Of a stretch of 64,000 nt of DNA, positions 1-64,000 are shown piece after piece. The stretch comes from Chloroflexota bacterium. Lineage in GTDB: Bacteria > Chloroflexota > Dehalococcoidia > Lucifugimonadales > JADFKI01. Location: contig JAQBUT010000015.1 in NCBI GenBank assembly GCA_027623195.1, positions 20,062 to 84,061 on the forward strand, in the 5' to 3' direction. The notes below the pieces were generated by a model. It was not told where the DNA came from and did no database searches. It was given only the letters and a program-made list of their open reading frames with translations. Numbering within the stretch: the first letter of the stretch is position 1; every line of letters starts with the position of its first letter. The position numbers were made by a program, and so were the translations under genes.

Positions 1-859
1 TGACGAGCAATACCAGCACTATATGGCTATGCCGGATGTATACCAGACCAGCGATTATCTCTTTGCCCATAGCGCCTTTGGGCTTGCCGGCGTTGGCGTT
101 GCCCATCTTGGGTATGAGGCTTGTGAAGAAGACAGAAAGCGCAGCTAGGGCCGTTATGACAAAGTAGACATTATGCGGGCCGGCATAGGCGTAGAGCACG
201 CCGGCGATGCCCGGAGCAATCAGGGTCATGGAACTCATCGCAGCGGCATTAAGAGCCATGGCATTGGAAAGTTTTCCCTTTCCAACTAACTGCGGAATGA
301 TGGCCTGCCGCGCGGGCATCATGAACGCGAACATTGCTCCCTGGATTATGGAAGCTACGAACAGGTACTGCCATGTAATGAAGCCTGAGATTATGAACAG
401 CCCTACCACCAGCGATATGACCACGCTTCCGGCCTGCCCCGCCTGGATAATTAGCTTCTGGTCGATGCGGTCGGCGAATGCCCCGCCGAACAGCGACAGG
501 CTAAGCATGGGTATGGCCATACCTGCGTTTACGATACCTAGTAGCGAAGCGGAGCCGGTGAGGTCATATACCAGGTAGCCTCTGGCCAACATCTGCATCT
601 GCATGCCCGCCATGAGGGCCAACATACCCAGCCAAAGGTATAGGAAATTGCGGTCGGAAAGTGAGCTAAATGTCTGACGCCACGCGGCTGTTTTAGGCGG
701 TGGCTGGTCAGATAAAATTTGGGGTTCTGTAGTGTGATTCCCTCGCGGTTCCTGGGCCGTGGCGCCGGTCGCTGTGCCATTTGTGGACGCCGGTGTTGCC
801 GAAGTCGTGGCCAGATTCGAGGTCTCGGAGCCTGGGAATGCGCGTGAATTATCAGTCAT
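1..859 (-). CDS. MFS transporter (partial, runs off the left edge)
   Basis: Translated by hand from ATG at 859: ...FSSLSDRNFLYLWLG...GGAFADRIDQK...MPARQAIIPQLV...NAMALN. These are MFS motifs with multiple hydrophobic helices. Not in the ORF track because the stop lies outside the window. Confidence 0.85.
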   Translation of the reverse strand, partial: MTDNSRAFPGSETSNLATTSATPASTNGTATGATAQEPRGNHTTEPQILSDQPPPKTAAWRQTFSSLSDRNFLYLWLGMLALMAGMQMQMLARGYLVYDLTGSASLLGIVNAGMAIPMLSLSLFGGAFADRIDQKLIIQAGQAGSVVISLVVGLFIISGFITWQYLFVASIIQGAMFAFMMPARQAIIPQLVGKGKLSNAMALNAAAMSSMTLIAPGIAGVLYAYAGPHNVYFVITALAALSVFFTSLIPKMGNANAGKPKGAMGKEIIAGLVYIRHSHIVLVLLV

Positions 860-997
860 GAATCATATTACATAGTAACCCTGAACCAATAATATGTACA
901 CCAGTTGGGCAAATTTCTTTGTACGAAGCAGGGGAGTTGTTGCCAGGGATTAAAGTTCGGGTTGGCCTGAAAAGCATGTGTGGAAAATTGCTTAACG

Positions 998-1030
998 AAA
1001 AAGGCCTCACACCAATTGGTGTGAGGCCTT
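998..1030 (-). terminator. Intrinsic terminator
   Basis: Perfect inverted repeat AAGGCCTCACACC-AATT-GGTGTGAGGCCTT with a T-run on the minus strand, just downstream of the zinc-ribbon gene. Confidence 0.8.
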
Positions 1031-1072
1031 CTATAATTCGGCTTTTAGACGGCTAAATGACCGCCGTTTTGC

Positions 1073-1435
1073 CTAGTAGCGGTAAGATCCGCCTCCGCCA
1101 CCGCCTCCGCCGAACCCGGAGCGCTGCTGGCTAAAGCAGTCGCTGCAGTATACCGGTCGGTCGCCACGAGGGCGGAAAGGCACTTCGGTATCTTTGCCAC
1201 ACTGGGCGCAGACTGCCGGGTGCATCTCTCTGGGGCCGGACCTGAATCCTCCGCCTCCGCCTCCGTCGCTGGCTCCGCCAAATCCGCGGCTGGCCCTGCG
1301 GGACGCTCGGCATGTTGGGCAGCGCTTAGGCTCGTTGGTATATCCCTTCTCGGAATGGTATTGCTGATCGTCGGCAGTAAATACGAATGTTTGGTTGCAC
1401 TCCACGCACGCTAGATCTCTATCTTGAAAAGACAC
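1073..1435 (-). CDS. Zinc-ribbon / CxxC-x17-CxxC domain protein with Gly-rich linkers
   Basis: GTG start at 1435 after GAGGAG. Sequence FQDRDLACVEC...EPKRCPTCR and MHPAVCAQCG...RPVYCSDCF. Confidence 0.85.
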   Translation of the reverse strand: MSFQDRDLACVECNQTFVFTADDQQYHSEKGYTNEPKRCPTCRASRRASRGFGGASDGGGGGGFRSGPREMHPAVCAQCGKDTEVPFRPRGDRPVYCSDCFSQQRSGFGGGGGGGGSYRY

Positions 1436-1681
1436 CTGTGGGTACTCCTCTTGGAAAAATATTGGACTACAGACGATCGCCAGGACGTTTGCCATGAAGG
1501 AAAGTACATGGAGACTGTTGTGTAGAACTAGCCACATCATATCACAGAGGGAATATTTGGGGAAGGACATTTGCAGGCAAAAATTCGCGTTTCATTGAGG
1601 ATCGAAACGCCAGTGGTAACAAGCCTGTGCGTCACGCCCGAACAGCCTATGATGGACGGGGATTTGTAGCTAGCTGGCTCG

Positions 1682-2527
1682 CTAAACCCCCTTAAACCAT
1701 TCGCCGAATTGAGTGGCCATGTCTGCGTCTCCCTCAAGGACAATCCGACCTCGACGCACCGACCTGTTCAACGAAAGCCGGCCCATGCAGAAGAGGATGT
1801 ACGTGTCGGTGTCGACGACAAAGGTAACGTTGGCAGCGGAGCCGTCCGATGGTTCCAATCGAAACTTGTCGCCGGACACCGATACGTCGTAGCTTTCATC
1901 TGCGTCACCATCAGTGAGCCGGAAACGGAACCTGATTGGCTCAGGCAGCGCCTCACCCTTTTGGAAGCCGCTGTAGAGCCAGCGCCATAAGAAGTCCTTC
2001 TTCAGAAATGGCACAGCCTTTTCGCTAAGCGTAGCGGACCTTTCCATGGGGTAGCGCACGTCCCACCCGTGCACGGCCAGCTCGGAAGCGCGCAGGTCTA
2101 TCAGGTGGGCTATAGAGGTCTTGAACAGAGGATGCCAGGCTTCGCGCTCGTACGCCTCGGGCTCCAGGGCCACCAGCATGGAGTTAAGGCGCAGGCAGCT
2201 TGCGTTGTAGTCGTAAAACAGGTCTTCATGAATAGCTTCCCGGGTCGAAACCAGCATTTCGAGGGCTTCAGGGCCTATGAAGGGCGTGAAGCCCATTGGA
2301 GCCGAGGACACACCGTTAAGGGCGTTCTCGATGCTTTGAACAAAGCGGTTGGCCCCCAGTATGAGGTGCGTAACCACATCCGCAACCTTCCAGCCCTCGC
2401 ATGGACTAGCGTAATCGTCGGCGTTTCGCCATATGCTCTCGGGTAGCGTGTAGAAGTATGCAGCCAGCTCGTTCGACAGAGCGCGAACAAGCTGTATTCG
2501 CTCTCGTACCTCTTCAGTGTTAGCCAT
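1682..2527 (-). CDS. Maleylpyruvate-isomerase (MDMPI/DinB-like) family protein with SCP2-like C-terminus
   Basis: SPCEGWKVADVVTHL and ELAVHGWD motifs; C-terminal GRIVLEGD. Confidence 0.75.
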   Translation of the reverse strand: MANTEEVRERIQLVRALSNELAAYFYTLPESIWRNADDYASPCEGWKVADVVTHLILGANRFVQSIENALNGVSSAPMGFTPFIGPEALEMLVSTREAIHEDLFYDYNASCLRLNSMLVALEPEAYEREAWHPLFKTSIAHLIDLRASELAVHGWDVRYPMERSATLSEKAVPFLKKDFLWRWLYSGFQKGEALPEPIRFRFRLTDGDADESYDVSVSGDKFRLEPSDGSAANVTFVVDTDTYILFCMGRLSLNRSVRRGRIVLEGDADMATQFGEWFKGV

Positions 2528-2593
2528 GAATTTTCACCGACGTTGTGATCCCACAAATAAGCCAAAAAAGTGGCGGGGTCGTCTTGTCAGTGC

Positions 2594-3745
<1,152 letters not shown>

Positions 3746-3758
3746 TTAATCCAGCGAT

Positions 3759-4691
3759 TCAGGACGAGGCGTGGTGAAAACGAGCCTCTATGCCTTCCAT
3801 TGCCTTTTTCCCGATTCTTCGCGCCAAGACTATACTCAATGAATTGACCAGCGTTTTGGTGAGGAAGGTAAGAGATTCGTATGAGGTTACGGCCTCTTCT
3901 GTTTCTTCGAATGTGGCCAAGTACATTTCAGAATCATGGTAGTTGGCTCGTGTCCGCATTCTGTATAGGAGGTCAGCAACGGATGTCTCGTGAAGTTTTC
4001 CTGACTTCATTCCCTTTTCGGCCTTTGATAGGTTTCGCCTCGTTCGCCCTTTTTTGATATTTTTGTTGTCTTTTCGCGCTCTTTCATATAATTCAATTAA
4101 CCTTCTATTTCTTGTCGTGCTGAGCGTCTTGCCGATGGCCTCGTCAGAAGACGCATAGGACGGACTCCTAAGTTGATTAAATCTGGAGACGTCCTCCGCT
4201 GAGACCGACAGATTCGGGAAATTGAAATTATTTTGGTCTGGACCGCCGTGGCATAGCGCGTTGAATGGGTAAGGTAAATGGGGAATTATCGATTTCGAAA
4301 ATAGAGAAAGAAATGCCCTGTGATCGATTGGCATATCATTACTGGTTCTTGTGGCAAATAAGACAGCTCTCCCCATTGCGTAAACAGCGTAATATGCCTT
4401 CACTGGCATCCACAGATTCTCAGTTATGGCGATGTGAGGGAAATGGCTAATTGGCAGCTTCTCCATAGACATGACGATGAGCCTTGCTTTGAGGAACTCT
4501 GACGCCAAATCTTCAGAATAGTGGCCTTCGCCTTTTAGTTTCCTAAACGACTCAAGGTTCTCTTGTTCTCGTCGGAGGTTGTCGTGGACGGAATCGGCGT
4601 ATCCATATTCACGTTTAATGGCTTCTACCCAGTAGGAGACATAGTTGTAATAGGTCTTTAGCGAAATGTGAGCGTTGGCGCTTGCTGGCAT
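3759..4691 (-). CDS. Hypothetical protein with HEPN-like motifs
   Basis: 310-aa ORF, visibly AT-richer than its flanks; AYYAVYAMGRAVL and LYRMRTRANY motifs. Confidence 0.55.
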   Translation of the reverse strand: MPASANAHISLKTYYNYVSYWVEAIKREYGYADSVHDNLRREQENLESFRKLKGEGHYSEDLASEFLKARLIVMSMEKLPISHFPHIAITENLWMPVKAYYAVYAMGRAVLFATRTSNDMPIDHRAFLSLFSKSIIPHLPYPFNALCHGGPDQNNFNFPNLSVSAEDVSRFNQLRSPSYASSDEAIGKTLSTTRNRRLIELYERARKDNKNIKKGRTRRNLSKAEKGMKSGKLHETSVADLLYRMRTRANYHDSEMYLATFEETEEAVTSYESLTFLTKTLVNSLSIVLARRIGKKAMEGIEARFHHASS

Positions 4692-4771
4692 ACCTACATC
4701 ATGCAGCCAATGGCGTAGCCATTACAACATAGACGTGTTTTCTTCAGAGTTTTTTTAAGCCAGCAGTCCCT

Positions 4772-6445
4772 CTAGATCCGCGTCATCTCGTTTCGCATCT
4801 GCGCCAGGCCCATGGGGCCGAGGTTGAGGGCGCGGGTGTGGAAGTCTTTCAGAACGAAGTCGGAGCCCTGGCGGCGTTGGGCGTCGGCGCGGGCGGAGAG
4901 CCACTCGCGCTCGCCAACCTTGTACGAGATGGCCTGGCCGGGCATGCCCAGGTAGCGGTCTATTTCGCTGGCCACGAAGTCCGGCGGGAAGTGGCTGCGC
5001 TGCTGTATGAACTGTAAACCCAACTCCGGATTCCAGACCTCGCCGGGATGAAAGTCCGAATCGCCGGGTATCGGCAATTCGAGGTGCATGCCGATGTCGA
5101 TGATGACGCGGACGCTGCGCAAGGCCTGCGCCCTCAGCATGCCCAGGTAGTAGTCCGGGTTCTCAAGGTAGCCTAGCTCCGCCATCAGCCGCTCGGCGTA
5201 CAGCCCCCATCCCTCGATGTAGCCCGACGTGCCGCCCATAACCGACTGGAACCTCGACAGCTCAGAGGTCAGGTGCTTGGCCGTGGCCCGCTCGAAGTGG
5301 TGCCCCGGCACGCCCTCGTGGTAGGCGATGGATACCTCGCCCCACAGCGGGAATCGCGTCTTGCCTCCCGTGGGGTACCAGGTGCGCCCAGGTCGGCTGA
5401 AGTCTTCAGAGGGCGACGTGTAGTACATGGCCAGCGCTCCGCCTGGCGGCGCGATCATGGCCTCGATTTTCTTTATCGGCTCGGCGATGTCGAAGTGGGT
5501 GCCGTTAAGCTCGGCGATGGTCCTGTCCTGCAGGTCCTGCATCCACCGCTGGAAGGCGTCCACGCCCTCGATGGCACGAGCGGGGTCGCTCTCCAGTAGG
5601 GCTTTGGCCTCTTCGACGGAGCCGCCGGGCAGAATCTTATCCGCCGTCTTGGCCATCTCGCTCTCGACCCAACGAAGCTGCTCCCAGCCCCAGGCGTAGG
5701 TGTCCTCCAGGTCCAGCTCGATGCCGTTGAAGGCCCGCGCGGACAGTGCGTATCGCTCCTTGCCAACGGGGTCGCGGTCGTCGGCTTTAGGAGCGTACTC
5801 GTTAGTGAGGTAGCTGCCCATATCCGCATAAGCTTTTGCTGCCGCGTTGGCTCCGGCCTCAAGGTCTCTTTGCAGGGCAGGGGAGGAAATACCTGACTTT
5901 CCAAAAGATTCGAGAAGGCCGTGGAAGAAGGATGGCTGGCCGGTCTGACCGCTCCAGGTATGGGCCTGCTTGGCGCACTCCTCGGCCTGCCGCTTGCTGC
6001 TGGACGTGCCGACGCGCTGGCCCTCCTCCAGGGTGCGGCGGTAGCTGGCCAGTCCCTCGGGTACCAGGCTCAGGCGGGACGCGATGTTGCGCCACTGCTC
6101 CTCGGTGTCGCGGGCCATCAGGTCGAAGGTCATGCGTAGGCCCTGGAACGGGCTACCCAGCACTCGCAGGTTGCGCAGGTGCTCGCCAGCATCGTAGATG
6201 TCCAGGTCGGTTCGCATGTCGTCCAGCATGGCGTCTCTGGCGATGCGGTCGCGCTCGTTCTGTGGCTCGGTGGCCTCCAGTGCGGCGACGGTCTGGCGGG
6301 CCAGGGCTGCGTTGGCGTCCGCTCCGTCGGGCGAGTAGTCGGACATGCGGTCGTCGTGGCCCGGCACGCCCATGTTGGTGGCGCTCACCGGATTCTGGGC
6401 GGCGTACCGCTCCACGTAGTCGTTGGCTATCTCATATATTTTCAT
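4772..6445 (-). CDS. DUF885 family protein (metallopeptidase-like)
   Basis: YHEGVPGHH, YIEGWGLYAE and PGQAISYKVG motifs. Confidence 0.9.
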   Translation of the reverse strand: MKIYEIANDYVERYAAQNPVSATNMGVPGHDDRMSDYSPDGADANAALARQTVAALEATEPQNERDRIARDAMLDDMRTDLDIYDAGEHLRNLRVLGSPFQGLRMTFDLMARDTEEQWRNIASRLSLVPEGLASYRRTLEEGQRVGTSSSKRQAEECAKQAHTWSGQTGQPSFFHGLLESFGKSGISSPALQRDLEAGANAAAKAYADMGSYLTNEYAPKADDRDPVGKERYALSARAFNGIELDLEDTYAWGWEQLRWVESEMAKTADKILPGGSVEEAKALLESDPARAIEGVDAFQRWMQDLQDRTIAELNGTHFDIAEPIKKIEAMIAPPGGALAMYYTSPSEDFSRPGRTWYPTGGKTRFPLWGEVSIAYHEGVPGHHFERATAKHLTSELSRFQSVMGGTSGYIEGWGLYAERLMAELGYLENPDYYLGMLRAQALRSVRVIIDIGMHLELPIPGDSDFHPGEVWNPELGLQFIQQRSHFPPDFVASEIDRYLGMPGQAISYKVGEREWLSARADAQRRQGSDFVLKDFHTRALNLGPMGLAQMRNEMTRI

Positions 6446-6506
6446 ATTTTCATTTTCGAAAAAGGGTTTAGGGATATTCGATTGACGAACCGGCTACTAA
6501 GGCCAG

Positions 6507-7046
6507 TCACGATACCTTTGCCTTCGGCGGAGTGCCATCCTTATACTTCCGGCCTCGTTCTGCCGTGGTGCGGTCCTTGACATGCTCCATAACTGGCACG
6601 CCGTAGCCGCAACTGGTGACCGTCTGCTCCACGTTGATCTCGATGGCCTGCCGCAAGGGAAGCGCGATGTAGTCGGACTGGTTTCCCTGTAGCAGGTCTG
6701 CTATGGGCGAGTCGTCCAGCGGAGTGACGCTGGCGTGCCCGTACAGGCGAATGACGGCAGCGTTCTCTCCGTCGAATGCGCAGACCATCACGGTGATGGG
6801 GCCGCCTAGGGTTGCGTGGCGAGCTGTCTCGTTGCCGCTGCCCACGTAGTCGAGAAACGCCACATGGTTCCTGTCCAAGATGTGCAGAGGCACGCCGCCC
6901 TTGGGAGAGAGGTTTATCGCGCCCTGTCCGCCCGGACCGCCGCCAAGGTCAGGGCTGGCGCTGGCCACGAAAAATAGCGGAGCGCTCTTGATTAGTTCGG
7001 CCTGCTCGTCGGTAATGGATGGGTAGAAGGTCGCCACAGGTGTCAC
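6507..7046 (-). CDS. Pyridoxamine 5'-phosphate oxidase-like family protein
   Basis: FFVASA, NLSPKG, DYVGSGNET and SCGYGVP motifs. Confidence 0.85.
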   Translation of the reverse strand: MTPVATFYPSITDEQAELIKSAPLFFVASASPDLGGGPGGQGAINLSPKGGVPLHILDRNHVAFLDYVGSGNETARHATLGGPITVMVCAFDGENAAVIRLYGHASVTPLDDSPIADLLQGNQSDYIALPLRQAIEINVEQTVTSCGYGVPVMEHVKDRTTAERGRKYKDGTPPKAKVS

Positions 7047-7086
7047 CTCCGCATGAACTTGGATCGGCCTCGGGCTTTGGCCTATG

Positions 7087-8388
7087 TTACCAGTTAGCTA
7101 GAAAATTCTTGTAGGTGCTGCGTCCGGCGAACTTGGCCTTTGAGCCAAGCTCCTCCTCGATGCGCAGCAGGCGGTTGTACTTGGCAGTGCGCTCGCCGCG
7201 TGCAGGCGCGCCGGATTTGAGTTGGCCCGCGCTGGTCCCAACTGCCAGGTCAGCGATGGTTGTGTCTTCGGTCTCGCCGGACCTGTGGCTGATGACGGCG
7301 TTCCAGCCGGCAGCATGGGTGAGCTTGATGGCATCCAGTGTCTCGCTGACGGTGCCGATCTGGTTCAGTTTAATGAGAACGGCGTTGGTAGCGCTAAGGT
7401 TGATGCCCTTTTCGATGCGGCTTGGGCTGGTGGTGTACAGGTCGTCGCCCACTAACTGCACCTTGTCGCCAAACCTGCTGACCGTTTCGCTCCAGCCGTT
7501 CCAGTCCTCCTCGTCGATGCCGTCCTCGATGCTGATAATGGGGTAGTCCTTAATCCAGCCCTCGTACATACCGATTAGGGCGTGCGTGGAGTGCTCTACC
7601 TTATCTAGAGCCAGCGCATAATGGCCATTGCCGTTATGCGAAAAAAGCTCCGATGCTGCGACGTCCAACGCGATGAAGCACTGCACACCGGGCTGGTAGC
7701 CTGCTTTCTCAATGGCAGCAATTATCAGGTCGGCCGCCTGCCGATTGGACTGCAGGGCTGGTGCAAATCCGCCCTCGTCACCTACTCCGGTGCCGAGGCC
7801 CTTGTCCCGAAGGCTCTGGGCCAGTGTATGGTAAATCTCCACCCCCGCCCGTATGGATTCCGCGAAGGTGTCGAACCCGGCGGGGACCACCATGAACTCC
7901 TGGAAGTCGGTGGAGTTTTCGGCGTGCCTGCCTCCGTTGATGATGTTGAGCATAGGGACCGGCAGCGTAACGTCCTTGCCGCCGCTGAGGTAGCTGTACA
8001 GAGGCATTTTCTCGCTGTCGGCTGCTGCTCTGGCCACGGCCATGGAGACTCCCAGAATGGCATTGGCGCCCAACTGGGACTTGTTCTCTGTGCCGTCCAG
8101 CTTCAGCATTACGTCGTCGATGGCTTTCTGGTCTGTCGCGACTTGGCCTCTGACGACCGGCGCTATACGTTCGTTTACGTTGGCTATGGCTTTTAGAACG
8201 CCACGGCCCATGAAGCGGTTGCTATCATTATCCCGCAACTCAAGCGCCTCGAATTTGCCGGTGCTGGCTCCTGACGGGACCAGGGCGCGCCCGCTACTGC
8301 CGTCGGCTAGCGTGACGTCGACCTCTACTGTCGGGTTGCCGCGTGAGTCCAGAACTTCCCTGGCGTGTACCTCTGATATTGTGCTCAT
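7087..8388 (-). CDS. eno: Enolase
   Basis: [46 protein letters not shown]. Confidence 0.98.
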
Positions 8389-8697
8389 ATACCTTCTATC
8401 TATTCCGCCTGGCTAGCTTACCGCCAACCTGTTCGTCCAATTAGCAATCCGGGGTCTGGCATTTCAGTCACCGATGACCTAAATAATCAAGAAAGGTTTT
8501 CCCGAAGTTCGCTAATTTGGCAACACGATTATATATCATGGTGGAGGGGCTTTGACACGCCACGCCAGGGTCCCCCTTAGAATGATCAGGCCGATGGTTC
8601 AGGCGTTCCGGGGAATGGCTCAGTACGCGAACGGGTTAAGCCAAATCCCGACAAGTGAACAGACGGCTGTTTTAATGGTGGGGAACTGTCGAACACA

Positions 8698-9570
8698 TTG
8701 GATATGAACCAAGAGCTAACAAGTGAAGACCAGTTCTTCGAAGCCGAAGACGGGGCCCGGCTGGCTTATTACGTATGGAATCGTCAGGCGCCTTCGAAGT
8801 GCCGGGCGTTGGTTTTAATACTGCACGGTATTGGATTCCATGCCCGGCCCTATAAAGTGGTGGCTGAATCATCGGAAGTGCTGGGCGCGACCTTCGCTGC
8901 CTTGGACCTTCGGGGACATGGGCGCTCTGGTGGGCCCATCGGCGAAATGCCGCCCGCGGCCAGGGTTTTACAGGACATAGAGGACTGGATAGAGCATCTT
9001 CAGGCATCATTTCTGGGTGTGCCGATATTTCTAATTGCAGAAAGCATGTCCGGCCCTTACGGTATGTTGTACGCACTGGACCACCCAGGCGGCGTGGACG
9101 GCCTGATACTGGTGACCCCAGCCGTCGTCCCGGGTTGGCGACAAACCCTTATGGGTGATTCCTTGAGTGACTTGGTATCCCTGGCCTTAGCACCCTCGCG
9201 ACCCTCCATCGACCTTTCTGGCCCTCGACTTCGGATGGGTTCAAACGATGCTGTATTCCCAGAGCTTCGGATTAGCGACCCGGATGCTATGCAGTCCGTA
9301 AGCCCCCGTTACCTATCAAGAATTGGGGAGACCGTTGGCCGGTTAATGGTGCGTCGTTCCCTCACCACTAAAACCCCGGTGCTGATTCTGCATGGTGAAC
9401 GCGACAAGATCCTTTCGCCCGTTGGCTCGCGGATACTTTATCACCGGCTAAAGTCACCAGACAAAAGCTTGTTGATTCTACCCGGCGCCAATCACACCTT
9501 ATTTTGGGACCAGTCCAGTCATGCAATCTTCTCCGTAATAAGCAACTGGATCAGTGGTCGTATCAGGTAG
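8698..9570 (+). CDS. Alpha/beta hydrolase (lysophospholipase/monoacylglycerol lipase-like)
   Basis: LHG, DLRGHGRS, ESMSG nucleophile elbow, HGERD, GANH. Confidence 0.8.
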   Translation: MDMNQELTSEDQFFEAEDGARLAYYVWNRQAPSKCRALVLILHGIGFHARPYKVVAESSEVLGATFAALDLRGHGRSGGPIGEMPPAARVLQDIEDWIEHLQASFLGVPIFLIAESMSGPYGMLYALDHPGGVDGLILVTPAVVPGWRQTLMGDSLSDLVSLALAPSRPSIDLSGPRLRMGSNDAVFPELRISDPDAMQSVSPRYLSRIGETVGRLMVRRSLTTKTPVLILHGERDKILSPVGSRILYHRLKSPDKSLLILPGANHTLFWDQSSHAIFSVISNWISGRIR

Positions 9571-9691
9571 TTTGACCGGAAAACTTGGTAGGCCGGACTA
9601 TATGGCACGTAGAGAATATCGCGAAAGCTGTCTACAGTATTTAAGGAACGTCTAAACGAACCGCAGTTAGCTGCCTTGCAAGGAATTCGTT

Positions 9692-10588
9692 ATGTTAGTG
9701 CTTTTACGCAACATGTTTAGCGGCAAGCAAATTCGCCGCCGGGGGGATGGAGACCGCCAGCCTACGGCTCTAATCACCGGGGCGTCCTCGGGTATAGGCC
9801 GCGTAACGGCCGTTTACTTGGCGGAGCGTGGCTTCCACGTCATTGCTACCTCTCGTTCGCTGGACCGCCTGGATGGACTCCGGGATGAGATGGCTGAGAG
9901 GCGGCTGGCCTTCACCCCGGTGGAGTTGGACATCAACAGGAACGAGGGCGTTAACAGGGTGATGCCGGGAGTAATGGCCGACCACGGCCCCATAGACGTG
10001 CTGGTCAACAATGCGGCTTACAGCTTATGGGGGCCAATCCAGACGCTGTCAATATCCGAGATGAAGACCATGTTTGAGACCAACTACTTCGGAGTGGTAC
10101 GCATGATCCACAGCGTTCTGCCCGCCATGATCGAGCAGGGCAGCGGAATCATCGTCAACGTCAGCTCCGTGCTGGGGCGCATGGCTACGCCCTTTAACGG
10201 CGCATACTCCTCCAGCAAGTTCGCGCTGGAGGGCATGAGCGAGTCGTTAAGGACCGAGGTGAAGCCTTTCGGTGTAAAGGTTGCGCTGGTGGAGCCAGGA
10301 CTTTTCAACACCAACTTCCAGCAGAATATGGTTACGGCGGAAGGGGTGGATGGGCAGGAGACGGTGTACACGCCGCTAATTGAGCGGTATCGCAAGAACC
10401 ACGACCGCTTCCAGAATTTGGGCAAGGACCCTATCAAGGTGGCCAGGGTAATTCACACCATCATAGAGTCACGGAATCCGCCGTTCCGAAATCCAGTGGG
10501 TGCGGAGGCCAGGGCAGGAATATTCGGCACGCGAGTGCTGCCGGAGAAGATCTACTGGCCGCTGTTGGATAAGGCGACGATGCGGTAG
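9692..10588 (+). CDS. SDR family oxidoreductase
   Basis: TGASSGIG, NNA, YSSSK; start could be 9713. Confidence 0.9.
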   Translation: MLVLLRNMFSGKQIRRRGDGDRQPTALITGASSGIGRVTAVYLAERGFHVIATSRSLDRLDGLRDEMAERRLAFTPVELDINRNEGVNRVMPGVMADHGPIDVLVNNAAYSLWGPIQTLSISEMKTMFETNYFGVVRMIHSVLPAMIEQGSGIIVNVSSVLGRMATPFNGAYSSSKFALEGMSESLRTEVKPFGVKVALVEPGLFNTNFQQNMVTAEGVDGQETVYTPLIERYRKNHDRFQNLGKDPIKVARVIHTIIESRNPPFRNPVGAEARAGIFGTRVLPEKIYWPLLDKATMR

Positions 10589-10613
10589 ATTTTGGATAGA
10601 CTGGGGAAAAGGT

Positions 10614-11129
10614 ATGCTACCACGACCCCGTCGTCTAACCAATGCAAATAGCATGGTAGTTCGCGTCATTGAAGAGCCCGATGTCGCCGAGTTGGGCACT
10701 GCTCTTGCCCCGGATGTCAGTGTGCGGCAAGTGGAAAATCGATGGGCTGAGCACCAGCAAGGTCATCGGCAGACCCTTGTGGCGCTGCTGGATGACGTTC
10801 CTGTCGGCACAGTGAGTTCCGGCGGGACGCGACACAAGGAGCCCGATTCTTTGAGGATGTTCGCCCTGGACGTAGAAGAATCGTATCGGCGGCGCGGAAT
10901 TGGAATGGCGTTAATCGTCACTGTCGAAGAAGAGGCACTACGGCTAGGGCTCCGTCACGTCAGCCTGGAAGTCGACATTGAGAACGAAAGAGCGATTCGC
11001 CTATATGAAGGGCTTGGTGATATGCGGTTAGGGGAACCTGTACTCAATCGCTGGATGCAGTTGACGGATGATGGCGAAGGCCGTGAAGTAGAGAGCCTTT
11101 CCTGGAATATGGCCAAAGAGATACGATAA
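10614..11129 (+). CDS. GNAT family N-acetyltransferase
   Basis: YRRRGIG acetyl-CoA motif and NERAIRLYEGLG; start at 10614 or 10653. Confidence 0.8.
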   Translation: MLPRPRRLTNANSMVVRVIEEPDVAELGTALAPDVSVRQVENRWAEHQQGHRQTLVALLDDVPVGTVSSGGTRHKEPDSLRMFALDVEESYRRRGIGMALIVTVEEEALRLGLRHVSLEVDIENERAIRLYEGLGDMRLGEPVLNRWMQLTDDGEGREVESLSWNMAKEIR

Positions 11130-11165
11130 TAGGGACTAGCGTGGAATTACTCGTGTTGCTGCCTC

Positions 11166-11200
11166 GACCAGTGGGGTGCTTCGACGACACCTCACTGGTC
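11166..11200. terminator. Hairpin between convergent genes
   Basis: GACCAGTGGGGTG / CACCTCACTGGTC inverted repeat; no strong U-tract. Confidence 0.5.
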
Positions 11201-11225
11201 ATACGAGTTCAAAAGCTGCCTATTA

Positions 11226-12585
11226 CTAAGACACCGGCGTGCAGACCGACTGGGTCAGCCCGTTGAAGGGACTCACATTGAAGTCGCCAACTCTCTTTGT
11301 GCCGGCGCCGACATTCGAGAAGGTCTTATCGAGAGATATCCCTGTGATGAAATTTATTCCGCCGACCGTTGTAGTCGTCGGTTTTGGTATGACATTTTTA
11401 AGCAACGAAATTTGCGCGCCGAAGTCCTCAAGTCTCCCGTTGGATATCACTGGAGTTCCGTTTAGGGTGGCCAGGAACTGATTGGTGGCCTTGCACATGT
11501 CGTTGTAGGCGGTAACCACTTCAGCGGAGTTGAGCAGGGCATTCACGTCCGCGATCGAAAAGGCGCCGCTGCATATGTCGGCCCCAAGCTGTTGTGTAAA
11601 GAACGCGTCTAGCTATGGAGGCAAGGGCTGACCGCCCGGCGAGCAGAAGTCAAGCTTGGCGATTGCCTCCGCCGTCAGGGCATCTGCTGTCCCTGTGGGG
11701 TCCGCGAGTTTTCCCGCCAGGGCCGGGGGAAGCGGGACGTTGTTTGAGATGCTCGTGACTAGAGGGGAGTCCAGAGAGATTAGGCCGTTGGGCGACCTCA
11801 GGTCAGGATTGGTAATGCTACCTACCATTCCTTGTAATCGCGCCAAATCAATTTCCCCGGTTGGCCCCATAAGGCCGGTGTTAATCCAGAACTGGTTCAG
11901 GGTGGCGATTAGCGCGTCCTCGTCCGTAATGAGGCGGGTCGCCTGAGTATTGCTGGACTGCGCGAGCCTCTCCGATTGCTTTATCAGGTCCGTGCAAAGA
12001 TCCAATCCAATCGTGGCATCGCCGACGGATCCGACCTTTATTACTGCCGCGCCGTCAATGAAAGCGTCCGCTTGGGCCCCGGTCCCCGCTTTCGCGCCAA
12101 CTCCAGCGTCAGCATGACCTCCCATTACTAATTCCAATGCACCCTCCGCTTCCACTCCGATACTACCCTCAAAGCAAATTACGATGCTTTGGATCTCCTC
12201 ATCCGATGTCACTAGTTTTTCGACACCCGTCTTGACGTTGCCCACCGCCGACTGCACGATGCCGACGTCTGCCCGCACGATGCCGACGTCCGCTTGAACT
12301 GCGGTCAAGTCTGCTTGGACGCCACTGACGTCTGTTTGAACAGCGGTCACGTCGGTCTGAATATTATTTAGGCCAGTCTGCAAATCAATAAGCTGTTGGA
12401 GCATGGCGGCATGCGGGCCACCCCTGTCATCGTCGAGATCTTCTTCGTCACGTTTATCGTCATCTCCCCGCTGCGTCGGCTGGCCAAATGCAGTGTCGAC
12501 TGAAAGAAACAGCGTTGCCGACAAAGCAGCTCCAAGTTAGGAAAGAGACCATTCCAACAATCATTCCCTTTGATAGATATTTCAT
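11226..12585 (-). pseudogene. Disrupted gene for a secreted heptad-repeat (coiled-coil) protein
   Basis: GGAGG RBS and ATG at 12585 begin a signal peptide. A one-base frameshift near 12535-12539 joins the 303-aa ORF. The TAG at 11613-11615 is in frame with ORF 11226-11546. Confidence 0.65.
12254..12360 (-). repeat. Degenerate 21-bp tandem repeat encoding heptads
   Basis: IQTDVTA VQTDVSG VQADLTA VQADVGI VRADVGI; GCACGATGCCGACGTC occurs twice, 21 bp apart. Confidence 0.8.
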
Positions 12586-12990
12586 CTTGCTCGAACCTCC
12601 ATGAAGAAAGTTTTGATAATCGACGGGTGAAATCCAGCATTTCAAGTGTTCCATCCGTCCTATAAAACGGAGTGCACCATATCCCTATAGTGCACCGCTC
12701 CCGTATTTGCGGCGGAAGCCTAGCGCATGACACGTTATGGAGCAAATATAGTCTCCGAAATGGGGAAAGGCCACAAAACCCATTTCTGGATGACGCGTCT
12801 CGATAGGAACGCGTGGCCAGTGCAGCGAAGCATGCTCCTGATGGCAATTCGCCTGGGGAGTTGGCTAGCCGAAGAAAAAAATCAGATGGAGGACTGCTGA
12901 GAGAGTTAAAGTCGGACCGGGGTTGACTGCGATTATGTGGATACAGGCCCCGAGCTTTTCACCATAAACAGGCGAATTCGGGACATTTAA

Positions 12991-13563
12991 CTAGTGTTTG
13001 GGCTCGTTTTTCATCACGCCGATGAAAGGCAGGTTACGATACCTCTCCTCGAAGTCCAGGCCGTAGCCGATGACGAACTTGTCCGGGACCTGGAAGCCGA
13101 CGTACTTCACCGGCACCTCAACAACCCGGCGCGAGGGCTTGTCCAGCAGGGAGCAGACATGCATGCTAGCGGGTTTCTTTAGGCGAAGGTGTTCCAGTAT
13201 CTTCTGTAGCGTTTGCCCCATGTCTACGATGTCTTCTACCACGATGACATCGCGGCCTGCTACCTCCAACTGAATGTCTCTGATGACCTCCAGGTCTGGA
13301 TGACCGTACCCGTGGGGCCGGTGAACCGCCAAAAGGTCTATCTCGGTGTCTAAAGTAAGCTTACGCATTAGATCAGCCAAGAACGGGAGCACACCCTTGA
13401 GCACGCCGATCAGGACAGGCGTTTTGCCTGCGTAATCCAGCGAAATCTCGAGCCCCAACTCGTCAATTCGCTGCTGGATCTGCTGCGCCGTGAAAAGTAT
13501 TTCGCCCACGTCTTTGTGGCCGATGGCCACAGGCGTCTGCTCCTTAGCTAAACTTCGTTCCAA
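12991..13563 (-). CDS. hpt: Hypoxanthine phosphoribosyltransferase family
   Basis: GVLKG, VIVVEDIVDMG, LLDKPSRR, FVIGYGLD...YRNLP. Confidence 0.85.
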   Translation of the reverse strand: MERSLAKEQTPVAIGHKDVGEILFTAQQIQQRIDELGLEISLDYAGKTPVLIGVLKGVLPFLADLMRKLTLDTEIDLLAVHRPHGYGHPDLEVIRDIQLEVAGRDVIVVEDIVDMGQTLQKILEHLRLKKPASMHVCSLLDKPSRRVVEVPVKYVGFQVPDKFVIGYGLDFEERYRNLPFIGVMKNEPKH

Positions 13564-13723
13564 TGCCGCTCCTCCGGACTTTTGTTCACAGTGCTCATAT
13601 TATCACCGTAGGACTCTTTTTGTCCTCATAGTGCGCCGCAAAGGTGGTGGTCGTCCTGTGGTAGCATAACGACATTAGCGCGGCGCTGCCTTTTTAGGCG
13701 CGGAAGTAACGCAGGACGAGGCG

Positions 13724-14017
13724 ATGAACGTAGGCGTGTGCAAAGTCAGGCTCAGAATCCCAGAGAGTCAGAGTCTCAAGGGCAAAAGGGGAGTGATCAA
13801 ATCTCTGAGCCAGCGCATTCGAAACAAGTTCAACGTGTCGGTATCCGAGGTTGACGACAACGAGTCCTGGCAGATGGCAACACTCGGTATTACGTGTGCC
13901 GGCAACAACGCCCGCCACATAGATGAGGTCATGAACAACGTTCTCTCCTACATCGAGAGCAGCCGCGACGACCTGGAAATAGTCGAAACCGATCAGGAGA
14001 ATATCTCTGGGTTTTGA
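13724..14017 (+). CDS. DUF503 (YlxP) family protein
   Basis: SLKGKR...KFNVSVSEV pattern. Confidence 0.9.
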   Translation: MNVGVCKVRLRIPESQSLKGKRGVIKSLSQRIRNKFNVSVSEVDDNESWQMATLGITCAGNNARHIDEVMNNVLSYIESSRDDLEIVETDQENISGF

Positions 14018-14134
14018 GCCCTTAGCCCTTAGCATTTGCCGATAGCGAGACTCTGGATCGGGCAATGCCAAATAGTTAATAAGTGTTGATGGCAAATTGC
14101 TAACTACTCATACCTGAAAGCTGACCGTTGGTTT

Positions 14135-16423
14135 ATGGACGTCTACTCCTTCTTAAAAGAACTACAGATAATGCCCTGGTACGAAGGGCAGATAGTTCAT
14201 CACGAAAGCATCCCGCCCAGAGTGCCGCTGCCAGGCGAGTTGGAAAGACCACTGCCTGCCAAACTGGCCGAGTCCCTGGATTCGCTGGGTATCAACGGAC
14301 TCTACCGGCACCAGACGGCGGCAATCGACGCTCTCCGTCGCGGCGAGAACGTCATCGTGGCAACCCCGGCCGCCAGCGGAAAGAGCCTCTGCTACCACCT
14401 GCCAGTGCTGGAGGCCCTGCTGGCAGACCGCTCCGCCAGAGCCATTTACATCTTCCCCACCAAGGCGTTGGCCCAGGACCAACTCAAGAACATGGACAGG
14501 CTTGTTCCCGAGGGTAGCCGGTTGCGACGCGGCATATTCGATGGTGACACGCCCGTATCCGACAGGACGGAAGTCCGGCGTAATGCCAGGCTGCTCATAA
14601 CAAACCCGGATATGCTGCATCTGGGTATCCTGCCCAATCACCGGTCGTGGTACCAGACCCTGCGCAACCTCCGATACGTGGTTATAGACGAGGCCCACAT
14701 CTATAGAGGGGTGTTCGGCTCCCACGTCGCCAACGTTCTTCGCCGCCTGCGTCGTCTCTGTAGAAGGTTCGGCAGCGATCCGCAATTTGTCCTATGCTCT
14801 GCCACCATCGCCAATCCCAGCGAGCATGCCGAGCGCATCACAGGGCTGCCCTTTACGGTCGTGGAGGACGATGGCTCCCCCTACGGGGGGAAGGACTTCC
14901 TCTTCTGGAACCCGCCCATGGTGGACATAGCCAAAGGCACCCGCCGCAGCACCAACACAGAGTCGGCCCAACTATTCTCCGAGTTGATACGGCGAATGGT
15001 GCGAACGCTGGCCTTTGTTCGTAGCAGGCGCACGGCAGAGCTTTTATACGTCTACGTTCGAGACCAGCTAAGGCTTTCCAACCCGGGCCTGGCCAATCGC
15101 ATCATGCCATATCGCGCCAGCTACCTGCCGGAGGACCGCCGCGCCATAGAACGAGACCTTTTTGAGGGCAAGCTCCTGGGCTTGACTACAACCAACGCCA
15201 TGGAATTGGGAATAGATATCGGGGACCTGGACGCCACGTTGTTGACGGGATATCCCGGCAGCGTGGCCAGCACCTGGCAGCAGGCCGGACGCAGTGGTCG
15301 TCGTGGCGAGAGGTCCCTCAGCGTACTCATTGCTCAGGACAACCCGCTGGACCAGTACCTTATGCGTCACCCAGACGCCTTCTTCGAGAAATCTTACGAG
15401 AGCGCCCGCATCTCGCCTTCGAATCCTTACGTACTTAAGCCGCACCTGCTTTGCGCGGCGTATGAGGCCCCGCTGGTTATGGAAGACACTGAGCTTTTCG
15501 GACCTGATGTGCTCTGGTATGCTGACGAACTGGTGGAGGACGGCTTCCTGCATGTGAAGGACAAGCGCTGGCACCTAACGGCAGAGTTCGAGTACCCGGC
15601 GCAGGACGTAAACATTCGCTCCACGTCCGCCAACACCTACACGCTGGTGGAGAAGGACAGTGGAGTGATTCTGGAAACTGTAGAAGAAATGTCAGCGTTC
15701 ACGCAGCTTCACCCCGGCGGCGTGTACCTGCATCAGGGGGAACAGTACCTCATCACCGACCTGGACCTGGAGTCGGCGACGGCCTACGCGGCACTGACAG
15801 ACGTGCCGTACTACACAGAGGTCCGCGATTATACCGAGACCCGCGTCCTCAAGGTGCTCAAGCAGAAGGCTGCGCGGCGCACCACCGTCTATCTGGGCGA
15901 CGTCAACGTGTCCACCCGCGTCGTGGGCTTCCGACGCAAGGCCCATGTCACGGAAGAGCTGCTCAGCGAGGAGCATATCGATCTGCCATCGCGGAGCTAC
16001 GACACAATAGCAATCTGGTTCGATGTGCCCGGCGATACGCTGGACTACATCCACCGCAATCGTCTGGACCTGATGGGTGGACTGCACGCAGTGGAACATG
16101 CGGCCATAGGAGTGCTGCCCCTGTTCGCCATGTGTGACCGCAACGACATCGGCGGCATCTCCACGCCTCTTCATCCCGACACTGGCAGGCCCCAGGTCTT
16201 CATCCACGATGGCCACCCCGGCGGCGTAGGCATCACGGAGCGTGGCTTCGACATAATCGAGGAGCTATGGCAGGCGACAATGGACGTCATCTCCGAATGC
16301 CCTTGCGAGACCGGTTGCCCAGGCTGCATACAGTCGCCAAAGTGCGGCAACAACAACCAGCCACTGGATAAAGAGGTGGCCCAGATTATCCTGCGCGGCA
16401 TTCTGGGGAGTAACGGCACGTAA
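14135..16423 (+). CDS. DEAH-box helicase with C-terminal DUF1998 Zn domain (MrfA/Hrq1-like)
   Basis: ASGKS, PTKALAQDQ, DEAH, SAT, QQAGRSGR; C-terminal CPCETGCPGCIQSPKC. Confidence 0.92.
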   Translation: MDVYSFLKELQIMPWYEGQIVHHESIPPRVPLPGELERPLPAKLAESLDSLGINGLYRHQTAAIDALRRGENVIVATPAASGKSLCYHLPVLEALLADRSARAIYIFPTKALAQDQLKNMDRLVPEGSRLRRGIFDGDTPVSDRTEVRRNARLLITNPDMLHLGILPNHRSWYQTLRNLRYVVIDEAHIYRGVFGSHVANVLRRLRRLCRRFGSDPQFVLCSATIANPSEHAERITGLPFTVVEDDGSPYGGKDFLFWNPPMVDIAKGTRRSTNTESAQLFSELIRRMVRTLAFVRSRRTAELLYVYVRDQLRLSNPGLANRIMPYRASYLPEDRRAIERDLFEGKLLGLTTTNAMELGIDIGDLDATLLTGYPGSVASTWQQAGRSGRRGERSLSVLIAQDNPLDQYLMRHPDAFFEKSYESARISPSNPYVLKPHLLCAAYEAPLVMEDTELFGPDVLWYADELVEDGFLHVKDKRWHLTAEFEYPAQDVNIRSTSANTYTLVEKDSGVILETVEEMSAFTQLHPGGVYLHQGEQYLITDLDLESATAYAALTDVPYYTEVRDYTETRVLKVLKQKAARRTTVYLGDVNVSTRVVGFRRKAHVTEELLSEEHIDLPSRSYDTIAIWFDVPGDTLDYIHRNRLDLMGGLHAVEHAAIGVLPLFAMCDRNDIGGISTPLHPDTGRPQVFIHDGHPGGVGITERGFDIIEELWQATMDVISECPCETGCPGCIQSPKCGNNNQPLDKEVAQIILRGILGSNGT

Positions 16424-16574
16424 AGGGGGAGCGCCTATCGGAAGGCGACGGATTTTTTACCTCTCAGAACCTTTGCAGCCCGTAACAGCTTCCGCTGCGC
16501 GCAACCTCCCCCTCAACTCGCCCACTATGCTAAAGTTACTCCCATTCATAAAACTCGTCGTAAAAGAGCATGCC

Positions 16575-17843
16575 ATGCGCATCCACTTAACCGGCCTCTG
16601 GCGAGACCCCGACTTCCTGAGGCTTTGGACCGCCCGTACTGTTTCCGAACTCGGTACGCTGATGAGCGCCCTCCAGTTGACCTCAGTTCTTGTGCTTGGG
16701 GCAACGCCTTTTCAGATGGGCATACTAGGGGCGCTTCGCATGGCTCCAGGCGCCGTCGCTGGCTTTCTTGTAGGTCCCTGGGTGGATGCACACCGTAAGC
16801 GCCCCATCATGATTGCCGCCGACCTTGGTCGAGCGGCCCTGTTCGCATCGATTCCGGCCGCATTTTTCATGGGACTGCTTCGAATTGAGCAGATTTACGC
16901 CGTCGCATTCTTGGACAGCGTTCTATCCGTCCTTTTCGACGTGGCGTACCGCTCCTACCTGCCGTCGTTGGTTCACCGGGGAAATCTTTTGGAAGCCAAT
17001 AGCAAGCTCACCGGCAGCGAGTCCTTTGTGGAGGTAACGGCTTTCAGCGTGGGAGGCTGGATCGCTCAAATCTTCAGCGCGATTACCGTAGCAGTTGTTG
17101 ATATCATGACGTTTTTGGCCTCCGCGGTATCCCTTTACCAGATAAAAGTGCCCGAGCCGGAACCCGTCCCTCCAGACGCCCATTCGGACCTGATAAGACA
17201 GCTTTTAAGCGGTCTCGCCTTGGTCTGGCGTGATCCCCTTTTGAGGCCGATAACCCTGGCAACGGCGAGCCAGGGGCTGACATTTGGGATATTCAGCGCC
17301 ATCATGCTGATATTCGGAATCAGGGAACTGGGCATACAGCCTGGATTGCTGGGTACGATCTACGCTTTGGGCGGCGTGAGTTCCTTGTTCGGGTCGGTTT
17401 ACGTGGGTTCACTCAGCAGGCGATTTGGAATCGGCCCTGTAATGGTAGTTGGATTTCTGGTCTTCGCTATCAGCGTTTTCCTTGTGCCGGCCGCCCGAGG
17501 CCCACTTATAGGGGTAATTCTATTTCTTGCCGGGCAGCAGATGGGCGACGGCTTCATGACGATGTACCTCATAAATCAGACTAGCGTGCGTCAGGCCGTT
17601 ACCGCACCGTGGGCCCTGGGAAGGGTTAACTCCATCGTCCGTTCGGTTGAGATGACAGGACTGTTTGTCGGATTCCTCCTGGGCGGCGCGCTGGCCGAAG
17701 AGATAGGCATGCGTACAACGCTGGTGGTCGGGGGAGTTACTGGTCTTGCGGGCGCGGTTGTTCTTGCGTTGTCGCCCGTAATCCGCATGAAGTTCCTTCC
17801 GTCATCTGACAACCCCCACGGGCATGATGTATTATCTCCATAG
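16575..17843 (+). CDS. MFS transporter
   Basis: DFLRLW, GPWVDAHRKRPIMIAADLGR, about 12 hydrophobic segments; start chosen at ATG 16575. Confidence 0.88.
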   Translation: MRIHLTGLWRDPDFLRLWTARTVSELGTLMSALQLTSVLVLGATPFQMGILGALRMAPGAVAGFLVGPWVDAHRKRPIMIAADLGRAALFASIPAAFFMGLLRIEQIYAVAFLDSVLSVLFDVAYRSYLPSLVHRGNLLEANSKLTGSESFVEVTAFSVGGWIAQIFSAITVAVVDIMTFLASAVSLYQIKVPEPEPVPPDAHSDLIRQLLSGLALVWRDPLLRPITLATASQGLTFGIFSAIMLIFGIRELGIQPGLLGTIYALGGVSSLFGSVYVGSLSRRFGIGPVMVVGFLVFAISVFLVPAARGPLIGVILFLAGQQMGDGFMTMYLINQTSVRQAVTAPWALGRVNSIVRSVEMTGLFVGFLLGGALAEEIGMRTTLVVGGVTGLAGAVVLALSPVIRMKFLPSSDNPHGHDVLSP

Positions 17844-17875
17844 CTTAAAAGGCTAAAAAACAGAGGACGTGACAG

Positions 17876-19162
17876 ATGGCAAGACGATTGGTAGGGCATA
17901 TCGTAAACCGCAAAGGCCGGAAGAACGGCGACGAACCGGTTGAGATTCCTGTGGCCAAGGACCTTCAGAAAGACCCTGCCAGCATGAGGCGCGAAGACGA
18001 AATCTCGTTTTACAGTCGTGAATACCCCTTGGAAAGCTTCGCGGTGGCCGAGAGCGCTTCGGCGGAGTGGGCTGCAGGCGTACGGGATGAGTTTTCACCT
18101 GAGACGACTGAGTTATATGAAAAATTCCAGAAAGAGATGGAGCCTGCCGTAGAGTGGGTTCGGCATTCTGGAGAACTGAAACCCACCTGCGAGCCCACGG
18201 GCGAAGACGTGACCGAGGCTCTGACCAACAGGGCGCGTGAGTTGGGCTATGGCGAGGTGGGCTTCACCCGCTTCGACAGGCGCTACCTGTACCAGGTTCG
18301 GCGCAAGGATGTCCGTGCGGATCTTCCCAACGCCATTTGTCTGGCCCTGGAGCAGGACTACTCGGCAACCCAAACCCTGCCAAGCCTGGAAGCTGAGGAG
18401 GCTCAAGGCGAAGCATATAAGCGCCAGGCTCAATTGGCCGAGGAGCTGGTGAAATTCATCAACTCAATAGGTTACAGTGCCCAGGTCTCCGGCCCGACGT
18501 GGCACTTCGGCCCGATGATTCCAATGTTTGTACAGGCTGGCCTTGGGCAGCTAGGCGTCAATGGGCAGCTGTTGTCGCCGCACTTCGGGTCCCGCGCGCG
18601 CTTGCAGATCATTCTCACCGACGCCAAGGTTACCGCTGGCAAGCCCGTAGACTACGGCGTGCACAAGTTCTGCGAAATTTGCCAGGTCTGCTTTATGCGG
18701 TGTCCGGGCCGGGCCATTCAGGGCCAGCGCCTCTGGTACCGAGGAGTCGAGAAGGCCAAGCTTATTTACAAGCGGTGCCGTCCTGTGATGGCGCGATACT
18801 CTGGTTGCGGCGTCTGCATGAAAGTGTGTCCGGTACAGAAGTATGGTATGAAGCCTGTAATGGAACACTACATCGAGACCGGCGAAATTCTGGGCAAAGG
18901 AACGCCGAATCTTGAAGGGTACGAACTGCCAGACAAGGGCTACTTCCGTCCGGGCAAGCTGCCCGTATTCGGAGCGGCGTTCTTCGATATGCCAGTGGGA
19001 CGGACCGAGGACCACATCGTCGAGGAGTACAAAGAAGGTCTTGCTAAGGCTTCTTCTCAGGAGGACCGGGAAAAGGTCTGGGGGAAGTATCGCGAGAGAA
19101 TGGAGAAGTCCCTGGAAAAGCGCAACTCCATCATAGATATGGGCATGGATTTGGCGAATTAG
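17876..19162 (+). CDS. Reductive-dehalogenase/QueG-like protein with two 4Fe-4S motifs
   Basis: AGLGQLGVNG...PHFGSRARL...TD; FCEICQVCFMRCP; CGVCMKVCP. Confidence 0.8.
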   Translation: MARRLVGHIVNRKGRKNGDEPVEIPVAKDLQKDPASMRREDEISFYSREYPLESFAVAESASAEWAAGVRDEFSPETTELYEKFQKEMEPAVEWVRHSGELKPTCEPTGEDVTEALTNRARELGYGEVGFTRFDRRYLYQVRRKDVRADLPNAICLALEQDYSATQTLPSLEAEEAQGEAYKRQAQLAEELVKFINSIGYSAQVSGPTWHFGPMIPMFVQAGLGQLGVNGQLLSPHFGSRARLQIILTDAKVTAGKPVDYGVHKFCEICQVCFMRCPGRAIQGQRLWYRGVEKAKLIYKRCRPVMARYSGCGVCMKVCPVQKYGMKPVMEHYIETGEILGKGTPNLEGYELPDKGYFRPGKLPVFGAAFFDMPVGRTEDHIVEEYKEGLAKASSQEDREKVWGKYRERMEKSLEKRNSIIDMGMDLAN

Positions 19163-19333
19163 GCCAGCCTTGATTTGTGGCAGGCCTAAGTAAGGCTTAC
19201 ATCTTTGCTGTTTCCCCGAGACGTAACAGTAAAAATGACGCTGTCTACCCACACGACACAAGGCTCAGCATCTGCTTGAATAGTGAAGGCCCGCCAAGCA
19301 TTAGCGCTTGAATTATCTGAGGAGCAGATCGCT

Positions 19334-19645
19334 GTGATAGTTGTCATGAATCGCATCCCCGTTAAACCAGAGTTTGCGCAGAGAATCGAAGATGGCTTCG
19401 CCAAGAACGCACCCAGGTTGCCGGAACTGAATGGCTTTCAGGGCTTCAGACTGCTGCGACCGACCAAAGACGAGCAGCCATACATTGTGTTTGTCGCCTG
19501 GGATACCGAGGACGACTACAGGGCTTACATGAATTCCGACCTTTTCAAAGAAAGCCATTCGAATATGGCTGAACTGGCCAATGCATTCAACGGCCCGCCA
19601 TCGTTGGAAATGTACGAAGTGGCGCAAGAGGTAAAGGCCCCTTAA
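19334..19645 (+). CDS. Antibiotic biosynthesis monooxygenase (ABM) family, IsdG/HmoA-like
   Basis: GTG after GGAG; MIVVMNRI...GFQGFRLLRP...W...SDLFKESH. Confidence 0.8.
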   Translation: MIVVMNRIPVKPEFAQRIEDGFAKNAPRLPELNGFQGFRLLRPTKDEQPYIVFVAWDTEDDYRAYMNSDLFKESHSNMAELANAFNGPPSLEMYEVAQEVKAP

Positions 19646-19666
19646 GACGACGCTACGGAGGTAGGT

Positions 19667-20155
19667 ATGAACGCCGAACTTATCGTAATTAGGCTCCTGC
19701 ATATTGTTCCAGGTGTGGTGTGGGCAGGTTCCGCTGTGCTCATGGCCCTGGTTATTGGGCCACGTCTGAAAGGTGCCGGTTCATTGTCGGACCTGGCAGT
19801 GTACGGTGAAATGGCCAGGGGCACAGCCATGGTGATGAACATTACGGGCGCACTCACAATAATTTTTGGGCTTGTTCTAACAATGCGAATGGATGGATTC
19901 TCGCTTCTCTTTTCCACTGGATGGGGCTGGACAATCACATTCGGATTTGTGCTTGCCGTTCTAGGCATGGGCACGTCGGGAGCCTTGATGAGCGCCTCCA
20001 AGCGCCTGACCAACGCTACCTCAGGCTCCAGTGAGAGGTCCATGATGTCCGGGGGAAACCAAAACGCGGCTGATCGAGTGGTCATGATCGCGTACGTGAA
20101 TGCGGTGCTGGTGGTCGTTGCCGTTGGGGCTATGGCAGCAGCCAGGTTTGTTTAG
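19667..20155 (+). CDS. Four-TM membrane protein of unknown function
   Basis: RLLHIVPGVVWAG N-terminus, four hydrophobic segments, GGAG/AGGT RBS. Confidence 0.7.
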   Translation: MNAELIVIRLLHIVPGVVWAGSAVLMALVIGPRLKGAGSLSDLAVYGEMARGTAMVMNITGALTIIFGLVLTMRMDGFSLLFSTGWGWTITFGFVLAVLGMGTSGALMSASKRLTNATSGSSERSMMSGGNQNAADRVVMIAYVNAVLVVVAVGAMAAARFV

Positions 20156-20179
20156 GCGTCAGCCTACGGCGCGAGTCGG

Positions 20180-20884
20180 CTACTCTTTGAAGTGGTAAAC
20201 AGACAGGCTGTAGGACATTTCGTTGCCCTCGATGCTCGACAACACGTCCTGGTAGGATTCCGCGAAGTCTAGCTTCAGAATCTCTCCGAGCATCTCTCGG
20301 CCCGGCGCTCGTATGAAGGTATCCACCTCGAACCGTTCGAAACCGTACTCGCCGTAGAAGTCCGTTCTCTCCTCGACGTATGTGGGTTTGTAAATCTCCG
20401 GATATACCTGGCGAGCCAGTTTGCCGAACTGGCCACGGTCCGGGTTGGTGTCGATTACAAAGAAGTGTCCATCAGGCTTCAGGATGCGCTGAATCTCTCT
20501 CAGACCTGGCAGGCAGTCCTCAGTGCCAAAGAAGTACGCGAATCGGGCATACGCTACATCTATGGAGTCGGAGGGCAGGGTGATCTCCTCCGCAGAAGCT
20601 GCCATTACACTGACATTGCCTACGTCGTTCCTGGCAAGCCGCAGGTAAATCTGCCTAAGCATTCGTGGATCGGGTTCGGCGGCGAACACGCGGAACGCCT
20701 TATTGGAGTACCGCACAGCTTGGAAGCCAGAGCCTGCGCCAACGTCCAGCACCATCTTGCCGTCGATAGGCGCGATGTCCCACATTAGCTTTTCCAGCAG
20801 GTAGTCCGGGTCCGAGCACTCGTTCCAATACTCGTAGGCGGTTGGATTGGTTGCGCCGGTATAAGGGTAAAATTGCTCAGGCAT
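20180..20884 (-). CDS. Class I SAM-dependent methyltransferase
   Basis: VLDVGAGSG and RILKPDG motifs. Confidence 0.88.
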   Translation of the reverse strand: MPEQFYPYTGATNPTAYEYWNECSDPDYLLEKLMWDIAPIDGKMVLDVGAGSGFQAVRYSNKAFRVFAAEPDPRMLRQIYLRLARNDVGNVSVMAASAEEITLPSDSIDVAYARFAYFFGTEDCLPGLREIQRILKPDGHFFVIDTNPDRGQFGKLARQVYPEIYKPTYVEERTDFYGEYGFERFEVDTFIRAPGREMLGEILKLDFAESYQDVLSSIEGNEMSYSLSVYHFKE

Positions 20885-21084
20885 AACAATCTAAGTTTAC
20901 AGGTCGGCCGACGAATTCGCCATTTCAATTTGCACCTGTTTGCTTGTCGCTTTGGGGCTTGTAAGGGTTGGGACTTCTACGGCCAATTATCGACTTGGCC
21001 TCGATGGGGGTGTTACACGTTCGGTGTGTTATTTTGCGGCCCCATTTACCGACTGAAGCTATTTTCCGTGCTTATATGCGCATA

Positions 21085-21113
21085 TTGACACACTGATGAA
21101 GCTGTGATAAATT
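21085..21113 (+). promoter_or_regulatory. Sigma70-type promoter
   Basis: TTGACA-N17-TAAATT with an extended -10 TG, upstream of the Rdx gene. Confidence 0.65.
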
Positions 21114-21215
21114 CGAGTTCAACTAGCATAACAGTGGCATAATCTCTTCTTTATGGAGAGATTAACCAGCGAATATATTTATTTGCCGGGCCGCTGAATT
21201 TTAAGGAGGATATGC

Positions 21216-21500
21216 ATGGCTGGAGAAGCAAAAGTCGACGCCGAAATTATTTACTGCGTACCTTGACAGCATCTTGGTACTGCGGCCTGGACGGCCAATG
21301 AGTTATTTGCCCAGGGTGGCAAGGACGTCTCGATTAAGATTACGCCCGGCGTAGCCGGCGTTTTCCAGGTGTTCCTCGACGGCGAAAAGGTCTTCGATAG
21401 GAAAGAGGAAGGCAATATCTTCCCTGACCTGACGAGGGTTAAGCAGATGAGGGCAATTCTGCAGGAGAAGATCAACTCTGCTCCCGTAGCAGCAGACTAG
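21216..21500 (+). CDS. Rdx (SelW/SelT/SelH-like) selenoprotein, CxxU motif, in-frame TGA at 21264-21266
   Basis: AAGGAGG RBS; MAGEAKVDAEIIYCVP(U)QHLGTAAWTANELF...ITPGVAGVFQVFLDGEKVFDRKEEGNIFPD... Homology continues across the TGA. Confidence 0.88.
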
Positions 21501-21522
21501 TTCTTCAAGGAATCGAAGATTT

Positions 21523-21557
21523 AAATGCCCCGGACTGATTCAGTCCGGGGCATTTTT
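21523..21557 (+). terminator. Intrinsic terminator
   Basis: AAATGCCCCGGACTG / CAGTCCGGGGCATTT followed by a T-run. Confidence 0.85.
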
Positions 21558-21614
21558 GTTAATATATGTATGTAATATCTTTTTACCAATAATAGATCGG
21601 CTAGCGTTAGTTTC

Positions 21615-22442
21615 ATGCATTTGCCCGACATTTGGAATCAGTTCGATAGTATTGTCAGGTCCCCCGACGAGGAGATAGACTTGGCTCGTACTGCATTGCT
21701 AATTGCAGCTACGGAATATCCTAAGCTAAACGTGGAGCGGGAGCTGTATAGGCTCGGTCTCTTGGCCGACGGCATTGCTCACCGAGTGTATGACGACCCC
21801 AGCCCGCTATACCATCTGAACACGCTGAGCGAGTACCTCTTCGACGAGGTCGGCTTCCGGGGCAACTACGAAAACTACTACGACCCCAAGAACAGCTTCT
21901 TCAACGACGTTTTGGAACGCCGCCTGGGCATACCCATTACTCTTTCCATGTTGTATATCGAGGTTGGCAGGCGCGTGGGCGTGCCCTTACAGGGAATCGG
22001 CATGCCGGGACATTTCCTGGTGAAACACGCCGATGTAGATGATCACTTCGTCGATCCGTATCAGAATGGCGTACTTCTCACGACAGCCGAATGCAAGGCC
22101 AAATTTAACCAGGTAACCCACGGAGACCTGATTTGGGACGAACGTTACCTCAGCCCAGTGAGCAGCCGCGAATTCGTGGCTCGTATGCTCAGAAACCTCA
22201 AAGCAATATACCTTCAGCGGCGAGACTATACGCGGGTGTTGTCCACCATAGACAGGCTGCTATCCATTCAGCCTGAGGCCACCGAGGAGCGCCGCGATCG
22301 CGGTGTCGTCAACTACCGGCTCGGCAATCACGAAGAGGCCCTTCAAGACCTTAATACGTATGTCAGCACCGTCTCGAATCCGTCCGACGCCGGGACCGTA
22401 CACCAGCTTATAGACCAGATCCAAGGTATCCTGGACGACTAA
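21615..22442 (+). CDS. SirB1-like transglutaminase-core plus TPR protein
   Basis: YYDPKNS, GIPITLS, MPGHFLV, RMLRNLK, RDRG. Confidence 0.9.
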   Translation: MHLPDIWNQFDSIVRSPDEEIDLARTALLIAATEYPKLNVERELYRLGLLADGIAHRVYDDPSPLYHLNTLSEYLFDEVGFRGNYENYYDPKNSFFNDVLERRLGIPITLSMLYIEVGRRVGVPLQGIGMPGHFLVKHADVDDHFVDPYQNGVLLTTAECKAKFNQVTHGDLIWDERYLSPVSSREFVARMLRNLKAIYLQRRDYTRVLSTIDRLLSIQPEATEERRDRGVVNYRLGNHEEALQDLNTYVSTVSNPSDAGTVHQLIDQIQGILDD

Positions 22443-22557
22443 TCCCCTTCTGCCCAGTCCCCTCTTACGGCTATCCTTCCAACTGTGCTAATATTCCTCC
22501 GTCGAAACACACTCTTTCCGTTAGACCTCATTAACTCGGTATTCTGAGGCAAAGCAC

Positions 22558-23484
22558 ATGACACAAATAATTCCCGAAGACTACGTCTGCAAAGTCCAGA
22601 AACCAGCGGACTTCGACCAGTTCTGGGACGATGTCCTGGGACAGGCCGTGCTGATCCCTTTGAACGCGGAGACAGTTGCCGATCCGCTAAGGACCTCAGA
22701 TGATATCGAAACGTTCCAGGTGTTTTACGACAGCCTGGACGGCGTTCGGATTGCGGCCTGGTACTGCGTCCCCAGAAAACGGACGGGCAGGCTTCCAGCG
22801 GTGCTGTTCCTACCCGGATACCAGAGCGATCCTCCCATACCAAAGGACTGGGCCAGACGAGGTTATGCCGCAATCACGGCCGCGCCACGGGGAAAGCTGA
22901 GAAGCAACGGTCAGTTCAATCCAGGCTACCCTAATCTGCTGACCCACAACATTATCGACCGCAATACCTACTCGTATCGAGGCTTTTACGTCGACGCCTG
23001 GCGAGCAGTGGACTACCTGCTGAGCCGCGACGAGGTAGACGACAGTAGAATCGGTGTGGCGGGCAGCAGTCAGGGCGGAGGCCTAACCATTACGACTGCG
23101 GCCATGAGACAGGAAATTGCTGTTGCCTCGGCCGGTGCGCCCTACCTGTGCGGCTTCACGGACGCCATCGACCTGGAGGTCAGCTATCCATACGAGGAGA
23201 TCAACGACTACCTGCGGCTGCATCCAGGGCACAGGGCGGAGGTGGAACGTACGCTGGCCTACTTCGACGGCATAAGCTTCGCCGATCGAATAAGTTGCCC
23301 AACCATCGTGAACATCGGCTTGCAAGATAACGTGGTGCCCCCTGAGACGGGATACGCGCTGTTCAATGCCATAGGAAGCTCCGACAAGAGGCTGTATGCC
23401 TACGATGGTCACGGTCACGAGGCAGGTCGCTACAAGCACAATGCCGTAATAGCCGATTTCTTCGCCAAACACCTCAAGCCATAA
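22558..23484 (+). CDS. Acetylxylan esterase / cephalosporin-C deacetylase (CE7) family
   Basis: PADFDQFW, GSSQGGG, GLQDNVVPP, GHGHE. Confidence 0.9.
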   Translation: MTQIIPEDYVCKVQKPADFDQFWDDVLGQAVLIPLNAETVADPLRTSDDIETFQVFYDSLDGVRIAAWYCVPRKRTGRLPAVLFLPGYQSDPPIPKDWARRGYAAITAAPRGKLRSNGQFNPGYPNLLTHNIIDRNTYSYRGFYVDAWRAVDYLLSRDEVDDSRIGVAGSSQGGGLTITTAAMRQEIAVASAGAPYLCGFTDAIDLEVSYPYEEINDYLRLHPGHRAEVERTLAYFDGISFADRISCPTIVNIGLQDNVVPPETGYALFNAIGSSDKRLYAYDGHGHEAGRYKHNAVIADFFAKHLKP

Positions 23485-23513
23485 TTTTAGTCCACGAATA
23501 AGAGGATTTTCCG

Positions 23514-24419
23514 ATGTGGGAAGGCCAACCCTCCGATTTAGATACCTACTGGCGGGACACCCTGGATGACCTGGCGCGATTCCCCGCTGCGCCCGAGGTC
23601 GACCTGCTGCCCATTCGCAGCACCGATTTTGCCACGGCGTATGCCGTGAGACTAACCAGCGTGGGGCCGTACAGGCTGTTCGGTTACCTGAGTATACCCA
23701 AAGGGGATGGGCCTTTCCCTGCCATCTACTACCCGCCCAAGTATCAGAGCGTGCTGGAACTTATACCGCAGGGTTCTTCCAACGAGCTGCGTACCCGGTT
23801 CATCACCTTCTCTCTGGCGGGAAGGGGACAGCGCAATTCGGACCAGCCGTTCTCGGCTATGTTCCCGGGATTGCTGACGGAGAGGATTCACGACGCCCAG
23901 AGCTACGTATTCCGTGGGGTTGTGGCCGATGCGATTCGCGGTCAGGAGTACCTGCTGACTCGCCCTGAGCTGGACCGCAGCCGCGTCGTGTCCATGGGCA
24001 ACGATGTCGGCCTAATTGCAGCCGCCCTTCACCAGGGAGTCAGCCATGTAGTCTGCACCCCTGCGCTTTTCTTCGACAGCATCAACCTGGCATCCAGGAC
24101 AGGCGCCTATCCCCTGGAGGAGATCAACGATTACGTGAACGCCTTTCCAAGCAGGCGTGACGCGGTCGCTCAATCTCTGGCCTACCTGGACATCAGAGGC
24201 TTCGCGCCCAAGGTCCACTCCTCGACATTGCTGATGGCTGATGCCTCTGGCGGTCTCATGGATAGCGTAGCCCTCCGGCCAGTTGCTGACGCAATTCAGG
24301 GCAAGGCAATGCTCCACGACTCCGATAGCTCTTCCTACAAAGATGGCATGTTCATCGAGAAATGGATAGCGGCAGAGTTTGGGTACGAAGAAGCGCTGGT
24401 GCCCAGGCATTGGCAGTAG
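23514..24419 (+). CDS. CE7-family paralogue with degenerate catalytic motifs
   Basis: PSDLDTYW, GRGQ, YVFRGVVAD and YPLEEINDY shared with the neighbour; no GxSxG. Confidence 0.75.
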   Translation: MWEGQPSDLDTYWRDTLDDLARFPAAPEVDLLPIRSTDFATAYAVRLTSVGPYRLFGYLSIPKGDGPFPAIYYPPKYQSVLELIPQGSSNELRTRFITFSLAGRGQRNSDQPFSAMFPGLLTERIHDAQSYVFRGVVADAIRGQEYLLTRPELDRSRVVSMGNDVGLIAAALHQGVSHVVCTPALFFDSINLASRTGAYPLEEINDYVNAFPSRRDAVAQSLAYLDIRGFAPKVHSSTLLMADASGGLMDSVALRPVADAIQGKAMLHDSDSSSYKDGMFIEKWIAAEFGYEEALVPRHWQ

Positions 24420-24493
24420 CGCCTTCTGGATGACAGGATTAGGCCAATAAATATAGCTAGGGTTTAGCGACCTATTCCGTGCGGCGGATAATT

Positions 24494-24530
24494 AAAAAGC
24501 CTCTCCCAATTGCGGGAGAGGCTTTTTTTT
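24494..24530. terminator. Bidirectional intrinsic terminator
   Basis: AAAAAGCCTCTCCC-loop-GGGAGAGGCTTTTTTTT between convergent genes. Confidence 0.85.
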
Positions 24531-24611
24531 CATGGCTGTTTTGTAGTGCCGATCTTCAGGTTAGGGCTAAAGGGATTAGCCTGAGCCGAATATCAAAGAA
24601 TCCAAGAGAAT

Positions 24612-25019
24612 TTAGACAGCGAGTTCCAGGCCATTGTTGTCGGGGTCACTGGCCTCGGATGGTAGAAGCTCTACGATATCCATACCCTCGGCTGTAAGAG
24701 AAGCCTTGGCGCTCAGTATGGCCGCATGACTACCGTAGCACTGGTACTGGTTTATCCTCAGGCAACCTATCACCTGCTTGTGGTGTAGGGAAACCAGGGT
24801 GTGCTCAAGAATAGAGATGGGCTGCACATTGGAATCTATTAGAGACAGCGGCGGCTCCGGGGTATGCGGTGCCTGCATCCACGCGCGCAACTCCTGAAGG
24901 TCAGCCTTCTTGTCCTTGCGGAACAGGTATTCGGGATGCTTTTCCATTATGTCCAGAACTTGTCGTTCCATAGGAGGAAGTCTGGGGTCGTCGGCCATTA
25001 TCTGTTTGATGAGCGGCAT
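24612..25019 (-). CDS. Hypothetical protein
   Basis: 135-aa ORF with GAGGT RBS before ATG; no recognised family. Confidence 0.5.
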   Translation of the reverse strand: MPLIKQIMADDPRLPPMERQVLDIMEKHPEYLFRKDKKADLQELRAWMQAPHTPEPPLSLIDSNVQPISILEHTLVSLHHKQVIGCLRINQYQCYGSHAAILSAKASLTAEGMDIVELLPSEASDPDNNGLELAV

Positions 25020-25211
25020 AAACCTTACCTCGCGTTGATTACAACTTTCATTGATGAGACTTCACGTTAGCCCATGCATGAAGACTGTTTCTTGCTTGGT
25101 GAGGTTCAATACTTTGTACATTTCTTATATTTTGTTCAAACGATGTAAGTGGGCAGGACCGTTTACCATCGATTACAATTCTCGCGTCGAATCATCAACA
25201 ACCGGTGAAAA

Positions 25212-25550
25212 GTGTCTGACAGGCTTTACAGTGGCAAACGATTTCAGGAAGACGACAGGCGCGGTGTAATCGTGGAGGTGTCGGACGGCGAAAACAGACG
25301 CCCGCTTCCCTCCAGACTTGACCTGAAGGAGCATTCCACGACGCTGGAGTGGGGCTACGGCATGGGCGGGCCTGCTCAGCTAGCCCTGGCTATTCTGGCG
25401 GACGTTACCGGCGACGATGTGTATGCCAAGCGTCATCATCAGTGGTTCAAGTTAGAGGTCGTCGCCAGGTTCGGTTGGGACGAGTGGGGCCTGCGCGAAG
25501 GGCAGGTGTGGGACTGGATAAACGAGCACCACCCATTAGGCTCCGGGTAG
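25212..25550 (+). CDS. DUF6166-like protein
   Basis: HS...EWGYGMGGPAQLALAILAD motif. Confidence 0.65.
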   Translation: MSDRLYSGKRFQEDDRRGVIVEVSDGENRRPLPSRLDLKEHSTTLEWGYGMGGPAQLALAILADVTGDDVYAKRHHQWFKLEVVARFGWDEWGLREGQVWDWINEHHPLGSG

Positions 25551-25582
25551 CCGTGGATGTTCCGGATCGCCCGTAGGCCATC

Positions 25583-26422
25583 TCATATTACAAACACCTG
25601 TTCCGCGCGGCTAATTTGATTCGCTCTAACTTTCTTGCGAAGAGGTAGGAATAAGGCCAATCCAATCAAACCGGTAGCTCCAAAAACTACTATGCCGTCG
25701 ACCGGTATGCCGTACAGCCGCACGGTCTGAGTTAAAGCCAATAGTCCAAAGTAGCTGAAGACCAGGATCTCGAACCAGGTGCCCGCTGTAAAGAAAATAC
25801 CAAGTCGCCTGCGGTCTCTAACGCTTTTCTCAATCGTATTTTGCTGGCTAATACCTAAGCCATTGCCCGAGACAGAGTATTTTTTCTGCAATAACCTGGC
25901 GAAATATGCTGCACACATGACAAGTAGGAAAACGACAAAACCAACAATTGGGAATGACAGCCATACTTCGACCTCTGACCAGCCGGCCGTTGCTGAGGTC
26001 TTTCCGGGGCCGGTAAGGAGCGCGTCAAGGCTGACTGCCCACACGGCGGCCCAGAAGTGCTTTCGGCTGGACCATATGCTGACTTCGGTACCGCCTTCAT
26101 CCTTACCTGAAAGCCCCGCCGCATCTTTCACGACTTCCGAGACGAACCATGTCATGACGACCGCACCAGTCATGTAGACAATCGTAGAAAGTGGAGTGTT
26201 TATCGCTGCGTACCAGCCGCCGATGAAACCAACCAGTGGAAACAACCAGTGGGTGAAACCGATAGCAGACCCCCACTTTAATGCACTTCGCCCATCCGAG
26301 AAGCTGCCGAACCGACTTAGGGTGGCGATCATCGCGTCTGCGGCGATGCCCGCTGCGACGCCGAGGTTCAGTAATATGTAGTGCTGAAAGTTGGCGTCCG
26401 CAAAGTGTAAGAATTCGTCCAC
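25583..26422 (-). CDS. Membrane protein, possibly MntP (LysE superfamily)-like
   Basis: Two repeats with an intramembrane Asp (GIAADAM, AVSLDAL) and multiple TM segments. Confidence 0.55.
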   Translation of the reverse strand: MDEFLHFADANFQHYILLNLGVAAGIAADAMIATLSRFGSFSDGRSALKWGSAIGFTHWLFPLVGFIGGWYAAINTPLSTIVYMTGAVVMTWFVSEVVKDAAGLSGKDEGGTEVSIWSSRKHFWAAVWAVSLDALLTGPGKTSATAGWSEVEVWLSFPIVGFVVFLLVMCAAYFARLLQKKYSVSGNGLGISQQNTIEKSVRDRRRLGIFFTAGTWFEILVFSYFGLLALTQTVRLYGIPVDGIVVFGATGLIGLALFLPLRKKVRANQISRAEQVFVI

Positions 26423-26624
26423 TTTCCACCCAATCAGCTAAAAATCACCGAATTGATTTTAAATCGCGCATTCTCAATACGTGATTTCAACAATGCTATC
26501 GAATTGCAATGATGGCGACAATAACGGGTCGTGACATTGCCCAATTCGTACACTTGTGCAACATAGTTAAGTTACGCTTAAGGCGATTACTACCGGCCAA
26601 GCCCCAAGCCTTCAGCAGGATACC

Positions 26625-27632
26625 CTAAACTTTGGCTAATTTGGTGAAGCGTCCCCCTATTAACCACTCTGCTACGTATATGCTGCCGTCGGCGTCCACC
26701 GCGATGCCGTGAGGGCTGTTGAATTTACCAGCCTCTAGCAACGCCGTGGGAATGACGGCGCCATCTTCGCTCTTGTTGTTAGGCCAGCCGTCCACGCTGC
26801 TCACCTGTTCGTTGTCGCCCAGGTACGTAACCAGCTCATCGTCTATGTCTGTGATGGCCAGCTTGGCGCGAAGCTCGGCGATGACCATGAGGTCACCGTA
26901 CGTCGCGAAGCCGCTGGGCGTCGTCAGGAAGTCAGCGCCGAACACCCGCTTGGAGTTGCCTGCCAGGTCGTAGACCTGCACTCGCGCGTTGGCGCGGTCT
27001 GATACGTACAGCTCGGCGTAGGGCTTGCGCCGATCGATGAATATACCGTGAGGGCAGCTAAAGTGTCCCGCGCCCTCTTCGCCGTTGATGCTGGACAGGT
27101 ACTTGCCGTCCTTGTCGAACCTGTGCACGTAGCTCGCGCCGTAACCGTCGGCCACCCACACGTCGCCGTTGCCACCCATGCGCTCCTCGTTCACAGCGAT
27201 AGACGTCGGCGCGTAGCGGCTGTCCCGGTACACATCGACCGGAGGTTGGTCCAGCACCATAACGGTCTGGCCGTCCAGCGTCGTCTTGAACACCTGGCCC
27301 GATGCAGACTCCGCGCCCGGTGGGTAGTCGTAGCCGTGTTCGGGGCCTCGCTTGGAGCCGTTGTCGGCGATCCACAGATACTCCGTGCCGCCTTCGTTTA
27401 CCAGCGTAATGCCGTGAGCGTCCACGAACTCCCCGGTCCAGGAGCTTTTCAGGTTGCCTTCCTTATCGAAGGTCATCACCGTGGGGTCGCCTGCGTGGCA
27501 CGTGATGACATCGCCCGACTCTGTGACGACGATGCCCGGATGCGCCCAGCCCTTGCTGGCGCTCTCCGACTCGGGAACCTTGGCCCAATCGCCAACCCAG
27601 TTGTAAGTGTTATCGCCAGTGCCCAGTTGCAT
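26625..27632 (-). CDS. NHL-repeat beta-propeller protein (PAL-like)
   Basis: AHGI, VADGYG, FSCPHGI, VSDRAN, FNSPHGIAVD. Confidence 0.85.
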   Translation of the reverse strand: MQLGTGDNTYNWVGDWAKVPESESASKGWAHPGIVVTESGDVITCHAGDPTVMTFDKEGNLKSSWTGEFVDAHGITLVNEGGTEYLWIADNGSKRGPEHGYDYPPGAESASGQVFKTTLDGQTVMVLDQPPVDVYRDSRYAPTSIAVNEERMGGNGDVWVADGYGASYVHRFDKDGKYLSSINGEEGAGHFSCPHGIFIDRRKPYAELYVSDRANARVQVYDLAGNSKRVFGADFLTTPSGFATYGDLMVIAELRAKLAITDIDDELVTYLGDNEQVSSVDGWPNNKSEDGAVIPTALLEAGKFNSPHGIAVDADGSIYVAEWLIGGRFTKLAKV

Positions 27633-27672
27633 TTTCTAACTTCCTTCTCAGATGTTTGAGTTCGATTCGGGT

Positions 27673-28017
27673 CTATGAATGCCAGTCCACAATAGTCTCG
27701 TTAGGCGGAGGAGGGTCTTGGGACGGGTCCATGCCGTGCATCCCTACAAATACGGTCTCGCTGAGCCACTTGTCGAAGGGATGCTCTGAATTCATGATCT
27801 TCGCATTAACGGCGTTGGGATCATCCGACTCGAGATAAATGACCAGAAAATCTCCCGTGGGAGTGCGTTGCAGACTTGCGAATTCTCGAGTGATACCCGC
27901 ACGGTGCAATAGGCCTACGAATTCGCTTTTGCGATTAGCGTATACGTCCGTGATGGTCTGCTTCCATTCTTCTGTCTTGCCCGGAAGTATCGGCACAAAG
28001 AAAGTTGTCGCTGGCAT
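27673..28017 (-). CDS. Small conserved protein (probable dimeric alpha-beta barrel, DUF6176-like)
   Basis: PILPGK...GITRE...Q.TP.GD...FDKW...HG.D pattern; GGGAG RBS. Confidence 0.6.
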   Translation of the reverse strand: MPATTFFVPILPGKTEEWKQTITDVYANRKSEFVGLLHRAGITREFASLQRTPTGDFLVIYLESDDPNAVNAKIMNSEHPFDKWLSETVFVGMHGMDPSQDPPPPNETIVDWHS

Positions 28018-28095
28018 TGTCGTCTCCCTTAATGGCTAATCTGTTGATCTAGAACCACGAGTCTGAATTCGGGGCTTCCAGAACAGGCCGTTCAC

Positions 28096-28131
28096 CCCTA
28101 ACCCCTCTCCGCACGCAGAGAGGGGTTAGGG
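28096..28131. repeat. REP-like 14-bp inverted repeat
   Basis: CCCTAACCCCTCTC-N8-GAGAGGGGTTAGGG immediately after the fdhA stop; no U-tract. Confidence 0.7.
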
Positions 28132-28135
28132 CAGT

Positions 28136-29287
28136 TTACGGATTCAGAATAACCTTGGTGTAGCCGTCTATGCGCTTGTCGAACTTGTCGTAGGCGTCCA
28201 CGGCGTCGCTCAGCGGCACCTCGTGGGAGACCACGAAGCTGGGCTTGGCCTTGCCCGCCGTGATAAGGTCGCGCAGTTGAGAGTTGTACTGCTTCACGTT
28301 GCACTGACCGGTGCCCAACCGCAGGCCCTTCTCGAACAGCTTGCCGAAGTTGAGGGACAGGGAGCCTCGCTTCGCCCCCTCGTCAACTCCACCCGGGTCC
28401 GACGGCACGTACAGGCCTGGGATGCCCATTATGCCTGTGGGGTTGATGATGTCGATCATCTGGTTCAGGACAATGTTGGGGACCTCTTCCTGCTCGCCGC
28501 CGGCAGCCGATGAGCCTCGCGCCGCAGCCTGGTAACCTACTGCGTCGATAGTCTTGTCCACGCCGTCGCCGCCGCGCATGTCGCGGATCATCTGCACCGG
28601 GTCTCCGTCGTCGAAGTTGATGGGAATGCCGCCAATCTCACCGGCCTTGTCCAGGCGTTCTTTCACGTGATCGATGACGTACACCTCCGCCGCGCCTCGA
28701 ATCACACAGCTATATGCCGCCATCAGGCCAACGGGACCCGCGCCGAACACCGCCACGCTCTCGCCGGGGCTCACATCCGCTAGCTCTGCGCCGTGGTAGC
28801 CGGTTGGGAAGATGTCGGCCAGCAGTGCGTAATCGGCCTCGTTTTGCATCCCAGGAGGAAGGAGTAGGCAGTTGAAGTCGGCAAAAGGCACCTGCAGGTA
28901 CTCGGCCTGACCTCCGCGCCAAGGACCCATGGCCACGTAGCCGTACGCCCCGCCCGCGAATCCGGGGTTCACCGTCACGCAGAAGCCGGTGAAGCCGCGT
29001 TGGCAGTTCTTGCAAAAGCCACAGCCCACGTTGAATGGCATTACCACCCTGTCGCCGACCTTGCGCTCCTTGACCGCAGAGCCAACCTCCTCGATTATGC
29101 CCATGTTCTCGTGGCCGAATATGATGCCTGGCTCTGCGGCAGTTCGGCCCTCGTACATGTGAAGGTCGGACCCGCAAATGCAGGTCGAGGTAACCTTCAC
29201 GATGACGTCATTGGGGTGCAGTATCTGTGGGTCTGGAACCTCCACCACCGCCACGCTAAATGGTCCTTTGTAGACAACGGCCTTCAT
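28136..29287 (-). CDS. fdhA: Glutathione-independent formaldehyde dehydrogenase family (Zn-MDR)
   Basis: ICGSDLHMY, GHE, CGFCKNC, GGQAEYL.VPFADFN, DIFPTG, GAGPVG, GLYVPSDPG. Confidence 0.85.
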   Translation of the reverse strand: MKAVVYKGPFSVAVVEVPDPQILHPNDVIVKVTSTCICGSDLHMYEGRTAAEPGIIFGHENMGIIEEVGSAVKERKVGDRVVMPFNVGCGFCKNCQRGFTGFCVTVNPGFAGGAYGYVAMGPWRGGQAEYLQVPFADFNCLLLPPGMQNEADYALLADIFPTGYHGAELADVSPGESVAVFGAGPVGLMAAYSCVIRGAAEVYVIDHVKERLDKAGEIGGIPINFDDGDPVQMIRDMRGGDGVDKTIDAVGYQAAARGSSAAGGEQEEVPNIVLNQMIDIINPTGIMGIPGLYVPSDPGGVDEGAKRGSLSLNFGKLFEKGLRLGTGQCNVKQYNSQLRDLITAGKAKPSFVVSHEVPLSDAVDAYDKFDKRIDGYTKVILNP

Positions 29288-29476
29288 GGGACGCCTCCTT
29301 CTAATATTTAATAGGTTGTCAATTGATAAGAATATTCCCAGGGGGAATGGCTATGAACGGCCCAACGCAGGGCGATTTTGGGCTGAATTGTATCAGGGTG
29401 GAATAAGCCTGTCGAACCGTTTTTGGACTGTTGACAGCCTATGGGTTGGCAAATATGCTGAGGCATCTTTGTAGAC

Positions 29477-29553
29477 CAGCTTTCAGCCTCTAGCAGTCAG
29501 GGCTCTGCCTGATTGGCTGGCCGCTGATAGCTAAAAGCTAATAACTGAAGACT
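29477..29553. repeat. Inverted arrays of degenerate heptamers
   Basis: CAGCTTT CAGCCTC TAGCAGT CAG ... CTGATTG GCTGGCC GCTGATA GCTAAAA GCTAATA ACTGAAG. Confidence 0.55.
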
Positions 29554-29562
29554 GGAGCATAC

Positions 29563-30327
29563 ATGCGACTTGAAAATAAGGTAGCCATCATCACTGGCGG
29601 GGCGTCCGGCATTGGCAGGGCCATTTGCGAGGTATTCGCCGAGGAGGGAGCGCGGCTGGCCGTGGCGGACATCGACGAGGCAGGCGGGCAGGAGACAGTG
29701 GCCAAAGTCCGCGCAGCAGGTGGACAGGCCATCTTCGTTCCCACGGATGTGTCTGACGAGGCGCAAGTGCAGGAGCTGGTGGGTCGGACGGTCGACGCCT
29801 ATGGCACCGTGAACGTGCTTGTTAACGACGCCGCTGCCTTTGAATTCGGCAAAGTAGAGGACGTTACAGACGAGCAGTGGCAGAGGGTGTTTGCCGTCAA
29901 TGTCATCGGACAGGCCTACTGCGTGAAGCACGTCCTGCCCTACATGCGCCTGGCCGGTGGTGGAGCCATCGTGAACATCGCCTCGGTGAGTGGCTTCATA
30001 GCCCAGCCGGCGTTCGTGCCGTACAACGCCTCCAAGGGCGCTGTGATGCAGTTGACCCGGTGCCTTGCCTTGGACCTAGCTCCCGACAAGATACGCGTCA
30101 ACTGCGTCTGCCCCGGAGCAATACTAACGCCAGCCACGGAGCGCCATCGCCGGTTCGAAGGCCGCGACCGCGAGGAGTTTTTAGCTGAGGCAGCGGGTGG
30201 CAATTTCATGAAGCGTGTCGGCGACCCCAGGGAGATTGCCTACGGAGCGCTGTTCCTGGCATCGGATGAGGCGAGCTTCGTCACCGGCACCCCGCTGGTC
30301 ATGGACGGCGGCGCAACGGCGCAGTAG
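29563..30327 (+). CDS. SDR family oxidoreductase
   Basis: TGGASGIG, YNASK, IRVNCVCPG, DGG. Confidence 0.93.
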   Translation: MRLENKVAIITGGASGIGRAICEVFAEEGARLAVADIDEAGGQETVAKVRAAGGQAIFVPTDVSDEAQVQELVGRTVDAYGTVNVLVNDAAAFEFGKVEDVTDEQWQRVFAVNVIGQAYCVKHVLPYMRLAGGGAIVNIASVSGFIAQPAFVPYNASKGAVMQLTRCLALDLAPDKIRVNCVCPGAILTPATERHRRFEGRDREEFLAEAAGGNFMKRVGDPREIAYGALFLASDEASFVTGTPLVMDGGATAQ

Positions 30328-30551
30328 TTATAAGGGGAAAATGGCCGCGAGCCAGCACTGTTTCTTACGTTCATGGTTTTGGCGAGGATTATCGGCGGTT
30401 GTGATTCTTGCGATATTGGCATAATCTTGTGCGAATATTGATGTAACGGAGATTGCCGTGCCTCTGGCCCCAATGCCTATCTACTACCAAAATCTATCGT
30501 GTCCACTTTGCGGGGGCTTTGAGTTTGAAGTGTTGCTTGAGGGACGGTAAG

Positions 30552-30590
30552 AAAAAACAGCCAGTACGGCATTGCCGCACTGGCTGTTTT
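30552..30590. terminator. Bidirectional intrinsic terminator
   Basis: AAAAAACAGCCAGT...ACTGGCTGTTTT between the convergent SDR and LLM genes. Confidence 0.8.
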
Positions 30591-30647
30591 GCTAGTTCCT
30601 AAGTTTTAGGTCACTCCACGCTGGGACGGCTACTTTGTGATTCCCCG

Positions 30648-31895
30648 TTAAGCAGGAACCTCTGCTGTCTCGAACGGCTTGTTGGTGGCCGGGTCTACCT
30701 CAAAGGGGCTGTTGAGGCCTAACTCCTTGCCCATGTCACGCATCGCAGGCAAAACGTACTTGCCCATTAGGCGCAGGCTACGCATCTGGTCGTCGTGCGT
30801 CATGGCGCCGTCGCCGTCCCAGATGATGACGCTGCCCGGACGCAGGGTCTCCAGCACGTGGCGGATCTTGGGAATCACCGTGTCCGGCGTGCCGGCTATG
30901 ATCGTGTACTTCTCCTGCTGCTCCTCGAAGGGTCGCGCGCTGATCATGCCTCCCCTGTTGGCTGTGGCCGCCGCCATCGTGGGCAGCACGCGTTTGCGGG
31001 AGGTCAGCCCAGGCAGACGCACCAGCGCCTGGTTCGTGGTGCCCTCGTTGCCGGCAAGGAAGGGGTTGCTTGGCCCCTGCACGAACTTCTTCGCCGTCTC
31101 CAGGGCCAACTCTTCGGTCTCGTCCACATGGACTTTCCACAGGTAGCCAAGGTTCTGCGGGCCGGACTCGTAGCCCTCCTCCTTAGCCGTGTCGTGGTAA
31201 AGCTGGAAAGCCTCTTGGGTGGGCCCCATCTCGGTGGCCAGCATGATGTACGGTATGCGGTTCTTCGCGGCCCACATAAGCGAATCGCGGCTGACGACGC
31301 CCGGCAGCCAGATTGGAGGGTGTGGCTTCTGGTAAGGCCTGGCCCACGGGTTAACGTACCGGTACTGGTAGTGCTTGCCCTCCCAGCGGAACGGCCCCGG
31401 AGTAGTCCACGCCTTTACGATGAAGTCGTGGGCTTCCTGAAAGCGTTCCCAGTTGTAGGGCGGTGGCGCGTTATGGGCTACGCTCTCACGGCCAGTGCCT
31501 CGCACCCAACCGGAAACCAGCCGTCCCTTGGAGATCATGTCGATTATGGAGAGCTGTTCTACCAGCCAGAGGGGGTCGTCCCATATAGGCAGGATGTTTC
31601 CCAGGAGTACGATCTTGGCCTTCTTCGTCATGCGGGCCAGAATCCCGGCCTCGATATTCATCGCGCCGCCCATGCAGAAGGGCGTGCTGTGGTGCTCGTT
31701 GAGCATCAGGCCGTCGAAGCCCATTTCCTCGGCGTAGAGCTTCTCATCCAGGTACCGATTATAAAGATCCGACCCTAACTGGGGGTCATAAATTTCGTTG
31801 CTCAGGTCCAGGTCCTTGATGGACTTGCCTGTGGAGCCGAAGTAGCCCGAATTGGGATCCTGGTAAGGTCTCTCGGTGAAATGCGCTATAAACAT
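30648..31895 (-). CDS. LLM-class (luciferase-like) flavin-dependent oxidoreductase
   Basis: GFDGLMLNEHH, DMISKGRL, RPYQKPHPPIW, GTPDTV. Confidence 0.92.
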   Translation of the reverse strand: MFIAHFTERPYQDPNSGYFGSTGKSIKDLDLSNEIYDPQLGSDLYNRYLDEKLYAEEMGFDGLMLNEHHSTPFCMGGAMNIEAGILARMTKKAKIVLLGNILPIWDDPLWLVEQLSIIDMISKGRLVSGWVRGTGRESVAHNAPPPYNWERFQEAHDFIVKAWTTPGPFRWEGKHYQYRYVNPWARPYQKPHPPIWLPGVVSRDSLMWAAKNRIPYIMLATEMGPTQEAFQLYHDTAKEEGYESGPQNLGYLWKVHVDETEELALETAKKFVQGPSNPFLAGNEGTTNQALVRLPGLTSRKRVLPTMAAATANRGGMISARPFEEQQEKYTIIAGTPDTVIPKIRHVLETLRPGSVIIWDGDGAMTHDDQMRSLRLMGKYVLPAMRDMGKELGLNSPFEVDPATNKPFETAEVPA

Positions 31896-31954
31896 CGGAC
31901 TACTCCTTGCTTTTAGTTACCTTCTATCTGGTTTCAAGCGGTCATCCGTCTAGT

Positions 31955-34516
31955 CTACTTCAGGGATTCCAACTGGCTCGTCTGCTGGGATATCCGGTTG
32001 TCATGGTCCTGGGCGAATCGCTTGATGCCGTTGTAGATCGACTCGGGGTCCAGGTGGGCCTCGGTGATCACGTCGCCTTCGCTTCCGCCTGTGAGCCATT
32101 GGTTGTCCCAGTCGGATGTGAGCGAATATTTTTGGGTTAACGGTCCGGGGTTCTGCACCGGCCATACGCGCTGTGTACCTGTAGTCACGATCATCATGTC
32201 GTAAAGTGAACCGGCGGGCAACACCGAGTCCTGATAGCTCTGGGGCTGCCGGGTGAATAGCTCTTCACTGATTGTGGCTATTACCTTCACGTTCACACCG
32301 TCCGCTTCCAGTCGGGACAGCACTGAGACCAGGTTCACTGTTGAGGACGACCCCTGAACCATCACGTAGCCCTGCTTGGGCTTGTTTGGGTCGAAGTCTC
32401 GCAGTACGTAGAAGCCTTTGGCCGCAGCCTTGACGTCCGTGTCGGCGAACTTGGAGCGGTCAGCCACTGGGAAGTCCGGGCGGGCCACTTCAAGGACGAT
32501 AACGCCTACCTTTGGGTCTCGGGCCGCGATCTCCGCAGCGGCGAAATACCCGGCCGCCACGTCGTTATAGTCCCAGAAGCTCAGGGTGATTACCTGGTTT
32601 CTGGGGAATAGCTTCCACACCTGCGGGGAGAATATACCGAAGTGAGTTCGAGCGTCGGCAGCGGTCTCAGGTCCGGAGTGACCGGCGAGGATGTTCAGCA
32701 CTCCTACGCGGAAGGGGCTGTCCTGGTTCTGCTGGCTCCATACACGGGCGGGCAGATACATAAGAGGCGTGAAAGCCCCGTACGTGCCGCTGATTGCCCA
32801 TACTCCACAGTGTTGATTTGGATCGAGAGAGGCTGTCTGGCCAATCAATCCGATTGCAGTGGAGGCGTTGCCTGCCTCCTGAATCGGGGCCTTAAGGCGA
32901 GAGCCAGCCGGGTTTTTGACGGGGTCGTAATGGCCCCAAATGGAGCCATGCTCTACGTTAATGGAATCGGCCAGGTCCGCTGCCACAATAAGGAAGCGAT
33001 TATCCGTAACGTAGTTCATGTACTTTACGATTTCGGATATAGCCCGTCGGGTTCCTCTTACGTTGCCTGGTTCCTCGAACAGCTTGATGCTGAGTTCTTT
33101 TTCTTCGCCGGATACGGGATTGCGGGCCGTGACCGTCTGTGCCTCCATTGGCAGGTTCTTGACCGCCAGCCTGGAGTCTTGGAACGGATCTACGTTTCTG
33201 TCAATACGTAGAGGCATGTCGTCCTTGACCTGGTCGCCGATCTCCACAAGTCGATCAGCCAGCCAGTCGCCAAGGCCGTTGCTATCCAGGGCAGACATTG
33301 CTATGTCGATGTTCTGCTTGAACTGGATAAGGCGTTCCTTGGTGTTTGAGGGCACCCCTTCACGGATGCCGCCGAACTCAACGCCAAACTGCTTCTCGAA
33401 AGTTCCTGCCAGGCCCTGGAAGTAAGGGCTATTCATGGCAAAGCCGTACGGGTGGCTGGCGTAGCTAACAACCTGGTCGCCAAAACCAGGAATTGTCCCG
33501 TTTACAGCGGCGGGCCACCAGCCTTTGACTGTTTTGCCGATGACAATCATGGGCCGGTCATCCATCGGGTCTGAGTCCTCCATGGATTTAAGAGCGGCAA
33601 TTACCTGGTCATAATCGTTGCCGTCCTCAACCATGAGTACATTCCAGCCATATGATGCCCACTGGTCTTCTATCTTGTAGGCGTCGTACTGCGACCCCAC
33701 AACACCACCAATTAACTTGTCGTCGATACCTGCGTTATTGAAAGAAAGCAGGACTCGCAGGCGTTTACCAACCTGATTGGCTACGGCCTGGGTTTTCAGT
33801 TCCTGGGCGTGGCCAGCCGTCATGGCGAACTCGCCCTCGATTCCGATGATCTTCAGGTCTTCCGGGGCTCCGATTATGTCCCAGAATGCAGCTTTTCCTG
33901 CTGCTGTGGCTATGCCGATTCCCGACGGCCCGCCGTTAACGTCATTTGTCATGTCCGTTGTCTCGGAGTGGCCGGAAAGGGCCCGTATTCCGCGATTTTT
34001 GGCCTGCGCCATTAAAGGGTCGTCGTCCAGGCCGTTGTCTTTCAGGATCGTATCCAACGGCGCTTGGCCCCGGCGGAAGCCCAGGGCATCGATTGAAAGC
34101 ATTGCCACTTTGGGATCGACCTTGTAACGCTCGTCGCCCGTTTTGGCATACTTGCGTGCCATGGCCTCGCCCATAATCATCCATAGTGCGTAGGTCACGG
34201 GCGCGTTATGCCCTCCTGCTAACAAGAATTTGTCTGCATAAGGGTGCTTGGGCCGGCGGTAGTCGAATCGCAGGCCGCCAAGCTCCGGCCCAACAAGGTG
34301 GGTTGCAACGGTGAAGTGGGTGTAAGCCAGAGGCCCGCCAAAGTGACCCGTTTGAGCATAGTTTCCCATCAGGGTGAGCGTCATGGCTGTCAAAAAGCCG
34401 ACGTCTTCCAGACGGGCCTTGTCGTAATCCGGCAGCGTAATGGACTTACCGCTTATCTGGCTCGTGAGCGCGACGCTGTTGACGGTGGTTACGGAATTTC
34501 CGTTGGTACTTGGCAT
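31955..34516 (-). CDS. Transketolase-like ThDP enzyme (long, divergent)
   Basis: TGHFGG, GGHN, SGHSE, GPSGIG, YGWNV...DGND, KTVKG, AADL, IQE, DARTH in transketolase order. Confidence 0.8.
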   Translation of the reverse strand: MPSTNGNSVTTVNSVALTSQISGKSITLPDYDKARLEDVGFLTAMTLTLMGNYAQTGHFGGPLAYTHFTVATHLVGPELGGLRFDYRRPKHPYADKFLLAGGHNAPVTYALWMIMGEAMARKYAKTGDERYKVDPKVAMLSIDALGFRRGQAPLDTILKDNGLDDDPLMAQAKNRGIRALSGHSETTDMTNDVNGGPSGIGIATAAGKAAFWDIIGAPEDLKIIGIEGEFAMTAGHAQELKTQAVANQVGKRLRVLLSFNNAGIDDKLIGGVVGSQYDAYKIEDQWASYGWNVLMVEDGNDYDQVIAALKSMEDSDPMDDRPMIVIGKTVKGWWPAAVNGTIPGFGDQVVSYASHPYGFAMNSPYFQGLAGTFEKQFGVEFGGIREGVPSNTKERLIQFKQNIDIAMSALDSNGLGDWLADRLVEIGDQVKDDMPLRIDRNVDPFQDSRLAVKNLPMEAQTVTARNPVSGEEKELSIKLFEEPGNVRGTRRAISEIVKYMNYVTDNRFLIVAADLADSINVEHGSIWGHYDPVKNPAGSRLKAPIQEAGNASTAIGLIGQTASLDPNQHCGVWAISGTYGAFTPLMYLPARVWSQQNQDSPFRVGVLNILAGHSGPETAADARTHFGIFSPQVWKLFPRNQVITLSFWDYNDVAAGYFAAAEIAARDPKVGVIVLEVARPDFPVADRSKFADTDVKAAAKGFYVLRDFDPNKPKQGYVMVQGSSSTVNLVSVLSRLEADGVNVKVIATISEELFTRQPQSYQDSVLPAGSLYDMMIVTTGTQRVWPVQNPGPLTQKYSLTSDWDNQWLTGGSEGDVITEAHLDPESIYNGIKRFAQDHDNRISQQTSQLESLK

Positions 34517-34615
34517 GTAATCGATGCTCCCTAGGTTTGTTACTTCTTAATTTAGTTCGCGAACTATTTTAACTGCTTTGGACACGCAGAGTAAGTCTTA
34601 AAGCGACAGGTACGG

Positions 34616-35419
34616 CTAATTTGCCAGGAACTTCTGGACCAGTGCTACGAATTCATCTGGCTTTTCAATTTCGGGGCGGTGGCCGCATCCCTCTATTATG
34701 GCCAGTTCCGAGCCCTGTATAGACTGATTGTAGACCTCAGCAGCACTCAAAGGGATTATGCTGTCTTCGCGTCCCCACACGAGCAAGGTAGGCAGAGTCT
34801 TAACCCTCCCTAGAAGCTGGGGTAGCCCTGCATAGTACATATAAGGCTTCCAGCTCAGTCGACATGCCTCTTCGCGGGCAACCTCCCATGTTTCCACCTG
34901 CTCGGGCGTTGGCTCTTCCGGACAGATCTGCAGGTACTCGGGAGTGGCGGCCGGGTCCAGGAAGCTTTCCTCTAGATACTCTTTGGCCACGACGAGGAAC
35001 ATATCGAAAATTTCCCCTGTTGGCGGCTTAATACCGGCTGGACCAACCAGAACCATTTTCTTGAACTGTTGCGGACACATTGTCGCCATCTCCGCGGCCA
35101 ACCATCCGCCCAGCGAATGGCCTACAACATTGATAGGCCCGATGCCCATGTCTTCCAGGGCTTGCAGGTACCACCCAGCCATGTCACGCATGTTCATTAT
35201 CCATTCGAGGGGTGTTGACTCTCCAAAGCCTGGGTGGGAGGGGATGATGAGTGAGTTGTTTTGTGAAAGGGAGTCGTGGTAGCTCATCCATCCGGGGTGG
35301 CCAAGCTCACCGTGCAGCACAAGCAAAGGTTCGCCACTTCCGCCCTTCACCACCTCAATGGTGGCCCCAGCAACTTCCATTGCCTCTCGGGTCCAGTTTT
35401 GCGAGGTGGTTGTAGTCAT
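34616..35419 (-). CDS. Alpha/beta fold hydrolase
   Basis: PGFGES, GHSLGG, WGRED, CGH. Confidence 0.9.
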   Translation of the reverse strand: MTTTTSQNWTREAMEVAGATIEVVKGGSGEPLLVLHGELGHPGWMSYHDSLSQNNSLIIPSHPGFGESTPLEWIMNMRDMAGWYLQALEDMGIGPINVVGHSLGGWLAAEMATMCPQQFKKMVLVGPAGIKPPTGEIFDMFLVVAKEYLEESFLDPAATPEYLQICPEEPTPEQVETWEVAREEACRLSWKPYMYYAGLPQLLGRVKTLPTLLVWGREDSIIPLSAAEVYNQSIQGSELAIIEGCGHRPEIEKPDEFVALVQKFLAN

Positions 35420-35805
35420 GAAAATACTCCTTAATAATGCGCCGTGTGTTCATAGCAGCTACGGCGAAAAGGGAAGGCCGTGATAAGACGAGATGATTGT
35501 CCGATTTTATGCGATTATTGTCAAATCGGTGGGCTGCAAGGCATTGGAAAGCAAATCGGGGAAGCCTGCTATTTTCTGGCGGGAAACGTGCTACAATCGC
35601 AGCCGCATAAAATCGACCCTTAACGTGGGTGGTATGGCGCTAGAGCCCTACGGGATGACTGAGTAACAGCCCGATTATCTCGCGGTGGTGTAGTCCTAGG
35701 CCATAGTATCTGCGCGACGCTCCTCATAGGGGAAGATGAATAATATCATGAATATTCATGCCGGTCTCGCTTCCGGGATAGTTCGACGAGGAAAAGCATA
35801 GAAAT

Positions 35806-38142
35806 ATGGCCAGTGCACTTCAGGACATTACAGTACTGGACTTGACGCAAGGCAAAGCCGGTGCCATGGCGTCTATGTTGCTGCGGGACAACGGCGCTCG
35901 TGTGATTCGCTTGGAACAACCGGATGCCGAAAACGACCGGTCGGCTCCGGCCTACGCCATCTGGGACCGCGCCAAAGAGAGCGTCGTTTTGGATGTCCGG
36001 CAGGACAGGGCTGCGATGCTGAAGCTGGTGGGAATGGCTGACGTGTTAATAGAGGATTTCGCTCCGTCTTCAGAGTATCAGCGATTGGTAGACTACACCG
36101 AGCTTAGAGGCCTGAATCCAAGATTAGTCCACTGCTCCATTACCGCCTACGGAATGTTGGGAGACCTCAAGGACGAACCGCCTCATGACGATCTTGTCAT
36201 GGCGCAGATGGGCATCCAGTCCAGCCAGCCGGGATTCCGGGAAGGCCCAGTACACGTTGCCCATCCAGTACCCAGCGTAGGCTGTGCGATTCTGGCAGCG
36301 CAGGGGATCGTATCGTCACTGCTCGCCCGTGAGAAGACGGGCAGGGGACGCAAGGTCGAGACCTCTCTCATGGCCGGGGCATTGATGTTCGCCCCCAAGG
36401 TCCTCGCTGAAAAACTGGAGCCCCGTCCTTTTCAGTTGACGCCAGCGGGTGGCGGGCCTTTCTACAGCGTGTTCGAATGCGCTGACGAAAGGTGGGTTCA
36501 GTTGGGATGTATTCATAGCGGTTTCGTGGACCTGGCTGCGGCTGTTATGGGCATTGCTGATGTGATGACCGACCCTCGATACGGTGACGGGCGACGTCCC
36601 GTGGATGAGGAAGCTCGCCAGGAGTTGTTCGACATTGTGGCGGGCGTTATAAAGACGAAGCCCTGCCACGAATGGGAAGAGATATTCGAGGCCGCGGATG
36701 TGCCATATGCCAGGGCGTGCCTTACCGAAGAGTCGCTTACCAATCCGCAGGTCATCGCCAACGATATGCTGGTTGAACTGGATGACCCCAGGCTTGGGCA
36801 CCTGACGGAAATGAACGTTCCCATAAAATTTACATTCACGCCGGGTGAGGTCGCAGGTGCGCGGCCCGTAATAGGGCAGCATACGGAGGCAGTTCTTTCC
36901 GAAATCCAGTCGTTGCCGGAGCCTTCGCCTTCGATATCCGAGTCGGTGGTTGAAGCGTCTCCTCTGCATGATGTAAAGGTTTTGGAAATGACCAACGTCA
37001 TCGCCGGGCCGGCTGCTGGCAAGTGTCTCGCGGACCTGGGTGCGGACATATTCAAGCTGGAGTCTCATTTCGGAGACATTTCGCGTCCGGCCGCTATGTC
37101 CTACTTTCTTCATCTGAACTCCAACAAGCGGTCTCTGGCAATTAATACCAAGACTCCCGAGGGGCAGGAGGCGGCTCAGAGGCTCGCTGCCCAATCAGAC
37201 ATCATGTTGGCCAATATGCGGCCCGGCGCTACTGATCGAATGGGACTTGGCTCGGACATTATGAAAGAGCTTAATCCCGGTCTGGTGTCGGCGCACTCAA
37301 CAGCTTTTGGCTGGACCGGCCCTTACTCTCACCGGCCGGGCGTGGACCCTCTGGCGCAAGGCTGGATGGGGCTTCAGAGGGCGCAGGGAGGGCAGGACAA
37401 CCCTCCGGTATTTCTCGCACAGCTTGCTCCAACGGATTACACGTCCGGGGGGCTGACGGCGTTGGGCGCCATTATGGCCCTGTATGTTCGGGAGCGCACG
37501 GGCATTTCTCAGAAGGTGGACTGCAATCTGATTAACGCGGGAGCGCTGCTGCGTGGAGATGACTTCATGCGGTACGAAGGCAAACAGCCATCTCCTATAG
37601 CAGATAAAGGCCAGTACGGTCTAAACGCTTTGCACCGGCTGTACGAAACCAGAGAGGGCTGGATTTACGTCATCGCCGAGAGTCAGGACGAATGGAAGCG
37701 TCTGTGTGCAGCAATCGGGCAGGATGGCCTGTTTTCCGATGGTAGATTCCAGACCGACGCAGACAGGGCTCTCAATGATGCCGAGTTGGCCTTGGAGTTG
37801 TCAGTCGCGTTCGTGCAGAAGACGTCTGTTCAGTTGCTGGAGCTGCTGAAGTCGGAAAAGGTGCTGTGTTCCGAGGTTACGGAGCGGTACAACGTAGAGT
37901 ATTTCAATGAGGAGAACTTTATAAGATTGGGTATGGTAAACGAGTACCAGCATCCGGCGTACGGGCTGATGAAATTCGCTACCAATGCCGTGCGTTTCTC
38001 CGATACTGCTCCCCTGGAGGGCAGGCGGACGCCCCTTCTTGGCGAGCACAACCGGGAGGCTCTGGCAGGGGTTGGCTATTCGGATCAGGAGATCGACGCT
38101 CTTTACGATGCCGGTGTCTTGCTGACTGAGTCGCCAGGCTAG
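35806..38142 (+). CDS. Tandem (fused) class III CoA-transferase, CaiB/BaiF family
   Basis: Two repeats: VLDLT...DNGARVIRLE...PVIGQHT and VLEMT.VIAGP...DLGADIFKLE...NSNKRS...PLLGEHN. Confidence 0.92.
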   Translation: MASALQDITVLDLTQGKAGAMASMLLRDNGARVIRLEQPDAENDRSAPAYAIWDRAKESVVLDVRQDRAAMLKLVGMADVLIEDFAPSSEYQRLVDYTELRGLNPRLVHCSITAYGMLGDLKDEPPHDDLVMAQMGIQSSQPGFREGPVHVAHPVPSVGCAILAAQGIVSSLLAREKTGRGRKVETSLMAGALMFAPKVLAEKLEPRPFQLTPAGGGPFYSVFECADERWVQLGCIHSGFVDLAAAVMGIADVMTDPRYGDGRRPVDEEARQELFDIVAGVIKTKPCHEWEEIFEAADVPYARACLTEESLTNPQVIANDMLVELDDPRLGHLTEMNVPIKFTFTPGEVAGARPVIGQHTEAVLSEIQSLPEPSPSISESVVEASPLHDVKVLEMTNVIAGPAAGKCLADLGADIFKLESHFGDISRPAAMSYFLHLNSNKRSLAINTKTPEGQEAAQRLAAQSDIMLANMRPGATDRMGLGSDIMKELNPGLVSAHSTAFGWTGPYSHRPGVDPLAQGWMGLQRAQGGQDNPPVFLAQLAPTDYTSGGLTALGAIMALYVRERTGISQKVDCNLINAGALLRGDDFMRYEGKQPSPIADKGQYGLNALHRLYETREGWIYVIAESQDEWKRLCAAIGQDGLFSDGRFQTDADRALNDAELALELSVAFVQKTSVQLLELLKSEKVLCSEVTERYNVEYFNEENFIRLGMVNEYQHPAYGLMKFATNAVRFSDTAPLEGRRTPLLGEHNREALAGVGYSDQEIDALYDAGVLLTESPG

Positions 38143-38321
38143 CCGTTTGGCCTTCCCCGCGTTTGGACCCCACCCACAAACATTCGGTATTGAATCCCCC
38201 ATTTCCGTTTACATCCCGTTCCCCATCGGCTAAATACAATTAGGTCGGCGGATAACAGTCTCGTAGCGCTAACTGGACTCGCTGGAAGATTGTCCGCACC
38301 CGAATCGAAAGAACGGAGCCC

Positions 38322-41195
38322 ATGACCAGCCAGTCAACCCCAGGCGATTCAAAGTCAGGCTATTCGTCTGAAAGCGACACGCCTGACGGAAAAGGGCGGC
38401 ATCGTGCCGCCGCCGTGAGATTTGTCATGGTCATCTCTGCGCTGGCGCTGGCCGTATTGGGGCAGGCCTTGCTGATCACGGGACATGGGTTGTGGGCGAT
38501 AACGCCGTACGTCGTCGCTGTCATAGCAATGACCACGGCCGTAACCAATACCCCTTTTAATGCAGGAAGTTCCGCTCTGCCTCAAGGCGATGGTTCGACT
38601 CGGATACTCCAAGTAATCGGACGGCGAGAGCGGCGTTGGGCGATTGTCTGCATGCTCCTGGCAATGGCGCTGATGGCGTCCAGCCTTTACCTGTTCCCCA
38701 AAGGCCCGCCTAACGCGCTGGCCTGGTGGTTCTTCGGCCTGTCGGTGCCCCTGGCTACCGTTTCGGTACTGGCGTTCGACGGCAGGGTTAGCTCTTTTTT
38801 AGGGGAATTCCGCGCCGACAAAGAGATTGCTTTCGTGCCAAGATCGTCGCTGCCCTGGCTAGGTTTGTTGGCGATACTGATTCTGGCTGCCGTTTTGCGG
38901 CTCTACAACCTGGATGGTCTCCCGGCAGGCCTCTGGTTCGACGAGGCCGATAATGTTAGGCACGCGGTGGAGATCAGGACAAATCCAGGGGCAACCGCTA
39001 TATTCGTCCCGTCTACAAACCTCCCCAGCCTATTCCTGATGCCCATAGCCCTGGTCGTTGAACTGGCGGGCGTGTCAATCACCACGGCCAGGCTTGTTTC
39101 CGTGACGTTTGGGTTGGCTGGCATCGCCGCGATGTTCCTTCTGGTCAGGTTCATGCTAGGGGCGCCCGCTGCCCTGATGGCAGCGTTCGTCACAGCGGTG
39201 ATGAGGTGGGACATAAACTGGAGCCGGATAGGCATGCACGGCATCACAGCGCCGCTCTTTGCAGCCCTTACGGCCTATCTAACCCTCAGGGCCGTTCGAT
39301 TCGGAAGGCATTCCGACTTCGCACTGGCGGGCGGCGCAATGGGACTAGGCATGTGGTTTTATGCGTCCTTTCGACTGTTCCCTCTGGTGATTGGTCTGTT
39401 GTTTCTACACGCCCTGTTAGTTAGTGATGGGCGACGGCGAAGGCTGCTGGCCAACGCGGTGATTATGGGCTTGGCGGCGATATTCGTGGCTGCCCCCGTG
39501 GTGCAGTCGGCCGTGGTGGACACGGAGGACTTCTTCGCCAGAACAGGCACCACCTCGGTGTTTTCCGTCCTGCCTCTGGACGAAGCGCTGGACCAGATGC
39601 AGACCAGCATGGGCAAGCATTTGGCCATGTTCCACCTGAAGGGAGACCCGAATCCTCGCCACAACCTGCCTGGCGAGCCGATGCTGGATTTCCTATCGGG
39701 AGCGCTGTTGATTCTGGGCGCGGCCATCGCCTTCACTAGATGGCGTAACGCGTCTTTGATAATAATGCCATTCTGGATAATTCTCATGTTACTGCCCGGC
39801 GTGATAACCCTGCCTTGGGAGGCTCCGCAGTCGCTACGCGCCATTACGGTCATTCCAGCGGTGGTGGCCCTCATAGCGTTGTCAGTAGGAGCGATATGGG
39901 TAGCAGGTCGGGAAGCCCCGTGGCCCATCGTTCGTAAGTACACGCCGGTATTCGTTGCTGTTCTGATGGCGGTAATTGCGTTCGCCAACGTGAATACCTA
40001 CTTTGGAAGGCAGGCTAGTCACCCAGACGTCTACGCTTCTTTTTCCACCGACGAAACACTGATGGCCCGGGACATGCAACTTCAGCAGCGTCTTGGATAC
40101 AGCTTGATGGTTTCGCGTCAATTCCTGTATAGCCTCTCGGCCTCTCTGCTGGCCGGCAATCCACGGTTCGATACCATCTCCGCGCCCTACAATATACCGC
40201 TGGACCCGGAGCAGGTCTGGCGTGGCGCTGCCATATACCTGGAGCCTCGTGAGGCGGGGTTTTACCACCTGCTAAAAGCCTTCTACCCTGATGCTGAATT
40301 CCGTGAGGTTCGCCCGCCTGCGGGGGGAGACGCTCTGTTCTATTCGGCCTCGATCAGCCGAAGCCTTTTGAAGCGGGACGTAGGGCTGATAGAACGACGG
40401 ACGTATTCAGATGGGTCGCTGGGGGAGTTTACGAAGCTGGAGGCTGTGAGTGTCTGGGCCCTGGAGGCGACGCAGGACCAGGTGCCGTTCGATATGGAGT
40501 GGGAGGGGGCGTTGCACATCACCAGGGCTGGCGAATATTCGCTGGCACTGGATGGGAACACTGACGCACAGGTTTTTCTGGATGATCGGCCAATATTAAG
40601 CAGCGACCTGCCGACTGCGCAGATTCGGCCCGCTGTGGGCCTTCACACCTTACGGGTCCAAGGGCGGGTGGAAGATCGCTCGGAAATACTTCGGCTGCTA
40701 TGGAGGCCGCCCGGGCGAGACCTGATGCCGATACCCGCAGCGCACCTGTATCACGGCGCGATACGACCTATGGGGTTGGCGGGCCGGTTCTATCAGGGCG
40801 ATGAAGAAGTGGCTGGAGTACTAGCTGATGCCCTTCGCGTAACGCCTGTGACTGATGCTTTCTGGTACGACCCTGTGCTTACGGAGCCATACTTTGCCGT
40901 CTGGCAGGGCAATCTGGATGTGCGGCAGGGCGGGGTGTACGACTTCTCGCTTGAGGCTTTCGGGGACCTGAAGCTTTATATAGACGGCGCGGTTGTAGCG
41001 GATAGCAGGGGAGAGTCCGAGTCGCAGGTAACGCTCCTCGAAGGGCCTCGGCGCATCAGGCTCGAGTATTTTTCAGAGTTTTCGCCGTCGGAGTTCGAGG
41101 TCCGGTGGGCTCCGCCGGGTCAGTCCCTTGGCCCAATACCCATCGAAAGCCTCACGCCAGATAAGCAGCAGATGTTCGATATTATCGGTAACTAG
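38322..41195 (+). CDS. GT-C fold glycosyltransferase (ArnT/PMT-like) with C-terminal PA14-like domains
   Basis: LRLYNL...GLWFDEA, many TM helices, then WEGAL...GEY...L.LDD and WQGNL...G.Y.F...LYIDG...IRLEY repeats. Confidence 0.8.
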   Translation: MTSQSTPGDSKSGYSSESDTPDGKGRHRAAAVRFVMVISALALAVLGQALLITGHGLWAITPYVVAVIAMTTAVTNTPFNAGSSALPQGDGSTRILQVIGRRERRWAIVCMLLAMALMASSLYLFPKGPPNALAWWFFGLSVPLATVSVLAFDGRVSSFLGEFRADKEIAFVPRSSLPWLGLLAILILAAVLRLYNLDGLPAGLWFDEADNVRHAVEIRTNPGATAIFVPSTNLPSLFLMPIALVVELAGVSITTARLVSVTFGLAGIAAMFLLVRFMLGAPAALMAAFVTAVMRWDINWSRIGMHGITAPLFAALTAYLTLRAVRFGRHSDFALAGGAMGLGMWFYASFRLFPLVIGLLFLHALLVSDGRRRRLLANAVIMGLAAIFVAAPVVQSAVVDTEDFFARTGTTSVFSVLPLDEALDQMQTSMGKHLAMFHLKGDPNPRHNLPGEPMLDFLSGALLILGAAIAFTRWRNASLIIMPFWIILMLLPGVITLPWEAPQSLRAITVIPAVVALIALSVGAIWVAGREAPWPIVRKYTPVFVAVLMAVIAFANVNTYFGRQASHPDVYASFSTDETLMARDMQLQQRLGYSLMVSRQFLYSLSASLLAGNPRFDTISAPYNIPLDPEQVWRGAAIYLEPREAGFYHLLKAFYPDAEFREVRPPAGGDALFYSASISRSLLKRDVGLIERRTYSDGSLGEFTKLEAVSVWALEATQDQVPFDMEWEGALHITRAGEYSLALDGNTDAQVFLDDRPILSSDLPTAQIRPAVGLHTLRVQGRVEDRSEILRLLWRPPGRDLMPIPAAHLYHGAIRPMGLAGRFYQGDEEVAGVLADALRVTPVTDAFWYDPVLTEPYFAVWQGNLDVRQGGVYDFSLEAFGDLKLYIDGAVVADSRGESESQVTLLEGPRRIRLEYFSEFSPSEFEVRWAPPGQSLGPIPIESLTPDKQQMFDIIGN

Positions 41196-41318
41196 TTTTG
41201 TATCGGTGGCGACCCGTCCATGGATGCCAAACCAGACCGGCATTCTTGCTCCACCATTACGGTCGCTTAAATGAAACTAAGAGGGACCTCATCAACAGCC
41301 CAGATTAGCAAAACCAAT

Positions 41319-41935
41319 TTAGAAGGAGAGTGGATACTCCATATCATCTCCCTTCTTTAGCTGTTGAAGGTTGTGCTCGAAATGTTCCAGGACCTGTCGA
41401 TACCGCCTCAGATGCCCGACCATTCGCAATTCAAGAACTAATTCCATTTTCCTGGGAAGAGAGCTTATAGGTATTGTGATTGGCGCTTCCCCTCGGAGAC
41501 TAACGACCGTGGGTTCGGACACCGGCCCCAATAGGATGTTTAACCTCGAATCCAAGCCGGATGAACTGTCTGTCCTCATGGGGTGTTGGCCCATAGTCGC
41601 TATTACGATAGTCCTTCGCCATTACCGGAGGAATGGCCTCTTGAGATGCATTTCCGCGCCGATGATTCTTTTTGCGTAATTCCTACTATTGTTGATAAAG
41701 ACAGCATCGAACCATCCAGAGATGAACTTCCCGTTGCCGACGTTTACCGAAAGGATCGGTGATTCTTCATGCCTAAATTTGAGACCTGTGAGCGACTTGC
41801 TAGGACGGAGTGACCGGGTTGCAGGGCCGTAAATTTCAATTCCAAAGCGCCCTCGAGTAGCTTTTGGAGAAGACCCTGAAGGAAAGCTATAGACTGAAGC
41901 AAGGACAGTACATTTAGGAATAAAGACAATAACAT
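41319..41935 (-). pseudogene. Possible degraded gene remnant
   Basis: AT-richer segment. The frame of ORF 41319-41594 continues upstream past a single TAA with protein-like sequence (...GWFDAVFINNSRNYAKRIIGAEMHLKRPFLR*WRR...). Confidence 0.3.
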
Positions 41936-42200
41936 GCCTCTAATCTATCTTCGAACGGCTTCTCTGTAAAGCCAGAGTTGGCTTGATATCGCGAATTCTG
42001 TGGGAATAATTATATGGCTCTGTGAGCGGGTTAACACCACTGGAGACTTCGTAATGGCTAACAGGGAACAAAAAAATTGAACCTTGATCACAGATCATTA
42101 AGGTGTATCCTCATCGTCATCGACGAGAAACAACGCACCGGTTATCATGAACGGTGACTTACGAAACCCGGATTTGCTCATTTCTCTAAGGGGAGTCGAA

Positions 42201-42587
42201 ATGCCGAATTACACCTATGACCACATTCATCTACGCACCCGTGACCCTGAGGCGACGACGAAGTACTACCATGATATGTTTGGCGCGAAAATCATCGAAT
42301 CTGTGCAGTCGGACGGGCAGAGCCGCATCGATATGGACCTCAACGGGCTGGTGATATTCATTGCCCGTGTTGCTCCGGAAAACGACATTCCCCTTCCTCC
42401 AGCCGACCCGCACATGGGGCTCGACCACTTCGGCCTGCGTGTCGATAACCTGGAGGAAGCCGCCGCCGACCTCAAGAGCAAGGGCGCCGAGTTCAGCATG
42501 GAGCCGAAGGACCTTCGCCCAGGGGTAAGGATCGCCTTTGTCCGCGCTCCGGACGACGTTCGAATCGAGCTTCTCGAACGCAGTTAG
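42201..42587 (+). CDS. VOC (glyoxalase) family protein
   Basis: DHIHL, GLDHFGLRVD, APDDVRIEL; ATG 42201 after GGGAG. Confidence 0.9.
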   Translation: MPNYTYDHIHLRTRDPEATTKYYHDMFGAKIIESVQSDGQSRIDMDLNGLVIFIARVAPENDIPLPPADPHMGLDHFGLRVDNLEEAAADLKSKGAEFSMEPKDLRPGVRIAFVRAPDDVRIELLERS

Positions 42588-42662
42588 CCGGTTACGGCTT
42601 TATGCGCTGCATGGGCAAGCAGACAAAGTGCTCTAGCCCGTATTGCTAGAATTTGTCGACAC

Positions 42663-43043
42663 CTAGCTGTGCACGGAGGGCGGTTCGCCTTCCAGGAAGT
42701 GCGTGCCCTCGAAGGGGCGCTGCACGGGAAAGAAGGTGAGTATCTTCGCCTCTTCCGTGCCTTCGTTGGTGAATCCATGAGGAACATTTGGAGGTATGAC
42801 CAGCGTGTGGTCAGCGCTAACCTCTGCCTCCACATCGCCAAGTCGCGCCTTCAATGTGCCCCGTAACACCACGATAATCTCGTCGGCCTCATGCGTGTGG
42901 AGTGGCGCGCCCGTGCCCACGCCGACGGTGCTGTGCGAGACGTTGCTGCTGGTGGTGCCGTCGCCCTCCTGGGTGATGGCCCATTTGCGGTAATTAGGTC
43001 GCCACGGAACCTCCGGGGCAGTGCTATGGTCGATAATCGGCAT
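42663..43043 (-). CDS. Cupin domain protein
   Basis: PLHTH..DE and IPPNVPHGF motifs. Confidence 0.9.
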   Translation of the reverse strand: MPIIDHSTAPEVPWRPNYRKWAITQEGDGTTSSNVSHSTVGVGTGAPLHTHEADEIIVVLRGTLKARLGDVEAEVSADHTLVIPPNVPHGFTNEGTEEAKILTFFPVQRPFEGTHFLEGEPPSVHS

Positions 43044-43176
43044 CTTGAATTCCTCATCCAACATTTTGTTGCTGTAGGCAAAGTATCCAATGGAGCCTAG
43101 GCATGTCAAATACCGGACCTACGCCGTGTTATACTCCCGGCGCTAACCAACCCATATAAGAAATCGGGAGATTAAA

Positions 43177-44754
43177 ATGTTCGACGTTGTTATTCTCGGT
43201 GGAACGATCGTTGACGGCTCGGGGTCGCCTGGATATCAGGCGGACATCGGGATAAATGGCGAGACCATTACAGCCATCGGGGACCTGTTTTCCGCTGATG
43301 CAGAACGTGAAATAGACGCCGTGGGTCTCACGGTATCGCCAGGATTCATAGACACCCACGCTCACTCTGATGCGGTGCTCCTGACCGACCCTCAGCACGC
43401 CGACGGTCTCCGGCAGGGCATTACCACCGAGATACTTGGCCAGGACGGTCTGTCCTACGCACCTCTTTCGCCCGAGAACTACAGGGCCAACCGGCGTTAC
43501 CTGGCCGGTCTTCTCGGCGAGCCGCCGGCAGGCCTGGATATGAGCAGCATCACTGCATTCCGATCCCACTACCACAAGAAGGTTTCGATAAACACCGCGT
43601 ATCCGATACCCCACGGCGCAGTGCGATTGGAGAGCGTTGGCTTCCACGACAAACCCCTCGAAGGAGCCTCGTTGGACAAGGCGAGGCAGATCATTAGGGA
43701 CGGTATGGAGCAGGGGGCCGTGGGACTATCCACTGGCATGTCCTACCTGCCAAACGCCTGGAGCACCACGGAGGAACTGATAGAACTCTGCAAAGTCGTC
43801 AAGGAGTACGACGGCGTCTACATTACCCACCTGCGGGATGTTAACACGGACCGCGCCTTCGGCAATGGCGGCGTTCCCGAGGCCCTCGAAATAGGCCGAC
43901 GCTCCGGCGTAAAGGTGCACTTTTCGCACTACCGCACCATGCTGGACAGCGCAGGGAAGGTCGCGGAGCGCATGGAGCTTATCGACAGGGCTAAAGCCGA
44001 GGGAGTGGACTGCACATTGGAGCTTTATCCTTACCCCACTGGCAGCAGTTTTCCTATTCGCTATCTGCCGACGGACAGCAGCGATGGCGGGCCGGACGCG
44101 CTGTTGGAGCGCCTGCGAGACCCCGCAGAGCGGCGACGCATGATTGATTTCATGCAGGCGCAAAACACCGATATGGATACTGCCGTTTTCACGCATCTTC
44201 CCAAGAACCGACACCTGGAGGGCATGAGCCTGCGAGACATTGCCGGTGCGCGGGGCGTGACTTTGGAAGAGGCGCTGTTCGATCTTCTGGTAGACGAGGA
44301 CCTGCAGGTTGGGTATCGGGGCGCTCCGCCGGACAGCGTGGCGGTGTGGCGTCAGATGAGCCGCGATTGCGTGGAGCTTCTCTCCAGGCCCGACTACATG
44401 GTCGGCAGCGACTCCATTCATGTGGGAGGCGTTCCACATCCGCGTGCATACGGGTGCTTCCCAAGATTCTTAGGACGCTTGCGCCGCCAGTTCGACATCA
44501 TGACGTTGGAGGATATGGTTCAGCGCGTGACAGACAACCCTGCACGGCGTTTTGGATTGACGGGCAGAGGGCTCATCAAAGAAGGCAACTATGCCGACCT
44601 AGTGGTTTTCGATGCCGATCACATTATCGACAACGCCACCTACGATGACCCTGAGCAGTACCCGGCAGGCATACCCTACGTTCTCGTAAACGGTCAGGTC
44701 GCTGTGGATAACGAGCAATGTACCGGGGCCATGGCTGGTCAGGCAGTTCCGTAA
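43177..44754 (+). CDS. N-acyl-D-amino-acid deacylase family amidohydrolase
   Basis: PGFIDTHAHSD, GQDG, THLR, GSD...HPRAYG, ADLVVFD. Confidence 0.92.
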   Translation: MFDVVILGGTIVDGSGSPGYQADIGINGETITAIGDLFSADAEREIDAVGLTVSPGFIDTHAHSDAVLLTDPQHADGLRQGITTEILGQDGLSYAPLSPENYRANRRYLAGLLGEPPAGLDMSSITAFRSHYHKKVSINTAYPIPHGAVRLESVGFHDKPLEGASLDKARQIIRDGMEQGAVGLSTGMSYLPNAWSTTEELIELCKVVKEYDGVYITHLRDVNTDRAFGNGGVPEALEIGRRSGVKVHFSHYRTMLDSAGKVAERMELIDRAKAEGVDCTLELYPYPTGSSFPIRYLPTDSSDGGPDALLERLRDPAERRRMIDFMQAQNTDMDTAVFTHLPKNRHLEGMSLRDIAGARGVTLEEALFDLLVDEDLQVGYRGAPPDSVAVWRQMSRDCVELLSRPDYMVGSDSIHVGGVPHPRAYGCFPRFLGRLRRQFDIMTLEDMVQRVTDNPARRFGLTGRGLIKEGNYADLVVFDADHIIDNATYDDPEQYPAGIPYVLVNGQVAVDNEQCTGAMAGQAVP

Positions 44755-44757
44755 GGG

Positions 44758-45824
44758 TTAGCCCTGGTTCAGCGGCAACAGTATTTTCAGCTCATTCTGA
44801 TTGCTGGGCAGGTGGACGGCGTCAGGCGCCTCATCGTGGTATGTAATTATCACATGCATGTTCTTGACTGAATCGCCCTGTGTGTTATCCATGTAAATTC
44901 GGTACCACCCGTCCTCTGTAGCGGCAACATTACCCCTCCAGGGTCGGAGGACGTCTTTCAACTCCAGTATGCGCTCTCCGCTGGGAGCTTCCATGTACGC
45001 GAGGTCTAGCCTGTTTCCGAACAGGGACATCTCAAGGTTGTCGCCACTGACGAATGGGTAATCCACCAGCGCCAGTTCTCCAGGCCGCACGTCCATGCTC
45101 CAGTGAGCCACCATGGCAGGCTGTTTCTCGCTATCCCTGTAACGCAAGATGATGATGTCCCCACGCCTCCCGTCAGGGTCAGATCTGGAATTGTGATTGC
45201 CGACGCGTCTGGTGTGAGCTCAGAGGGTGCGCCATAGGGTGCCACAGTATTTGGGGCATTTGTTTCGGAACCAGACGTGGCCTCCACAACAGGCGCAGGC
45301 GGCAAAGTGAAATTGGGCATCAGGACGGCCAGTTCATTACCTTGGGACTCCAGCAGTCCAGTTACCTCGGAGGCCAGCCTTTGCGCCTCCAGTTCTATAT
45401 CAACCGCCTCCAGACGGGCCTCGGTCCGCTGACCCTCTTCGCCAGACAGCGCGTACAGGGTCATGTGGTCCCAGATGTGCTGCTCTGCTATGAGGAGGTC
45501 GGCCAGACGTTGCCGGTATTCAATCCAATTTTCCGGCACTTCCATGGATTGGACGGTGCCCATATCGTAGGCGATTTCATTTTGGACAATTCGAAAGCGC
45601 TGGTCTTGCTCGGCGGGGGACATCGAATCGACGTCGGCCGACGCAAGCAACTCGTGTTGAGTCTGGATTCGTTGTAGCGTTTCGGCTGCCTGTATCGGAA
45701 AGCGCTCTGCCTCTGATGAGCCGTCCTGCACCGCCAGTTTCGCAGGCTCGGAGGCGCCGCAGGCCATTGCCAGCAGTCCGAATACTAGTGCTGCCTCAAC
45801 GATTATGTACTTGGCTCGCCGCAT
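44758..45824 (-). pseudogene. Frameshifted lipoprotein gene with a GOLD-like C-terminal domain
   Basis: Lipobox LAMAC. Adding one G to the G-run at 45159-45162 fuses ORFs 45006-45824 and 44758-45147 (…GGVGDIIILRYRD…). Confidence 0.6.
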
Positions 45825-45980
45825 GCATGTGCCTTTTCTAAAAAATCCAGTTAATCGATGAAAGTCGTTAACACCATCATCTCAGGTAAACTGTGCAGCA
45901 ACCTACGTAATCCCCGGCAGGGTGTGTTTTGTGATTGAAGGCCATTTGGGATACTCGAAATCCAATTCGCGGCAAGACCT

Positions 45981-46718
45981 GTGCTGACGGTTGCTGAGCT
46001 AATTTTCGCGGCAGTCACCATCTTTGTTGGCTCCACAGTATTTAGCACAGTAGGCTTTGGCATTGGTGTTACGACCATTCCCATTCTACTACTAGCGTTC
46101 GATCCTCAGACAGTCGTAGTGGTCGTTAACGGTGTTTCACTGCCCATGTTCTGCCTAGTGATATACCAGACTCGAAGCCACATAAATTTTCGAGACATGG
46201 TCCCTATTTCGATTGCGGGCCTTCTGGGAATCCCCGTAGGAGTATTCTTTCTTAGCTCCGCAGATGTGTCGCTGCTGCGCATCAGCACCGCCACGCTGAT
46301 TATCCTTCTTACGCTACTGGCTGCCTTCAACGTACGTTGGGCCATGCCGAGGTGGAGGGCCGTGGGTCTTGTCGTTGGATTTGCCGCAGGCGTGATGCTG
46401 ACGGCGCTGGGTGTAGGTGGAGCGCTCATGGTTTTGGCTATGCTGGCGCGAGACCTTCCTCGTCAGGCCCTTCGTGGCTCGCTGGCGCTGTACTTTCTGG
46501 TTGTCGAGGGCGTGGCCGTCGCTGGTTATGGAGTTGCGGGGCTTTACACGACCGAGCGCATTCTGCTGACGCTGGCCGTTACGGTGCCCGTAATCCTGGG
46601 CTTTGGTTTGGCCACGGTCATAGGCCGCCGGATGAACGAGCGCGTTTTTCGGAAGCTGGTCATTGCCACCGTGATAGCCACCAGCCTGGTAGTTCTGGCC
46701 CGCGAGAGTTTTGGGTGA
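45981..46718 (+). CDS. TauE/SafE (sulfite exporter) family membrane protein
   Basis: VGFGIG, GLLGIPVG, GFAAGVM...GVGG repeats. Confidence 0.85.
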   Translation: MLTVAELIFAAVTIFVGSTVFSTVGFGIGVTTIPILLLAFDPQTVVVVVNGVSLPMFCLVIYQTRSHINFRDMVPISIAGLLGIPVGVFFLSSADVSLLRISTATLIILLTLLAAFNVRWAMPRWRAVGLVVGFAAGVMLTALGVGGALMVLAMLARDLPRQALRGSLALYFLVVEGVAVAGYGVAGLYTTERILLTLAVTVPVILGFGLATVIGRRMNERVFRKLVIATVIATSLVVLARESFG

Positions 46719-46873
46719 TTTGGATAAAAGAACCAGTGCGAAGGGTTCTCTCGAGCCCTTTGCTTATTCCCACCTGCTTGCCGCTAATCCATCCGGGCCA
46801 TAAAATGCTTTTCGAATTACAGAATCAGTATTATCCATGAGCAAGATATGACTTTGAACGCGAAGGAGACTAG

Positions 46874-48019
46874 ATGAAAATTACCTCAGTGGAACCGTAT
46901 CCCGTAGACAGGTACCTCTTCGTGAAAATCCACACTGACGAGGGTATTACGGGCATTGGCGAGGCAGGGTCGTGGGGCCATCTGGAGGCTGCCGAGGCGG
47001 CCTTGACGCACAAGTTCGCCCCTTACCTGGTAGGCAAGGACCCTCTTCTGATTGAGCACCACTGGCAGAACATGTACCGCTCCAGCCACTTCCGAGGCGC
47101 CGCTATCATGGGTGCCCTAAGCGCGGTTGACATTGCGCTGTGGGACATTGCTGGCAAGCACTTTGGCGTGCCCGTTTACCAGCTCCTCGGCGGCAAGGTA
47201 CGAGACAAGGCCCGGGTGTATTACCACGTCTTCGGGAACACTCGTGAGACCCTGGTGAAGGGAATCAAGGAAGCACGGGAGCAGGGCTTCACGGCCGTTG
47301 GCCATCTCACGCCGTTTCTTGACGAGGACCGCAACGTGCCTTACTACAAGTCCCACGTAAACAAGATGCGGGACGCTATCGACGCCGTTCGCATGTATCG
47401 CGAGGCTGCGGGGGAAGATGTAGACCTGTGCATCGAGATCCATCGACGTCTCACGCCGGCGGAGGCCATAGTCCTGGCCAACGGCATCGAGGAGTTCCAC
47501 CCTTACTTCTATGAGGACCCGATACTTCCCGAAAACTACGATGCGATGGAACAGGTGGCTAAGAACATCAGAATACCCATCGCAACCGGCGAGCGTTTCC
47601 AGACCATGCACGAATTCGCCATGTTGCTTAGTCGAGGCGCGGTGCAGTACATCCGACCTGACGTTTGCTTGGCCGGCGGCATAACACATACGAAGAAGAT
47701 CGCGGCCCTGGCGGAGGCCAACTACGTCGGTGTGGTTCCGCACAACCCGTTGGGCCCTGTTAGCACTGCGGCGTGTTTGCAGATCGCGGCTTGTATACCG
47801 AACTTCGCATTGCAGGAGTACCCCATCGGGGAGCATGAGTTCCCCAAGAACGTGATGGTGAAGGAGCCGATTCCGGTGGAAGAGGGTTTCCTGATTATCC
47901 CGGACGCGCCAGGCATAGGTATCGAATTAATGGAGGATGCTCAAGAAAAGGCGCCGCCCAGGACATATGGGCAGATTAACGCCCGTCTGCACAAGGACGG
48001 CTCGGTAGTGGACCAGTAA
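46874..48019 (+). CDS. Mandelate racemase/enolase-superfamily dehydratase (galactonate dehydratase-like)
   Basis: DIALWDIAGK...PVYQLLGG, EIH, YEDP, TGER, PHNP. Confidence 0.9.
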   Translation: MKITSVEPYPVDRYLFVKIHTDEGITGIGEAGSWGHLEAAEAALTHKFAPYLVGKDPLLIEHHWQNMYRSSHFRGAAIMGALSAVDIALWDIAGKHFGVPVYQLLGGKVRDKARVYYHVFGNTRETLVKGIKEAREQGFTAVGHLTPFLDEDRNVPYYKSHVNKMRDAIDAVRMYREAAGEDVDLCIEIHRRLTPAEAIVLANGIEEFHPYFYEDPILPENYDAMEQVAKNIRIPIATGERFQTMHEFAMLLSRGAVQYIRPDVCLAGGITHTKKIAALAEANYVGVVPHNPLGPVSTAACLQIAACIPNFALQEYPIGEHEFPKNVMVKEPIPVEEGFLIIPDAPGIGIELMEDAQEKAPPRTYGQINARLHKDGSVVDQ

Positions 48020-48034
48020 GGTCCGATAAGAACT

Positions 48035-48081
48035 TGGAGTTGGGGATTGGGTCGGAGGTGAGGCCCAATCCCCCAATTCCA
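48035..48081. repeat. Inverted repeat / terminator between convergent genes
   Basis: TGGAGTTGGGGATTGGG ... CCCAATCCCCCAATTCCA. Confidence 0.6.
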
Positions 48082-48098
48082 GAATAAATTGGCTAACT

Positions 48099-48662
48099 TT
48101 ATCGGCCGGGCTTCTCCCAACCGGACTGCAGCGGTACGAATCTGCGGCTGTTGGTCCTCTCCCACACGTTGGCTACCATGTGCAGGAAGTTAAGAGGTAG
48201 GAAGCCGCGCGACCGGTTGAGGGGATCACCGGCGTGTAGTCGCCTCTCCATGTAAAGCGAAACGCCTGCCGCCACTGCTCCTATGGAAGTAATAACCGGG
48301 ATGTCCAAGGGCACGTAACCAAAGAACACTAACCATTGGGCTGTCCCCAAGCCTGCCATTACCAGCAAGACTGCTGTGTTCAGCGACAATGCTCTGGTCA
48401 TTAGTCCGTGCTGGAACTCGGACCGGCGGATTCTCCAAATGTTGAGACTGACCTTGTAAAGCAGGAAGTAGGCTAGGCCAATGCCTATCAGAATGGCTGG
48501 CGCTTCCAGTATGGGGTCGAATCTGTAAGACAGGTGGCCATAGGGAAGTTGCGTACGTATTGGCTGGGCGTATATCAGCCAACGAATGTTTTGCATGGCT
48601 AGCAAGATGTTGGCTACAGCCAGGGCAGTAATGGCCAATGCGTGTACGTTCACTGCTCTCAT
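48099..48662 (-). CDS. Hypothetical membrane protein
   Basis: AAGGAG RBS; about four hydrophobic segments. Confidence 0.6.
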   Translation of the reverse strand: MRAVNVHALAITALAVANILLAMQNIRWLIYAQPIRTQLPYGHLSYRFDPILEAPAILIGIGLAYFLLYKVSLNIWRIRRSEFQHGLMTRALSLNTAVLLVMAGLGTAQWLVFFGYVPLDIPVITSIGAVAAGVSLYMERRLHAGDPLNRSRGFLPLNFLHMVANVWERTNSRRFVPLQSGWEKPGR

Positions 48663-49115
48663 GAGATTGTCTCCTTACGAATTCTTCTATGGTCCGGCAA
48701 TGGCTCAAATCCCTTATAAGACTTAGCTTACATTTATATAACCGACCGTACGGTGTTCAAAGCTGTGTGGTTTAGCGTGGAATTGGTTGGTCATACCCAT
48801 ATCGGTGGGGGTCTTCCCCCTGATGCAATGCAGGCAGGCAACGGTTATTGGAAACGGGCGGTTTGAGCCGAAAGTCATTTTAAAGCTCCTGGTTCGACAA
48901 GTTCACTACGAACGTAATTAGTAAAAAACCATTCGTCCGGAGTGTGGCGCCGGAGTTTGTGGCAGGGCGTTTGTCGAAAAGAGGCTGCGGCTGAACTGGA
49001 TTGACCGACGAATGGCTTCTGTCTAAGATATATGTGGAACACGCCAAATTTAGCCGGGAAATTACCATTGGGAACTGCCTAGCAAACCTCCGCCACGAAC
49101 ACTTCGGAACTACCT

Positions 49116-49158
49116 AGCCTTCCGCGCGTCGCCTTATGAGCGCGGAAGGCTTATCTTT
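49116..49158 (+). terminator. Terminator-like hairpin in the thrS leader
   Basis: AGCCTTCCGCGC / GCGCGGAAGGCT 12-bp stem followed by TATCTTT. Confidence 0.6.
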
Positions 49159-49245
49159 GCCCTCCAACCCTGATATATTGACTAACTGCGCGGCCCCCGG
49201 GATTCTGATGTTTATACCAACGGCGGCCCTGCACGAGAGGACGAA

Positions 49246-50994
49246 ATGCCACTGAGAATAGAACCAGCACTTGCGGATCTACGAACGCGCATCCGCCACT
49301 CTGCCTCCCACGTGATGGCAGATGTTGTTACGAAGATGTACCCCGACGCCAAGCTGGCCATCGGGCCGCCCACCGACGAAGGCTTCTACTATGATTTCAT
49401 GGTCAAAGAGCCGTTCAAGGAGGAAGACCTCGAGGCCATTGAAGCGAAGATGCGCGACGTTATCAAAGCGGACCACACCTTCGAGTACGCTGAGTATCCT
49501 CGAGAGGAGATGCTTGAGAAGAACGCGGGCCAACCCCTTAAGCTTGAGATCATCAATGGCATACCGGCAGATGAGGCTATCTCCACTTACTCCCACGGTG
49601 GCTTCGAGGACCTATGCGCAGGCCCTCATGTGGAGTCTACCGGGAAGATACCGGCGTTTAAGCTGCTAAGCGTGGCTGGCGCGTATTGGCGCGGCGATGA
49701 GAAACGTCCCATGCTTCAGCGAATCTACGGCACTGCATTCGAAACCCAGGAGGCTCTCGATGAGTACCTGGAGCGTCTGGAGGAGGCCCGGCGTCGTGAT
49801 CATCGCATACTGGGCCGTGACCTCGACCTGTTCTCCATGCATGAAGAAACGGGTCCGGGTCTGATTGTCTGGCATCCCAAGGGGGCGCGGCTTCGCGGCA
49901 TCGTTGAGGATTTCTGGAAGCAGGAGCATTACAAGGCGGGATATGATCTTGTTTACACGCCGCACATTGGTCGCTCCACGCTGTGGGAGACAAGCGGCCA
50001 CCTGGATTTCTACAAGGACAATATGTACGCGGCCATGGAAATGGATGGCCAGGATTATTACCTCAAGCCAATGAACTGCCCATTCCACATTATGTACTAC
50101 AAGACTGGCATGCGCAGCTACCGTGACCTTCCTATGCGAATAGGCGAGTTGGGTTCCGTATATCGCTTCGAGCGTGGAGGTGTGTTGCACGGGCTGCTCC
50201 GCGTGAGGGGCATGACCCAGGACGACGCTCACATCTTCTGCCGACCGGACCAGTTGGTCGACGAGGTTAACGGCGTGCTGGACCTGGACATGAAGCTGCT
50301 TGAGGCATTTGGTTTCAAGGACATGGAAGTCATGCTGTCCACCATGCCTGAAAAGGCCGTGGGGGACCCCGAGCGGTGGGCGGTTGCCACTGACTCTCTG
50401 CGGCAGACGCTGGAAAACCGGGGCATCGCTTACGAGATCGACGAAGGCGGCGGGGCTTTCTACGGTCCCAAGATCGACATACACATTCGCGATGCCATAG
50501 GCCGGCTTTGGCAGTGCACCACGGTGCAGTTCGACTTCAATCTGCCGGAGCGATTCGGCATCTCCTATATAGGGGAGGATGGCCAGGAGCACCAGCCATA
50601 CATGGTGCACAGGGCGTTGTTGGGATCGCTGGAGCGTTTCATGGGCGTGCTTATCGAGCATTTTGGAGGTGCCTTCCCGACCTGGCTAGCCCCCGTGCAG
50701 GCGACGGTGATACCCATCGCCGACCGGCACATAGAATATGCTGAAAAGGTGAAATCGCAAATGACCGAGGCGGGCCTTAGAGTGACTGTCGACGCCCGGA
50801 ACGAGCGCATGAATGCCAAGATACGCGAGGCACAGGTACATAAGGTGCCTTACATGCTGGTGGTGGGCGACCGTGAGGCCGAGGCTAACGCCGTGGCGGT
50901 CCGTTTGCGCTCCGGTGACGACCTGGGCGCATTGCCAGTGGCAGAGATCCAAAATCGCATGCTGGAAGAGGTTGCCACCAAGGCATTGAATTAA
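49246..50994 (+). CDS. thrS: Threonine--tRNA ligase (lacking the N-terminal TGS domain)
   Basis: RHSASH, DLCAGPH, LQRIYG, RDHR, KPMNCP, FYGPKID, HRALLGS.ERF. Confidence 0.98.
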   Translation: MPLRIEPALADLRTRIRHSASHVMADVVTKMYPDAKLAIGPPTDEGFYYDFMVKEPFKEEDLEAIEAKMRDVIKADHTFEYAEYPREEMLEKNAGQPLKLEIINGIPADEAISTYSHGGFEDLCAGPHVESTGKIPAFKLLSVAGAYWRGDEKRPMLQRIYGTAFETQEALDEYLERLEEARRRDHRILGRDLDLFSMHEETGPGLIVWHPKGARLRGIVEDFWKQEHYKAGYDLVYTPHIGRSTLWETSGHLDFYKDNMYAAMEMDGQDYYLKPMNCPFHIMYYKTGMRSYRDLPMRIGELGSVYRFERGGVLHGLLRVRGMTQDDAHIFCRPDQLVDEVNGVLDLDMKLLEAFGFKDMEVMLSTMPEKAVGDPERWAVATDSLRQTLENRGIAYEIDEGGGAFYGPKIDIHIRDAIGRLWQCTTVQFDFNLPERFGISYIGEDGQEHQPYMVHRALLGSLERFMGVLIEHFGGAFPTWLAPVQATVIPIADRHIEYAEKVKSQMTEAGLRVTVDARNERMNAKIREAQVHKVPYMLVVGDREAEANAVAVRLRSGDDLGALPVAEIQNRMLEEVATKALN

Positions 50995-51224
50995 GTAGCC
51001 CTGGCGGGGATTTGCCAGTCAGGTCGGGCATTTTAGGCCGCCTTGGCCTGCACGGATTTTTTATGAACGAATCTGTAGCCATTCGCCGGAACGGTTTGTG
51101 AAAAATTGGCGGATGTGGCAGGCAGTACACGGGATTATCTCTATTGCCTACCTGGCGGCCTTATGCTATATTCGGAACTGCCGGATTAATATCTGGCCAA
51201 TACCTATTGGAATTGAGGTGCCTT

Positions 51225-51824
51225 ATTCCCCCGAGAGATTATCGAGTTAACGAGCGTATACGAGTTCCAGAGGTCCGCACGGTGGACGAAGATGGCGAAC
51301 AGCTTGGCGTATTGTCCATCCAGGATGCCATGAAATTAGCCGAAGAAAAGGGCATGGACCTGGTTGAAGTTGCGCCCCAAGCCGTACCGCCTGTCTGTCG
51401 CATTATGGATTACGGTAAGTTTAGATACGAGACCACTCGGAAGGAACGCGACGCCCGAAAGGCGCGGAAGACTAAGGCCACGCAGGAGCTACGCGAAGTC
51501 CGCATGAAGACCCGTATAGGACAGCATGACCTTTCTGCCAAGACTCGCATGGTGAAGCGACTTCTAGACCAGGGTGCCAAGGTCAAGGTATCGGTTATGT
51601 TCAGGGGGCGAGAGATTGACCACCCTGAGCTAGGCATGGGACTGCTACGAAATGTGGCCCAAGAGCTTGTGGATGATGCCCTGTTGGAGCGACCTCCGAC
51701 GTTTGAGGGGAGATTCCTGGCCATGACTCTTGCACCCAATCCACAGAAGGAAAAGGCTGAAAATGCCGAAGCGCCCATCGATGAAGAGGAACCCGAAAAG
51801 GAGCTAGAAGTTGCCGAAGCTTAA
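51225..51824 (+). CDS. infC: Translation initiation factor IF-3 (ATT start)
   Basis: RVNERI...DLVEVAP...PPVCRIMDYGKF; GAGGTG SD followed by an in-frame ATT at 51225. Confidence 0.95.
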   Translation: MPPRDYRVNERIRVPEVRTVDEDGEQLGVLSIQDAMKLAEEKGMDLVEVAPQAVPPVCRIMDYGKFRYETTRKERDARKARKTKATQELREVRMKTRIGQHDLSAKTRMVKRLLDQGAKVKVSVMFRGREIDHPELGMGLLRNVAQELVDDALLERPPTFEGRFLAMTLAPNPQKEKAENAEAPIDEEEPEKELEVAEA

Positions 51825-52014
51825 GACCCATAAGGGGGCCAGGGCTCGGTTTCGTATTACCGGAACTGGCAAACTGGTCCGAATGAAAGGCCACCGTAGT
51901 CACCTTCGGCGTAAGAAGCCGTCCAGCGTCAAGAGACAGTATTCTGGAAAGTTGGCAGTGAGTCCAGCCGACGTGCCTCGTATGAAGAAATTGTTGCCGT
52001 ACGGTGTGCCGTAA
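51811..52014 (+). CDS. rpmI: 50S ribosomal protein L35
   Basis: MPKLKTHKGA..RF.ITGTGK; TTG start. Confidence 0.96.
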   Translation: MPKLKTHKGARARFRITGTGKLVRMKGHRSHLRRKKPSSVKRQYSGKLAVSPADVPRMKKLLPYGVP

Positions 52015-52161
52015 AAATACTGCAATCGGCGGTCGAAAAAGATATAATGATTAAACCAGGCACTTAAGTGCCTGGTTTGTCTGTCCGGCATATGGCCGTT
52101 CAAGTAATGACAGTCATCGAAAAAAAATCTAGAGCCTGATCTCCAGAAAAGGGAGTGGAAC

Positions 52162-52530
52162 GTGACTAGGGTAAAAAGAGGCGTTACCAAGAGGCGGCGC
52201 CATAAAAAGGTCCTGAATATGACGAAGGGACACCAGGGGGTACGGCACACACTTTACCGCCGAGCCCACGAGTCCCTAATACACGCACTGCAGTACTCAT
52301 ATGCCCACCGTAAAGAAAAGAAGGGCGATATGCGTCGGCTGTGGAATATTCGCATCAATGCCGGGGCACGCGCCAATGGCACAACCTATAGCCAGATGAT
52401 CCATGGCCTGAAGCTGGCTGGAGCGGACGTTAACCGCAAGATGCTGGCAGACCTTGCCATCAGGGATCCTGAGGCCTTCACCAAGATAGCCGATCTTGCC
52501 AAGGCTCAGATGGAACTGGTGCCTGCCTAA
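52162..52530 (+). CDS. rplT: 50S ribosomal protein L20
   Basis: RVKRG...RRLW..RINA...NRKMLADLA. Confidence 0.97.
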   Translation: MTRVKRGVTKRRRHKKVLNMTKGHQGVRHTLYRRAHESLIHALQYSYAHRKEKKGDMRRLWNIRINAGARANGTTYSQMIHGLKLAGADVNRKMLADLAIRDPEAFTKIADLAKAQMELVPA

Positions 52531-52554
52531 GCGTTTCAGGTAATTCATCGGAAG

Positions 52555-52593
52555 AAAAAAAGGGGTGACCTTCATAAGAAGATCACCCCTTTT
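52555..52593. terminator. Bidirectional intrinsic terminator
   Basis: AAAAAAAGGGGTGA...TCACCCCTTTT between convergent genes. Confidence 0.85.
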
Positions 52594-52615
52594 CATTGCC
52601 CTGGTTGCTGTACGA

Positions 52616-53515
52616 CTAATGTCGTCTGGGTGAAATAATCGCTGTGCCTGAGCCGAATAAGACCACTCCCAAAAGGGCTAGCCCGGCAAGCATCATTGAC
52701 GTGGGAGCAAAACCACCCACGCTGGGTGTAGAAGGCGGCACGGGTGCCGCCGCCGGCACCTGAATCGTGGCTTCACTCGATAGAGCAGGCTCCACCGCCG
52801 AGCCGTCGTTGTTACGTAGCTCAGCCCTGATTACGTGGGGACCGGCGCTTAGTCCCTCAAGGGTGTAGGATGGCTCTCCCAGGGAGGCTATGAGCTCATC
52901 ATCCAGGAACAGTGCCCAATGACCTTCTCCGCCGACATTGGCCCCTTCTATCGAGTCGGCGTTTAATGTGAAGTCGTGGAGTGTGACCCTTACCTCCTGG
53001 CTGCTGCCTACTACGGCAGTGTTGTTGCGAGGGCTAAGGCGCATTGCTGGAATGCCCAGGAATTCACCCTCAGCCGGTGCTGGGTTATCGCCTGACACAG
53101 TTAACTCGCCTGTCATGCCCAGGTCTGAGTGTCCAGGGATAGCGCATATGATGGTGTAGGTTCCGCTGTTATCGAGCGTTACCTCCAACGTCGTGGTCTC
53201 TCCCGCGCCAATGGTTGGGGAGTTTAGATGCTGAGCAGTATTGCTCACTTCGAGATTGTGGGAAAAGCGACCGGAGTTGGTGATATTGAACAGGACGGTA
53301 TCGCCCTGTTGAAAGTCGAACTGAGAAGGGTTCAGCTCCCATTCCGTAAGGTCAACATCGACCTCCAGCGACGCTTGGGTGCCGGGTGCAGCCTCGGCTT
53401 GCATTGAAGGATATGTGGCCCCGTAGGCCAGGAACGATAGTAGCCCGATAAGGACTGCTATATAAAGGTATCTTTTGGGTCTGGCTCTCATCGCCGGGGT
53501 AGTTACTTCGGACAT
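52616..53515 (-). CDS. Exported cupredoxin-domain protein with a C-terminal membrane anchor
   Basis: Signal peptide ending AEA; SHN...ICAIPGHSDLGM type-1 Cu ligands; ATG 53515 after GGAGG. Confidence 0.85.
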   Translation of the reverse strand: MSEVTTPAMRARPKRYLYIAVLIGLLSFLAYGATYPSMQAEAAPGTQASLEVDVDLTEWELNPSQFDFQQGDTVLFNITNSGRFSHNLEVSNTAQHLNSPTIGAGETTTLEVTLDNSGTYTIICAIPGHSDLGMTGELTVSGDNPAPAEGEFLGIPAMRLSPRNNTAVVGSSQEVRVTLHDFTLNADSIEGANVGGEGHWALFLDDELIASLGEPSYTLEGLSAGPHVIRAELRNNDGSAVEPALSSEATIQVPAAAPVPPSTPSVGGFAPTSMMLAGLALLGVVLFGSGTAIISPRRH

Positions 53516-53651
53516 AAAATGGCCTCCCGCAAATGTTGATGTCTGACCTTGTACGACGAGGCGGGGCTGCTGGATTCCCTGGCATAAAAGGAATACAAGT
53601 GAATCTGGCCTAACAATCATCTCGTATAAGAGTATCGAGATAAAAAACTGT

Positions 53652-54551
53652 ATGGGAATTTGTTTGCGTTTAATGAAAAATAGCAAGTTGTCGGAACCAA
53701 ACCAGGTGATGTGGATTGGCATTGCCCTGGTCATTGCGCTAGGCTTTGCTGCATGTGGTGGAACCGCACAGGAGGCTGACGAGCGACCTGCAGCCGTCAC
53801 AGCTTCGCCTACGCCTATCGTGCTCGATCACCCCGAACCTCCTCAACTAATTTCGCCCGTCGTACCAACACAGTCGGCCCTGCCCACGGCTACAGTATCC
53901 GCCACATCGGAGCGCAATCCTACGCCATCGGTCTCGCCCATCTTGACGGAAACGGCCACTGCGGTTCCCACGGCCACGCCAATTCCAACCGTGGAGCCAG
54001 TGCCCGCGTTTACCTTTGAGATGCAACAGGGAACTGTGGCTCGATACCTGGTACAGGAACAGTTGGCGAGCCTGGATTTGCCCAACGACGCCGTAGGTGA
54101 AACGACTGGGGTAAGCGGCAGCATCGCCTTTTCTGAGGATGGCTCGGTGATGTGGGAGACGTCGAGGATTGAGGTCGATCTGCAGTCGTTGAAGAGTGAC
54201 AGTGGAAAGCGCGACAACTATCTGCGGGGCAAGTCGCTTGAATCAGAACGGTTTCCAATGGTGGTATTCGTTCCAACAGAGGTTACAGGGCTTGCCTGGC
54301 CTTTACCCTCAGAGGATGCGCTCGTGTTTGAAATGGCCGGAGATATGAGAGTCCGAGACGTCACCAGACCCGTCACGTGGAATGTAGAGGCGTCATTTGA
54401 CGGCCATCAAGTTTCTGGTAAGGCAGTCACCAGATTCACCTTTGGCGATTTTCAGATGAAGGTCCCCAGCGTATTTATAGTGATTAGCGTAGAGGACGAC
54501 ATTCGTTTGGAAATTGACTTCGTCGCGTCTGTCTTGGCCGCGAACCAGTGA
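53652..54551 (+). CDS. YceI-like lipoprotein
   Basis: Lipobox FAAC, Pro/Thr linker, VDLQSLKSD...RDNYL...LES.RFP; start uncertain. Confidence 0.85.
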   Translation: MGICLRLMKNSKLSEPNQVMWIGIALVIALGFAACGGTAQEADERPAAVTASPTPIVLDHPEPPQLISPVVPTQSALPTATVSATSERNPTPSVSPILTETATAVPTATPIPTVEPVPAFTFEMQQGTVARYLVQEQLASLDLPNDAVGETTGVSGSIAFSEDGSVMWETSRIEVDLQSLKSDSGKRDNYLRGKSLESERFPMVVFVPTEVTGLAWPLPSEDALVFEMAGDMRVRDVTRPVTWNVEASFDGHQVSGKAVTRFTFGDFQMKVPSVFIVISVEDDIRLEIDFVASVLAANQ

Positions 54552-54627
54552 CGCCGACGCCTTCGAGGAGAGCCACGGGGCGTCGGCGGGACCCACAATA
54601 TTGGGGCCTATGCCATGCGTGCTGAAC

Positions 54628-55203
54628 TTAATTCGCGAACGTTAACTGTTCTCTGCCGATAGAGAATGTTAGGTGCCGCATGGCCAAGGGACACAGGCAA
54701 CTGACCTGGCACTGAGGGCCATTGCTGGACTCTGCGCCCGCTTCCATGGCCGGGTTTAAGGCAGCTACAGCCGTTCGGCATATGGGCCGAGACAGGGTGC
54801 CATCGCGGCCTACCGTAATGCGGTCGCCTTCCTTGAAGCCTCGCGGGCATATACCTACCGCTGCTGTAACCTCTATGGAACGTGAGGTGGGTTGTGCAGC
54901 TACAGACGGCATAAGCTCCAGAGCCGGCCAGGACTGCATCACGCGTATGCTCTCCATCGTTACCATGGCGGCGGGCCGGGGTATCGCCAGAGCCGTTGTT
55001 GTTGTTGCCCTGACCTTGAGGATATTCATGACAGACCAAGAAACGGCCATTACGTAAACTGCGGCCATGACGACCATGCTCTGTAAGGGGATCGCTCCAC
55101 CGGAAAGCAGCCATGTACCGCCTACAATCGCAGGCAATCCAAAAATAACTGCCGCCGTGAGGATAAGCTCCGTTGAATCGTATTCATTGTCAAAGTAGGA
55201 CAT
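54628..55203 (-). CDS. Membrane-anchored protein with a Cys-rich TIGR04076-like domain
   Basis: Two N-terminal TMs; GICPRGFKEGD...ICRTA...CLCP. Confidence 0.6.
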   Translation of the reverse strand: MSYFDNEYDSTELILTAAVIFGLPAIVGGTWLLSGGAIPLQSMVVMAAVYVMAVSWSVMNILKVRATTTTALAIPRPAAMVTMESIRVMQSWPALELMPSVAAQPTSRSIEVTAAVGICPRGFKEGDRITVGRDGTLSRPICRTAVAALNPAMEAGAESSNGPQCQVSCLCPLAMRHLTFSIGREQLTFAN

Positions 55204-55399
55204 CGTTCCCTCTCTTTTCATCCCCCGTTAAAACATCAAGCGTGGCTAAATTAAATTGGCACCTGGCCAAAACCTGAAGCGAAATTCAGTAATAATTTAC
55301 ACTATAATTCGTAGAAGTTGCCGTGTGAATCATGAAGAAAGCGTGAGGATTCAGGGGACGAGCTGCAGGACTGACGAGGGGATACCTACGTTGTCTGGT

Positions 55400-56101
55400 C
55401 TAGCCCTTGCTAGACAGAGCCTTCACGTCATGCACCAGATCAGCGGTGTCGAATGGGTGGGTGACCACGACGCGCATTATGCCGTCTCGATCAATGAGGT
55501 ATATCGGGGCGGAATGTATTATCAGGTAACTCTCCTGGACTAGCGCATCAATACCTGCCTTGGATGGGTTGGCCTGAAGCGTTGAGTCTTGAGCAGAGGG
55601 AGATTCTGAGTCGGCGCTGGGTCGTAGTGAAGCGGGATCGAGGTAGTAGGCCTTCCATGTGGGCGCGAGCTCCTCTTCGGTCCCTACCAGGTACGACCAG
55701 CGGTCGGTCATCTTCCAGCGCTCGGAGTAGTCCATTGCCGCCGCTATGGAGTCACGCTCTGGGTCTACGCTAACCGCTACGATGGCGATGTCGTTTACTG
55801 TTTCGCCAAGTGAGTCGTACGTCTCCCGTAGCTGGTTGGTGGTTATGGGGCATACGTCGGGGCATTTGGTGTAGAGGAATGTGAGCAGAACGACCTTGCC
55901 CCGGAAATCAGACAAGGACGTCTGGTTCCCGAACTGGTCATGCAGAGTGAAAGGAGTGGCGGCAGCATTGGCGGTGAGTGTCGTGCCAAAGAAATCATCT
56001 GAGGCGCCACCGGGTGTAGAAATACAGGCGGTGACCAGAGTCATTAGGAGCAGCCCAGCCGCCACAACAAGAATCTTTGTGTACGGCCTTTCCCTGCCCA
56101 T
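55400..56101 (-). CDS. SCO1/SenC copper chaperone (lipoprotein)
   Basis: YTKCPDVCP, SVDPERD, HS..IYLID; ATG 56101 after GAGGAG. Confidence 0.93.
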   Translation of the reverse strand: MGRERPYTKILVVAAGLLLMTLVTACISTPGGASDDFFGTTLTANAAATPFTLHDQFGNQTSLSDFRGKVVLLTFLYTKCPDVCPITTNQLRETYDSLGETVNDIAIVAVSVDPERDSIAAAMDYSERWKMTDRWSYLVGTEEELAPTWKAYYLDPASLRPSADSESPSAQDSTLQANPSKAGIDALVQESYLIIHSAPIYLIDRDGIMRVVVTHPFDTADLVHDVKALSSKG

Positions 56102-56184
56102 ACTCCTCACCTCTCGCACCCCTGTGTCTCCCTACATCAGGCTCTTGTCAGCCATAACGAATGGTCAAGCCCCATTTCCGAACC

Positions 56185-56394
56185 TTACTGTGGTTCGCCG
56201 ACCGCGCGCTCCAGAAAGAATGCCACCAACGGGACGCCGACTACCAGGGCCGAGCCCAGCACGATGACGCCTATTTCGTTGTGCATTGCGCCTTCCAGAA
56301 CAATGAATAAGACGCCTAAACCGCCGGCAAACGCCGCAATTACTACTAGGGATAGGATAGGTACTATTATCGAGAGCATCATATTTTGTGTCAT
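56185..56394 (-). CDS. Small two-TM protein coupled to ctaG
   Basis: ATGA overlap with the ctaG stop; two hydrophobic helices. Confidence 0.7.
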   Translation of the reverse strand: MTQNMMLSIIVPILSLVVIAAFAGGLGVLFIVLEGAMHNEIGVIVLGSALVVGVPLVAFFLERAVGEPQ

Positions 56395-57260
56395 CTGTAA
56401 CCGTCCTCCAATGTTGGCCCGTCCAGCCTAATGTTCGGACCGTAATGTTCTTCGGACTCGGCCTTTCGCAAGGCCTCTTCACTGTTATACCACTTGAAAA
56501 ATATCGTTATCATTAGCGAGAGGAATAGCAGGCCGCCGCCGACCTTCATTATTATCGCGCCAATCTGCTGGTCTGCCAGAGGGGATAGCGCCCACACTCG
56601 CGGTGCGTTGATGTAGAACTCGTATATCGGTTCCTGAGCAAAGGTTATGATGCCGAACACTATTATCTGGGCCACCGACATAGCAAAGAGATAGCCCATC
56701 TGCAGCGGATAGTTAAGCCTGGGCAACTCCGGCATCATGCTGGTTAGAGGCCACCAAACAAGAACCGCCGTTGAAATCATCAGGATGTGCTCGAAAGCAT
56801 GCATCCACTCATAGTCTAACGATGTGTTGTACATGGCTGGGAAATGCCATAGAGCGAAGACCATGTTAAACGCCGCAAATGCCACCAGAGGATTCGTTAG
56901 CAGCCTAGCCGTCCGGAACGCCCAGTTTGGTCTAAGCAGCGGTCGTATCAGCCACTCTGGTGTGCCTAAGATGAGCAGGGGAGGCGCCACCAGGGTCAGA
57001 AGCACATGTTGCAGCATGTGCATGCTAAACAGGTAATTCTCAGCCAAAAAGTGAATCGGAGAGGTCAATGCGAAGAAAATTACTACAACGCCAGCCGTGA
57101 AAGTCGCTATCTGCCGAGGCTCGATGCTATCAGCTAATTGGTAACGCTTTCGTATAGGGCCTATGCCTATCAGGAAGAGGCCTTGGAGCAGGGCAATGCC
57201 CAGTAGGGACGTTGTATGTCCTTCCCAATGGAACCACAGTGAACCAGCTAGTTCACTCAC
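56391..57260 (-). CDS. ctaG: caa3-type cytochrome c oxidase assembly protein
   Basis: LFSMHMLQH, PPLLILG, WH.P..Y, DQQIGA. Confidence 0.9.
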   Translation of the reverse strand: MSELAGSLWFHWEGHTTSLLGIALLQGLFLIGIGPIRKRYQLADSIEPRQIATFTAGVVVIFFALTSPIHFLAENYLFSMHMLQHVLLTLVAPPLLILGTPEWLIRPLLRPNWAFRTARLLTNPLVAFAAFNMVFALWHFPAMYNTSLDYEWMHAFEHILMISTAVLVWWPLTSMMPELPRLNYPLQMGYLFAMSVAQIIVFGIITFAQEPIYEFYINAPRVWALSPLADQQIGAIIMKVGGGLLFLSLMITIFFKWYNSEEALRKAESEEHYGPNIRLDGPTLEDGYR

Positions 57261-57296
57261 CCAAGTCTCCTAACGAACCCACGCCGACAGCTGGCA

Positions 57297-57605
57297 CTAC
57301 GCGAAAAACCGGAACAAGGCCATCAAGGCCATTACCACGCCGGACGCCGTCACCAAGCCCGCGACGAACATCGTTGAGAAAATTCGGTCGTCGAATTTGA
57401 GATGCATGTAGTACATGCACACAAGGATGAACTTCGCTCCCGACAGCAAAACCAGAATTGGGATGATGGCGTGGCGCACGAATTCCAGGTAAAACACCGC
57501 GACCTCAATAGCCGTGATGGCGCTCAGAGCCATAGCGACCTTGAAATACGTTCCCGGTGTGGGATGCGCCGACTCGTGCTGGATAACCTGGGATTCCTGT
57601 GTCAT
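57297..57605 (-). CDS. ctaF: Cytochrome c oxidase subunit IV
   Basis: IT.IEV, KF..V...YMHLKFD. Confidence 0.88.
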   Translation of the reverse strand: MTQESQVIQHESAHPTPGTYFKVAMALSAITAIEVAVFYLEFVRHAIIPILVLLSGAKFILVCMYYMHLKFDDRIFSTMFVAGLVTASGVVMALMALFRFFA

Positions 57606-57665
57606 GCCAATCTCCGTAAGTTGTTGTGCCTAGGACCGGTAAGGTCCGACTGTTAAGCCTTCGAT

Positions 57666-58385
57666 CTAAAAGCCGGGGAATACACCAAATAGGTAAACCA
57701 CGGTGAAAATTATTATCCAGACAATGTCAACAAAGTGCCAGTAAAGTGCTGCCAGGTCGAGGTTCAGCTCTTTCTCCGGCGTAACCGCGCCCTTTTTAAA
57801 GGATAGGAAGAACATGGACAAAAGCCATACTACGCCCAAGGTTACGTGAGCGCCGTGGAAGCCGGTAAGCGTGAAAAAGGTTGACCCGAACAGGTTAGTT
57901 CTGGGTGTCAAGCCGACCTGTTTTTCGATCTCGTGTTGACCGGGCTCGCAATCTGCGGCAACGGACTGCTCAAGGGCTGTTAACTCACCTATTGGGGCGG
58001 TGCAGTCGACAACGACCTCGTGATTCGCGAAGGCATGAAACTCGAAGACCTGGAAGGCCAGGAACGTCATGCCCATAAGGGCAGTGGAAGCCAGCCAGAT
58101 TCGGAAGGTCTTCATGCGGTTGCGCCGCAGGGCAGCGTAGGCCAACACCATGCTCATGCTGCTCATCAGCAGCACGAAAGTGCTCACCGATGTTGTCGGT
58201 ATGCTAAAGACGTCTACTGGCAGCGGGCCCGAGAGGCTCCGGTTCTTGTATACCAGGTAAGTTGCTATCAAGGAGCCGAAGAACATGCAGTCCGAACCTA
58301 GGAAGGCCCACATGAGCATCTTCCTGTGATTCAGGCCTGTAGTTGTAGCCTCGTGTTCTCCATGATGTGCGGTTGCTTGTGCCAC
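57666..58385 (-). CDS. ctaE: Cytochrome c oxidase subunit III
   Basis: W.FLGSD..FF, LTGFHGAHV, YWHFVDIVW. Confidence 0.95.
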   Translation of the reverse strand: MAQATAHHGEHEATTTGLNHRKMLMWAFLGSDCMFFGSLIATYLVYKNRSLSGPLPVDVFSIPTTSVSTFVLLMSSMSMVLAYAALRRNRMKTFRIWLASTALMGMTFLAFQVFEFHAFANHEVVVDCTAPIGELTALEQSVAADCEPGQHEIEKQVGLTPRTNLFGSTFFTLTGFHGAHVTLGVVWLLSMFFLSFKKGAVTPEKELNLDLAALYWHFVDIVWIIIFTVVYLFGVFPGF

Positions 58386-58419
58386 TTATCAGCCTCCGTT
58401 AGCGGGCCGTCTGCGAATA

Positions 58420-60258
58420 TTATTCAGGATCATTTACGGGTTCAAAAGACCACGCGTATACGCCAATCATTCCGATCAGCACGCCGAATGCCGCTACGGC
58501 AAAATAAGTGCCGTGGTAAACAAGACCGAAGCCAGCAATTACGAGACCTATGGAAACGACTATCGGCCAGTACGAAGGTTGCGGCATATGTATGGAGTGC
58601 TCTTCCTCGCCCGAGCCGCCTCCGACAGGCACTCCGTGATGCACCTGGCCGCGCTTCTCGGCCCACCATGCGTCTCTGTCGTATACAGTTGGGATCTCCG
58701 CAAAGTTGTACTCAGGTGGAGGGGAAGACATGGACCACTCCAGGGTTCTGCCGTCCCACGGATCGCCGTCTGCGGCCTCGCCGTTCCTCCAACTGGTGAC
58801 TATGTTATAGATGAAAATAAGGAATGAGAGGCCAAGTACCAGTGCCCCTAGTGTCGAAACGCCGTTCCAAAGGGACCACCCCATATTGGCGTCGTACGTG
58901 TAGATTCGTCGGGGCATACCGTCCAATCCAAGGAAGTGCATTGGGAAGAACACGAGGTTCATTCCCACGAACATAACCCAGAAGTTGAGCTTACCGATTG
59001 CCTCGTTGTACATGCGGCCGGTAATCTTAGGGAACCAGTAGTAGATGCCGCCGACCACTGCCACAATCGCTCCGCCAAACAGTACGTAATGAATGTGCGC
59101 AACGATGAAATAGGTGTCCTGCTGCTGTGCATCCGACGAGGCCATCGCGTGCATGATTCCGCTGATGCCGCCAATGGTGAACAAGGCGATGAACCCTAAT
59201 GCGAACAGCAGGGGTGCTTTGTATTCCATGCTCCCGCCCCAGATCGTCGCCATCCAGTTGAATATCTTGATACCAGTCGGCACCGCGATTGCCATTGTTG
59301 TCAGCGTGAAGACCGCTGTCGGGATGGGGCCAAGGCCCACAGTGAACATGTGATGGCTCCATACCATCCAACCCATAAAGGCGATGATGGCCCCCGCCAG
59401 TACCACCGTCGAGTAACCGAACAGAGGCTTCTTGGCGAAGGTCGGCAGAATTTCCGAAACAATGCCCATTGCGGGGAGAATTAGTATGTAGACTTCGGGA
59501 TGACCAAACACCCAGAAAAGGTGCTGCCATAGGACGGGGTCTCCGCCTGTGGCCACGTTGAAGAAGTTCATGCCAAAGGTGCGGTCGAAGTAGAGTTCGA
59601 TAAGCGCCACTGTGATTACTGGGAAGGCCAGCACCAGAAGAATGGCAGTAATAAAGGTCATCCAGGTGAACAGCGGCATCCGCATGAAGGACATGCCGGG
59701 TGCACGCATGTTAACTATCGTTACGATGAAGTTAAACGCGGCGGCTAATGAAGCTACCCCCAACACTTGCAAAGAGATGATCCAGAAGTCGATACCGTTG
59801 CCCGGGTTTTGGGCCGTGCTGGTTAACGGGGCGTACCCAAACCAGCCTGCGTTGGTAGCGCCTCCCAGAAACCAGCTGGAGTTCAGCAGAATGGCTCCGC
59901 CTAGGAACGTCCAGTAGCTGAATGCGTTCAGCCGAGGGAAGGCGACGTCTCGAGCGCCGATCTGGAGTGGAATCACGAAGTTGAAGAACGCAGCACTCAG
60001 CGGCATCACAGCCAGGAAGATCATTGTCGTCCCGTGCATGGTGAAGAGCTGGTTGAAAACCTCCGGGCTGACGATATCCTGATTGGGTCCAGCCAACTGG
60101 ATGCGCATCAACAGCGCTTCGAGGCCGCCAATTATAAATAGGACGAAGGCAGTGACTCCGTAGAGTACACCGATCTTCTTATGGTCGATCGTGGTAATCC
60201 AAGACCAAACGCCCGTAGGGTGGGTAGGCCTTGGTATCGCGAACGGAACTGTTGTCAT
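58420..60258 (-). CDS. ctaD: Cytochrome c oxidase subunit I (A1 type)
   Basis: DHKKIG, TMHGT, GHPEVY, WSHHMF, AHIHY, MPRR. Confidence 0.98.
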   Translation of the reverse strand: MTTVPFAIPRPTHPTGVWSWITTIDHKKIGVLYGVTAFVLFIIGGLEALLMRIQLAGPNQDIVSPEVFNQLFTMHGTTMIFLAVMPLSAAFFNFVIPLQIGARDVAFPRLNAFSYWTFLGGAILLNSSWFLGGATNAGWFGYAPLTSTAQNPGNGIDFWIISLQVLGVASLAAAFNFIVTIVNMRAPGMSFMRMPLFTWMTFITAILLVLAFPVITVALIELYFDRTFGMNFFNVATGGDPVLWQHLFWVFGHPEVYILILPAMGIVSEILPTFAKKPLFGYSTVVLAGAIIAFMGWMVWSHHMFTVGLGPIPTAVFTLTTMAIAVPTGIKIFNWMATIWGGSMEYKAPLLFALGFIALFTIGGISGIMHAMASSDAQQQDTYFIVAHIHYVLFGGAIVAVVGGIYYWFPKITGRMYNEAIGKLNFWVMFVGMNLVFFPMHFLGLDGMPRRIYTYDANMGWSLWNGVSTLGALVLGLSFLIFIYNIVTSWRNGEAADGDPWDGRTLEWSMSSPPPEYNFAEIPTVYDRDAWWAEKRGQVHHGVPVGGGSGEEEHSIHMPQPSYWPIVVSIGLVIAGFGLVYHGTYFAVAAFGVLIGMIGVYAWSFEPVNDPE

Positions 60259-60304
60259 CCCTTCCTCCGTGCTGATCCTTGCAAATTTATGTAGAAGTCG
60301 CCGT

Positions 60305-61432
60305 CTAGTTCAGGGTCAGCAGATACGCTACTAAGGCGTCAATTTCGCGCTCTTCCAGCTTGCTGTCGGGGTCTGAATACACTTTCGCATCCCTGGTCAT
60401 GATGTTGCCGGGCTTAACGTCGTCTGGGTCGCTCAGCCAGGTCTTCAGATTCTGTTGCAGCAGGGCGTCGTTGACCGTAAGGCTGCCTTCGTCCTTGTTA
60501 GGCAATAGCCCTGCCAGGTAAAGCCGACTGGCGACGTGGGAAAGGTTGGGGCCAACTCGGCCTGGCAGCCTTCTGCCGCCTTCTGCCAGGTTCATAACGC
60601 TGTTTGTGGCATGGCAGCCCGTGCACCCGGCGCTTCGGAAAAGCTCCTTGCCCTGCAAGGCGAGGGCGTCTATCGGGTCCGGTGCCGGTACAGCTTGTGC
60701 CTGTAACCAGGCGTTGAAGCTGTCTCTGGATTCGACTATCACTTTGAAACGCATGTTGGCGTGTGAGACTCCACAGAACTCCGCGCACTGACCGTAAAAC
60801 TCCCCCTGGGAATTCGCCTGAAGCCACATGCCATTGTCGTTGTTGGGTACCATATCAACTTTGCCGCCCATTTTAGGGATCCAGAAGCTGTGGATTACGT
60901 CTACTGAGCGGAGGTTTATATTCACGGGTTCACCAACAGGCATGTGAAGTTCGTTGGCAAAAACGATCTGTTGGTTGGGGTCGTTGGGGTTGGGATAACG
61001 AAATTCAAACCACCACTGGTGGCCAATTGCGTCGAGTTCCAGGCCGCCCTGCGCCGGTGTCAGGGGGGAGTTGGCCATAAGAAAGATGCCCTGTATGGTG
61101 GGCACTGCCGCTATGATCAGGATGATTACCGGGGCGATGGTCCAGGCGATTTCCATTCTGGTGTTGCCGTGCGTCTGAACGGGGTCGCCATCCCCGAGGC
61201 GCCTTCGGAATTTGACTATTATGTAAACTAGAGCGCCTTCAACAAGTACGAAGACGACGGCGCCTATCCAAAAAATTACGTTGAAAACGAAAAGCTGCAT
61301 TTCAGCGATTGGGCCTAATGCATCGAAAGTGGACTGTGGGTTGGAAGGAGTGCAGCCAAGGACCAGGGCTAACATGGCGCCGATTACAGTAAAACTGACA
61401 AGCTGACGGGAGCGTTGTTTTACGCTAAGCAT
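60305..61432 (-). CDS. ctaC: Cytochrome c oxidase subunit II with a fused cytochrome c
   Basis: Lipobox VLGC; DVIHSFW, CAEFCGVSHANM (CuA); CTGCH heme c motif. Confidence 0.96.
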   Translation of the reverse strand: MLSVKQRSRQLVSFTVIGAMLALVLGCTPSNPQSTFDALGPIAEMQLFVFNVIFWIGAVVFVLVEGALVYIIVKFRRRLGDGDPVQTHGNTRMEIAWTIAPVIILIIAAVPTIQGIFLMANSPLTPAQGGLELDAIGHQWWFEFRYPNPNDPNQQIVFANELHMPVGEPVNINLRSVDVIHSFWIPKMGGKVDMVPNNDNGMWLQANSQGEFYGQCAEFCGVSHANMRFKVIVESRDSFNAWLQAQAVPAPDPIDALALQGKELFRSAGCTGCHATNSVMNLAEGGRRLPGRVGPNLSHVASRLYLAGLLPNKDEGSLTVNDALLQQNLKTWLSDPDDVKPGNIMTRDAKVYSDPDSKLEEREIDALVAYLLTLN

Positions 61433-61555
61433 GTGTTAGGTGTTGTCCTCCCTGACGTCCGATACAGCGAATAAATGGGCTGCGCAACAGCATAAGAATC
61501 TAACAGAGCCGTCATTCTATAGTCAAGGCTCTAAATGGGGCGAACAGCGTCCAAA

Positions 61556-62446
61556 TCAAAATTTGACCAGGCTATCCACAATTATGGCTGTGAATAGGAT
61601 AGCCAGGTAAAGCAATGAATACAGGTATAGTCCCTTCGCCCCTTGAATTTCCGGGTTCCTCAGGAGCCGCCACGCGTAGTAAATGAATAGCACTCCTGCA
61701 ACAGCAGAGCTTACCAGATATATTAGGCCCACCGCGCCCGTGGCATAAAACATGGAGGTGAGCGCCAACATCAGGACCGTATACAAAAGTATGGACTTTT
61801 TGGTTTCCCAGACTCCGGCCACGACCGGAAGCATGGGTACTTTAGCCCTGGCATAATCGTCCTTGAGGAGCAGCGCCAATGCCCAAAAGTGAGGCGGCGT
61901 CCAGAAGAACACGATGGCGAATAGATATATGGCCGGCAGACCTATCGTGCCAGTTACGGCTGTCCACCCTACCATTGGCGGTATCGCCCCCGCGGCGCCG
62001 CCGATGACGATGTTCTGCGTTGAAGTGCGTTTCAACGCCTTGGTGTAAACAATCACGTAAAACAATGTGGCGCCCAACGTTAGCACTGCGCTAAGTACGT
62101 TCACCAGGCTTGCCAACAGGATGAATGCAATTATATTAACCGCTATGCCGAAGATCACGGCGTGGTGAGATGGAATCATGCCCACTACAACCGGTCTGGT
62201 CTGAGTGCGCCGCATGGCCTCGTCTATGTCCCGATCCATGCTTTGATTCAGTGCGTTGGCTCCCGCGGACGCCAGAGTGCCTCCAACCAGTACCAGCAGC
62301 GTAGTTGCCAGGTCAGGAACGCCTCGTGACGCCAAAAACAGGCCGCCGAGGGCAGTGAACAGGAGCATCATGATTATTCGGGGTTTAGTGAGCGTGATGT
62401 AAGCCCGGATTAACGTCCGTATGTCCGTCGCCTGCGAAATAATCAT
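61556..62446 (-). CDS. ctaB: Heme o synthase (protoheme IX farnesyltransferase)
   Basis: LTKP, DRDID..M.RT..RP, WTPPHFWAL, DY. Confidence 0.96.
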   Translation of the reverse strand: MIISQATDIRTLIRAYITLTKPRIIMMLLFTALGGLFLASRGVPDLATTLLVLVGGTLASAGANALNQSMDRDIDEAMRRTQTRPVVVGMIPSHHAVIFGIAVNIIAFILLASLVNVLSAVLTLGATLFYVIVYTKALKRTSTQNIVIGGAAGAIPPMVGWTAVTGTIGLPAIYLFAIVFFWTPPHFWALALLLKDDYARAKVPMLPVVAGVWETKKSILLYTVLMLALTSMFYATGAVGLIYLVSSAVAGVLFIYYAWRLLRNPEIQGAKGLYLYSLLYLAILFTAIIVDSLVKF

Positions 62447-63423
62447 GAGGTGGCTCCTTCAAGAGGAGATGCAGAAGACATCGAAGGGGCGTGCTGATCA
62501 GCCTCGGACCACATAGGCACTACTACCATTGCAGTCATGAGAACCAGCGACATCCAAACTAGGGTTGCCAGGCTCAGATGAATCGCCTTCATTTCGGGGC
62601 TAAACCCTGCCCAGACGGTAGCTGCCCCGACCATTGTTTGTAGAATAAACACGCCAGCCAAGACGAGCCCTGCGACGCCCATTGAATACGATACGTGGCG
62701 TTGTTTCCAGGCGATAGCTGCCGCGCCGATGATCATGAGACCAACGATTGCCGCGATGTATCTGTGTCCCATGTGGATGGCGTACGCGCCCCCTTCTGGG
62801 AAAAGGCTTCCCTGACACAGGGGCCATGTGGCGCATGATGAACCCGCGCCGTAGCCCACGACATAGGATCCGGATAATATCAAAATAAACACGGCCGTGA
62901 GTGTAGCGTAAAGGTGCTTACGGAACCCAGCCGTGTACTGCTTGGCATTAGCTGCCTCCGGCTTACCGCCGCGCCAACCAGCTACTGCCGCGATAACCAT
63001 GCATGCCACCACGCCCTCTGCGACTGCCAGGTGGATAAGGCGCACCCACCAACGTAGCTCGGTAAGCACTGTTGCCCCTCCCAGGGCCGCCGCTACGATG
63101 ACGAGGCCCATGCCAATGGCGGTAGGCCACAAAGCCCACCGGTTATTGCGAAGAAAAAGCCACGCCAGTATCAGCGTCGCCAGCACAAGAAAACTTAGGA
63201 CGGAGGCAGAAAGCCTATGGGAGTATTCGATCAGAGTGGCCAATTCAAAAGGAGGTATCAATTGGCCATGACACAAAGGCCAGTCGGGGCAACCCAGTCC
63301 AGACCCGGAAACACGAACCACGCCGCCCAATGTAATCTGAGCAAGGGCTGCAACTGACGAAGCAAGCGCCAAAACGCGGAAGGCAATCAGGGACTTGGGA
63401 CCCGGCGCCCGGCTCTGCAGCAC
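62443..63423 (-). CDS. ctaA: Heme a synthase (COX15/CtaA)
   Basis: GLGCPDWPLC, EYSHR, further His residues. Confidence 0.93.
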   Translation of the reverse strand: MLQSRAPGPKSLIAFRVLALASSVAALAQITLGGVVRVSGSGLGCPDWPLCHGQLIPPFELATLIEYSHRLSASVLSFLVLATLILAWLFLRNNRWALWPTAIGMGLVIVAAALGGATVLTELRWWVRLIHLAVAEGVVACMVIAAVAGWRGGKPEAANAKQYTAGFRKHLYATLTAVFILILSGSYVVGYGAGSSCATWPLCQGSLFPEGGAYAIHMGHRYIAAIVGLMIIGAAAIAWKQRHVSYSMGVAGLVLAGVFILQTMVGAATVWAGFSPEMKAIHLSLATLVWMSLVLMTAMVVVPMWSEADQHAPSMSSASPLEGATS

Positions 63424-63584
63424 TGGTGAAATTTCGCCTTACTTGGGCATCCCCATCATATGCCGAAAAGGGAGTCCCCGGAGGTTCTGAACGTCAGACC
63501 GAAAAGTATGTGCAACTTTTCACGAGGAAGGATAGCATAGGCCCAGTAGGCCGTCAATAAACTGTTCCGCGCCTCAGAATCTTC

Positions 63585-63614
63585 TTGACGCAGTTGTAGG
63601 CCCGTCGCTACAAT
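63585..63614 (+). promoter_or_regulatory. Sigma70-type promoter for the tRNA
   Basis: TTGACG-N18-TACAAT. Confidence 0.55.
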
Positions 63615-63667
63615 AAATTGACCTCTTGTTGTGGTGCGCGGCATCACAGTGACCACCGCTCATACGT

Positions 63668-63740
<73 letters not shown>

Positions 63741-63835
63741 CTCCTCTAAAGTCGCATAACAAAGGGGCCGCTACAATTTCAGCGGCCCCTCTACATTTGC
63801 CTAATTTGGCGATTTGCTAACAAAATGCTAACGGA

Positions 63836-63931
63836 TTACCCCATGGCGCTCTCAAAGACCTCGGCTGCGTCCGCATCCATTTGCGGGGTGAGGTGCGCAT
63901 AAATGGACATCGTCAATGAAGGGGAATTATG
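63836..63931 (-). pseudogene. C-terminal remnant of a tyrosine integrase
   Basis: Minus-strand translation HNSPSLTMSIYAHLTPQMDADAAEVFESAMG* matches the box II H-x9-Y-x-H tail; adjacent to the tRNA 3' end. Confidence 0.75.
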
Positions 63932-64000
63932 ACTGTTGTCATTCAGCGAAGTGGGACAGAAAACTTAGTGGAGAGAATCGGCTGAATTGGCGAGCTCTCT

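Follow-up and report, generated by a model that had tools for sequence, protein, structure and literature searches.

The question raised by this locus is whether a TGA triplet lying in frame at codon 17 of a short open stretch ends a reading frame, marks a damaged one, or is read through as selenocysteine (Sec). The DNA comes from a bacterium of the Chloroflexota (class Dehalococcoidia), and the window referred to throughout is the whole stretch of 64,000 nucleotides that was analysed. The answer put forward here is that the stretch is a stand-alone Rdx/SelW-like gene of 94 residues in which UGA is very likely decoded as Sec, giving a predicted Cys14-x-x-Sec17 redox protein. This reading is drawn because of the family to which the protein belongs, the conservation of the TGA, a covarying hairpin behind it, and a complete Sec machinery encoded in the source genome.

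The reading frame, its family and its surroundings

The preliminary description of this DNA had proposed a transcription unit with a TTGACA-N17-TAAATT promoter, an AAGGAGG ribosome-binding site, a 94-codon frame carrying C-V-P-TGA and a strong terminator, all of it missed by the ORF track. Each of these elements lies where that description had put it, including the promoter-like site and the terminator-like stem, and the gene is indeed absent from the plain list of ORFs of at least 60 aa. The features of the locus are as follows.

21085..21113, + strand: site resembling a sigma-70-type promoter, TTGACA-N17-TAAATT, its -10 hexamer preceded by TG (10/12 consensus matches)
21203..21209, + strand: ribosome-binding site AAGGAGG, with the ATG 6 nt downstream (from the sequence; relatives have a GGAG-rich site before the ATG)
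21216..21500, + strand: Rdx/SelW-like gene of 94 codons with C14-V-P-U17 (profile, alignment, fold-model and selection evidence)
21264..21266, + strand: in-frame TGA, putative Sec codon, on the second Cys of the CxxC in PDB entries 2OKA, 3DEX, 2OJL and 2OBK
21284..21296, + strand: SECIS-type hairpin GGCC-UGGAC-GGCC, its loop 21 nt behind the UGA (fold and covariation)
21523..21555, + strand: intrinsic-terminator-like hairpin with a 15-pair stem (9 G-C) and a T run (from the sequence)

The frame opens with the ATG at 21216, carries TGC-GTA-CCT-TGA at 21255-21266 and closes with a TAG at 21498-21500, yielding 94 residues when the TGA is entered as U. A crude scan of the window for Sec candidates returned, besides this TGA, two short shadow frames, and the gene is the sole PF10262 gene of the source genome.

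With U entered as C, the read-through protein scores 54.8 bits against PF10262 (Rdx; cut-off 22.6) and 37 bits against TIGR02174 (CXXU_selWTH; cut-off 34.2), which bears out the Rdx assignment of the preliminary description. A score of 38 bits against the SelTWH_Campy equivalog NF041051, below its cut-off of 88, places the protein outside that subfamily. The sequence before and after the TGA aligns to a single Pfam/NCBIfam model, and likewise to solved Rdx proteins: 2OKA, 2OBK, 2OJL, 2P0G, 2FA8 and 3DEX match by sequence at E values from 2.7e-11 to 4.5e-8. Every one of the 46 aligned members hits TIGR02174 with E <= 0.001, and Cys14 is invariant in the 46 rows. An AlphaFold2 model built from this 46-row alignment, with C in place of U, reached a pLDDT of 92.4; its top Foldseek ranks are 2OJL, 2OKA, 2FA8, 3DEX, 2P0G and 2OBK (TM 0.69-0.74, 26-39% identity), and the next rank after these bacterial Rdx entries is mouse SelW (2NPB; TM 0.77, 13% identity). 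The predicted structure is thus a thioredoxin-like Rdx fold with the CxxU at the end of strand 1. The C-terminal consensus of the family, given as tGxFEI(V) in PMC10650576, appears here as VAGVFQV, retaining G, F and V and with Q in place of E. In relatives this position has LQV, LEV, MEV or FEV, and the consensus appears to be loose in bacteria, because solved Cys members also deviate from it (FRI, FVV).

The Rdx gene is probably monocistronic, with a promoter-like site of its own before it and a terminator-like site behind it. A permissive promoter-like pattern, TTGAC-N16-18-(-10), was found upstream of the Rdx gene in 15 of the 16 loci examined, and comparable terminator-like hairpins, as judged by eye, follow most related Rdx genes. 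Two metatranscriptome contigs from a relative with about 91% identity span 21199-21506, and contigs of this relative bridge the TGA in 4/4 runs compared; the runs were picked by way of the Rdx gene itself and may belong to one campaign, the contigs show neither strand, ends nor level, and they are taken as a hint that the gene is expressed. The lack of RNA contig cover over neighbouring genes carries no evidential weight.

Downstream lie a SirB1-like transglutaminase-TPR gene (21615-22442, +) and an acetyl-xylan-esterase-family gene (22558-23484, +), present in this position in 24/33 and 22/33 loci, respectively, all of them in family f1. In family f1 the SirB1-like gene comes next after the Rdx gene at 24 of 25 loci, and it does so at none of the 8 other loci; for this reason, and because it stands behind the terminator, it was rejected as an operon partner and the arrangement is taken as synteny. 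Further upstream, 17876-19162 (+) encodes a 428-aa protein resembling reductive dehalogenases and QueG (TIGR02486, 115.8 bits, below the cut-off of 160), a relative of which is directly upstream of the Rdx gene in 5/33 loci.

The hairpin behind the UGA

The preliminary description named no SECIS element, and the hairpin at 21284-21296 is an addition to it. Bacterial SECIS elements are described as having a loop of 3-9 nt, a stem of 4-16 bp, a G in the first two loop positions and a distance of 16-37 nt from the UGA, with an energy of -7.5 kcal/mol or lower in the consensus model (PMC13188914, in the part of that review drawn on here). The geometry of the window hairpin lies within these bounds, with a 5-nt loop that has G as its second base, a 4-bp stem and a distance of 21 nt, and its energy is borderline, at -5.7 kcal/mol alone and -7.2 to -9.0 kcal/mol depending on the flanks. 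It is present in the minimum-energy fold of 6/6 stretches. The region is no more stable than its shuffles (z from -0.24 to 0.91), and since thermodynamic stability gave no signal, covariation was used instead as evidence for a SECIS.

The hairpin covaries at all four pairs and is mostly absent from Cys homologues. All four pairs form in 56/61 TGA genes of close genomes and in 24/24 from the wider phylum, as against 2/29 TGC/TGT genes, 20 of these 29 controls belonging to one distant clade. Counted as distinct 15-mers, four pairs are formed by 16/20 and 10/10, where random synonymous recoding would give 2.6 and 1.5. The fraction of paired cells is 0.94 at the true register and at most 0.16 at 42 slid registers, in a comparison whose register was chosen from the window's own sequence and whose related genes are not independent. 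In a set limited to one TGA gene for each of 36 families, taken from 85 TGA genes, RNAalifold found the same four pairs unprompted, 94.4% of cells are paired with 29 two-sided changes, slid partners reach at most 59.7%, and none of 500 shuffles attained the observed pairing. The outer pair, which falls on third codon positions, is C-G 16 times, G-C 14 times, A-U 3 times and U-A twice. Taken from the window sequence alone, the stem arises in 14% of random synonymous recodings. The contrast is weaker in family f36, the closest control, where four pairs form in 3/7 TGA copies and 3/27 Cys copies; the other 4 of these 7 TGA copies keep three pairs. The alignment cleanly illustrates how third codon positions retain an RNA structure throughout a phylum, and a SECIS model for the Chloroflexota could be seeded from it.

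Conservation of the TGA and competing readings

Among 61 related genomes searched, matches were found in 51, at 63 places, with the source genome included. All 63 were inspected at the active-site column, with one alignment row (L111) shifted three codons by hand: the codon is TGA in 59, TGT in 3 (CTQC-type paralogues) and GAT in 1, and every one of the 51 matching genomes has a TGA copy. A TGC or TGT codon in close relatives would, by the preliminary description, have spoken for a mutation or a sequencing error; the relatives instead carry TGA. Across the phylum, PF10262 matches occur in 121/301 genomes with TGA and TGC/TGT forms mixed. A contig from the DNA run of a second study (X2) covers 20900-21305 and differs at 2 letters, both outside the TGA codon. 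Because the TGA is kept in the relatives' matches as well as in this contig, it is not a sequencing error. In the 77 codons behind the TGA, comparison with two same-genus genomes gives 20 and 15 synonymous changes against 1 and 1 amino-acid changes, and codons 18-29, which hold the hairpin, are unchanged in both. Judged from these substitutions, the frame behind the TGA is under strong purifying selection.

Some relatives have further copies. At L107 (G055:C10:159847-160468) a CxxU Rdx gene stands in tandem with an SxxD copy, in which the hairpin stem is broken and which is likely redox-inactive. At L110 (G047:C1:295297) and L112 (G030:C1:1238974) lie CxxU Rdx paralogues whose C-terminus is extended by about 40-50 residues.

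Use of Sec by this organism had been proposed in the preliminary description from the window, which holds no sel genes. The source genome, 87% complete, proved to encode selA (453 bits, contig C46), selB (311 bits, a 624-aa frame on contig C36), selD (385 bits, contig C46, with a single in-frame TGA of its own at CAG-U) and, with anticodon TCA, a tRNA-Sec (63.4 bits, contig C46). Among 50 relatives with a TGA copy, selA scored over the cut-off in 46 and selD in 49; the 74%-complete genome G060 has a TGA copy and neither selA nor selD over cut-off. The selD genes (L011, G000:C46:6726-7649, and L065-L094) have a hairpin of their own, with a 3-nt loop 27 nt behind the UGA. This loop starts with G in 28/29 parsed relatives that form the stem and in one that does not form it; in the source genome it reads UCG, and an alternative hairpin with loop GUG folds there. 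In another genome, tRNA-Sec, selB, selD and selA are clustered within about 5 kb (G352:C2:30616-35234); G352 has a second selB and tRNA-Sec on C1, and its one PF10262 match is a Cys form.

That the gene is dead, its TGA due to a nonsense mutation or to faulty assembly, is extremely improbable. Plain gene calling gives no ORF here, and 26/32 database matches of the subclade lack the YCVP motif and are 66-73 aa long, but the short entries inspected (6 of the 26) begin behind the TGA and hence are miscalls; the retention of the TGA in 59/63 matches and in the second-study contig, together with the selection on the codons that follow, also speaks against a dead gene. It is just as hard to credit that TGA is read generally in this genome as Trp (code 4) or Gly (code 25), leaving residue 17 as something other than Sec. 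Database entries P0002-P0004, P0039, P0042, P0047, P0048 and P0051 do have W at the Sec position, but most likely they come from gene callers that picked code 4 on short contigs, the longest under 1 kb. RF2 is present (474 bits, cut-off 370), TGA terminates 204 of 1225 ORFs of at least 300 aa in a crude count that includes shadow frames, tRNA-Trp has anticodon CCA and, among the called tRNAs, only tRNA-Sec has TCA, so that TGA is otherwise a stop in the source genome; in the Rdx gene, moreover, it falls on a Cys column.

A third alternative accepts recoding of the UGA through SelB and a SECIS and differs over what the protein does: Cys14 and Sec17 would serve as a metal ligand or an interaction redox sensor, or the gene would act as a selenium sink. 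This is quite unlikely, though less so than either reading that denies Sec. It draws on the Glu of tGxFEI(V) being Gln here, on the lack of an operon partner pointing to a substrate, and on the fact that no bacterial member with demonstrated activity figures in the portions of PMC1088965 and PMC13188914 consulted; a search of the literature, from which subscription journals were mostly out of reach, returned no functional study of a bacterial Rdx protein. A non-catalytic role sits poorly with a CxxU/CxxC predicted to end strand 1 of a thioredoxin-like fold and with a Cys14 that never varies in the alignment, and a selenium sink would not explain the CxxC forms in the same subclade.

Under the Sec reading, established bacterial Sec biology suggests how the gene would be expressed. 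SelD would make selenophosphate and SelA would convert Ser-tRNA(Sec) to Sec-tRNA(Sec); SelB would then bind the hairpin, whose loop lies 21 nt beyond the UGA, and bring the Sec-tRNA to codon 17 in competition with RF2. Full-length protein would depend on a supply of selenium and on the machinery, and without them only a 16-residue product would arise. From motif and fold model, the protein itself probably cycles between a reduced selenol/thiol state and a Cys14-Sec17 selenenylsulfide, as a small cytoplasmic component of thiol-disulfide exchange or of an antioxidant relay.

Known relatives, Sec/Cys pairs and database records

That SelW-like CxxU proteins are the most abundant selenoproteins of the sea has been on record since 2005, and in this respect the gene is an ordinary one and its recognition an annotation fix. 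According to the parts of these sources used here, the SelW-like family ranked first in the Sargasso Sea set with 48 genes (PMC1088965) and in the GOS set with 427 (PMC2398784), and a 2026 review treats SelW-like proteins under PF10262 as high-confidence predictions of largely uncharacterized function (PMC13188914). The use of Sec by Dehalococcoidia is also on record, since two such genomes, with 49 and 46 selenoprotein genes, are in the BSepDB top ten as excerpted from PMC13326102.

The window gene shares with the prokaryotic SelW-like CxxU genes, so far as those sources describe them, membership of PF10262, the CxxU motif, a UGA with a bacterial SECIS-type hairpin directly behind it, small size and an aquatic setting, and differs from those sets in its Dehalococcoidia lineage and its YCVP-U subclade signature. 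Ten Prx/SelW reads are mentioned in the consulted part of the GOS study (PMC2398784), whereas the window gene has no adjoining peroxiredoxin gene. With the solved bacterial proteins 2OKA, 2OBK, 2OJL, 2P0G, 2FA8 and 3DEX it shares the YC-x-x-C...AAW and PG-x-x-G-x-F pattern and the predicted fold, but they have Cys at the second motif position where the window protein presumably has Sec, and it reads QHLGT for their QWLLR-type stretch and FQV for their FEI/FRI. It has a longer C-terminal helix where the CTQC homologues have a DRIAPGRSLGH-type tail. The CxxU and the fold are common to the window protein and mouse SelW; relative to the eukaryotic Rdx family (SelT, SelW, SelH and SelV), as outlined in the available text of PMC10650576, the window gene would have a bacterial in-frame SECIS rather than one in the 3'-UTR, and its protein retains tGxFEI(V) in part.

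Family f36, which belongs to the same order, has a CxxC form that falls in the same YCVP subclade. Matches occur in 37 of 41 f36 genomes and selA in 30 of 41. The TGA copy is present in 17 genomes, all 17 with selA, and in none of the 8 selA-negative genomes that have a match; the Cys form occurs also in many selA-positive genomes, in some of them beside a Sec copy. A Sec copy and a Cys copy are separated by about 300 bases at L188 (G366:C1:1251074-1251660), L189 (G396:C19:6234-6795), L201 (G361:C1:121960-122518) and L202 (G379:C66:3506-4063). The 14 f36 Cys rows tested form one clade (support 98/95), and the Cys copies are mostly without the SECIS stem; the Cys rows nest among Sec rows in two trees, and a third tree puts them at an open branching close to the subclade's base. 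From these trees and copies, a duplication in f36 followed by a change from Sec to Cys is the likely history.

Two genomes, G219 and G360, have no selA, selB or selD over cut-off (a tRNA-Sec-like match in G360 is a tRNA-Ser), and they had suggested that the f36 CxxC is a simple reversion after loss of the Sec machinery. That idea was rejected on the 41 genomes, because selA is present in 30 of them and the Cys form is found in many of those 30. It is conceivable, if doubtful, that the YCVP-U subclade has a built-in selenium-free backup, in which the f36 CxxC paralogue would be the sole form in genomes without selA. Were this so, such Sec/Cys pairs would act as a switch for conditions rich or poor in selenium, and the two forms would make a matched pair for finding out what the most abundant selenoprotein family of the ocean does. 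The paralogue pairs provide a handle on Rdx function. In the 2006 genome set the excerpted listing gives no Sec-to-Cys event for SelW-like proteins (PMC1794560).

The main value of the analysis lies in the corrected annotation of a SelW-like gene, with little that is otherwise new. The 32 database matches of the subclade divide into 26 without the active-site motif, 3 that read W at the Sec position, 2 that read C and 1 that reads L; function surveys of these bacteria therefore miss or misread the protein, given the entries that lack an active site and those with Trp. The entry with Leu, P0008, is a full-length homologue that comes from one 585-base contig, and its Leu may be a read error.
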